DNA of 64,000 nt from Phaeosaccion multiseriatum (GCA_965112735.1 OZ218960.1:620001-684000), one strand, 5' to 3'; shown: positions 1 to 64,000, numbered from the stretch's first letter. Notes: generated by a model not told the origin, from the sequence alone. Numbers and translations are program-made.

Positions 1-899
1 ATGGATTTTGTCAAAAGTCAACGAAGTTTAAGTTACATGCATTGGTTACAGGTGGCGACCGTGGGTATTCGACTTCTCTAACGTTTCGATTCGAGTGGAA
101 GTAATCCAGAAAGCAAAGAGGCAGAGACAGGTAAAGAAGAGGAGCAACTGAGGCATATGTGTTGAGGATTTGTTTGCTCAACGGATGCCCTGGGAGACTG
201 TCGGGCGAGTCTTGCTCTGGGATTAGATTTTGGCCACTTTTTAGCTTTGAGATATTCTTGTCCAGTGTTCTTGGATGGAGCACGCCATTCCTCCCTCCTA
301 GCTACCCTTCTTGCTTACTTACAGCTACTGCTGCTCTTCTGTCTTGGATTTAATGTGCTGTGGGCGGGAGGACCTCTGTGGCGGAAGACACAGAGAGAGA
401 GATGATGGTTACTTGATTTTCGTCTCTTTCCTAAAAAATGATCACCTTGCCTAAATAACAAGCCTTTGTGCCCGCTATGATAGAAGATTGAGATGACCAC
501 TTCACGCCATCTCCTTATGCGGCATTACTCACGATCCCCGCCTCCTCCTGCTCATCTTTGTGCTGCTGCTGCTGCTCGGACTGATGATCTTAATGTACGA
601 ATCGCCAAGACACGGAATTTTCTCGCGAAGAGGGAGACCACACGTGCAGTGGGGGTAAAGAGGACAGATGGATTTGTGCTGAGAGATCGCTCAGACAGCG
701 CTGTCAGGCGCAGTGAGAAGCCTGTGACTGGAGAAGAAGAAGAAGGGAGAGGCCCATACGTAGGTAGCGTCTCGAAGGCCCGGTGATGGCAGGTGAAGAC
801 CAGAGAGTAGGGCAGATGTGAAAGGCGTAACGCTCTGTGCGTTACTGCCTCACTGCCTCACCGCCTCACCGCCTCACTGCATCACCTTCATAGCTCAAG

Positions 900-3800
900 A
901 TGGCGCTGGAGCTGCGGGATAGGCTCGAGGTCCGAGTGTTCGAGGCCAGGGACCTCACCCCCGTGGAGGGTGAGTCCCAGGAGGAGATGAAGGGAAGGAG
1001 AGGAGGGGAGGGAGAGAGGAGAGATAAGGGAGGGGGCATGGGAGGGGGGAGTGGAGGGGACGGGAGGGGAGGGGAGGGGAGGGAAGGGGAGGGAAGGGGA
1101 GGGGCCTTGACGTTGACGTTGACTGTTACCCGATTACCCCGCCACTCACCAAATCAGCACCCACCAACTCATCTATACACGCATACACTCACTCTCCTGC
1201 CTCATGCGCTCTCATATCCGACAAATCCACCTACCCACTACTCCACTATCCCACCCTCTCCCTCCCTCCCTCCATCCATCACCTGCCTCCCTGCCCCTCT
1301 TAGGTGGCTCTGTGAATGCCTACGTGCAGGCGCAGATCGGCGGGGAGAAGCGGCTCACCAAAGTCGTCAACAATTCCGCCAACCCTGCGTGGGGAGACTC
1401 CGATATGATGCTCTTCCAGGACATCGCCTCCAGGTACAGGAGCAGGCGTATGGGCAGGCATATGGGCAGGCATATGGGCAGGCATACGGGCAGGCATATG
1501 AGCAGGCCTATGAGCGGGCTATGGGCAGGTACCAGGGCCGGCTTATGGGCAGGCATGTGGGCAGGCATATGGGCAGGCTTATGAGCAGGCATATGGGCAG
1601 GCTTATGAGGTTACAGGCATATGGGCAGGCATATGAGCAGGCATATGGGCAGGTATATGAGCAGGCATATGGGTAGGCATATGGGCAGGCCTATGAGCAG
1701 GCATATGGGCAGGTATATGAGCAGGCATATGGGTAGGCATATGGGCAGGCCTATGAGCAGGCATATGGGCAGGCATATGAGCAGGCATACGGGCAGGCAT
1801 ATGGAGAAGCATGGGGGCAGGAGGCGGGCATATGGGAAGGCAGATGGGCAGGCATATGGGCAGGGGGCGGGGCACGATGTGACCTCGGGAGGGTGCAGGA
1901 CGAGATGTCGCTCTCTCGCACCCAATTGCCCTTCCCCTCGATTGTCGTCCTCGCGAGCGTGACTTTCACGGGTGGCCCCCTCGCCCTCTCCTCTCGCCTC
2001 TCCTCCCCCCCGCGTGGGGGTGGGTGCCTGACATCACCACCAATACCATCCATCCATTGCCATCTATCCACCACCATCATCCATCCATTGCCATCCCCGC
2101 CCGCCCGCCCCCCCTCAGGGACCTCTCGCACTTGGTCCTGCACATCAACCACAAGGACCACTTGCTCAACGCGGACCGCTCAGTGGGCATGGTGGTTGTC
2201 GATCTGGCGACGGCTCTGCAGTCCCCGGGCATCAGCCTCGACGCTTGGCTGCCCTTGCGCAAGGGGATTGGCATGACCAGCAAGGAGGAGCCCACGGGGA
2301 AGGCGCACGTCAAGGTTAGAGGGACGGGGGGAGGATGAGGGAGGGAGGGAGGGAGGGAGAGAAGGGAGGGAGGGAGGGACGGAGGGAGGGAGGGAGGGAG
2401 GGGGCGAGGGAGGGAGGGAGCGATGGAGGGAGGGAGGGATGGAGGGGAGGGAGCGAGGGAGGGAGGGACATGGGGGGAGGGAGGGATGGAGGGAGAGAGG
2501 GAGAGGAGGGAGGGAGGGAGGGATGGAGGGAGAGAGGGAGAGGAGGGAGGGAGGGGGAAAATAAGAGGGAGGGAGGGACGTCGAGACGCGTACTAGAAGA
2601 ATCCGTAACCCCTTGCGCGTCGCCCCCTTTCCACCCCCTGCCATCCACTGCCATCCTGCGAAGGTGACGTACTTCATCGCCGATGCCAACGATGACATGG
2701 GGCCTGCAGAGGCGGAGGAGGAGGACGACGATGACGACCTAAAGGGGGGTGACAAGGCGCCCAACGCGGTGTGCGTGGTGGTGGAGCAGGCCAGACAGCT
2801 CGTGCCACTGCCGGGCAAGAGCTCTGCAGACACCTTCGCGGTCGTCAAGTGTGCTGGCAAGAGCAAGCAGAGCAAAGTCGTCAAGAAGGATCTCAGTCCG
2901 CGGGTAAGAAAAGGGGGAGCGCAACGCAGGGATTCATTCGTGGGAATCCACCTAAGAATTACGTAAATTACGTAATTGTGTTGTGTGTGGCGTGTGGTGT
3001 GTGTGTGGGGAAGAGGAGGCAGCGATCGTAAGTAGAGTACTACGAAGTAGTAAGCAAGTGAAATGGGATACACTGCCATCCAGCTGTCATACACTGCCAT
3101 CCAGCCGTCATACACTGCCATCCAGCTGTCTTGGGCAAGCTAAAGAGATAGAGTTAGCAGTTAGGCTGAAGGGTGGAGGACAGCGTTGGGCGCCTTGTTC
3201 CGTTCGGCGGAGGCGCTGAGCGTTATCATCATCCCTCTCCTTCCCTCCCTCCCTTCCTCCCTCCCTCCCTCCCTCCCTCCCTCCCTCCCTCCCTCCCTCC
3301 CTCCCTCCCTCCCTCCCTCCCTCCCTCCCTCCCTCCCTCCCTCCCTCCCTCCCTCCCTCCCTCCCTCCCTCCCTCCCTCCCTCCCTCCCTCCCTCCCTCC
3401 CTCCCTCCCTCCCTCCCTCCCTCCCTCCCTCCCTCCCTCCCTCCCTCCCTCCCTCCCTCCCTCCCTCCCTCCCTCCCTCCCTCCCTCCCTCCCTCCCTCC
3501 CTCCCTCCCTCCCTCCCTCCCTCCCTCCCTCCCTCCCTCCCTCCCTCCCTCCCTCCCTCCCTCCCTCCCTCCCTCCCTCCCTCCCTCCCTCCCTCCCTCC
3601 CTCCCTCCCTCCCTCCCTCCCTCCCTCCCTCCCTCCCTCCCTCCCTCCCTCCCTCCCTCCCTCCCTCCCTCCCTCCCTCCCTCCCTCCCTCCCTCCCTCC
3701 CTCCCTCCCTCCCTCCCTCCCTCCCTCCCTCCCTCCCTCCCTCCCTCCCTCCCTCCCTCCCTCCCTCCCTCCCTCCCTCCCTCCCTCCCTCCCTCCCTCC

Positions 3801-5558
3801 CTCCCTCCCTCCCTCCCTCCCTCCCTCCCTCCCTCCCTCCCTCCCTCCCTCCCTCCCTCCCTCCCTCCCTCCCTCCCTCCCTCCCTCCCTCCCTCCCTCC
3901 CTCCCTCCCTCCCTCCCTCCCTCCCTCCCTCCCTCCCTCCCTCCCTCCCTCCCTCCCTCCCTCCCTCCCTCCCTCCCTCCCTCCCTCCCTCCCTCCCTCC
4001 CTCCCTCTCTCCCTCCCTCCCTCCCTCCCTCCCTCCCTCCCTCCCTCCCTCCCTCCCTCCCTCTCACCCTCCCTCCCTCCCTCCCTCCGTCCCTCCGTCC
4101 CTCCCTCCCCCTCACCCCCACCCGCTATCCACTGCCATCCTTCCCTCAGTGGAACTTTGAGTGCACCCTGCCCAACGCCGACCCCTCTGAGGTGCTGAGT
4201 GTGGAGGTGTTCGCCAACACGGCCGTGTCCAAGAAGCTTCTCGGGCAGGTCAGTGAGTGTGAGGGTCAGTGAGTGTGAGGGTCAGGGAGTGTGGGGCTGT
4301 GCGTGAGGTGGGTGTGAGGTCGTGTGTGAAGGCGTGCTTAAAGGCGTGGGTACATGGGTGTGCTGGCGGGCATGAGGGGGCGTGCATGCCTGCGGGCGTG
4401 AGTGCGTGCGGGCGTGAGTGCGTGTGGGCGTGAGTGCGTGCGCGTGCGTGGGTGCGTGTGTGCGTGTGTGCGTGCGGATATGAGGTGGCATCCTTACAAG
4501 AGAGGGGTAAACCCGTCAGACTCAGTCAAGAGGAGGATGTCAAGCGTCGAGCAGGCAAATGTGAAGCAGCGCCTAGCCTGGCCTAAACCTTCCCCACCCC
4601 ACTCCGTCCATTGCCATCCCATCAGGCCCGTCTGAACATGGTGGAGATCGCGCAGGCTGGGGAGACGCTGCACACATGGGTGCCGCTGCTCGACGAGGTA
4701 GAGTGCCATGTAATTGATACGGTGGATGGCAGTGGATGGGAGGGGAGAGGGCTTCTTTGTGGGTTGAGGAAGGGAGAGAGACAAGCACAGGCACCTCAGG
4801 GAGGAGAGGTATTTCCTGCTCCCCTTCCTCCCCATCCACTGCCATCCTTCGCCTTTTCCTCAAACCAGTATCCCTCCACCCAACCTTTTCCCGGAATCCC
4901 CCCCCCTTCTCCTGACCAGAACGGAGGCTTCGGCTCCATGGGCAGAGGCGAGGTGCTGCTGGCGGTGGAGTGGAAGTACGACAAAGCCTTTAAGAAGACA
5001 CGCCACGTCATGGGCATGTTGGGGGGTAACGCCGCTGCTCTCGGCCTCAAGAAGCCCAAGAAGGGGGAGAAGGAGCTCTCCGCCCTCGTCGCCGACTTTG
5101 CGTATGAGGTGAGTGAGGAGTCGCCATTTGTATGTGTTTTGGGTGTGTGGGTGTGTGGGTGTGTGCGTGTATGTGTGTACGTGTGTGTATGTGTGGGGGG
5201 GGGTGTGCGTGTGTGTATGTATGTGTCTTTGCGCGTGTTTGTGTGTGTGGGGGTGTGTGCGTATATGCGTGTGCGTGTGTGTGTTGAGGGAAGGCATTGA
5301 CTGATAGGGATGGACTGAAGACCCCACACACTCCACTCAATCTCTAACAAGAACAATTTGCTTATCTCGTTAGTTTGCATAGTCTTTTGTAATAGGAAAG
5401 TATTGACTGAGTGGTAATCGTACTGACCACCGAGTGGCCATACTCAATCACTGCCGCCATCGCAAACTCAAACACGCACACGCACACACGCGTACACACA
5501 CATACACACAAACACACACACATACATACACACACGCACACACATACACACACGCACG

Positions 5559-5596
<38 letters not shown>

Positions 5597-8323
5597 CCCA
5601 CGCAGGACGAGGATGACGAACAGATGATGTCCCCCGGGGGGTCAGTGTCTGGCGATGATCAAGACGAAGAGGGACAAGAAGGGGAAGGAGCGGAGTCCGC
5701 AGAGGCCCGTGAGGAGGAGAAGAGGAAGGAAGAGGAGGCCCGGGCGAAGGTGCTTGACTACCAGGTGAGGAGAGGGCTTCTGCTTCTCAGTCTTAGTTTT
5801 CAGTTTTAAGATGTGTGACCTTTGTCAATATCGAACCTTATCGAGCCATATATATATATATATTATATATATATATGCATGAATTGGACCAAGAAGGGGT
5901 GCTGTGACTGCCCCACGCCAAAAGTGGAACGGAGACTGAGACTGCTTCTTCGGTTTTCGTTCCTAACGTCTGTATTCCCTATTTCCCTCCCTCACCCTCT
6001 CTCTGCCTCTTCCTCCTTCCCTTCTTCGCCCTCTTCCTCCACCTCTTCGTACTGCATCCTCTCTGTCCCTGCTCCTGCTCCCTCTCTGTGTTGTGTTGTG
6101 TTGTGATGTGATGTGGACACAATACGCGGTGCCCAATACCCCATACCCGATACCCAATACCCCGTGCCAGGAGCGGCTTGACTCCATCCGGCCGGGCGAG
6201 TACCAAATGCAAGTCAACATCATCGAGGCAAGGGACCTCAAGGGGGAAGATGCATCGGGCACCAGCGACCCCGTTGTATACGTGGTAAGGAAGGAGGGAT
6301 GGCAGTGGAAGGGGAAGGGATGGCAGTGGAAGGGCAAGGGGCTGGATTGCTGGCTGGATGGCTCATGAATGGCCTCTGCTCGCTCGTTGTCTTCCTCAAG
6401 ATCCACCTGGACTGATTGACGGACTGACTGACAGACTGACTGACGGCCTGCACTGAGCGATTCCGTGCCAACGTGCTCACTTTTTCCTCCGTCTCCCTTC
6501 TCTTTCCCTCCCCCTCTTTCTTGGTCTCTCCCCTGTCTGTCTCTCCTCCTCTCGTCCACCCTCCCTTCAACGCTCGCTCTCTCTCCTTCTCTCCCCCTCC
6601 CCCATCCCTCCCTCCCTCTCCAGGAGTGCATGCAGATGACTAAGCACACGGCCATATCGAAAAAGACATTGTCTCCCGTGTTCAATGAAGTGCTCTACTT
6701 CAACTTCAAGGACCTCACGCAGGACAGCCTCAGCGAGGCCACAGTCAAGGTAGAGTAGTAGGACGCCGGTGGTGACGATTCGTCTTCTGTTGTGACAATT
6801 TGCTTCCTCCATTGTGACGATTCGCTTCCTCTACTGTGACGATTCGACCGCAAGATTCGGTGCCTGGACGCCAACACCTTCTTGCGGGACGAGCTCATCG
6901 GCTCCTACCAATTCGATCTCCTCTCTGTGTACATGGAGGAAGATCACGAGGTCTATAGACAGGTGGGTAGGTGGGTAGGTGGGAGGGAGGGAGGGAGGGA
7001 GGGAGAGGTGAAGAGAATAGCGGAGAGGGACAGGGAGAGAGAGAGGGAGGCACAGCACATGCTGGGAGAGGGGTCAAGAAAGAGAGGGAGACATTGTTTG
7101 AGCGCGTGACAGGCAGGCGTAGCGTGGCCTGGTGATCATCCTTGCCGTGGCCTGCTTATCATCCTTGCTGTGGCCTGGTTGTCATCCTCGCAGTCCGCGT
7201 AGGCAGCTGTCTTGCGGCTCTCTCGTTCCCATGTGCCTCTACTTGCTCTCCCTCCTTCCCGAGTAGGGTGGCTGACCCTGGTCCCGCCCCTTACACTCCC
7301 TCCCTCCCTCCCTCCCTTCCTCCCTCCCTCCCTCCCTCCCTCCCTCCCTCCCTCCCTCCCTCCCTCCCTCCCTCCCTCCCTCCCTCCCTCCCTCCCTCCC
7401 TCCCTCCCTCCCTCCCTCCCTCCCTCCCTCCCTCCCTCCTTCCTTCCTACTTGGCGATGGCAGTGGGTGGCCCTGTACGACACGCTGGACGCTGATGACA
7501 ACGCGATTCAGGGCTACCTCAAGCTCAGCATCATCCTCATGGGCCCCGGAGACAGGTGAGTGGGAACAAACTTATGGATATGCCCCAATGGATATGCCTT
7601 ATGTCAGTCCCACGACGGGCGTCAATTGCAAGTCTCTTCCCTTCATCTCCCCTTCCCTTCCCTTCCCTTCCCTTCCCTTCCCTTCCCTTCCCTTCCCTTC
7701 CCTTCCCTTCCCTTCCCTTCCCTTCCCTTCCCTTCCCTCCCCTTCCCTTCCCTTCCCTTCCCTTCCCTTCCCTTCCCTTCCCTTCCCTTCCCTTCCCTTC
7801 CCTTCCCTTCCCTTCCCTTCCCTTCCCTTCCCTTCCCTTCCCTTCTCTTCCCTTCCCTTCTCTTCCCTTCCCTCCTCTTCTCTTCCCTTCCCTTCCCTTC
7901 CCTTCCCTTCCCTTCCCTTCCCTTCCCTTCCCTTCCCTTCCCTTCCCTTCCCTTCCCTTCCCTTCCCTTCCCTTCCCTTCCCTTCCCCTCCCCCTCCCTT
8001 CCCTTCCCTCCCCTCCCCTCCCCTCCCCTCCTCTCTTTACCATGCCCCCCCTTCCTTTGGTGCTGTGTGTATCTGTGCGTGCGTGTATCTGTTGTGTATG
8101 TGTATGTGTGCGTGTGTGTGTCTGTGCGTGTCTGTGTGTGCGTGTGTGTACGCGTGTGTGGTTACTCAGACAACGCATTCACAACGTGGAGGAGGAGGCG
8201 CAGGAGGAGATGGCAGCGGAGGCGGAGGCGGGAGGAGGCATGATCCTCGCAGGTGTGTGTGCGTGTGTGTGTGTGTGTGTGTGTACGTGTGCGTGTGTGT
8301 GAGAGAGAGAGTGTGTGTGTGTA

Positions 8324-8366
<43 letters not shown>

Positions 8367-10758
8367 GTGTGTGTGTGCGCGCGTGTATGTGTGTGCGCGC
8401 GTGTGGGTATGTGTGCGTGTGTTTGTGTGTGTGTGCGTGAGTGCGTGTGTGTGTGCGTGTGTGTGTGCGTGTGTGTGGCTGTATCACTCTGACTTTCCGC
8501 CACCCACTGCCACCCCTTTCCCTTCCCTTCCCTTCCCCATCCTCTGCCATCCCTTTCATCCCCGACTCTCCCCGCCCCACATCCGCATCCCCATCCACTG
8601 CCATCTCCACAGGCCCCCCTGTAGCGTCCCAGGAGCTCCAATTCCTCGTGGTGTATGTCTTCCAGGCCCTCGAGCTTCCTGACTTCAGCGGCGCATTAGG
8701 GTCTCCGATGGTGAACTGTCATTTCGCTGTCGATTTTGCAGGGAACCCGAGACTCAAGACCAGGACGGTCAAGGTGAGGGTGAGGGTAAGGGTGTGAGGG
8801 GGAGGGGAGGGGGAGGGTTTTTTTGCTTTGCTTTGCTTTGCTTTGCGTTGTCCGCCGACCACCCCACCGTCCCCTCCCCCCCCCATACTGCCTAGGTCAA
8901 GGGCAAGGACGGACTATGCCCCTTCTTCCTTCAAGAGCTTTGGTTGCCCGTCATGGTGCCCACTCACAGTTCGAGAGTAACCGCGGAACTATGGCACAGG
9001 GAGTTGGGCGGGAACAAGTTGCCCATCGCACGCGCCTACTTCGACTTTAACGACATCGACAGGTAAAGTCGAGCTGTTCGAGTGATAATAGTAGAGCCAT
9101 GTCGAGTCGCAAAGTAGAGCCAGTCGAGGAGCAGAGTCGAGCTTGTCGAGTCGATCTCCTTTTTAGTAGAGTTGAAGAATCGACCTGTAAAGTCCCGCCA
9201 AAACCACATGAGCGTGAGCCTCTACCCATCCGCACCATACACCCTGATGCTCTTACACCCGTACACCTCTAAATGCACTGCCTCTGCTTACCAGGCTGCA
9301 CGTGGAGGAGGAGAAGAAGAAGCGCTGGCTCGGAAGCAAGACAAAGACCTTCCCCGGCACGCCCCCACACGTAAGCAATACAGGCATGTACCATCCACTG
9401 CCATCCCTTCTCGACGAGCTTCCTACCCATATCCCCTTGCCATCCCCTGCCATCCCCTGCCACCCCCTGCCATCCCCTGCCATCCCCTCCCCGCCGCCCC
9501 CTGCCAGTGGGTGAACCTGTACGGCGCCCCTGGTAGCCAATCCAAGGGGAAGGTGGCGGAGAGAATGAATCGCTTCCCCTCTCAGGGATCCACCTACCGA
9601 GGCCGGGTGCTGCTCAGCATGCGGGTGGAGCAGCGGCCCAGCAGCAAGAGGAGGAACAACACAGACAAGAGTGAGTGGGGTGGGGGGCAGAAGGAAGGAA
9701 GGAAGGAAGGGTGGGAGAGTATTTGCGCATGAGTGCGTGCGTGTGTGAAGGCTTCGGTTTCGTCTCTCTTCTCCGTTGATAGAATGAGACCTCTCCTCAC
9801 TGAACTGTCCCCCCCCCCCTTTCCTCATTCCCCTCGCTCTTTCCCTCCCCTCCCTTCCCTCCCTCCCTCCCTCCCTCCCTCCCTCCCTCCCTCCCTCCCT
9901 CCCTCCCTCCCTCCCTCCCTCCCTCCCTCCCTCCCTCCCTCCCTCCCTCCCTCCCTCCCTCCCTCCCTCCCTCCCTCCCTCCCTCCCTCCCTCCCTCCCT
10001 CCCTCCCTCCCCCGCCCCCAACAGAGGACATGGCGTATGAGATCCCGCCGTCCCTGATGCCCGCCCTGACCCGTTACACCCTCCGCGGCCTCCTGCTGCA
10101 AGGCAGTGACATCCCCTCCTTCCGCTTCCCCAACACCTCGGGCACCGCTCGTATGAAGGTCGTGTGGCTCTTGCTCTTGCTCTTGCTCTTGCTCCTGCTC
10201 TTGCTCTTGCTCCTGCTCTTGGTCTTGGTCTTCGTCTTGGTCTTGGTCTTGCTCTTACTCTTGCTCCTGCTCCTGCTCCTGCTCTTGGTCTTGCTCTTGC
10301 TCTTGCTCTCGCTGCTGCTACTGTTGGTGGGAATACAGACCCCCTAATCGTACCACTGAACCATCTGTGATTCTACCGACTTCTTGCTGTTTCCAGCGGC
10401 ACGAAGCACTAACCATACACTACCTCTCTCTCCCTCTCCCTGTCTTTTCGATCGATGCCGCTCATCCAGTGTTGAGCTGAGTGAGTTGCGGTAGCGTCCA
10501 ACTAACACCACCCCTCTCTACTTTCTCATGACCAGGTCCTCATCACCGTGGGCTGCCATCGCCTTGAGTACAAGTACAAACGCAACAGAAAGGGCATCGT
10601 GGAGTGGGACCAGGTGTGTCATACGTCACTGAAAATGAAGTATCATAAGTCACTGATAACAAAGTATCGTACCTGCGGTCTCTGACACTGTCTTTCACTG
10701 ACTTATCTCACAGGTGGAGGAGGCGCGTGCGATGGAGCTTCCCTCCGACCCCGCTCAG

Positions 10759-10842
<84 letters not shown>

Positions 10843-12129
10843 GTGTGTGTGAGTGTGGTGTGTGTGAGTGTGTGTGTGTGAGAAAGTGTGTGTGTGTGTT
10901 TGTGTAATTGTGTGTGTCTGTGTGTGTGCATGTGTGTTTGTGTGTGTGTGTGCGCGTGTGTGTGTGATGTGTGTGCGCGTGCGTGTGTGTGCGTGCGATT
11001 CTCATCATTGGCTGCCAGCGACCTCACTTCCAACAACCATTGACTTACTTATCCCAGGTGCCGGACATTATCATCTACCTCGTACGAGAGCTCCCCGAGA
11101 CAAGAGTGAGCTTCGCACGCATCAAGGCCGTGGACGTGCTCCAGCAGCGGTTTAGGGGGGATCCCTTCTGGTGCGAGCTCGTCAGCGACAAGAGCAACAC
11201 GCTCTCGCACAAGCGGGTCGCCGACACAACCTTTCCGGGCAGTTTGCTCCTGCGGGTGGGCTTTGGGAAGGATGCGCTGGCTCGCTCGCAGCCATGGGAG
11301 GATTACTTGAACAAGCCATCAGGCCTTGGGAAGGAAGGCGCGGATGGTGGTAGTGGTCGTAGAAGTGGTGGCGGTGGTGAGAAGGAGAGGGGAGGTCTGT
11401 TTGGGGTCAAGGGGAGAGCAGGGGATGACTCGGACGAAGAGGGGGGGGAGGGAGGGGAGATGGACCAAGACGGGCAGGGGCGGGGGAGAGGCAGCGGTGC
11501 CTCATCGATGTTGGGTCAGAAGACACCCTATACGTTACGTATTCATATCTTTCAGGCTAAAAACCTCCCCAGCTCGGAGGCAACGGGCCTGCTGGACCCC
11601 TATATTAAGGCAAGTCATTGGAGAGGTGGGGAGGGGAGGGGAGGGGAGGGGAGGGGAGGGAGGGGAGGGGAAGGGAGGAGACGGAGGAAGGGAGGGAGGG
11701 ACGGCGGGCGGGAGGGAGGGAGGGAGGGCTGGAGGGAGGGAGGGAGGAAGGAAGGGAGGGAGGAAGGGAGGGAAGGAAGGAGGGGAGGGGAGGAAGGGAG
11801 GGAGGAGATGAAGGGAGACCAAAGCCACTCGGGGCGTGTTGGGGCTGTGCGTACATCCTTTGTGCTTAGGGCCTTCCTCCTTCGAAGGGCCTTCGTCTTC
11901 TGCCATGCCTTCCTCCTGCGAAAGGCCTCCCTCTTGTGCTGTGTGGGTCGTTGGGCTGCTCTTGAAGGCTCCTAAAGGGTCGTAAGGGTCATGAAGGACC
12001 TTAAAGAGGGAATTTCTCCTTGCTTGGTGTGTATGTCCATCTGTCCCACTCCTCTGGACATTGATTGCCTGTCTATCTGTCTATCTGTCTATCTGTCTGT
12101 CTGTCTGTCTGTCTGCCTGTCTGTCTGTA

Positions 12130-12194
<65 letters not shown>

Positions 12195-12561
12195 GCCTGT
12201 CTGTCCGTCTGTCTGTCTGTCTGTCTGTCTCTGTCTGTCTGTCTGTCCGTCTGCCTGGCAAATGCAAGAGACCAACAACCGCACAACCAGCATCTTACCC
12301 TGCAAACTGAAACTCCCCACTGCAAACTACCTCCCAAACTGACACTCCAACTGGCCCAACAACCAAACCAACTAAACCACCAACTGCTCCATCAGGTGCG
12401 GTTCATGGGCCAGAAGAAGAAGTCGCGGGTTGTCCACGGCTCCTGCGACCCTTGCTTCTATGAGACCATTGAGCTCACCGAGATGTTGCCAGGAGACTTG
12501 CGTTTCGCCCCCGAGATACGCGTCGAGGTGAGGGGGGACGGGAATGGGGAGGATGGGGGAA

Positions 12562-12635
<74 letters not shown>

Positions 12636-15600
12636 CGTGGGCGTGGCCCTCTCTCGCTCTTGCTGACTTACTGGCCTAGCTGCCTGACTGGCTCGCTGGC
12701 TGGCTGGCTGGCTGGGTTGCTCTGTGTGTAAAGAAGCACGTGTGAGTGTAGTAACTATCGTAACTGTCGTACTCATCACTGGAGTGTGACACCAAATACC
12801 CGTGTTTAAACATTCAAAGCACATACCTCTTTCGTCTGTAATAAACCAACCAACCACTCACCCCACCAACAAACCAACGTACCACCCACCCATCCAACCA
12901 ACCCGCCAACCAACCAGCCAACCACCAACCAACCAACCAACCAACCAGCCAACCAACCAAACAACCAACCAACCAACCAACCAACCAACCAACCAGACAC
13001 CCAAACACACCAACCAACCAACCAACCAACCAACCAACCAACCAACCAAACACACCAACCAACCAACCAACCAACCAACCAACCAACCAACCAACCAACC
13101 ACCCACCCACCCACCCAACCAACCAACCAAACACACAACCAACCAACCAACCAACCAACCAACCAACCAGCCAGCCAACCAACCAACCAACCAACCAACC
13201 CACCAACCCACCAACCAACCAACCCACCAACCAACCAACCAACCAACCAACCAACCAACCAACCAACCACCCACCCACCCACCCACCCACCCAACCAACC
13301 AACCAACCAACCAACCAACCAACCAACCAAACAAACACCCATGTCATGCTTTGTTGACTTCAGATCTGGGACCGAGACACATTCAACACCAACACGCACG
13401 TGGCGGGGTGTCGCTTCCCCGTGTCCGCTGCTTGTCTCACCAAGATTGTGGGGAGCAAGTGGCCCCGCCCTTCATGGCACAAGCTCCGGGACACGGGCGG
13501 CAATGTGAGTAGGTGTTGGCTGTCAGTTGGCTGTCAGTGTATCATTACGTATCATTACGTGTGTCCACCCGTGTGTCTCTCTGTGTGTCGGCCTGTCTGT
13601 TTAATTATCTACCCATATGCCTCTGTCTGGTGACCTCTCGGGAATGTCCCTCCACTTCCTCGCACCCCACCCCGCCTCACCTCACCTATCCACCCACTTA
13701 CGCACCCACGCACCCACGCACCCACGCACCCACGCACCCACGCACCCACGCACGCACCGACCCGCCCACCCACCCACGCACGCACGCACCCACCCGCCCA
13801 CCCACGCACGCACCCACCCACCCACCCACCCACCCACCCACTCACCCACCCACCCACCCGTCCACCCACTCACGCACCCACGCAACCACGCACCCACGCA
13901 CGCACGCACGCACGCACCCACCCACCCACGCACGCACGCACCCATCCACCCACTCACTCATCCATCCACCCAACCACCCCATCTACTGCCATCGACCCCA
14001 CCCCATCTACTGCCATCTACCCAACCACCCCACCCACCCACCCCACCCCATCTACTGCCATCTACCCCACCCCAAACAGCCCGGCTACGGCGAGATCCTC
14101 CTCTCCCTTCAACTCATCCCGAAGCAAAGCCTTCACTCCAAGCTCCCCAAGCCGCCAGATATCACCCCTGTCTTCCGCACGGCCTACTTGGAGGTGGTGG
14201 CCCTGGGGGTGCGTGATCTCAAACCCTTTGAGTGGAAGAGGGTCTCCAACCCCATGCTCCTATTCGAGATGGACGCGGGTGCGTGCGTGCGTGTGGGCGG
14301 GGGCAGGCGGGTGGGTGGGTGGGGACGGAAACTCACAAGATTGTAGGCACTGCGTTGGGTTTCGAAGTTGCAGTTGAAGCTGAAGAGGCCTGCTGCTAGA
14401 GAACACAGGGTTGATTGAGCAAAACCCCGTGCCCTCTGCCCCCCCCCCTTCTGCTCCCCGCTCGTCCCTCTCTTCCGCCGCTGCGTGCCCCCATCCCGTC
14501 CACGCACATGCACACACACACATACTCGCACACTCACACTCACACACGCACACGCATACGCACACACGCACATGCACACACGTACACACACGCACTCACA
14601 CACATTCCATACACTCACTCACACACTTTCCTCTTTCTCCCTCCCTCCCGCCCTTGCACTCACACACACACTCTCTCCCTCCCTCCATCCCCCCCTCCCT
14701 CCCTGCCTCCCTCCCTCCCTCCCTCCCTCCCTCCCTCCCTCCCTCCCTCCCTCCCTCCCTCCCTCCCTCCCTCCCTCCCTCCCTCCCTCCCTCCCTCCCT
14801 CCCTCCCTCCCTCCCTCCCTCCCTCCCTCCCTCCCTCCCTCCCTCCCTCCCTCCCTCCCTCCCTCCCTCCCTCCCTCCCTCCCTCCCTCCCTCACTCACA
14901 CCCACGCCCCCAGGCGGAGAGTCTGTGAGGTTCCAGACGCCTCCTTCAAAGCATCCCTCCGGCAAGAATGCCAACTTCGCTTACCGCCGAGTCAAGCCCG
15001 TGCTGCTGCCTGAGGACCCCCTCTACGCACCGCAGCTCACCCTGAAGGTGGGGGATGGCAGTGGATGGAAATGGCAGTGGATAGAGGAGAGGGGCGTCAC
15101 GGTCTTCCTTTGGCTGGCTAGCAGGCTTGCTGACTGACTGACTGACTGACTCACTGGCTTATTGGCTGACTGATTGCCTGACTGACTGACTGACTGACTG
15201 ACTGACTGACAAACGACGTGACGCCTGACACCAAGCGCTCTCCTCCCCAACTGTCTGACACCTGACACCATCTTTTGATGACTTAGGTGCTGGACCAGCG
15301 GCTGGGGGGCCTTGTCACGCCCATCGTGGGCACCTTGAGCGTCAACATGGCGGAGAAGATGCCCTGGAACGACCTGGGATACAAGGAGCCGCAGACACAG
15401 GCGGTGAGTAAGTCAGTGGGCAGGCATATGGGTAGGAGGGGCTTACGGGTATAGTTGGGAGTGGGCAGGTTTATGGGTATAGGCATATGGGTTTGGGGAG
15501 CTGCAGACCTGTGGGGGTATAAGGAGCAGTGGGCAGAGACTTGACACTTGCTTGACACTTGATTGACCCTTGCTTGATACTTGCGTTACTGTTGCTTGAC

Positions 15601-18600
15601 ATTTGCTTCACTCTTGCTGTGCACTTTCTGCTTGACACTTGCAGTACTTGAATTGGGCCAACGCGGATCTCAAAGACACCTTCGGGGCGGAGGAAGCAGA
15701 CAAGGAGGGGGAGGACGAGGACGAGGACGAGGAAGAGGGAGGGGCAGGAAAGGAGGATGAGGATGAGGAGGAGGAGGAGGAGGAGGAGGAGGAGAAGGAG
15801 GACGGGGGGCAGAAGCGGGGGGGGGAGGGAGGAGGCGGAGAGGGTGAGGAAGGGAGGAGGAGCAGCCTTTTAAGTCAGGGAGGCCGGGACGGCTCCGTGA
15901 ACTTTGTACATCCTTTGGGTGGTGGAGGAGAAGGATGGGGAGAAGAAGGAGGAGGAGGGGGAGCCGCAAGAGGAGGAAGAGGAGGCGAGGGAGCGAGGAG
16001 GAGACGAGGACGACCTGGAGGAGGTGGTGAGGATGCTAGCGGTGCGGGTGAGGAGCAGCCGCAGGGGGGAGGTGTGGGGGGTGGGATGGCAGTGGAAGGA
16101 CGTCCCACACCAGCTCCTGTGTCCGCATTGCATGGGACAGGGGTGGTGGGGCGCGGGGCACTCGAGTTGGCGCCAGTCGAAGAGGACATGTACTTTGACG
16201 AGCGGCAGGATAGGAGAAGACGTAGGCAGGCCGGCAAGTGGGTCTCGGGGGGGATGGCAGCGGATGGCACGGGGGAGATGGCAGCGGATGGCAGAGGGGA
16301 GGGGTCCGGGGGGATGGCAGCGGATGATGGAGGGCATTGGCTCGAGGCGATGGCTAAGGAAGCGACGCAGGCTATGGGGATGCTGCAGGAGGACGACAGA
16401 GAGGCCACCTTCAAGGTCAGTTGTTCCCCTATGTTAGGGGGATAGGGGGGAGGAGGGGCGGCTATGGTCGATTGTTGTTGCCATAGGCTAGGGGGGAGGG
16501 GGGGGGGGGGAAGGCTATAGTCGGTTGTTGAGATTGGTTAAGGTGGAGCAGGAGGGGGGGGGGGCTGCGTCTTGAGACGCTTGCGCCTTGGAGTCAGCAC
16601 AGAAGCTTCCGTATCGATTCGATATCGGAGCTCGATATTGGAGCTCGATATTGGAGCTCGATATTCGATATCGATCCCATTCTTGACTTCGACGTTGGCA
16701 AGATCGCATAGGGAGGGGCTATGGTCATGTGCTGCTCTTTGTTAAGGGGGTGCCCCCCCCCCTGGGTCACATGTTCTTCCGTTCATTCATCGCTCACACC
16801 ACCCACACACCCACACACCCACCAACCGCCCATTGCCACTCATCTAGTGCCATCCACTGCCGTATGTTGCCATCCATTCATCCATTGCCATCTATTCATT
16901 GACATGTTTACACACAGGATATGCTAGAGCTGGGCATCGATGTCCCTCGCGAGTGGTCAAGTAGCGAGTACCTGGAGGGGAGGGACTGGTGGATCAAGGA
17001 CAGGGGGCCGGGGGGGCGGGGAGCTCGAGAGTGCGCTGAAGAGCTCGCCCTTCGAGAATTACCAACTCGTCATGGGAGCTGAGGCGGCCAAAGGGAAGGG
17101 CCGTTTCAGAAAGAGTCGAGGCATGCGCAGGGTGAGTGAGTGAGTGGGTCGGAGGGATGGACGGACGGAGGGAGGGTGGGAGGGAAGGAGGGAGGGTGGG
17201 AGGGAAGGAGGGAGGAGTAGTGGATGGAATGAGAGCGGAGGATTGTTGCCGCTGCTGCTTTGCTGCTCTGCCTGGCCAGGCCAGCCATTCGTAGGCTTTC
17301 TAGAAAAGAAAAAAGAAAAACTGAAACTGAAGATGAAACTGTAACTGTCTCAACTCTCACCCCTCATTCCTTAGGTGGGCCTATTCAAGGGACTCATCGT
17401 GGTGCACGAGTCTGACCCCGACAGAGACCGGACCTCTCCAGGCCTGCTGGACATGACGCAGCTCAGGGTGGGTGTGAGGGTAGAGCGAGTGGAGAGTAGT
17501 GTGTGTGTGAGTTGTATGTAGAGGGTAGTGTGTGTGTGAGTAGTACTTAGAGGGTAGAGAGTGGAGGGCAGTGAGTAGTTTGTGAGTAGTGTGTATAAAG
17601 AGGGTTGAGGGTGGAAGGTAGTGAGGAATAGGCGCAGTGCGTGAGCTAGTGGGTAGAGGGTGGAGGGTGGAAGAGTGGTGAGTAGTGCGGGAGTTTCTTG
17701 TAGTATGTGGGGGTGCGTGCGCCGATCGACTCACGAAACCGTTATTCTACCTCTGAAATCAAACTCAAACTCATACTTTAACTCACCCCTCACCCCCCCC
17801 ACCCCCCCAATTTACGCTTTAGATCCCTCGCACCATGGTGTGTCGTCTCTATGTGGTGAAGGCCATGCACTTGCAGCCGAAGGACATGAACGGACTCGCA
17901 GACCCCTACCTCAAGATCAAGGTTAGTCGGTGATACAGCAGTAGCAGTTGGTGATATATACATCGGACCTGGTCTCCACCCCTCCCCCCCTCTCCCCTTC
18001 TTTTCGTCTCCCTTGCATGCCAAACCAAACCACCCCCACTCACGCACCCACTCACTTACGTACCCTTACTTACTTCCTTACGCTAACCCTCCCCCCGGGT
18101 ACCCCAGGTGGGGAAGCACAAAGTGGATGACAGAGAAGCCTTCGTGAAGGAGTCGCTAAACCCCGACTTTTACCGCGTGTTCGAATTCCCCGTCACCATC
18201 CCGGGGGAGAGCCAACTCCAGATACAGGTGGGTATGTTGTTTGTTGACTTAATTGGAATCACCGCATAAACTGAAACTGAAAGTGTGGATATGTTGTTTG
18301 TTGACTTAATTGGAGGTGGTGCGGTGTGGATGGCTCAGAAGCAAGCATGCAATATCGACTTTCGGGTCGATATATTGCGGGTCGAGCGTCGATGTTTTGG
18401 ATCGTGGGATCGACTTCTTCATTGGGTGCGGTCTAAGTTCTCCCTGTGGGTGTGTGAAGCGGGTAAAAGCATAGGTAGAAAGGGGAAAGCAGGAAAGGGA
18501 ATGAGGTACTTTGCACACGTTAGGTATACAGGTATAGAAGGGGTATGTGAAGCGGGTAGTAAGCAGGTACTTTGCAGACGTTAGGCAGGAGGTAAAGTAT

Positions 18601-19851
18601 AGGTATATAGGCATAGCGTTATGTAGGTATAGTATGGGTATATAGGCATAGTGTTGTGTAGGTATAGTACAGGGCATAGTGTAGGTATATAGGTGTAGTA
18701 TGGGTGGTAGGTATAGTGCAGAGGGGTCTTCTCTTACCCGTTAGAAAGTCGCCTTCTTCCCCCTCTCTGACCGCTCTCCCCTCTCCTCCTCTTACCCGTT
18801 CCCTCTCCCCTCTCCCCTCTCCTCCTCTTCCCTCTTCCCTCTTCCCTCTCCTCTCTCCACCTCCCTCCCTCTTCCCTCACCCCCCTCCCTTCTTTCCTCT
18901 CCCCTCTCCTTCTCCTCCCCCTCCCCCCTCCCCCCTCCTTCCTCCCGCCCCCTCTCGTCAGCTCTACGACTACGACCGTTTCTCGTTCGATGACTTAATC
19001 GGCAAGACGGTGGTCGACCTGGAGGATCGCTGGTTCAGCTCCAAGTGGCGCGAGATGGGCATCCAAGAGGGTGGCAAACCCCCATTAAAGCCGCTGGAGA
19101 CTCGAAACCTCTTCGTACCCAGCAGCACGTGAGTTCAGTTCCGTCCGGTTCGGAATAGTAAGGCATCCCCCTCCTCCTCCTTTCTCCCTCTCTCTCTGTA
19201 CTCTGCTTCCTCTCTCCTTCATCCATCTTATCCACAGGCCGGGGTGTAGTGGTCGATTGGTGTGTTGTCGTGATCGCGGTGTGTCATCGGTCAAAGGATG
19301 TGCAGCGGCGTTGAGCAGAGGTCTTGAGGCACGGATGGCACCCCACGGAGGAGACTTTCGTTTCACTGACGGTCCCTGACGTTTCAACTGTTCCTCTCGA
19401 CCCCTCTGTTCCCTTCTCCCCTTTCTTGTGTGTGTGCGTGTGCGCGTATGCGTGCGTGCGTGCGTGTGTACGTGCGTGCGTGCGTGCGTGCGTGGACGTT
19501 TTGGTATCTCAGCAACCCCCAGGGGCAGTTGTTGATGTGGCTGGAGCTTGTGGACCGTGTAACTGCCAAGCGTTTCCCCCCGGCCGTGCTGGAACCGCCT
19601 CCAGCCATGACGGTGGAGGTGCGTAGGCGTGTGATACCCAACATAAGCTTGTATGGGAGATGGGCTGATACTTCAGTGCACACTAGACCACTGCCCATAC
19701 GCCTCTAACTTTGAGGTTCCCTCCCCTTCCCATACGCCTCTAACCTGTCTTGTACAGGTGCGCGTGATCTGTTGGAAGAGCAAGGACGTGGTGAGCATGG
19801 ATGACTTCACAGGCCTCAACGACCTCTACGCAAAGGTAAGCGTGTGTGTGT

Positions 19852-19912
<61 letters not shown>

Positions 19913-22900
19913 TGTGTGTGAGTGTGTGTGTGCGTGTGTGTGAGTGTGTGTGTGTGTGAGTGTGTGGTTCGTGTGTGTGTGTGTGGGTGTGTGTGAGTGT
20001 GTGTGAGTGTGTGTGGTTCGTGTGTGTGTGTGAGAGAGAGAGAGAGAGTGTGTGTGTATGTGAGTGTGTGGTTCGTGTGTGTGTGTGAGTGTTTGGTTCG
20101 TGTGTGTGTGTGTGTGAGTGTGTGGTTCGTGTGTGTGTGTGAGTGTGTGGTTCGTGTGTGTGTGAGTGTGTATGAGTGTGTGTGGTTCGTGTGTGTGTGG
20201 TGTGGAAGGGTCAAGGGTGAAGGGTGAAGAGTGAGGCCAAGGGGAGGGGAGGAGGGAGGGGAGCGAGGAGGGTGAAACGGGGGAGTGGGGGTGAGGAGAG
20301 GAGAGGAGAGGAGAGGAGAAGGGCCAGCCCATCGCAACCATACACGCTCCACCGCCCGGGTTCTCGTCCCTCCCTTGACTTACTGCCTCACTGACTTACT
20401 GTCTCACCCCCGTACGGCCTCACTGACTTACTGCCTCGCTAGTTCTGGATGGAGACCAACCCCAAGCGGCGCACAGAGACGGACACACACTGGCGCTGCA
20501 AGAACGGAAAGGGCAGCTGGTGAGTAAGTCAGTGAGTGAGGGAGGGAGAGGGGGGAAAGGAGGGAGTAAGTCAGTGAGGGAGGGATGGAGTATGTCAGTG
20601 AGGGAGGGAGAGAGTAAGTCAGTGAGAGAGGGATGGAGTATGTCAGTGAGGGAGGCAGATCTTGCTGACAAGTATCTGCCTGTGGGGGGGGATGCGTTAC
20701 ACACGATTGATACCGTCGGACTGTGCCTGGACCTTTCTTCCCATCTCTTACCTACCGCACCTCACCTCACCTCACATCACCCACTGACATACGCGATGAC
20801 ACTTTCTGACCGATATGTAACGTTATGTAATAACTCACAAACAGGAACTACCGCATCAAGTTCGATGTGCAGCTGCCCCTCAAATCACCCGAGATGGGTA
20901 GGCTCAAGTTGCAGCTCTGGGACAGGGACATCGCCAAGGTACGGTGGATCACCAACGCGCGTGTGTGAGTGTGTGAGCGTGTGAGTGTGTGTGCGTGCGT
21001 GCGTGTGTGAGTGTGTGGATGTGTGTGTGCGTGTGCGCGCGCGCGTGTGTGTGTGTGAGTGTGTGTGAGTGTGTGTGTGTGGATGTGTGTGTGTGTGAGT
21101 GTGTGTGAGTGTGTGTGAGTGTGTGTGAGTGTGTGTGAGTGTGTGTGAGTGAGTGTGCGTGTACATGCGCGCCCGTACGTGTACGTGTAAACGTGTGCGC
21201 GCGCTTGCACCCATCAAGCATAGCCAGCATCTTTTCATTGACATACTACTCCTCGATACGAAGACGCCCAAGGCCGCAACTGCTCATGTGCTCAACGGCT
21301 CGAAAGGGCGAGGAGAGTAGAAAGTGGCCCTCCCCTCCCCTAACTTGGCCTCTGTCGTAGTGGCTTGGAGCTTAGAGGACAGCTGAAAGGCTTGTTCTAC
21401 AGTCTTAAAGGCCAGTGCAGGATGGTCACATCCATCTCAAACTGAGGCTTTCCCCCTCTGTCAGTCTCACTCTCTCTATCATTCTCTTTCTCGCCCCTCC
21501 CCTCCCCCCTCCCCGTCCCTCCCTCCCTTCCCTTCCCCTCCCCTCCCCTCCCCTCCCCTCCCCTCCCCTCCCCTCCCCTCCCCTCCCCTCCCCTCCCCTC
21601 CCCTCCCCTCCCCTCCCCTCCCCTCCCCTCCCCTCCCCTCCCCTCCCCTCCCCTCCCCTCCCCTCCCCTCCCCTCCCCTCCCCTCCCCTCCCCTCCCCTC
21701 CCCTCCCCTCCCCTCCCCTCCCCTCCCCTCCCCTCCCCTCCCCTCCCCTCCCCTCTTCTCCCCTCCCCTCCCCTCTTCTCCCCTCCCGTCCCGTCCCGTC
21801 CCCTCCCCTCCCCTCCCCTCCCCTCCCCTCCCCGTCCTCCCCCCTCCCCCCCTTCCTCCCTCCACTCCACTCCACACAGACGAACGACATCATTGCCGAG
21901 GCCAAGGTGGACTTGTACTGGTGGCTGCTAATCGCATATCATGAACAGAAGAGCATCAAGCCGTACCAGATCATTAAGAACAAGAGGGAGGAGAGAGCCG
22001 CGAGCTTAGGCCAGCATCCTATGGGCAGTGGACCAGACTCCATCTGTCAGGGGCAGGTGAGCTTTTGGATTGTTGGGGCAAGTATGAAGAGGGTTGGTTG
22101 GCTTGGTTGGTTGGTTCGTTGGTTGTGGGTTTGGTTGGTTGTTTGGTTGGCTTGGTTGGTTGGTTGGTTGTGTGTTTGGTTGGTTGGTTGAGTGCGTGAT
22201 TGGTTGGTTTGGTTGGCTGGCTGGTTGGCTGGTTGGTTTGTTGGTTGGTTGGCTGGCTGGTTGGCTGGTTGGTTGGTTGGTTGGTTGGCTGGTTGCTTGA
22301 TTGGTTAGTTGGTGGCTTGGTTGGTCGGTCGGTCGGGTTTCGCGACTCTTTTTCCCCGTCGGTAGTGTGTAGCTCTGCCAAAGTGCGCAAAGCTGCCTCC
22401 TCCACAGCCCCTGACCCAAACAATTTCTTCACCCACCCACCATCATCCCACACCCCCCCCGCCCACCCCGCCCCCCCCAAACCACACACCCTAACGCCCC
22501 AAACTAGGGCATGATGTCCCCCGGGAGCAGTGACGGAGAGAGCGACTACGGCGATGAAGAGATGCAGCTCCTCACCGGCCGTTCCAGCGGCGGCGGCGGC
22601 GGTGGAGCAGAGGAGGGCGATATCGAGATGGGTGAGGCCGGCAAGGAGGGCAAGCAGGGGAGTGCGGGCGGGTACGACAGCGGAGAAGAGACGGACGAGC
22701 AGAGTGAGATTGACCCCGCGGTGGATGAGGAGGAGCGGGCGAGGAAGCTTGCGGAGAAGAAGAAGCGACTGGTGAGTTGGGAGGTTGGAAGGGTTGAAGG
22801 TTGCTTCCCTTGGTTGGCTTGACGGATGATTGTCAATCGGTCGGTCAAGCGAGCTGGTGAGAAGCGAGTGAGGAGTGGTGCTTTCGATGAATAGGAAGCA

Positions 22901-23559
22901 ACCTAAGAATTACGTACGTGTGTATGGAGTGAGTGGCCTGACCAAGAGACCCCACAGGAGACCCGGGTGAGGGGGTGGTGAGAGCGAGTGGTGGCCAGAC
23001 GAAGAGACCGAGGAGACCGAGGTGGTACCTCCCACTTACCTACCGTTGCCTGGATGGCAGCGGATGGCGTAGAATTGGATGGACGGGATGCTTGCTGTCT
23101 GTCTTTCACCTGCACAAAACGGGGGGGGGGGGGACTTACGTACCACTTACGTAACGTGGCACACGTAAAAGGGATACACTTCAGTCCCTTTCTGCCCTGG
23201 GGTTGCCTCCACCCCTACCGCTGCGACTGATGCTCTGCTATCCTCTATATTACGTGTATTCCTCATTCCCACCCCACCCCACCCGACCCGACCCATCCAC
23301 TGCCATCCACTGCCATCCACTGCCATCCCCCCCCCCGCCCCCCCGAAACAGGCCAGCACAGATGACACCGAGCAGATGGTGGAGTCTGTACTCGAGCTCA
23401 TGGGCAAGGGAAACCCGTCGCCCGATGCACAGTGGCTCAACCTCACCAAGTGGGACCGAGAGAGAGGGGTGCTGGAGGAGATGGGCAAGCTGCTCGTCTC
23501 CATTGAGATACTTCCCAAGGAGCTCGCAGACGCCTCCCCGGTGGGCCACGGAAGGTACG

Positions 23560-23602
<43 letters not shown>

Positions 23603-24204
23603 GAGGTTTGGGTGGGTAGGTAGGTGATGGGTGTGTGCATGTGTGTGCGTGGGTGCGTGGGTGCGTGTGTGCGTGTGTGTGAGAGAGACAAAGAGAGAGC
23701 GAGATACAGAGAGAGAGTGTGTGTGTGTGCGTGCGTGGGTGGGTGATGGATGTGTGTGTATATGTACGTGTGTGTGTGAGAGAGAGGGACAAAGAGGCAG
23801 AGAGCGAAAGAAATGGAGAGAGAGTGAGGGTGTATGTGTGCGACTACTTCTGAAGGGCTGCCCTGCCGCAAGGGAGGAAGGGCAGTGGGCGCTGTTGGGT
23901 CTCATATCAGGCCGCGCCCCCAAACAGTCAAAGTTGCCACTGCTTTGCGTGCACACTATCCTCCTCATTCCCTCTCTCTCTCCCTCTCCCCCCCCCCCCA
24001 ACCAGAGCCGAACCCAACCAGAATCCTTACCTGCCCCCCCCCACGGGCCGCCTCACCATGACCTTCAACCCCTTCACCATGTGCATTCAGCTCATCGGCG
24101 CCAAGGCGTGCTACAAGATGCTCGGCTGTTGTATATGCATCACCCTCCTCGTCAGCTTCGCGCTGGCCGGCACGTACATCACCTCCTTCGAGGCCATTTT
24201 CTAA
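900..24204 (+). CDS. Ferlin-family multi-C2-domain tail-anchored membrane protein (~2145 aa, 40 exons; one apparent +1 frameshift at ~17011-17016)
   Basis: Hand-spliced exons: 900-969,1304-1433,2119-2314,2664-2903,4150-4248,4626-4697,4920-5108,5606-5764,6171-6284,6624-6749,6855-6962,7464-7555,8170-8252,8613-8773,8896-9062,9295-9370,9508-9670,10025-10158,10536-10613,10714-10758,11058-11609,12396-12527,13364-13504,14080-14278,14914-15047,15287-15403,15645-16415,16918-17131,17375-17467,17823-17921,18108-18227,18962-19128,19513-19618,19758-19835,20443-20519,20845-20938,21880-22056,22508-22771,23352-23554,24006-24204. Ferlin hallmarks include repeated C2 starts ([50 protein letters not shown]), [63 protein letters not shown], and [20 protein letters not shown] followed by a C-terminal hydrophobic helix and TAA. 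Confidence 0.93.
1440..1862. repeat. 12-bp minisatellite GCAGGCATATG(G/A) in ferlin intron 2
   Basis: Dozens of degenerate tandem units; short related tracts occur at ~15420, ~40425-40550 and ~54055. Confidence 0.9.
3244..4062. repeat. (CCCT)n microsatellite, ~800 bp, intronic
   Basis: Near-perfect CCCT array inside ferlin intron 2904-4149. Confidence 0.97.
7650..7990. repeat. (CCCTT)n microsatellite, intronic
   Basis: Direct reading of the sequence. Confidence 0.95.
12845..13335. repeat. (AACC)n degenerate microsatellite, intronic
   Basis: Direct reading of the sequence. Confidence 0.95.
21535..21830. repeat. (CCCCT)n microsatellite, intronic
   Basis: Direct reading of the sequence. Confidence 0.95.
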
Positions 24205-24790
24205 TCAGAGTAAAAACAAATCGAGGCCATTTTTTGTTTTCATTTTCATTTGTTGCAGTAATAAGAACATAAAAATAAATAAAAACAGTTCGAGGCCATT
24301 CTCTAATCAAAATGAATAAAAACAAATATGTCCGGCTTGTTGCGCTGTCGGCAGCTCCGGTACTCCCAGCCAATGCAAGAGGGTCATGTAGCTACACCCA
24401 CACACACCCACACACACTGCTTGAATTCATTATTAATTCGGTACTAATACTGTGTCATGCTTTACCACTAACTGCTGCGATACACTAACAATACAATAGG
24501 CCTCGCCGTCGGAGGCCCCCCACCATTTATAATTTATAATCACACGCTCAGCCACGCGAGCCTATTGAAAGAAAACAAAATAAAGTTTGCTCGTGCTGCC
24601 CCATGTATAACCAACTGCTGCTGCTGCTGGTGCTCTTGCTGCTACTGCTGCTGCTTGTGCTGCTGCTGCTGCTGCTTGTGCTGCTGCTCTTCCTTCAGTC
24701 GCATCTAGTCGCATCGCCCAGCCATACTTATAGGGGAGAATGTAATCTGTCATTTCTACCAATCAACCAATCAATCAATCAGTCAATCGA

Positions 24791-26649
24791 TCACTGCGGC
24801 AAGTACACGCACAACTGGTCCACCAGTCCGCACACCCTCCCCACCATGCTCTCCGGATCAGGCTGACTGCCAACAAAATATGAGCCTCCGACTAACTCGC
24901 GGCCTAGGTAATAGTCGGGGGCGGGGTATTCAACTCCGTTGCACTCGAAGATAGGCGGGTACACTTCCTCTGCTGGCCGCCAGCCGTACCCGGGGATAAA
25001 GATTGTATCGTAGTCCACAATCTCACACACCACAGTTGTCTCGCCACGGATGGCGGCGGCGGTCACGTAGTCAACTGTGGTGAGGCGAGGCAGTGAGGAA
25101 GGGAGAGGCAGAGAGAGGGCGCGAGCCGGTGTGCATGAGAGAGAGAGAGAGGACGAGACGAGAGAGAGAGAGAGAGAGAGAAGAGAGAGAGTGAGTGAGA
25201 GGAGAGAGAGAGAGAGAGAGAGGAGAGAGGCAGAGAGTGAAAGAGAGAGAAGAGAGAAAGAACAGAGAGCGAAAGACAGAGAGCGAAAGACGGGTCAATG
25301 GATGCTCTGCGATGTACCGGCCGCCCTTGAGCAGAGCAGGCCGGAGAAGAACATAGCTCTCAGCCACCACTACTCACAATGCGGTGGCATGCTTTGAGCA
25401 CTCGTGAAGGGAGGACGAAGACCGCGCCATTTCACTGGGTCTATCCAGGCATTTATCAACTCTCCGTCTGCTTCGCCGTCACAGTCGAAGACCCAGTGCC
25501 GAGCGATGACGATCGAGCCCGGATCTCCGTCGTCGCAAGTGAACGGAGTAGCTGGATCGAGGAGCGGCAGTGAGACTATGGAGAGCCATGCACAGCAGTC
25601 ATGGAAAGTCAGCAAACAACAAGCAACAAGGGGGGTGGGGCGGAGGGGGGCGGGCTTCATGGAATGAGCGGAGGAGAGGAGGAGACATACATGTACAAGC
25701 AATACCGATGGCAATCTCCCTCCTTTCGGTTCCGTCCCTCTTGCTCACATTTGGGAACATTGCCGCAGCTGCCGCCAGACCACGAGCAGCCGAAGGAGGA
25801 TGACGTCCAGCAGTTGCACGAGGCAGCGTCGGTGAAGGCACTGCAGCTGCCTTCCCATCCAAGCGAGGGACAGTCCACCTCACTGGGGGGAGGCGTCGGG
25901 GCCGGAGGGGGGGTCTGAATGACATCCCCAGAGGAGCACACGCCAAAAGCCCAGTTGCAGTTGAAGGAGGAGTTGCTCCAGCATTCGCACGAGGCACGGT
26001 CGGTGAAGGCACTGCAGCTGCCCGCCCATCCCAGCGAGGGACAGTTCACTTCCTCACCGCCGGTGGTGGGAGGAGGGGTGACGACAGTGTTGGGTGGGGG
26101 CGTCGGGGCCGGAGGGGGGGTGGGGGGGGGAGAGCCGCCCTGGGGGCACTCGATTCTGTCGGCGTAGACGCCCCAGCCGCAGAAGCGACAGTTGGCAGTT
26201 CCATCTGCATTGCACCCCAGCCCGCCGGAGATGCCCGGAGGGGTGTCGAGGCAGGTCTCGTCGACGTAGCAGGCTCGCGGGACGCCGTCAAACAGCTCCT
26301 CGCGGCAGCACGGGAAGAGATCTTCTGTTTACAGCAGTAGAGATCGAACAATTAGTAAGCAATGGGCGGGGCAGCGAGGTGCGGGCTTGGCTGCTTCTCG
26401 CTCGCTCGCGGAGAGAAAAGGGGAGCGACGAAATGGTGGGATAGCTAAAAGCAAGAGGTGTAGCTACCGCACAAGCGCAGGGGCGCCGGCGATGATGAGG
26501 AGGAGGAGGGAAAGGCGTGGCGCTAAACGAGACGATGGGCGGATCCGCCCCGCCCCCTCACCTTCTTGGGCTTGAAGCTTCCCGACGAGGAAGGCCAGCC
26601 CCGCCACCACCAGCAGCAGTGGGAATGTGCGCAGAGAAGACATCTTCAT
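24791..26649 (-). CDS. Secreted cysteine-rich modular protein, array copy 1 (~381 aa)
   Basis: Exons 26562-26649, 25749-26324, 25378-25575, 24791-25074. All introns are GT-AG and phase 1; total 1146 nt in frame. Architecture: signal peptide MKMSSLRTFPLLLVVAGLAFLVGKLQA, a CYVDETC..GGLGCNADGTANCRFCGWG module, Pro/Thr linkers, two 6-Cys repeats and a C-terminal 6-Cys domain. Confidence 0.85.
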
Positions 26650-27542
26650 GGTGCTTTTGCTTGTAGTCTTCATGTTCTCCTCTGTTCCCTGGTGATGCTT
26701 TTTGTGTTTGTGGCGAGGTTGCACATGGAACAAGGATAGAGCCGTTTTTATAGTTTTTCGCGGGGTTTGCTGTCCGCTCCGAAGGCGGCCAAATTCAAGT
26801 TCAGAGGGATAAGCAGCTGAATTCTCTTGGATGATGTACAAGTAGGGGGTAGTATGAAAGCCCCCCTACTCTTTGGGCTGGTTCAGGAGATGTCATACCA
26901 CTTTGGGTTGCTTAGATGTCACACGGGGCTCTCCTGGCTGGACTAGTTAGGAGGTGAGAGAATTGGAATCTTAGCTCTACTGCTGGAGGAGGCTTCTTAG
27001 TAGCTACATGATCTGGCAAGCAAGGATAGAGGTCAAGATGGGTGGGGAAGGATAGATCCTCCTATTTTGCCCCGCTGTTTCACTTCTTGTCAGCCGCACC
27101 GTCTCCTCTAGCTAGCGCTTCAGAGGCACAATGAGCGACAAGCAAGGCTCCAGCAGAGGGCACATTTCAGTTGACGCCTTGCTTCGTAATCAGTGCCATA
27201 CAAGCGGGGGGGGGGGGATATGGAGGAGGGAAATGGAGCAGAAAGCGGGGACAGCAGCACAAGAGGAGAGACGCGTGAAGAGAGGGAGGAAGGATGGGGC
27301 AGCAGCAGGAGGCAGCGAGCGAGAGAGGGGGCAAAGGATGACGAAAGCAACAGACGAGCGAGGACGAGAGGAGAGGGGAGAGAGGCACAAAACAGTGAGG
27401 ATATAGCTAGAGGAGGAGAGGAGAGGAGGTCACAACATTCGTATGGCCTCAGAGAAAAGGAAGACGGAGAAGGGGAGGAGGAGACTCGGGGGGGCGGGAG
27501 AGACGTGGCATTCAATGGAGAGAACAGCAGCCGGAGAGGTGG

Positions 27543-27775
27543 CTGGCTGGTCGACCCCTGACACGCTATCCGCTATCCGCTATCGCCGGCGCCAGCCGGT
27601 GCGCTATCCGCTATCGCCGGCGCCAGCCGGCTTTGGGGGGGGGGGTTGTGGGGGCGTGCTATCCGCTGTCGCCGGCGCCAGCCGATCCGGGCGCCAGCCG
27701 ATCCGCTATCGGCCGGCGGCCGATAGCGCGATAGCGCGCTATCGAGAAAGTGGGCGATAGCGTGTCAGGGGTCGA
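27543..27775. mobile_element. MITE-like non-autonomous DNA element A
   Basis: Perfect 20-bp inverted repeats TCGACCCCTGACACGCTATC (27551-27570) and GATAGCGTGTCAGGGGTCGA (27756-27775), with internal GCTATC/GATAGC repeats. Flanked by direct repeat AGGTGG (27537-27542, 27776-27781). Absent at the paralogous sites ~31615 and ~36045. Confidence 0.85.
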
Positions 27776-28333
27776 AGGTGGGAGAGAGGGAGCCGAGAAA
27801 GAGGACGACGTTGAAGCGTGGCGTGACGAGTTTAATGCAGCATGTTGAAGATATTGCCAGGCTATCGTCCAAGCACGAGCGAAGAGACCCGTTCCCCTTG
27901 GTTACTGGTACTTGAAGAAGACGCAGACGGAGTTCCTGGAGGGGGGGCGAGGGCAGCAGCTCTGGGGTGGGGGCGGGGGGTGAGACTCGCCGGTGACTCC
28001 GTGTGAACCCTCCACGCCGCAAGAGGGACGAGAGGGTAAGGAGGGAGGGCGCGGAGAGCTGGGAGAGCATGGAGGGCAGGGAGAGGGTAATTGGTTGGTT
28101 GGTTGGTTGGGTTCGTTGGCCTGTCGGAGGCCCCCCACCATTTATAATTTACAATCACGCGCTCAGCCACGCGAGCTTGCTATTGAAAGAGAAACAAACT
28201 AAAGTTTGCTCGTGCTGCCCCATGTATAACCAACTGCTGCTGCTGCTTGTGCTGCTGCTCTGCCTTCAGACGCATCGCCCATGCTCAAGGGAGAACATAA
28301 CATATCATATCTATCAACCAATCAATCAATCGA

Positions 28334-30245
28334 TCACTGCGGCAAGTACTCGCACAACTGGTCCACCAGTCCGCACACCCTCCCCACCATGCTCTCCGGA
28401 TCAGGCTGACTGCCAAAAAACATTGAGTCTCCGACTCTCACGCGGCCTAGGAAATAGTGGACAGCGGGGTATTCAACTCCGTTGCACTCGAAGATAGGGT
28501 TGTACACTTCCTCTTCTGGTCGTGGGCTGCCGTTTATGCTGCCGGCGGGGCGGAAAATGAATGTCTCGTAGTCGACAATTTCACACACCACAGTTGTCTC
28601 GCCACGGTTGGCGGCGTCGGTCACGTAGTCAACTGTGGTGGGACGAGGCAGCGAGGAAGGGAGAGAGAGTGGGAGAGAGCCCGTGTGCGTGAGAGAGAGA
28701 GAGGAGACGAGAGAGAGAGAGAGAGAGAGCGAGAGAGGAGAGCGAGAGCGAAAGAGTGAATGCATGCTCTGCGATATACCGCCCTGCCTCGAGCAGAGCA
28801 GGCCGGAGAAGAACATGTTCTTGGCTGCGCTCTCACCACCACTCACATCTCGGTGGTATGCTTTCAGCACTCGTGAACGGAGGAAGAGGAGCGCGCGATC
28901 TGAATGGGTCTATCCAGGCATTTATCAACTCTCCGTCTGCTTCGCCGTCACAGTCGAAGACCCAGTTCCGAAGGAGGTCGCGAGTATCCGGGTCGCCATC
29001 GTCGCAAAGTACCGCTGGGTCGAGGAGCGGCAGTGAGACTACAATGGACAGTCACGGACAACAGTCATGGAAAGCCAGCAAAAACAACAAGCAACAAGGG
29101 GGGGGCGGGCTTCACGAAATGAGCGGAGTCAGACTATGGAGAGCCATGCACAGCAGTCATGGAAAGTCAGCAAACAACAAGCAAAAAGGGGGGTGGGGCG
29201 GAGGGGGGGCGGGCTTCATGGCTGGAATGGCTGAGCGGAGGAGACATATGTACAAGCAATACCGATGGCAATCTCCCTCCCTTCCCGTCCCTCTTGCTCA
29301 CATTTGGGAACATTGCCGCAGCTGCCGCCAGACCACGAGCAGCCGAAGGAGGATGACGTCCAGCAGTTGCACCAGGCAGCGTCGATGAAGGCACTGCAGC
29401 TGCCCGGCCATCGCAGCGCGGCGCAGTTCACCTCCTCACCGATGGTGGGAGGAGGGGTGACGGCAGTGCTGGGTGGGGGCGTCGGGGCCGGAGGGGGGGT
29501 CTGAATGACATCCCCAGAGGAGCACACGCCAAAAGCCCAGTTGCAGTTGAAGGAGGAGTTGCTCCAGCATTCGCACGAGGCAGCGTCGGTGAAGGTACTG
29601 CAGCTGCCCGCCCATCCCAGCGAGGGACAGTTCACTTCCTCACCGCCGGTGGTGGGAGGAGGGGTGACGGCAGTGTTGGGTGGGGGCGTCGGGGCCGGGG
29701 GGGGGGGGGGGGGGGAGAGCCGCCCTGGGGGCACTCGATTCTGTCGGCGTAGACGCCCCAGCCGCAGAAGCGACAGTTGGCAGTTCCATCTGCATTGCAC
29801 CCCAGCCCGCCGGAGATGCCCGGAGGGGTGTCGAGGCAGGTCTCGTCGACGTAGCAGGCTCGCGGAACGCCGCCCACCAGCTCCTCACGGCAGCACGGGA
29901 AGAGATCTTCTGTTTACAGCAGTAGAGATTGAACAATTAGTAAGCAATGGGCCAGCAGCCAGCGAGGTGTGGGCTTCTCGCTCGGAGAGGAGAAGGGAGC
30001 GAAGAATGGTGGGATGATAGCTAAAAGGAGCGAAGAGCAGCGAGCGAGCGAGGTGTAGCTCTAGCTACCGCACAAGCGCAGCCAGGGGGCGGCGCCGGCG
30101 ACGATGAGGAGGAGAAGGGAAAAGCGTGACGTGAAATGACGATGGATCCGCCCCCCTCACCTTCTTGCGCTTGAAGCTTCCCGACGAGGAAGGCCAGCCC
30201 CGCCACCATCGGCAGTGGGTATGCGCGCAGCAAAGGTATCTTCAT
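28334..30245 (-). CDS. Secreted cysteine-rich modular protein, array copy 2 (frameshift in G19 tract at 29697-29715; sequencing error or pseudogene)
   Basis: Exons 30161-30245, 29302-29909, 28847-29038, 28334-28632, with the same architecture and splice sites as copy 1. Exon 2 is 608 nt, 1 nt short of frame, at a pure G run. Confidence 0.78.
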
Positions 30246-30771
30246 GGTCGTGTTTGCAGTCTTCCTGTTCTCCTCTCTGCTCCTTGACGCTGCTTTTTGT
30301 GTTTGTGGCACGAGGGAGACCAGTGGCATCGAAATCACGCTCCAGTGGGCATCGAAATCACGCTCCAGTGGGCATCGAAATCACGCCATGGAAACACGCA
30401 GAGGGGGAGAGTGCTTTAGATTTTTCGCGGGATTGTCCGAAGGCGGCCGGGTTCAGATCTCTCACTGAAGTACTTAAGCACTGCGGCCGGGATAGATGTC
30501 TACGGGTTCAGTAGGGGGCATCCCCTACTTCTTCGGCCTAGCCTAGTTCAAACGTTACACGGTTCGGGGTTCTCCTGGACTAGCTAATTAGGTGGTGGGA
30601 GTGTACAAAACTCAGGCCATTTGGAAGAGCACTGAAGGATGAAGGTAGTATCTGGCTGGGATACAGGTCGAAAGATAAAGTAGGGAGTATGAAAGCCCCC
30701 CCTACTCTTTGGCCTGGTTCAGATGTCACGCTTTTGGTTCGATGTCACGCTTTTGGTTAGATGTCACACGG

Positions 30772-31030
30772 CCGGTCAACAAAGCCCCCTGCCTCTACTG
30801 CACCTTCACAGGCGTGATCGTGCTTGTCGGCGGTGCGCCTTAGAAATAAGGCAATGAATGACGTCACAATAGTGCGTGATACTAAGTCAGGGAAACGTGA
30901 CGTGAGAACCGTCACAGGCGTGATTCGTGCTTCTGTGCACCGCTACTTGCGTGATTCGTGATTCTGTGCACCGCTACTTTCGTGATTCGTGCTTCTCGGC
31001 GCTCTCCCTCAGAATCACGTCAGGGGTCGA
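30772..31030. mobile_element. Non-autonomous element B, with the same right terminus as A
   Basis: Insertion flanked by ACACGG (30766-30771, 31031-31036); the empty site GTCACACGGGGCT is at 26918-26930. Ends in CAGAATCACGTCAGGGGTCGA and has internal GTGATTC(G)TG repeats. Confidence 0.75.
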
Positions 31031-32130
31031 ACACGGGGCTCTCATGGACTAATTAGGAGCTGACAGGCAGTGTACGAAAGCCAGATAACTGGAACCTTAC
31101 TGGAGGCTTAGCTACATGGTCTGGCAAGGATAGAGGTCCAAAGATGGGTAGGGAAGGATACATCCTCCTATTTTGCCCCGTGGGTTCACTTGTCAGCCAC
31201 ACCGTCTCCTCTAGCTAGCGCTTCAGAGGCAATGACAAGGTTCCAGAGGGCACACTTCAGTTCGTAATCAGTGCCATACAAGCGGGGGGGGGGGATATGG
31301 AGGAGGGAAATGGAGCAGAAAGCGGGGACAGCAGCACCAGAGGAGAGACGCGTGAAGAGAGGGAGGAAGGATGGGGCAGCAGCAGGAGCAGGAGCGAGCG
31401 AGAGAGGGGGCAAAGGATGACGAAAGCAACAGACGAAGACGAGAGGACGGGAGAGAGGCACAAAGCAGTGAGGGTAGCTAGAGGGGGAGAGGAGAGGAGG
31501 CCACAACATTCGTATGGCCTCAGAGAAAAGGAAGACGGAGAAGGGGAGGAGTAGACTCGGGGGGGGCGGGAGAGACGTGCGTGGCATTCAATGGAGAGAA
31601 CAGCAGCAGGAGCGAGAGGTGAGAGAGAGGGAGCCGAGAAAGAGGACGACGCTGAAGCGTGGCGTGACGAGTTTAATGCAGCATGTTGAAGATATTGCCA
31701 GGCTATCGTCCAAGCACGAGCGAAGAGACCCGTTCCCCTTGGTTACTGGTACTTGAAGAAGACGCAGACGGAGTTCCTGGAGGGGGGGCGGGGCAGCAGC
31801 TCTGGGGTGGGGGCGGGGGGTGAGACTCGCCGGTGACTCCGTGTGAACCCTCCACGCCGCAAGAGGGGCGAGAGGGTCAGGAGGGAGGGCGCGGAGAGCT
31901 GGGAGAGCATGGAGGGCAGGGAGAGGGTAATTGGTCGGTTGGTTGGTTGGTTTCGTTGGGTTCGTTGGTTGGTTGGTTTGGTTGGTTTGGTTGGGTTGGT
32001 TGATTGGTTGGCCTGTCGACTCGGAGGCCCCCCACCATGTATGATTTATAATCACGCGCTCAGCCACGCGCGCCTATCGAAAGAAAGCAAACAAACAGTT
32101 TGCTCGTGCTGCCCCATGTATAACCAACTG

Positions 32131-32170
<40 letters not shown>

Positions 32171-32273
32171 TGCTGCTGGCTGCTGCTCTTCCTTCAGTCA
32201 CATCGCCCATCCTTAAGGGAGAATATAATCTGCCATTTCTACCAATCAACCAATCAATCAATCACTCAATCGA

Positions 32274-34093
32274 TCACTGCGGCAAGTACACGCACAACTG
32301 GTCCACCAGTCCGCACACTCTCCCCACCATGCTCTCCGGATCAGCGACGCCATACCATGTGCTTCCGATTAATGTGGGGCCTAGGTAGTAGTTGGGAGCG
32401 GGGTATTCAACTCCGTTGCACTCGAAGATAGGGGAGTACACTTCCTGTTGGCTGCCGACAGGAATTGGAAGAAAGAGTGTATCGTAGTCTACAATCTCAC
32501 ACACTAAAGTTGTCTCGCCACGGTTGGCGGCGTCGGTCACGTAGTCAACTGTGGTGGGGAGAGAGAGAGAGCGAGAGAGAGAGAGAGGGAGAGAGTCCGT
32601 GTGCGTGTGTGAGAGAGAGAGACAGAGAGGAGACAAGAGAGAGAGAGAGGAGAGAGAGAAAGAAAGAGAGAGAGAGGAGAGAGAGTGAAAGAGAGAGAAG
32701 AGAGAGAGAGAAAAGAGAGGGAGAGGAGACAGAGAGCGAAAGACAAGTCAATGGATGCTCTGCGATATACCGCCCTTGAGCAGAGCAGGCCGGAGAAGAA
32801 CATGTTCTTGAGCTCTCACCACTACTCACATTTCGGTGGTATGCTTTCAGCACTCGTGAAGAGAGGAAGAACGCGCGATTTCACTGGGTCTATATAGGCA
32901 TTTATCAACTCTCCGTCTGCTTCGCCGTCACAGTCGAAGACCCAGTTCCGAGCGATGACGATCGAGCCCGGGTCGCCGTCGTCGCAAATCAACGGAGTAG
33001 CTGGATCGAGGAGCGGCAGTGAGACTATGGAGAGCCATGCACAGCAGTCATAGAAAGTCAGCAAACAACAAGCAAAAAGGGGGGTGGGGCGGAGGGGGGC
33101 GGGCTTCATGGAATGAGCGGAGGAGAGGAGGAGACATACATGTACAAGCAATACCGATGGCAATCTCCCTCCCTTCCCGTCCCTCTTGCTCACATTTGGG
33201 AACATTGCCGCAGCTGCCGCCAGACCACGAGCAGCCGAAGGAGGATGACGTCCAGCAGTTGCACCAGGCAGCGTCGATGAAGGCACTGCAGCTGCCCGGC
33301 CATCCCAGCGCGGCGCAGTTCACCTCCTCATCGATGGTGGGAGGAGGGGTGGGCGCGGGTGTAGGATGGGGGCTCAGAATGAAGTCGCCAGAACCGCAGA
33401 CGCCAAACGCCCAGTAGCACTCAAAGGCTGAGGTGGCCCAGCATTCGCACGAGGCACGGTCGGTGAAGGCGCTGCAGCTGCCCGGCCATCCCAGCGAGGG
33501 ACAGTTCACTTCCTCACCGCCGGTGGTGGGAGGAGGGGTGACGACAGTGTTGGGTGGGGGCGTCGGGGCCGGAGGGGGGGTGGGGGGGGGAGAGCCGCCC
33601 TGGGGGCACTCGATTCTGTCGGCGTAGACGCCCCAGCCGCAGAAGCGACAGTTGGCAGTTCCATCTGCATTGCACCCCAGCCCGCCGGAGATGCCCGGAG
33701 GGGTGTCGAGGCAGGTCTCGTCGACGTAGCAGGCTCGCGGAACGCCGCCCACCAGCTCCTCACGGCAGCACGGGAAGAGATCTTCTGTTTACAGCAGTAG
33801 AGATTGAACAATTAGTAAGCAATGGGCCAGCAGCCAGCGAGGTGTGGGCTTCTCGCTCGGAGAGAAAAGGGGAGCGAAGAACGGTGGGATGATAGCTAAA
33901 AGGAGCGAAGAGAGAGGAGAGATAGGGGCGCCGGCGACGATGAGGAGGAGAAGGGAAAGGAGAAGGGAAAGGCGTGACGTGAAATGACGATGGATCCGCC
34001 CCCCTCACCTTCTTGGGCTTGAAGCTTCCCGACAAGGAAGGCCAGCCCCGCCACCACCAGCAGTGGGAATGCGCGCAGCAAAGATATCTTCAT
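32274..34093 (-). CDS. Secreted cysteine-rich modular protein, array copy 3 (~381 aa)
   Basis: Exons 34009-34093, 33194-33784, 32830-33024, 32274-32548; 1146 nt in frame. Signal peptide MKISLLRAFPLLVVAGLAFLVGKLQA. Confidence 0.85.
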
Positions 34094-34402
34094 GGTGTTT
34101 GCAGTCTTCCTGTTCTCCTCTGCTCCTTGCCGCTGCTTTTTGTGTTTGTGGCACGAGGGAGACCAGTGGCATCGAGATCACCAGTGGAAATCACGCAAGG
34201 GGAAGGAAGGGGGGGTAAAAAGGGTGGTCACTGTGTGTGGAGAGTGCTTTTGATTTTTCGAAGGGTTGTCCGAAGGCGGCCGCCTTCAATTTCCTCATTT
34301 CGTGTCACTACTTCCTGCTTCTGGCCAGCGCCAGCCGGCCTGCTTTCTGCTTCGCGCATGTCAGGGGCCGACCTGTAATCAGATAATCTTGTCCAGGGTC
34401 GA

Positions 34403-35118
34403 CTCCCTCCCTCCCTCCCTCCCTCCCTCCCTCCCTCCCTCCCTCCCTCCCTCCCTCCCTCCCTCCCTCCCTCCCTCCCTCTCCCCTCCCTCCCTCCCTC
34501 CCTCCCTCCCTCCCTCCCTCCCTCCCTCCCTCCCTCCCTCCCTCCCTCCCTCCCTCCCTCCCTCCCTCCCTCCCTCCCTCCCTCCCTCCCTCCCTCCCTC
34601 CCTCCCTCCCTCCCTCCCTCCCTCCCTCCCTCCCTCCCTCCCTCCCTCCCTCCCTCCCTCCCTCCCTCCCTCCCTCCCTCCCTCCCTCCCTCCCTCCCTC
34701 CCTCCCTCCCTCCCTCCCTCCCTCCCTCCCTCCCTCCCTCCCTCCCTCCCTCCCTCCCTCCCTCCCTCCCTCCCTCCCTCCCTCCCTCCCTCCCTCCCTC
34801 CCTCCCTCCCTCCCTCCCTCCCTCCCTCCCTCCCTCCCTCCCTCCCTCCCTCCCTCCCTCCCTCCCTCCCTCCCTCCCTCCCTCCCTCCCTCCCTCCCTC
34901 CCTCCCTCCCTCCCTCCCTCCCTCCCTCCCTCCCTCCCTCCCTCCCTCCCTCCCTCCCTCCCTGCCTCCCTCCCTCCCTCCCTCCCTCCCTCCCTCCCTC
35001 CCTCCCTCCCTCCCTCCCTCCCTCCCTCCCTCCCTCCCTCCCTCCCTCCCTCCCTCCCTCCCTCCCTCCCTCCCTCCCTCCCTCCCTCCCTCCCTCCCTC
35101 CCTCCCTCCCTCCCTCCC
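34403..35118. repeat. (CCCT)n microsatellite, ~715 bp, intergenic
   Basis: Near-perfect array in the spacer between array copies 3 and 4. Confidence 0.97.
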
Positions 35119-35245
35119 TTGCTTCCTGCTTCTGGCCGGCGCCAGAGGGCCTGCTTCCTGCTTCTGGGCTGGCCTGTCTCAGAAGCATGTCAGGGGCCGA
35201 ACAGGAACGCCTAGCGGCCTAGGCCTATTTGGGAAAACTGCCCGG

Positions 35246-35480
35246 CGTGATTCTGGGGGACGAGGCGTGATGCGTGATTCTGTGCACCTTCACAGGCGTG
35301 ATTCGTGCTTGTCGGCGGTGCGCCTTAGAAATAAGGTAATGAATGACGTCATAGCGCGTCATAATAAGTCAGGGAAACGTGATTCGTGCTTCTGTGCACC
35401 GCTACTTACATTCGTGATTCTGTGCACCGCTACTTGCGTGATTCGTGCTTCTCGGCGCTCTCCCTCAGAATCAGGGTCGA
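35246..35480. mobile_element. Second copy of element B at the paralogous site (left end truncated)
   Basis: Same internal sequence as 30800-31030, ending AGAATCAGGGTCGA|ACACGG. The left CGTGATTCTGGGGGA matches the reverse complement of the right subterminal region. Confidence 0.68.
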
Positions 35481-36659
35481 ACACGGGGCTCTCCTGGACT
35501 AACCAGGAGGTGACAGTGTCCGAAAGCTAGATAACTGGAATCTTACTGGAGGCTTAGCTACATGGTCTGGCAAGGATAGAGGTCCAAAGATGGGTAGGGA
35601 AGGATACATTCTCCTATTTTACCCCGCTGGTTCACTTGTCAGCCACACCGTCTCCTCTAGCTAGAGCTTCACAGGCAATGACAAGGTTCCAAAGGGCACA
35701 CTTCAGTTCGTAATCAGTGTCATAGCTACAAGCGGGGGGGGGGGATATGGAGGAGGGAAATGGAGCAGAAAGCGGGGACAGCAGCACCAGAGGAGAGACT
35801 GGTGAAGAGAGGGAGGAAGGATGGGGCAGCAGCAGGAGCGAGCGAGAGAGGGGGCAAAGGATGACGAAAGCAACAGGAGAGAGGCACAAAACAGTGAGGG
35901 TATAGCTAGAGGGGGAGAGGAGAGGAGGTCACAACATTCGTATGGCCTCAGAGAAAAGGAAGACGGAGAAGGGGAGGAGGAGACTCAGGGGGGCGGGAGA
36001 GACGTGCGTGGCATTCAATGGAGAGCACAGCTGCAGGAGCGAGAGGTGAGAGAGAGGGAGCCGAGAAAGAGGACGACGTTGAAGCGTGGAGTGACGAGTT
36101 GCTTTAGTGCAACATGTTGAAGATATTCCCAGGCTATCGTCCAAGCACGAAGAGACCCGTGCGCATGCACACAGGTTGTTACTGGTACTTGAAGAAGACG
36201 CAGACGGAGTTCCTGGAGGGGGGGCGGGGCAGCAGCTCTGGGGTGGGGGCGGGGGGTGAGACTCGCCGGTGACTCCGTGTGAACCCTCCACGCCGCAAGA
36301 GGGACGAGAGGGTCAGGAGGGAGGGCGCGGAGAGCTGGGAGAGCATGGAGGGCAGGGAGAGGGTAATTGGTTGGTTGGTTGATTTGGTTGATTGGTTGGT
36401 TGGTTGGGTTGGCTGGTTGGTTGGTTGGTTTGCCTATCAGAGGCCGCGCACCCTAATAGTTTAATTTTAATAATCACGCGCTCAGCCACGCGAGCCTATT
36501 GAATGAAAACAAACTAAACTTTGCTTTCGGCTGCCCCATGTATGACCAACTGCTGCTGCTGCTGCTACTGCTGCTGGCTGCTGCTCTTCCTTCAGTCGCA
36601 TCGCCCATGCTCAAGGGAGAATACAATCTGTCATTTATACCAATCAATCAATCAATCAA

Positions 36660-38440
36660 TCAGTCAATCAATTCATACAAGCACAACTGGTCCACCAGTC
36701 CGCACACCCTCCCCAACATGCTCTGCGGATCAGGCTGGCCTGTGAAAATGGTGGGGCCTAGGTAGTAGTTGGGAGCGGGGTACTCAACTCCGTTGCACTC
36801 GAAGATGGGGGGGTACACTCTATCTTGGCCGTATCTGCCGGGGATAAAGATTGTATCGTAGTCCACAATCTCACACACCAAAGTTGTCTCGCCACGATTG
36901 GCGGCGTCGGTCACGTAGTCAACTGTGGTGGGGCGAGGGCAGCGAGGAAGGGAGAGACAGGGAGAGAGCGCACGAGCCCGTGTGCGTGTGTGTGTGGGAG
37001 AGAGGGAGAGAGGAGAGAGAGAGCGCGAAGGAGAGGGGAGAGAGAGAGAGCGAGAGAGAGAGAGCGAGAGAGAGAGAGGGAGAGGAGACAGAGAGCGAAA
37101 GACGGGTCAATGGCTGCTCTGCGATATACCGCCCTCGAGCAGAGCAGGCCGGAGAAGAACATAGCTCTCAGCCACCACTACTACTCACAATGCGGTGGCA
37201 TGTTTTGAGCGCTCGAGATGATATGATAAGTGCGCTGCACCGGTGGGTCTCTCCAGGCATTTATCAACTCTCCGTCTGCTTCGCCGTCACAGTCGAAGAC
37301 CCAGTTCCGAACTACGGCGCGGGTATACGGATCTCCGTCGTCGCAAGTCAACGGAGTAGCCGAGTCGAGGAGCGGCAGTGAGACTATGGAGAGCCACATA
37401 CAGCGGTTATGGAAAGTCAGCAAGCAACAAGCAACAAGGGGGGGAGGGGACGCGGGGGGGCGGGCTTCATGGAATGAGCGGAGGAGAGGAGAAGACACAC
37501 ATGTACAAGCAATACCGATGGCACTCTCCCTCCCTTCCCGTCCCTGCCTCTTGCTCACATTTGGGAACATTGCCGCAGCTGCCGCCAGACCACGAGCAGC
37601 GGAAGGAGGATGACGTCCAGCAGTTGCACGAGGCAGCGTCGGTGAAGGCACTGCAGCTGCCCGCCCATCCCAGCGAGGCACAGTTCACTTCCTCACCGCC
37701 GGTGGTGGGAGGAGGGGTGACGGCAGTGCTGGGTGGCGGCGTCGGGGCCGAAGGGGGGGTCTGAATGATATCCCCAGAGGAGCACACGCCAGGAATCCCA
37801 GCGACCCAGTTGCAGTTGAAGGAGGAGTTGCTCCAGCATTCGCACGAGGCACGGTCGGTGAAGGCACTGCAGCTGCCCGCCCATCCCAGCGAGGGACAGT
37901 TCACTTCCTCACCGCCCGTGATGGGAGGAGGGGTGACGGTGTGTTGGGTTGGGGCGAGAGGCGTCGGGGCCGGAGGGGGGGTAGGGGGGGGAGAGCCGCC
38001 CTGGGGGCACTCGATTTTGTCGGCGTAGACGCCCCACCCGCAGAAGCGACAGTTGGCAGTTCCATCTGCATTGCACCCCAGCCCGCCGGAGATGCCCGGA
38101 GGGGTATCGAGGCAGGTCTCGTCGACGTAGCAGGCTCGCGGAACGCCGCCCACCAGCTCCTCACGGCAGCACGGGAAGAGATCTTCTGTTTACAGCAGTA
38201 GAGGTTGAACAATTAAAAGAAGAAAGGGAGAGAAGGGAGCGAAGAAATGGTGGGATAGCTAAAAGGAAGAGGTGAAGCCAGCGCACAAGCGTAGGGGCAC
38301 CGGCAATGATGAGGAGGAGGAGGGAAAGGTGTGGCGCGGAACGACGATGGATCACCTTCTTGGGCTTGAAGCTTCCCGACGAGGAAGGCCAGCCCCGCCA
38401 CCACCAGCAGTGGGAATGCACGCAGCAAAGATATCTTCAT
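36660..38440 (-). CDS. Secreted cysteine-rich modular protein, array copy 4 (~389 aa, altered C-terminus LCLYELID)
   Basis: Exons 38356-38440, 37559-38185, 37189-37383, 36660-36922; 1170 nt in frame. Confidence 0.84.
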
Positions 38441-38696
38441 GATGTCTTTCTCCTCTGCTCCTTGCCGCTGCTGTTTGTGTTTTTCACCCCATGGAACACT
38501 CGGAGAGGATTTAGAGCCGTTTTTGATGATTATTCGCGGTGTTGTCCGAACGTCGACAACTGTGAAGTCTTGTTGGCGCCAACAATCTACGCCAATTTTG
38601 TCGGGCGAGACCAAGCAGCTCAAGCACGACTTGGTCACCGGAGAGGCCGTCCTGAGTGGGCGTCAGCAGGTCTTGCCCGATCCAATTCTCAGCAGA

Positions 38697-40701
38697 TCAG
38701 AGCGTGGCTGCTGCGATGATGGTGTCCGCGAGGGGCTGCCACGAGTCGAAGGTAGCCGCACGTGCCACCAGGCTCTGCCGCACCTCCTTCATAGCCATAG
38801 CCTGCCTCGCTCCTTCTCCTCCTCCGTGCCTCTTCCACGCCAGCAACGCACGCAGGCCCCTCCACACTTCTGCTGGCGACTCGAGGTCAGACACACGCAC
38901 CACAGCCGTGTTGAGCAGCGTGTCGGTCGAAGAGCCTGGCGTGATGCCCGTGATCTCGCGGAAGGGGGCAAGGTCGCTGATCACCAAGGGGCATCCACAC
39001 GCCAGGGCCTCCAGCACCGTCAGGCCGAAGCCCTCGGCAAAGGAAAGGTGCACCAAGGCAATGGCTCCTGCAGTAGTGGGAAGGCACAGGGGGAGGAGGG
39101 GAGTAGAGGAAAGGGTGGTAGTGTGAGGAATCACGCACACACACGCACACAGATGCAAACGCACAAGCGAGGGAGAGCGAGAGGCAGGGGGGAGGGGTGC
39201 AGAGAAGAGAGTAGAGATGGCGAGCGAGAGAGCGGGAAAAGAAGAATGCGAAACGATTGGCACAGAGAGAGAGAGCAGCAGCACCCACAGAACAGTCACA
39301 GTATAGCCCACCAACCCCCCCCCCAAGAGAGGAAGGAAGGAAGGAAGGAAGGAAGGAAGGAAGGAAGGAAGGAAGGAAGGAAGGAAGGAGGGAAGGAAGT
39401 AAGGAAGGAAGGAAGGAAGGAAGGAAGGAAGGAAGGAAGGAAGGAAGGAAGGCACGCAGCCCACGCCAGCGCCAACGCCCCCAGCGAGCGAATCGCACAC
39501 ACCTGAGTAGGCCACGGCGAGATCATTGTCATTGGGCCTGGGCAGATGCACGTATCGCACTCCCATCAGGAGCTTCTTCTCGGCCTCAGTCACGGGCCCG
39601 CCGCCCGCCAGCACCAGCAGAGGGGCGGTGTCAGGACCGGCGAGGCGCAGGGCTCTGTACAGCAGGAGGGCGTTCTTGTAGCCCAGTCGAGCGCCCACCA
39701 CGACCACGTACTCCTCCTCCTCCTCCTCCTCCTCCTCCTCACCCTCCTCCTGGATTCGGAACCCTTCCTCCTCCGTCTCTCTTGCTGCGTCTCTCATTGC
39801 CTTTCGAAGCTCGGCTGTGAAGCGTCGCACCTGGTCGTCGTGTGGTGTGGGGTGTTCGTGTTCGTATGGGAGGGCAGGCGGAGCGATAGACAGAGGTGAG
39901 CAAAGGCTGTACATGGTGATTGGTACGGTTGGGCTGTATGTCTCTTCTCCACTTGCCCCCCGCCCCCCCGCCCTTGCACCTGTTTTGCATTTGCATTGCT
40001 GTTGCATCCCCTCCCAACCTGAGGGAGCTTGTCAACCGTAAAGCCATTTGTGACACACTCAGGAAGGCTCTCACTCTTAAAAGTCTTCTCTGGCACTGCA
40101 CTGCAAAACACCTCGATGAGACAGCATATATGGCATTGCAACACGCCACTATCAGATACCCCACCCAATCAGGAAGCTGACACTGAAACTGAAACTCAAA
40201 CTTCAAACTGAAACCGAAAGTGGTGCTTGCCTGTTCCTCGGGCCTTGGATGGAAGGTCTTGAGGTCTACGCCCAAGTGTGCCATCCATACAGGCCTGCCG
40301 CCCCCCCCCTGCCATCCACTGCCATCCCCCCCATCGCTGCCCTGTCCGCCGCTGCCGTACAGAGACATGAAGTCCGTTGCTGTTGCCTGCGACACAGACA
40401 CGATCGCGTCCGCAGCTGTAGGCGTATGGGCAGGCATATGGGCAGGTAGGCAGGCAGGCAGAGGCATATAGAGAGGCATATGAGCATGTATACGGGCAAG
40501 CAAGTAGGCAGGCAGGCAGATGGGGAGGCAGATGGGGAGGCAGATGGGGAGGCTGGTGATAGAATTGGTGATCCAGCGCTCCCTGAGACGACATCTCACG
40601 AGCCCGATTGCCCTCCTCTGCCAGCGCGGGCTCTCTGGAGTCCCTTGGTGCGCCTCTTCGTCGTCCTCCTCCTCCTTCTCGTCCTCCTGCTGGTGCTCCT
40701 C

Positions 40702-40740
<39 letters not shown>

Positions 40741-40789
40741 CCATCATCATCTCCTCCTCCTTCTTCTCGTCCGCCTGCTGCTGCTCCTC

Positions 40790-40867
<78 letters not shown>

Positions 40868-43800
40868 CCATCATCACCATCATCATCTCCTCCTCCTCCT
40901 CTTCCTCATCCTCGTCCTCCTTACACCATTGCCACATTACCACCACCACCCCCACCCTCACCGCACCCCACCGAATCACACCACCCACCTCGAGAAGCGA
41001 GGGCCTTGGTAAGCCAAAAGCCCTCCTCCATTTGCCATCCGAGCCGCTCGGGAATGCAATCGTGCACCAGCAGCACATGCTGGAAGCCCACGGGCAGCAG
41101 GCCGCGATAAGGCATCGTGTAGAGGCTCGACACAAAGGCCGAGGCGCCAATGTCTCTGAGCACCGCAGCGAGCACGAGCTGATCGCTGAGGAAGGCCATG
41201 TGTTCATTGAAGGGAGGGATGGAGAGGGTGGCAAACCTCCCCTCACTCCCCTCAGGAAGGGCTTGCAGCAGCGACGCCAACCACGAGGGGGGTTCTGAGG
41301 GCTCTGATTCCGAGGGTCGTCGCACCAGAGAGGAAGCAGTTCCGTGTCTGGTCCTACGGCTGCTGCCATCTGTACCTCCCCTCCTGCTGCTGCCATCTGT
41401 GACTTGGCCGTCGTGGTCAGTGTGGTGGTTGGTGCGCAGGAGGAGGGTACCGCACGTCCCTTGCACCTTAGACAGGCGCCACAGGAGAGCCTCAAGCACC
41501 GACCGCCACACGCGAGCGATGCCCTTGGGGTGAGCATAGTCCACCTGGCAGGTGGGGGTCGAGGGTCAGGGCGAGGGGAAGTGCCGTATTCGTGGCTGAT
41601 GTTAGGGTTCGTGTTGGTGCTACAACAGGGATTGCGCTAGGGATAGGGGTTGGCGCCGGGGATGGACTCCACCCACCCCTCCACCTGGAGCTCAACACGA
41701 TCAATCGCAGAGCTAGGGATAGTGTTCATGTTAGCGTTAGGGACTCCACCCACCCACCCTCACACCCACCTGACAGACACAACATCAATGGCAGAGATAG
41801 TGATACTTCCAGTGTGCGTGCCAGTGCTATGGATAGTGAGTGCTAACATTAGTGCAAGTAGTACCTTCACCCACCCATCCACCCACCCACCCACCTGGAA
41901 CACAACAAGGTCAATCGCCAAATGCGCCACGGGACACGAAGGTGCAACGGCTGGGGTCCCTGTCCCTGCCCCTGTTGCTGCTGTACTACCAACGGTTCCT
42001 CCCTCACCCTGCCGCTCTCCTCTCTCCTCCCCCTCCTCCTGCTTCTGCTGGTGTCGCCGCCGCCGCCGCTGCTGCAGCTGTGTCACCAACTCTTTCTGCC
42101 TCAAGACCGCCGGCGAAGAAGGGTCCACAAAAGGTCCGAGGGGCACCGGGTCGACGTGTACACCAATGGGGCTCCTCCCCGGGCGGTCCACCACCGTACT
42201 GAGCAGGCGCGGATCGGTCTCTCCCTCCCTCCGGATCCAGCTCAGACGCTCGGCCAAGAGGAGGGGCGGCTCCTCTGTCTGCAGGGCCCGCCACTGCTGC
42301 ACCATACCGGAGCCGGAGCCAGTGCCACCGACCTCTGCACCAGCGTCTGCGGCACCCCCGGGAGGCTCTTCTTCCGTGGTGCCCAAAGGACTGCCCATAT
42401 GACTGGTGTCAGGACTTGTAGTGTCAGGACTGGCATCATAGCCGTAGAAGCTGCCCTTGAAGCGCACTTGGTGCTCGAGGGCGTAGGCATAGTGAGTAAA
42501 CACCAGGCCGACAGAGGCCGTCTCCTCCCTGCTGAAGCACTCCCCATCCTCCTCCTCCCCCTCCCACTCCTCCTCCTCCTCCTCCTGCGCCTCCTCCGCC
42601 CCCTCCCCCTCCGCATCCTCATCCCTCTTCATGTCCCCTCCCTCCCCGCCCAAGCGAGGGGCAGAGGCGGGGGACGGCCCTCCGAAGGCCGACGGAATGG
42701 CCGACGGTATGGCCCTGAGGCCACCATCGGGCTTGAAGTGTCCAAGGGAGGGTGGGGCGTGTTGAAGCCAGACCATGCGGTGAGGGGAGAAAACCCACGC
42801 ACGCAACCACTCGTGCTGCCAAGAGTGCCCGTAACCGTCCTGTGTGCGTGTGGTTTGTGTGCGTGTGCGTGTATGTGCGTGTGTGCGTGTGTGTGCGTGG
42901 GGGTGTGTGTAGTGTTTTGTGCATCCTTGAGTGTGTGTGTGCGTGTGTGTGTGTGGAAGAGGGTGTGACAGTTACGTGTTTCCTTCCAACCTTTCCACGT
43001 GGGAGTTGAAATGTAAGCGTTTCGGGGCCTCTCCTCCCTTCCTTCCACTGCCATCCCCTTCCCCTTACTCACCTCAGTCACAGTGACGAGGTCCGGCCCC
43101 ACAAAGAAATGGCAGTGGAAGTACGCACACGAGCGGGGCGCCCTTTTCTTGCCCATCCCCTTTCCCTTGTTCCTCTGCCTCTTGCGCTTCGACCCCTCTC
43201 CGTCCCCATCCCTCCCTGCACCAGGAGGAGGAGGAGGAGGAGGAGGAGGAGGATGAGGAGTGCGCGGCCTCTGCTGCCCATCCACTGCCATCGCCATCCC
43301 ACCCCCCTCCACTGCCATCCTCCCCCTGTGCCTGTCCTCAAGGAACAAGGCTCTGAGCGCCACAAGCTGCTCTGCTGTCCACAACTCGTCCGCGTCCACC
43401 TGCAGCAGGACACACTCTCCCTCCACTGCCATCCCCCTCCCTGTCCCTATCCCCTCCTCCTCCCCCTCTCTGACGACTCGTAAGCCCTCCTGCTTGCCCT
43501 CGTTGCCCAGGGCGAAGAGGGCGTAGTTGCTCATCTGGATCTTGTCTTTCCAGCCGCAATGCCCTGCCCCCTCTCTTCCCCCCACCCCGGCCCCCTCCCC
43601 CTCTCCTCCTCCTCCTCCTCCTCCTCCTCCTCCTCCTCCTCCTCCTCCTCCTCCTCCTCCTCCTCCTCCTCCTCCTCCTCCCCTCCCGCAGCGGCGATGT
43701 ACGTGCACATTCCCCGGGTGGTCTTGCTCAATCCCGTCAAGGTAGGCGGTGGTGCCGTCTGTGGACAGCCCGTCCGTGTCGTAGTAGCGAGGGGGGAGGC

Positions 43801-46272
43801 TCTGCGTGGAGTAGGGTCGGTGGTGATTGGCTCTCCCCTCCGCTACCCCCTCTACGATGTGCCATTGCCAGTACTCAGTTCCAGTGTGATTGCTGTTGCT
43901 GCGTCCAGTGCCCTTCCCATTGCTCTGTTCAGAGCCTTCGTCTGTTGTTCCATGGGCATCGGAGGCCGCCATTAGCTTCCCCGCCTGGCAGAGATATGAT
44001 TGAGAGGGGGGCGGTGGATAGGCAGGTAGATAAGAGAGGCAGACGGATAGAAAGAGAGACAGACAGACACACAGACAGACAGACAGACAGACAGACAGAC
44101 GGAGAGACAGAGAGGCATCGGTCCGTCGTCGGCGCCGACGCTGGGATAGGGTCTAGGGGACATGGGAGAAGAGGAAGGGAAGCTCCGCCCAGGGCCCTGT
44201 CACCCTTCCGATAGAGTACACCCACGCACCCACCCACCCACCCACCCACCCACCCCTCTCTTCCCTCCCCTCCCTTCCGATCATGGACTCGTTACTGTAC
44301 ACTCGGTCGAAGCTTCGCTCGCTGATGCATGTACGGGCTCTGGGCCTTGAGGTGGCACACACTTGCTCACTTCTAAAGCTTTCGCACAACTCACCTCCTG
44401 CAGCACTTGGAGGTGGTGCTGGATGAAGGGCATTCCGTTGAGCACAATCGTGACCACGCACAGGGGCAGCTCTACAGGGGCCACTGGGCCGTTCGCATCG
44501 CCTCCCTTCCCTTCGTCGTCTCCTTCTCGCTCTCCCTCTCCCTCTGCCTCTTGTTCTAACGTAGTCGCCGTCTTCGCCCCCTTCTCCCTCTGCCGCTCCT
44601 CCTCTCCCCTACCCCCCTCCCTCCCTCCTCCTGCCCCCCCTCTCCCTTCACCCCTCTCTCCACACGTCTCCCCTTCTCCCTCCACACAGAAGCGCGTCGT
44701 CCGGACGCACCCCCTCCCCCTGAGACTTCGCATCTCGGGCATGACAAACAACTCTGCAGTGAGTGTGTGCCACCCCTCCCTCAGCCCAGCGAGGCGCCCT
44801 CTCGGTAGGCAGTTGGCCAAGTGGTACTGTCCATCCAAGTGACTGCACACAAGCCCCCCCACCACCCCCTCCCCCTCCCCCTCCAAGCTCAAGTCGAGCC
44901 ACTCCAGAGCGAAGTGCACCTCTATGGCCTCGTGCTGCCCGAACACAGCGCCGTCGGTAGGCGAGAGAATGGGCGGGAAGGAGGGGCAGGAGGAGTCAGG
45001 AGAGTCTGAAGGGTAGGAGGAGTCATCCACGCCGCTCTTGAGCTTGAGGCCTCGGCCGTGGGATGGGGAGGATGGGGAGGATGGTGGCCGTGGATGGGGA
45101 AGGTCTTGTTGGGAGGGCAGAGACCCAAGTGCAGCAGCCCCAAGCTTGGAAGAGAGCGTCCCGAAGCTCTGCAGCGCCCTCTTGTTGTCGTGCTCCAGCA
45201 GCAGCGCCCACTGCATAAGCCTTAGTGCGGCGAGCAGCTGTCCCTCCTCTTCCATCAGCTCCGCCAGCCGCTGGAGAAGGTCCAGAGACGTCCCCACGAG
45301 GGCCCCGTCCTTGAGGTTTAGGTTACGCCGGAATTTCGTCCTCCTCCTCCTCCTCCTCCCCCTCTTCCTTCTCGTCTTTCTCCTCCTCCTCCTCTTTTCC
45401 TCCTCCCCCTCCTCCTCCTCCTCCTCCTCCTCCTCCTCCTCCTCCTCCTCCTCCTCCTCCTCCTTCTCCTCCTCCTTCTCCTTCTCCTCCTCCTCCTCCT
45501 CCTCCTCCTCCTCCTCCTCCTCCTCCTCCTGGGAGGTCAGCGCCCCCGTCACTTTGAGCCCTTCCATCAGCAGCATGGTCTCTGCCTGCTTGTCCTTGGA
45601 GCCGAAGCGGCGGCACAGAGTGGCCAGGTTAAGCAGGGCCGCCAAATGCGTCTCCAAATTCACCTGCACACCCACACCACCGCGAGAAGAAGGAGGTCTG
45701 GTCCCCGCCCCCTCCTCTCGCTCCCCTCCCCCTCCCTCCCTCCCTCCCTCTCCATCCGCTGCCATCCCGGCCGCTGCCAACTCAAGCACTCTCTCCATAT
45801 ACCTCCAAGAGTGCACCCACCATCCCAGATTGGCCACCGCCGCACCCGCGTAGAGTAGTGTGTCGGGGTCGCGGTTGGCCTCTTGGGGAAAGTTGCTGAA
45901 CATGTTGGTGGTGTGGCGATGTGCCAGCTGTGAGTCGCCTCCGAGGAGCGCCGCTCGAGCCATAGCCCGGAGCTCCGCCAGTGACGACGATGGAGGGCGC
46001 TCTTCCGCCCCCGCACCTGCTGACCCGCTCTGCCCATATGACTGCTCTCCTCTTCCGCCTTCCGCCAGGGAACTGGAACTGAAACTGGAAGTGTCTGCTC
46101 CGAGCAGGAGCGCAATGGGTGGTGCGGCACGGATGGGCGCTCCCCCTCCCCCCACACCCTCCCTGCTGGCATTGCCACCCCTGCCCATCCCTAGGTAGTT
46201 CGACAACGGATAGCCAGAGTACTCCTTGCCCCGCTCCTTGCCCCGCTCCTTGCCTCGCTCCTCCTCCTCCTC

Positions 46273-46314
<42 letters not shown>

Positions 46315-49300
46315 TTGGCCACGGTCGCCCCCTGCCCCCCCCCGGTCTGAAAATCGGGAGAAGCCAATGCTGCCCCCCCAGCCGCTTTGGCGAAACGCCT
46401 TCTTCTTCCTCTGGTGGGCTCCTCCCCCGTCTACCCTCCTCCCCACCAGCAAACACTCGGGCCCCAGCCGCCCCCCTCCGCCACGGACACTGCTGCCCCC
46501 GCATGCCAGGTGTGCGCTGCTGCTGCTACTGCTGCTGGTGGTGCTGGTGGTGCTGGTGTTGGTGGTGTTGGTGGTGACGTTGGTGCCATCGCTGCTACTG
46601 CCGCTGCTGAAGGTGATGCTCTGAGTAGTCGAATGCATGGAGGGCAGGCGGTTGTCACCACTCTCACTCCTCTCCTCTCTCTGCCGCTTCAGATTGATGT
46701 CTTGCACAAGGTCCAGCGGCACACCCAACACACCCCTCCCTCTCCCTCCTCCGAACCCTCCTTCCGCAGCGGTTCCGCTCGCTTGGTAGGCCATAGCAAT
46801 GGACGCTGAAGATAGATAGGCCGAGGACAAAGAGGCAGACACAGACACGGAGAGAGAGGCAGAGGGGGCGAAGGACGGGCCCAATGCAAGGCCACCCTCC
46901 GGGGAAGGGGAGGCGTCGCCCTCGCCATACCGCACCATCTGAGGTGAGGCATTCGAGGCAGCGAGAGCGGGTGAGTGAGTCAGTTAGAGGCTTATGGGGA
47001 GCGAGGACGGGAGGGAGGGAGGGAAGGAGGACGGAGGGAGGAGGAAGGGAGGAGGGGAGGAGGGAGGGAGGGAGGGAGGGACGCGGGGAGGGAGGGAGAG
47101 AGAGAGAGAGAGGGAGGGAGGGAGGGAGGGAGGGAGGGAGGGAGGGAGGGAGGGAGGGAGGGAGGGAGGGAGGGAGGGAGGGAGGGGGCAATTGTCGTTT
47201 CATCCTGTGTTTGATATGCTGCAGAGCATGCCCTGTGCCCGCCTCCGTCCTCTCTATGCCTCTCTCTATACCCTCTCTATGCCCTTTCTATACCCTCTCT
47301 GTACCCTCTCTATACCATGACTACACCCTCTCTATACCATGACTACACCCTCTCTATACCCGCTCTATACCCTCTCTATACCCTCTCTATACCCTCTCTA
47401 TACCCTCTCTATACCCTCTCCATACCCTCTCTGTACCTGGGGAGGCGAGTCTGAGAGGCCGCGGCCGTATCCCTCCTGCACCAGCAAGAGCTTGCCCCCT
47501 TGGGAAGGCCCCCCCTGGGAAGGCCCCCCCTGGGAAGCTCCCCCCTGGGAAGCGCCCCTTCCGTCGACGACCTTTCCCTGCGTGTTGGGGATGATGGCCA
47601 CTCCTTGGCTCAGCGCAATGTGCACCGCGCCTCGCCCGCTTGGGGCAGCAGTGGGGGGGGGCAGGGAGGGGACTGAGGGGGGTGGGGGGGGGGAGGAGAG
47701 GGGGGACAGGAGAGGGGGGGAGGGGGTGTCGTTAGCTTGCTCACACTTTGCTTTCCTGGAGAGATCGACCGGGTTGCGCTGCTGCAGTCAGTCAGTCAGT
47801 CAGCCAGTCAGTCAGTCAGTCAGTCAGTCAGTCAGTCGGTCAGTCAGTCAGTCAGTCAGTGCGCTGAGGCGCTTTCCTTGTACGCAAAGCAACGCAAAGC
47901 CATCGCAGGCCCGTACCTGTGGAGGCCGTGTCGGAGGCAGGAGGAGGAGGAGGAGGAGGAGGAGGAGGCGGGGTACCGAGTGGAGAAGGAGGTGTCGAAG
48001 TCGAGGCCCCAGCCCCAAGCCCAGCAGTAGCAGTTGGTGATACAGCAGCAGCAAGATCTGCACTAGCCCCCACACCTTCCGAAGAGCTCCCTCCTCCTCC
48101 TCCTCCTCCTCCTCTGCTGCTGCTGCTGCTGTAAGTGTCTTGGCGAGAAAGCCCCTCGCCGCCCCCTGCTGCTGCCACTTGCGCTGAATCACCAACTGCT
48201 GCGGGTGGTGGTGCTCGAGGGCGCCACTTCCCCCCCTTAATGCAGTCCAGCACGATGCTCTTTCCCCCGCGCCTCCGAATCAACCCCCACTCCTCCTCCT
48301 CCTCCTCCTCCTCCTCCCCCTCCTCCACCACTCGTTCCGAAGCCCCGCTTGCAACGGTTTCCAAGGTGCTGTTGTAGTTGGCATGATGCACCCCCCCTGG
48401 CTGGGCAGTATAGTTGGTATGCCGTCTCCCTTGGGCGTCATTCCACTCCCTCGCCTCCACCCCTGCAAAACCCGCACTCCGGCAGAGGTTGGCGAGGAGA
48501 GGGAGTGTGTACATGACTACATGTCCGTCCCGAATGTCTGCCTCGATCATGCCGCGGGGCAGGTAAGAGGGTAGCACTTGCAACCCCGCCTGTACTCCTC
48601 CTCTTCCTCCTCCTCCTCCTCCTCCACCACCACCACCACCTCCTCCTCCTCCTCCAGTGCTGGTGGTGGTGTTGGTGGTGGTGGTGGTGGTGGGTCTTTT
48701 GAAGTAGGGGTCGGGCACCGCAAGCCTCAACCTCCCCCCGGGGCGCAGAAAGCGCAGCGCATTTGCTGCCGCCACGTGTCCTTGAAGCAGAGACATGTGC
48801 TCCCACACATGCTCCGCCACAAACGCGTCGACAAGCCCATCAAAAGCGTCGACCTCGAACAACCCAACCCCGTCAGGGTCAGGGTCAGCGCCAGGGTCAG
48901 GGGAAGTAAAGGATGGGGCAGGGGTAAGGCCATGTGTGGAGGGCCCTTCACGGGCGTTGGCGTTGGCGCGGTGAGGGAAGAGAAAGGCAAAGTCCTCCTC
49001 GTCTGTGGCGTCGAGAACGTTGAGGTCTAAGGAGATCCACCCACCCGCTCCACCCAGGTAGTCGGAGTTCACGCTTTCTCCCAAGGCCACCCTCAGCTTC
49101 CCCCCTCCTCCCCCTCCTCCTCCTTCCCTCGCCGCAGCCAGAGCTGTGGCTACCTCCTTGCGTTTCATACTGCGGCGCACTTGCCTCAGAGCAAGTTCCT
49201 TCTCCAGAAAGGACATGACCCAGGCTATGACCCGCCCCGTCTCGGTCTCTGCATCTGTCTCAGTCTCTGTGTCTGCCTTCTTTTCTGTTTCTGTAACTGT

Positions 49301-49435
49301 CCCTGTGTCTTCGCTGTTGATAGTGAGGTATGTGGTGGCCCCCCTCTGCGGTCTCCGTCCCGTACCGAATACTACCGCTCTCCACGCTGGTCCTTCCCCT
49401 TTCGGAACTTTACCCGCCCACCCGCTCCCCTCCTC

Positions 49436-49466
<31 letters not shown>

Positions 49467-49923
49467 GTGGTGGTGGTCCTGCTTGGGTCCCGCAAGGCCA
49501 AGCCCAAGTGGCGATGCACAAAGTTTGCAGCGACGGCGCCGAGGCGGTCTCCTTCCCTGACGACGATGGGGTGCGGAGTCGACGAGCCACTGCCACCACT
49601 TCCTTCAATGTACAGGGAGGTCTCGAGGAGGCGCTTACCCTTGCGGTGCGCCCCCCCTCTAGATTCTGAGTACCCTTTCATCTGTGCCAGTGCCTGGGCG
49701 TCCACCCCACACAGAGACGGAGACGGGGCTATTGATGATGGCCATGGAGGTGCCGCACCAAGGGCTTCGCTGTATGCCTCGGGCCAAGGGAGGGGCAGGC
49801 CGTTCCCGCAGCTTTCCTCCACGGTGAAGGGCAGCACGGTCTTGGAGACGAGTGCGCCATCCGCGGTCAGCAGAAAGACGGAAAGCTTGTGTGCCCCTGG
49901 ACAGAGCCCGGGTAGGATGATTG

Positions 49924-49954
<31 letters not shown>

Positions 49955-50504
49955 ACTGGACGACGACGAGGATAAGGAGAAGGAAGAGGAGAGGGCCCCT
50001 TCATGTGAGCTCAAGCCGCTGCCCTGCCTCTCTCCAAAGCCTCCGTCCTCTACCCACAGCCGAAAGAGACCATCGCTCACATCCACGAGCGTGTAGAGCG
50101 GGGCGTGTGCAAGGACAGAGGCCCTCAGCTCTACTTGCACTGGGCACGGAGGATGAGGACGGGTGCCGGAGGTGGCATGGGGAAGCGCGGGGGGTAGAGG
50201 GGCAGGACGTGAGTAGAGCATTAATTGATAGGAACTGGCCAAGGCCAGAGGAAGGTAGGCACAAGCCCTGCCGATGAGGAGGAACAAACAATCGGCACGC
50301 ACCAATGCCTCCCGGCGAGCACTTGACTTGCCCAACCTGGGGAGTGGTGTGGAGCAATTCTGCTCCGTCCTGCCTCAGGCTCACGAATCCCGAAGCTCTC
50401 TTGCTGCTGGGCCAATGCGCCTCCCTGACGAGGTACCACAGCACCACTGCCGCCGCCGCGAAGAGTGCTGCGGCAAGTGCGTCTATTCCTCCTCGGCTGC
50501 CCAT
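38697..50504 (-). CDS. Giant multidomain glycan-modifying protein (~2833 aa): N-terminal TM anchor, class I SAM methyltransferase, TPR-like, Ig-like, GT-A/GT2-like and GT4 (Glycos_transf_1) domains
   Basis: Exons 50303-50504, 47917-50139, 47437-47672, 44395-46938, 43073-43984, 41895-42839, 40989-41544, 40231-40415, 39503-39830, 38697-39067 sum to 8502 nt in one open frame. MTase motifs: VDAFVAEHVWEH..FLRPGGRLRLAVPD. GT-A-like motifs: VTIVLNGMPFIQHH, WHIVEGVA, STDGTTAYLD, LQVDADELW. GT4 motifs: KGIARVW, VHDCIPE, AIVSVSQATATD, AHLGVD, YKNAL, EGFGLTVLEALACGCPLVISD. The junctions of the first three exons are the least certain. Confidence 0.8.
40702..40887. repeat. (ATC)n trinucleotide tracts in a GT-gene intron
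   Basis: Two ATC runs within intron 40416-40988. Confidence 0.9.
47250..47432. repeat. 11-bp minisatellite TATACCCTCTC, intronic
   Basis: Tandem units in GT-gene intron 46939-47436. Confidence 0.88.
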
Positions 50505-50856
50505 AGCTGTCGACTCAGCGCAGGGTCGGTCACATCTTTCTTTTGTTGACCGGCTGTAAAAAATAAAAAATCCAACTGTTTAGATCTTCACGTGTTGGAC
50601 AACCGTATTTCACAGGTTCGACGACCCTGTAACGTTAATTCCCCCTTTTCTCTCGTTCCCTCTGTCTCTAATACAGCCTCTGTCTCTGCGGCCTGTGCTC
50701 TTCCTCGCTCGTCAGCAGTGCAGGCTCAGCGAGGGCCATCCGGGTCGCGTGGATTTGATGTACACCTTCTCTACCTCCGTCTTCCTTGGAAAACACGATA
50801 CAAAACAAATTTTAGCGAGAATGAAGTGCTGATTCGATTACGGTGGAGAACCAGCA

Positions 50857-51588
50857 ATGAGTAAACAGGGAGAAGGGGAGGGGGTGGGCAGCGCTGCCTG
50901 CACACCCGCTGCGGTGTCAGCTGCGGCCGCTTACGATTACTGCAGCTTGGCCATGAAGGGCGCCGCGGTCGACCCGCGTTGCGGCCTTCGCGTCGGTAAG
51001 AGGACAAGTGCTGGTGCATGTAGTGCGGGCGTGCCGTCCCTCCACGAGGATGGCGTTGGTCCATCTCAGAGCGACATGGTGATCAGCACCGATGGTGGTA
51101 CAGATTGCCCTCCTTCACCTTCAGCTTCACCCGTGGAAGCGCTCATCGCGGAGAGCGGTTTGGAAGAGGTCATGAAAGGGCTGCTGGTGTCCCTCGCCAT
51201 CGATACCCCAGCGAAGGCGGACATCCCCAATTACGTGCTGGAGCGGCTCAGCAAAGTGGATCAGAAGAAGGACATCGAGGCGGAATTGTGCGCCCTCAGG
51301 GTGAGGGAGAAGGGACTAACAGTGCGATGTGACTGGCTCCAGAACAAGATCGAAGACATTGTCGAGGGCAAGAGCAGCGACAGATTAGTGCTCGAAGAGG
51401 AGGAGCAGGAGCAGCAGGCACAGCAGCAGCAGCAGCAGGCGCTGCTACTACAAGAGCAAGAGGAGGAGGACGAGCGCAGCAGGCAGCACATCAGCGAAAG
51501 GTACGAGCACAAGGTACAAGGGGCGGGAGGACTGCTGGATGCGGAGCCGAGAGGCAGCGCAGTATATACTAGCGGCATTACACGATAG
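50857..51588 (+). CDS. Intronless hypothetical protein with a Dpy-30/RIIa-like dimerisation-docking helix pair and a coiled coil
   Basis: 243-aa ORF in non-repetitive, coding-like sequence. EALIAESGLEEVMKGLLVSLAIDTPAKADIPNYVLERLSK resembles D/D motifs and is followed by a heptad-like segment and an E/Q-rich stretch. It is divergent from the GT gene across ~350 bp. Confidence 0.6.
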   Translation: MSKQGEGEGVGSAACTPAAVSAAAAYDYCSLAMKGAAVDPRCGLRVGKRTSAGACSAGVPSLHEDGVGPSQSDMVISTDGGTDCPPSPSASPVEALIAESGLEEVMKGLLVSLAIDTPAKADIPNYVLERLSKVDQKKDIEAELCALRVREKGLTVRCDWLQNKIEDIVEGKSSDRLVLEEEEQEQQAQQQQQQALLLQEQEEEDERSRQHISERYEHKVQGAGGLLDAEPRGSAVYTSGITR

Positions 51589-52261
51589 TGGTGGGTACGT
51601 AGGTAGGTGGGCAGGTTTAAGGTGGCCAACGCAATGAATAGGAAGGGCTGCAACCCCACGAGTGGTATCGTAAGCCAACAAATAGGAAGGGAGCTGCAAG
51701 TGCAGCACGAGTGGCGCACTTCGCTCGTCATCAACATATTTCAATAATTAACTTTAACTCAAATTAATTACTTCTTCCCCAAGCCGCTCTCCGTCTAGCG
51801 TAGTTCCTGCTCAGCTGTCAGCGCCCCTGGCGTTGGTTGCACAGTTGCAGTGTGTGCCGTACGCTCCGACCCTCCGCCTCTCCTGTGCCGACCCGACCCG
51901 ACCCGGCAGCGCACATTCCCATCCGCTGTCTGAGGCTTTGTAAACTGGGCAGGCAGGGAGGCAGCTGACCCGCCCCTCTTACCCAGCTAGTAAACCTGTC
52001 ATAAATCTAGAAGTCTCCCCTCCCTCCCTCCCTTCCTCCCTCCCTCCCTCCCCTGCAGCCGCCTCGCCCTGCTTGTGAGCGCTACTCTCGGGCGTGGTCG
52101 GAATCCGTCAAGCTCTGTGAATCTGTGCTGTATGCAGTCGGCCTCTCACTAACTTACTGCTTTGCGTAGGCCTCCCTTGGGACGTACTTGCTGTGCACAG
52201 GACTCTTTGCCTACTGCATTGACTTACTGCTGGCCTCCTGTGCAGGTCTCTGACGTACGGC

Positions 52262-54376
52262 TTACTGCTGTGCGTGGAATGCATCAAGCTGAGCGTACGC
52301 CTCCTTGACAGAGGCCTCAACCCGCTTGGCGAAGGAGAAGCGTGGCTCGGCCTTCTCGGGCGCGAGCTCGTCACAGAAGCAGATGCTCACGGGGCCGCGG
52401 TCCGCAGTGCGCTTCTCGCCCACGTCCACATTCACCTGCGATACAGACGGCGACGGCATGGGAGAGGGGAGGGAGAGCCGGAGTGAGATACGAGTAGCGA
52501 GGGAGGAGCGAAGACTGGGGGAGGGGGTCGGCTCTCACTTGGGAGAGAAAGAGAAGATGGACAACGAATATGAAGGGAGGTGGAGGAGGAGCGAGGAACG
52601 AATCATGCTCCTCCTTCTGCTCGTTCTCCTCCTCCTCCTCCTCCTCCTCCTCCTTCTCTTCTTCTTCCATCTCCTCTTCCCTCCTCCTCCTCTTCCTCTA
52701 CTGCCCTGCTGGAGTGCCTCAAGAGTATCTGTCACCCACCTCATCCGGCGGCGGCACCAGCTTGTTGGTCCACATGGCGAAGGGGAAGAAGTGCGTCTTG
52801 GCCTCGGTCTCCCTACCTGCGATCATGGCCATCAACTTGAACATCTCCACCGACTGAGTTAGAGGAACAAAGGGAGGGAGGGCAGAGGGAGGGCAGAGGG
52901 AGGGTAGAGGGAGAGGTAGAGGCATATGGGGAGGAAGAGGGGAACGGCGGGAGGGAGGGAGGTACCCGCGTGCGTGCGTGCGTGCGTGAGTGTGTGCCGA
53001 ACAAGAAAGAGAGAAGACCTGAGGTGGAAGGCCAAGGAGTTGCTCCATCCTCGTTCTCTCCCTCTCCCTTCCTTCCCTCCTCTCTTCTCCTCTTCCCCTC
53101 TCTGCCTTCTCCTCCCCCCGTTTCCCTCTTCCCCTCTCTCCCCACCCCCTCTCCTCCCTTACCTTGTAGTCAAAGTCTGACACGATGAAGTCCTTGGTGC
53201 CTGGCGCTGGTCTGTCCCTGCCTCCCGAGGGGGCCACCCAGATAAACTCGCCCTGATCCTTCTCGCTCATCATTTCCTGGATCTGCACAGTTACAGAAAA
53301 TAAAGATACAGAAAGAAAGGAGGGGGGGGGGGGGTTAGAAGTGGGTGGGTGCAAGTGACCGTCTGTCCAACTGGTTCACTGACTTACTGGCTCACTGACC
53401 CCTTACCTTTCCAAGGGTACGCTGATTGTGCGAGGACTTTGCTTCCTTCTCCTCAGGAGGGTCCTCGATGTACTGCACAGATGGCAGTGGAAGGCAGTGG
53501 ATGGCAGTGGATGGCAGTGGATGGGGCGGGGAAGAGGGGGGTTAGAGGCGTATGGGGAGGGTTCTCGGTGTACCGCAGAGCGGGGCAAGGCAGTGGAAGG
53601 GGAGAAACCAGAGGCCTGCGGGTAGGAAAATGGGGTAGTACCTTCTTGCTGTAGATGCAGAAGAGGTTGCGCCCTTTACTGAAGGGGATGGCGAGGGGGT
53701 CCGTTGTCACCTTGTGCCCCGCCACATTAATGAGCTTCTTGGCAGTGTCCCCCAGGCCGTGGCTCTCCATGAGCATGGAGATCACTTGCGGATCGGCCTA
53801 AGAGGGAGGGAGAGAGAGAGAGAGCAAGCCCAGCAGTTGGTGATACAATGGAGAAGGAGGTGGTGGGGTGCACCATGCACGACAGAGACACAAGCGAGGA
53901 CAGCAAGCAGCAGCAGAAGTAGGGCGCCAGAAGACATGTGTGGGGTAGTAGACTTGGCAAGCAGAGGCGTATGGGCAAGCAAGCAGGCAGGAACCGTAAA
54001 ACGTCCATGTCCATGTCAGGCATGTGGGCATACAGAGTCTGTGAGTCGGAGGCCAGGCATATGGGTATATTGACACACCTCGGTCTGGTGGTTGGAGAAG
54101 AGGACGACGTTCTCCCCTGCTTCGAGGTACTCAGCGACCTTCTTCATGTTGTCCACGCCCTCCACCCTGGGGGAGAGAGACGGGGGTGTCAGGGCAAGGG
54201 CAGGGCAGGTATACATGTGCACGTGACCAACCGAGAGAGAGAAGCAGAGAGATGGACACAGAGGTCCAGAAAGGCCCAGAGAGAGCAAAGAAAGACAAAT
54301 GTGGAGTGAGCAAGTGATCAAGTATCTTACTTCGACTTTGTCCATCTCCATAGAGAGACACACACATGGAGAGAGG

Positions 54377-54430
<54 letters not shown>

Positions 54431-54436
54431 GAGAAT

Positions 54437-54467
<31 letters not shown>

Positions 54468-55398
54468 GGAGATGCTTAGCGAGAGATACACAGGGATGCA
54501 TCTTACTTTGACTTGTCCATCTCCACCATTGGCTTGAAGAAGTTGTTTCCCCACGTGTAGTAGTCGAAGGGCTCCTCGATGGCCTTGTGGAACAGGTCGA
54601 ATTGGTACGGGTCGGACAGCGCCTCCGGAAGGAACTACAGGAGGGGGGGAGGAAGGAAAGGGATTCGTTCAGGGGACCGAAGCAGGAGGGGAGGGGATTT
54701 CGCCTCCCTACAAACGAGTGATTAATCCCGCCTATCTCCTTGCTAGTGTATAATAAAAAGGGGGGAAATTGTCCCTTTTAGGTTTTCGTTTTCATGCTCC
54801 CCCCCTCCTCCTCCTGACCTTGAGCAAAGCCCCCAGCGTGTTTTGGTACTCTTCGGCGCCGATGGTAGAGCGTGTGGCGCAGCTTGAATACCCTTCGAGG
54901 AACTCCTCCATGATGCCCAGGAACTTGTCGTCCACCTTACCCTTCATCGCATCGCCGGCCTGATGAGGCAGTCGAGAGTGGGAAGGGAGGGACGGATGGG
55001 GGGAGGGAGGCAAGGAGCAGCAGGGCGGACGGAGAGGGAGAGCGTGTGAAGCGGAGAAGAATCGAGGCTCTCCGTCATTTGAGCGGCTCTAGTGTGTCGT
55101 GTGCTTCCTTGCCCCAGCTTCCTGCTTTGTCTGTTGGTTGCTAACCCACCTTCTTGGTGAAGCCTTCAATAGTCTGGACACGCACTGCCTCCTCCTCGCC
55201 GGACGCCTCTGCTGCCATCATCACCATCCCTGTCCCTGCCCTGCTGCCGCTGGGCGGCCTGGCATTTGCTATGGTTGGTGCTCTTGGCGCGGACAGTCCA
55301 GCAAGAGGAGCCTGCACAAACGCGTGCGTGCTCAGCAGCAAGCAGCAGAGGCATCCCACGCTCAAGAGCAGGGCTTCTTTCCTCGGTGCGGCCGGCAT
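52262..55398 (-). CDS. GPAT: Plastid glycerol-3-phosphate acyltransferase (soluble ATS1-type GPAT, ~411 aa)
   Basis: Exons 55150-55398, 54819-54959, 54507-54634, 54079-54166, 53642-53797, 53407-53472, 53163-53282, 52740-52853, 52262-52435 (1236 nt). Motifs: FHKAIEEPFDYYTWG, NHQTEADP (HX4D), DPLAIPFSKGRNLFCIYSKK, WVAPSGGRDR. The presequence is bipartite (..LLSTHA|FVQAP..). Confidence 0.94.
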
Positions 55399-56039
55399 GA
55401 TAACTCTATCTCTTTCTCGCTCTCCTTTCTCTCTCGTGGCAGGAGGCGCGTCGGTGCAAACGTATGCGTGGAGTAAGTCAATAATAATGAGACCGGCGGC
55501 GATCCGATCCCACATAACGCCCCTGGATCTGATCCTAGCCAAAAACAGGTAGGTACAAGAAAGAGGAGGAAGGGATTGGAAGGGTGTGAGTATATTTGGG
55601 GCGTTGGAGGAACTGGGATGCGTTGCCTGAGTACGCAAAATTAATGGCAACCAGAGGAACTTTCTTCTCAAAAAAAAAATCATCTTTCCCCTTCTTTGCA
55701 AGTGCTGGCTGACTGGGGTGGGTCTCGTCGACGTTTTTTGTTCATCCCCCTCCGCCCCTCTCCTGAGAGACTCATTCAAATTCTCACTCCTCCAGTCTCT
55801 CCTCATTCTTGCCTCTCCTCTCTGCTGTGGGCCTTGCAGCTAGTCTCTTCGCCAACTCTGCCAGCTAGCGCTGGTCGACACAAAACACATTTGCTCCATT
55901 CCGCGGGCGTGCTGCTCGGCTATTGCGTGCCCCCAGTCCACTGTGGCAACGATCAGGCCGCAAGCCCATCGCCACGCCCGCGACCACCTTGGCTGCCCGA
56001 GAAGGGCTCTCCTTAAGGAGGCGACAGCCTACGCAAGCG

Positions 56040-62812
<6,773 letters not shown>

Positions 62813-63202
62813 TCCAGCAGTAGCAGCAGCGAAGCAGCAGGAGCAGCAGGGCGTGCATCCGGAGGGCTGTGAGAGAGAGAGAAAGAGAGCAAAAGCACAC
62901 GGGCTAGGAGGCTGCTAAAGAGCTAGCTTGTTACGTGTAGAGTAAGCGTAATAAACGGATGGCGAAGGTGTTTTTTTTTTTTTTTTCTCCTCAATGACCT
63001 CAATTACCACATTGAATTACCAGGCAGTTTTCAAATCACAGGTGGCGACGCTGGATTCGATTTGGATACGCCCCGTGTCAATCGATTTGTCGTCGATCTT
63101 CCCCGTGTCAAACACACATAGAGAGAGGAAGAGAGATCCTCCCGATAGAGAAGGGGGGGTTGTTCAGGAGTCGAAGGGCAAGAGCAGCAGAAGGGCAGCA
63201 AC

Positions 63203-64000
63203 ATGAGCTTGCTCTTTCGCAGCCTGCGCCAGCGGAAAGTGCCGCACCCTTTGTTGCTTTCATTCAAGTTGGGGAGGCTTAGTAGCAGCCAGACCAGCCG
63301 TATAAGCAGCATTGGCGTTGGTAACTCTTCTAGTCGAGGCTTATCCTCCACAGCTGCTGGTGCTGCTACCCCGCTGCACATTCAGGTGTTCGGGGCCAAT
63401 ACAGATGTGGGCAAGACCATCGTTAGTGGGGGGCTCTGCCGAGCGGCGATTGCTGAAGATATGCCGTGCCGGTATGTGTGTCTTTCCCATCTAATATTGT
63501 CATTGCACCCTCCCACGCTGAGGATTGCGCACCCACCGATCCTCTACCGATCCTGTGCTTCTCCCCTCTTGAGACCTTGAAGAGGGGACCTTGGCCGTCC
63601 AAGGGAGGCTAGTTCGGGCGAATGTGCTGGGAGCAGGCCTGGCCAACATGGATACGTATATGAATGACCCCGTCTCTTAGCGCTTGATCGCTCTCCTCAC
63701 GTGGTGCCCCCACCCTCCGTGTTGCCCCCTCCCCCACCCCCCTCCCTCACTCCCCTTGCACTCCGCAGATACATCAAGCCGGTGCAGACGGGCCTGGTGC
63801 ACGACGAGTCCTTCATGCAGCGCTACGTAAGTGCTTCGGACAGCAGCAGTCCGCTCTTGTCGTGCCACACCCTCTGGAGCTACGACCAGCCCGTGTCGCC
63901 GCACCTCGCCGCAGCAGAGGGCACAGGCCCCACCCGCCCGCCCACCGACTCGGCCATCGTGGAGGCCCTTCGAGAGCGCATCTTCAACGACGTACGTAGC
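63203..64000 (+). CDS. BIO3-BIO1: Dethiobiotin synthetase, probably the N-terminus of bifunctional BIO3-BIO1; runs off the window end
   Basis: Exon 1 (63203-63471) has an Arg/Ser-rich mitochondrial-type presequence and the P-loop VFGANTDVGKT. Exon 2 starts at 63769 and contains YIKPVQTG and SPHLAA. The BIO1 half is not visible in this window. Confidence 0.87.

What the first reader, a model, noticed from the sequence alone, without database searches (positions are those of the whole stretch)
24791..38440. Tandem array of secreted Cys-scaffold proteins with four CDR-like hypervariable loops: a candidate variable recognition system in an alga
Seen: the four paralogs share an almost invariant N-terminal module and very similar introns, 3' flanks and spacers. 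In the C-terminal 6-Cys domain (exons 3-4), near-invariant framework blocks (CDDGDP, WVFDCDGEADGELINA, RGETTxVCEIVDY, PIFECNGVEYPA, DPxSMxGRVCGLVDQLC) alternate with four segments that differ in sequence, three of them also in length through in-frame indels. Copies 1/2/3/4 read as follows. HV1: GSIVIARH / DTRDLLRN / GSIVIARN / YTRAVVRN. HV2: VKWRGLRPPF / FRSRAPLPPF / VKSRVLPLF / PVQRTYHII. HV3: IFIPGYGWRPAEE / FIFRPAGSINGSPRPEEE / LFLPIPVGSQQE / IFIPGRYGQDR. HV4: RELVGGSYFVGSQ / RVRVGDSMFFGSQ / PTLIGSTWYGVA / PTIFTGQ. The loops are rich in aromatic residues and Arg, and look more diverged than the neighbouring non-coding DNA. Inference: diversifying selection on a binding surface displayed from a Pro/Thr stalk, analogous to immunoglobulin CDRs. 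Possible roles are virus/pathogen/grazer recognition, self-nonself or mating recognition, or adhesion. I do not recognise the C-terminal domain as any named family.
Basis: partly seen in the sequence, partly recalled or inferred. Interest (0 to 1): 0.88.

Follow-up and report, generated by a model that had tools for sequence, protein, structure and literature searches.

The report
Fast-changing loops in orphan algal proteins
Four neighbouring genes of an alga encode secreted cysteine-rich proteins with no detectable relatives, in which four short stretches of the tail domain differ two to five times more between copies than the introns do; this is the mark of surface loops kept different, but the shape, the target and the function are still unknown.

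Summary
Four tandem minus-strand paralogs at 24791-38440 have four exons each, and all twelve introns are GT..AG. In a public run from a second sample, a contig matching copy 3 at every copy-specific base joins exon 2 to exon 3 exactly as modelled, and another contig shows the intron 1 splice.

- **Divergence:** the four variable segments differ at 35-42% of bases. Introns differ at 7-17%, framework blocks at 2.5-17% and the N-terminal module at 2%.
- **Clustering:** variable residues are non-randomly clustered (P<5e-5).
- **Shuffling:** the copies carry different combinations of loop types, so recombination or gene conversion has re-assorted them.

Three corrections are needed. Copy 2 is frameshifted in a C19 run. 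The loops are rich in Arg but not in aromatics. The stalk linkers are short.

Codon models give omega 1.6-1.7 for all loops (p=0.06-0.10). HV2 is significant (omega about 9, p=0.004), HV4 is suggestive, and HV1 and HV3 are not. No homolog or fold was found for the tail domain, and the spliced domain could not be folded. The two middle modules look weakly PSI-like.

Another first-reader note covers this same stretch. The scan's notes also list similar arrays elsewhere in this genome, but not on other DNA.

The parts
24791..26649 (-). Copy 1 gene, ATG to stop. Four exons: 26649-26562, 26324-25749, 25575-25378, 25074-24791. Product 381 aa.
   Evidence: Gene model with GT..AG introns; tblastn.
28334..30245 (-). 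Copy 2 gene. Exons 30245-30161, 29909-29302, 29038-28847, 28632-28334. The CDS length is not a multiple of 3.
   Evidence: The reading frame is open on both sides of the poly-C tract.
29697..29715 (-). C19 homopolymer in exon 2 of copy 2. It is one base shorter than the C9-A-C7-T-C2 tract of copy 1, which gives an apparent frameshift. It could be an assembly error, a recent lesion or a slippage-prone tract.
   Evidence: Read contigs break at this tract, so it could not be verified.
32274..34093 (-). Copy 3 gene. Exons 34093-34009, 33784-33194, 33024-32830, 32548-32274. Product 381 aa. This copy is transcribed.
   Evidence: The run X5 contig (record 25) carries all copy-3-specific bases and joins exon 2 to exon 3.
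36660..38440 (-). Copy 4 gene. Exons 38440-38356, 38185-37559, 37383-37189, 36922-36660. Product 389 aa, with a different C-terminal end (LYELID).
25496..25519 (-). HV1 of copy 1 (GSIVIARH). Same type as copy 3.
25406..25435 (-). HV2 of copy 1 (VKWRGLRPPF).
24968..25003 (-). HV3 of copy 1 (IFIPGYGWRPAE).
24863..24901 (-). HV4 of copy 1 (RELVGGSYFVGSQ). Same type as copy 2.
28965..28988 (-). HV1 of copy 2 (DTRDLLRN). Same type as copy 4.
28875..28904 (-). HV2 of copy 2 (FRSRAPLPPF).
28511..28558 (-). HV3 of copy 2 (IFRPAGSINGSPRPEE). This is the longest HV3, with an internal CGGCAGC direct repeat that suggests slippage.
28406..28444 (-). HV4 of copy 2 (RVRVGDSMFFGSQ).
32945..32968 (-). HV1 of copy 3 (GSIVIARN).
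32858..32884 (-). HV2 of copy 3 (VKSRVLPLF).
32445..32477 (-). HV3 of copy 3 (LFLPIPVGSQQ).
32346..32378 (-). HV4 of copy 3 (PTLIGSTWYGV). Same type as copy 4.
37304..37327 (-). HV1 of copy 4 (YTRAVVRN).
37217..37243 (-). HV2 of copy 4 (PVQRTYHII). This is the most divergent HV2.
36822..36851 (-). HV3 of copy 4 (IFIPGRYGQD).
36735..36755 (-). HV4 of copy 4 (PTIFTGQ). This is the shortest HV4.

Best explanation
This is a small inherited repertoire of secreted, modular, probably glycosylated proteins that are specific to this algal lineage.

**Architecture.** Each protein runs as follows:
1. A signal peptide.
2. An almost invariant 8-Cys N-terminal module.
3. Two 6-Cys modules that look weakly PSI-like, joined by short Pro/Thr linkers.
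4. A C-terminal acidic 6-Cys domain of about 165 residues, encoded by exons 3-4.

**What is shown.**
- Four short segments between invariant framework blocks of that last domain differ between copies far more than neutral DNA does.
- They also differ by in-frame indels, while the Cys and the reading frame are kept.
- Loop types occur in different combinations in different copies.
- The N-terminal exon is homogenised.

**What is inferred.**
- The segments are exposed loops.
- Ordinary substitutions and slippage indels in them have been fixed by selection for difference. This is clearest in HV2 and possible in HV4.
- Gene conversion or unequal crossing-over between the tandem copies re-assorts the loops and keeps the rest uniform.
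- The constant N-terminal part gives a common attachment or partner, and the variable basic loops on the acidic head give each copy a different binding specificity for an external ligand. That ligand could be a pathogen or virus, a cell-surface partner in mating or adhesion, or a target of a secreted effector.
For: - Gene models and splice sites.
- A copy-3 transcript contig joins exon 2 to exon 3 exactly as modelled, and the intron 1 joint also appears in run X5.
- HV base divergence is 0.35-0.42, against introns at 0.07-0.17 and framework at 0.025-0.17. This is significant in all six pairs.
- Variable residues are clustered.
- NG86 counts: HV pN 0.40 and pS 0.29, framework pN 0.074 and pS 0.145.
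- ML codon model: tree length 3.7-4.1 per codon in HV against 0.6 in the framework. omega is 1.6-1.7 for HV and 0.5 for the framework. HV2 omega is about 9 (p=0.004) and HV4 about 4 (p=0.08).
- Topologies conflict. HV1 supports c1+c3 | c2+c4 with 6 sites. Introns and flanks support c1+c4 | c2+c3 with 9-11 sites each. HV4 groups c1+c2 | c3+c4.
- N-module silent divergence is 0.05, against 0.145-0.156 elsewhere, which points to homogenisation.
- The loops are Arg-rich (11%) on a framework with 20% Asp+Glu.
- All indels in exons 3-4 are in frame, in all four copies.
Against: - With only four sequences the omega>1 test for all loops together is not significant (p=0.06-0.10). The loops were also picked because they vary.
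- HV1 has omega about 1, and HV3 cannot be aligned reliably.
- Silent sites inside the loops are twice as diverged as in the framework. This fits old loop lineages that escaped conversion as well as it fits positive selection.
- There is no structure. Exon 4 alone gave pLDDT 49.8, so exposure of the loops and clustering on one face are untested.
- No homolog, domain or ligand is known.
- One of the four copies may be a pseudogene.
- Expression is shown for copy 3 only.
Confidence: 0.5

Rival explanations
1. The loops are under relaxed constraint and gene conversion does the rest. The four segments are tolerant surface loops that drift at about the neutral rate. Frequent conversion between the tandem copies homogenises the introns, the framework and the N-terminal exon. 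Conversion tracts are rejected or stop at the already diverged loops, which therefore merely look accelerated. No selection for diversity is needed.
For: - omega for all loops is not significantly above 1, and HV1 omega is about 1.
- Loop silent divergence is 0.29, twice that of the framework.
- There are clear signs of conversion: mosaic topologies and N-module pS of 0.05.
Against: - HV2 has 56 replacement against 7 silent differences, giving omega about 9 (p=0.004).
- The loops are only 24-54 bases long, separated by framework blocks of 60-70 bases. Heterology-limited conversion would have to act at a very fine scale.
- Framework silent divergence (0.145) equals intron divergence, so the framework of exons 3-4 does not look specially homogenised.
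- The loops have a biased composition (Arg 11%, Gly 13%, almost no acidic residues) rather than a random one.
Confidence: 0.3
2. These are structural cell-wall or extracellular-matrix glycoproteins. The acidic Cys-rich head binds Ca2+ or wall polymers, as the frustulin ACR domains and pleuralins of diatoms do. The copies differ because they have sub-functionalised or drifted, not because they recognise variable targets.
For: - Signal peptide, Pro/Thr linkers and no anchor.
- The framework has 20% Asp+Glu, with motifs CDDGDP and DCDGEADGE.
- Diatom wall proteins combine Pro-rich parts, acidic Cys-rich domains and variable C-termini (PMC4557024).
Against: - No sequence similarity to anything was found: not in 1.84 billion representatives (exon 4 profile), nor in the metagenome, viral or prokaryote scans.
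- This reading does not explain why divergence is concentrated in four short segments at two to five times the intron rate.
- Frustulin sequences were not compared directly.
Confidence: 0.12
3. This is a secreted toxin, antimicrobial or allelopathic effector family that evolves by accelerated change or switching of exon segments. The analogues are the ASSET phenomenon of snake three-finger toxins and the conotoxins, which have a conserved N-terminal part and a hypervariable Cys-framework product. This is a special case of diversifying selection in which the target lies in another organism.
For: - The genomic signature is the same: exon segments are distinctly different while the introns stay similar, the Cys scaffold is conserved, and the genes are tandem duplicates (PMC2474615).
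- HV1 occurs as two sharply distinct types next to 60 bases that differ at only 0-3 positions in any pair.
Against: - No similarity to any toxin or effector family.
- The product is a large multi-module protein, not a small peptide.
- No processing site has been identified.
- No donor segments lie elsewhere in the window.
Confidence: 0.08

Closest known systems
[quoted passage not shown]
   Same: A tandem multigene family of secreted proteins with a conserved Cys scaffold. Short exon segments are distinctly different between paralogs while the introns stay similar. The changed segments alter charge.
   Different: The protein is unrelated and about 380 residues long, with several modules. It comes from an alga, and no toxin function is known. 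Here the loops are also visibly re-assorted among the copies.
Conotoxin and plant SCR/SP11 or defensin-like families: constant signal or N-terminal part with hypervariable inter-cysteine loops (own knowledge; conotoxins are also covered in PMC6178336, which was listed but not read)
   Same: A conserved N-terminal region, invariant Cys and hypervariable loops between them. The roles are recognition or targeting.
   Different: Those are small peptides in large families. Here there are only four copies, and the variable domain is a roughly 165-residue acidic domain with no homology to them.
Candidate pathogen receptors of brown algae diversified by exon shuffling: LRR-ROCO and NB-ARC-TPR (PMC3341825, PMC11378527)
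   Same: Both are proposed germline recognition repertoires in algae, with variation focused on binding parts and generated by recombination between repeated units.
   Different: Those are intracellular repeat proteins with one repeat per exon. Here the protein is a secreted Cys-rich head with variable loops inside two exons, and it has no LRR or TPR.
Immunoglobulin CDR loops
   Same: Short variable loops alternate with an invariant framework, including length variation. This is an analogy of layout only.
   Different: No Ig domain was detected. There are no V(D)J-like segments or donor cassettes. All the variation seen is between germline paralogs.
PSI (plexin-semaphorin-integrin) domain, for the two 6-Cys modules of exon 2
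   Same: A small Cys-rich module with a C-x-C-W...C-x-W pattern. The only three structural matches among 48,161 chains are the PSI domains of Met and RON (Z 2.0-2.7, rmsd 1.6-2.2 over 31-34 residues).
   Different: No Pfam PSI match even at E<=1. The modules have six Cys rather than eight, the model confidence is only 62-73, and the Z scores are very low.
Diatom frustulins and pleuralins: acidic Cys-rich, Ca-binding wall glycoproteins (PMC4557024)
   Same: Secreted, with Pro-rich linkers, acidic Cys-rich domains and a variable C-terminal part.
   Different: No sequence relation was found by any search.

Membership tests
Immunoglobulin-type variable domain (CDR system) | Ig fold or Ig domain signature | tested here: not met
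   No Pfam family at E<=1 for exons 3 and 4 of two copies. No PDB sequence match.
Immunoglobulin-type variable domain (CDR system) | Variable loops brought together on one face of the fold | tested here: inconclusive
   Exon 4 alone folded at pLDDT 49.8. The spliced exon 3-4 domain has no reference and could not be submitted.
Immunoglobulin-type variable domain (CDR system) | Somatic or templated diversification from gene segments or donor cassettes | tested here: not met
   No HV-like fragments anywhere else in the 64-kb window beyond the four genes. Somatic change cannot be seen in contigs.
Multigene families with accelerated evolution of exon segments (ASSET-like) | Exon segments more diverged than the introns of the same genes | tested here: met
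   HV 0.25-0.49 against introns 0.08-0.18 in all six pairs.
Multigene families with accelerated evolution of exon segments (ASSET-like) | Conserved cysteine scaffold and secretion signal | tested here: met
   Six invariant Cys in the tail domain and a conserved signal peptide. The signal peptide was judged by eye, as no predictor was available.
Multigene families with accelerated evolution of exon segments (ASSET-like) | Excess of replacement over silent change (omega>1) in the variable segments | tested here: inconclusive
   All HV: omega 1.6-1.7, p=0.06-0.10. HV2: omega about 9, p=0.004. HV4: about 4, p=0.08. HV1: about 1. HV3: unreliable.
PSI domain (Pfam PF01437), for the exon-2 modules | Match to the family profile | tested here: not met
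   No hit at E<=1.
PSI domain (Pfam PF01437), for the exon-2 modules | PSI fold | tested here: inconclusive
   The only three matches with Z>=2 are the Met and RON PSI domains, but Z is only 2.0-2.7 and the model pLDDT is 62-73. Foldseek found nothing.
Frustulin ACR / pleuralin PSCD wall proteins | Sequence homology to ACR or PSCD domains | not tested
   No reference sequences were at hand. The general searches found no relatives at all.
Frustulin ACR / pleuralin PSCD wall proteins | Ca2+ binding by the acidic Cys-rich domain | not testable with these tools
   Only composition is known: the framework has 20% Asp+Glu.

The most novel reading that the evidence does not exclude
The array is a working combinatorial recognition repertoire of an alga. 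A constant anchoring part carries a new, lineage-specific binding fold. Its four loops are kept different by selection and are re-dealt among the tandem copies by gene conversion. It would be one instance of a genome-wide strategy, because the scan's notes list several other arrays in this genome with the same signature. It would be used against viruses, parasites or grazers, or for mate recognition.
Probability: 0.15. Interest if true: 0.75.

Novelty: new variant of a known kind. Interest (0 to 1): 0.45.

Why it matters
Little is known about how algae outside the green lineage recognise pathogens, mates or partners. A secreted protein family with no relatives in billions of sequences, whose only fast-changing parts are four short loops on a rigid Cys framework, is a concrete and small candidate to test by expression, localisation and binding. 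It would also offer a new small disulfide scaffold with loop tolerance already shown by nature.

The evolutionary pattern itself is already well known from venom, defensin and self-incompatibility genes. With four copies, marginal selection tests and no structure, the case is suggestive rather than surprising.

Tried and rejected
**Homology searches that found nothing**
- Pfam on exons 2, 3 and 4 of two copies.
- The exon-4 profile against 1.84 billion representatives gave only two weak hits: a translated satellite and an unrelated Cys-rich repeat protein. Both were judged spurious.
- Word-based searches with exon 2, the N-module and a 6-Cys module.
- ESM Atlas feature search for exon 4, the N-module and exon 3.
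- PDB sequence searches.
- Scans of metagenome, viral and prokaryote contigs with the exon 3 and exon 4 profiles.

**Structure**
- Exon 4 gave pLDDT 49.8, and its fold search gave only noise at Z<=3.3.
- Exon 2 gave pLDDT 53. Foldseek found nothing, and VIA-align found only the weak PSI matches.
- The spliced exon 3-4 domain could not be folded or searched as one piece. It exists only as a join of two references, and I did not type it in.

**Other ideas tested**
- Donor cassettes for templated diversification: none in the window.
- Frame-shifted segments as the source of the loop differences: rejected, because the loop DNA itself differs at 35-42% of bases.
- Rfam: nothing in the window.
- The bacterial promoter/terminator scan does not apply to a eukaryote.
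- Pfam on eight large neighbouring ORFs, to name the organism, gave nothing useful.
- The C19 frameshift could not be checked in reads, because contigs break at that tract.

Full report
**What is there.** The region holds a tandem array of four units, about 24533-38482, with start-to-start spacing of 3.5-4.4 kb. Each unit has one gene on the minus strand and a spacer that is 80-91% identical between units. A tblastn search with the copy-1 product finds exactly four copies in the 64-kb window.

I built the gene models by aligning the four units and transferring the boundaries. Each gene has four exons, and all twelve introns are GT..AG. The exon 3 acceptor must be the upstream TAG|TCTCAC, because copy 4 has lost the CCAG further downstream and copy 2 has a 6-base in-frame deletion in the stretch between them. 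Copies 1 and 3 encode 381 residues and copy 4 encodes 389.

Copy 2 has a run of 19 C at 29697-29715 where copy 1 has C9-A-C7-T-C2. This is one base short and puts the rest of exon 2 out of frame. Everything downstream remains open and in splice phase, and its framework omega is like that of the others. The lesion is therefore either very recent or a homopolymer assembly error. The read contigs break at the tract, so it could not be settled.

**Expression.** Five public runs hold the stretch. Four come from one sample and cover introns and spacers alike, so they are DNA-like. The fifth (X5) comes from another sample.

- One X5 contig of 542 bases joins the last base of exon 2 directly to the first base of exon 3.
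- A separate X5 joint skips intron 1 exactly (29909 to 30161, ends CT..AC on the plus strand).
- The 542-base contig carries all five bases that distinguish copy 3 from copy 1 in exon 3. It also carries the two bases that distinguish copy 3 from copy 2 at the end of exon 2.

Copy 3 is therefore transcribed and spliced as modelled. The intron 3 junction was not seen. No X5 contig lay on exon 4 of copy 1, and almost none on exon 4 of copy 2. With contigs, that shows nothing about absence.

**The protein.** The product runs as follows:
1. A signal peptide, judged by eye.
2. An 8-Cys N-terminal module.
3. A Pro/Thr linker of about 26 residues.
4. A 6-Cys module.
5. A second Pro/Thr linker of 11-24 residues.
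6. A second 6-Cys module.
7. A short linker.
8. A domain of about 165 residues with six invariant Cys, encoded by exons 3 and 4.

There is no hydrophobic tail.

Nothing in this protein matches a known family. Pfam gave nothing at E<=1. A profile of exon 4 read against 1.84 billion representative proteins gave only two spurious weak hits. Word-indexed searches with exon 2, the N-module and a 6-Cys module gave nothing. The same was true of the ESM Atlas, PDB sequences, and scans of metagenome, viral and prokaryote contigs. The organism's own proteome is evidently not in those collections.

AlphaFold on exon 2 gave pLDDT 53 overall but 62-73 for the two 6-Cys modules. Of 48,161 solved chains, only three reached Z>=2, and all three are the PSI domains of Met or RON (Z 2.0-2.7, rmsd 1.6-2.2 Å over 31-34 residues). 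This fits the C-x-C-W...C-x-W pattern but is too weak for membership. Exon 4 alone folded at pLDDT 49.8, with strands on both sides of HV3, and its fold search returned only noise.

**The observation.** Mean pairwise base differences, substitutions only, are as follows:

| Region | Mean pairwise difference |
|---|---|
| HV1 | 0.35 |
| HV2 | 0.38 |
| HV3 | 0.42 |
| HV4 | 0.41 |
| Framework blocks of exons 3-4 | 0.025-0.17 |
| Introns 1, 2, 3 | 0.17, 0.07, 0.17 |
| 3' flank | 0.16 |
| N-module | 0.02 |

In every one of the six pairs the loops are 1.9-4.9 times more diverged than the introns (Fisher p from 2e-3 to 8e-17). Variable protein columns are clustered: 50 runs against 83 +/- 6 in permutations, and none of 20,000 permutations was as low. 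HV2, HV3 and HV4 differ in length, always in frame.

The loops are rich in Arg (11% against 2.4%) and Gly and almost free of acidic residues, while the framework is 20% Asp+Glu. Aromatic residues are not enriched (12.8% against 11.5%).

**Selection or escape from conversion?**
- Nei-Gojobori counts give pN 0.40 and pS 0.29 in the loops, against pN 0.074 and pS 0.145 in the framework.
- A four-taxon codon likelihood model gives omega 1.6-1.7 for the loops on any topology, but the test against omega=1 gives p=0.06-0.10. The framework has omega 0.5. Tree length is six times greater in the loops.
- Loop by loop: HV2 has omega about 9 (p=0.004), HV4 about 4 (p=0.08), HV1 about 1, and HV3 is saturated and cannot be aligned.
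- The loops were chosen for being variable, which inflates omega.
- Silent divergence is doubled in the loops. That points to older loop lineages, or to misalignment, in addition to any positive selection.

Recombination is evident. HV1 occurs as two types shared by c1+c3 and by c2+c4 (6 informative sites). HV4 groups c1+c2 against c3+c4. Introns and flanks group c1+c4 against c2+c3 (9-11 sites each). All four combinations of HV1 and HV4 types therefore exist. The N-module has silent divergence of only 0.05, a sign of homogenisation. No loop-like donor fragments lie elsewhere in the window.

**Reading.** The most likely account (about 0.5) is a small germline repertoire of secreted binding proteins. 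The constant N-terminal part gives a common attachment. The basic loops on an acidic Cys-locked head differ between copies because differences were favoured, and they are re-dealt by gene conversion. The main rival (about 0.3) is tolerant loops that drift and escape conversion. A structural wall-protein role (PMC4557024) and a toxin-like effector role are further possibilities.

The closest described pattern is accelerated evolution or switching of exon segments with conserved introns in snake three-finger toxin genes (PMC2474615). In algae, the nearest concept is the exon-shuffled candidate receptors of brown algae (PMC3341825). The immunoglobulin comparison is an analogy of layout only.

**Limits.**
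- There are only four sequences.
- There is no structure of the whole tail domain. The spliced product has no reference, and I did not type it in.
- No relatives, ligand or condition of expression are known.
- The organism is known to me only as an alga. Another note of the scan calls it a stramenopile, which I did not check.

Noticed in passing
window 29697-29715: A C19 homopolymer inside the Pro-rich linker codons of copy 2 causes an apparent -1 frameshift. The other copies interrupt the run with A and T. It could be an assembly error or a slippage-prone tract that switches the gene off.
   Followed up: partly
window 27510-27900: A very high-copy repeat sits in spacer 1 only. Summed contig depth there is about 84,000, against about 100 for neighbouring DNA, and it fills the gap in spacer homology between 27536 and 27776. 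This fits the MITE-like element noted by another reader.
   Followed up: partly
window 34403-35119: A (CTCC)x179 microsatellite is inserted in spacer 3. It creates long artefactual ORFs on both strands (SLPP and GREG repeats).
   Followed up: no
window 29748-29909 (and the equivalent part of the other copies): Contigs of 0.9-1.4 kb in all runs match the N-module part of exon 2 with 16 differences in about 161 bases, and the match ends at the exon border. At least one other gene elsewhere in the genome shares this module, and it is present in the RNA-like run X5.
   Followed up: no
window 33360-33480 (copy 3, first 6-Cys module) and 37800-37830 (copy 4): The first PSI-like module of copy 3 is a further divergent patch: 25-40 differences in 235 bases against the other copies (WATSAFECYW...GSGDFILSPHP). 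Copy 4 has a 3-residue insertion there (VAGIPG).
   Followed up: partly
window 25764-25957 and 29256-29449: The second 6-Cys module has roughly ten times the summed contig depth of the neighbouring single-copy DNA (about 10-20-fold in copy 1, about 4-10-fold in copy 2). The module is probably used by further genes in the genome.
   Followed up: no
window 30320-30386: A 23-base unit is repeated three times directly upstream of copy 2, and copy 3 has a similar upstream sequence. Copies 1 and 4 have unrelated sequence there, so the promoter-proximal regions of the copies differ.
   Followed up: no
window 25137-25283, 28661-28756, 32559-32736, 36998-37095; 24615-24688, 32128-32187: Every copy has a (TC)n microsatellite in intron 3 and a (CAG)n run in its 3' flank, each of different length. 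Most of the intron 'divergence' counted with gaps comes from these.
   Followed up: no
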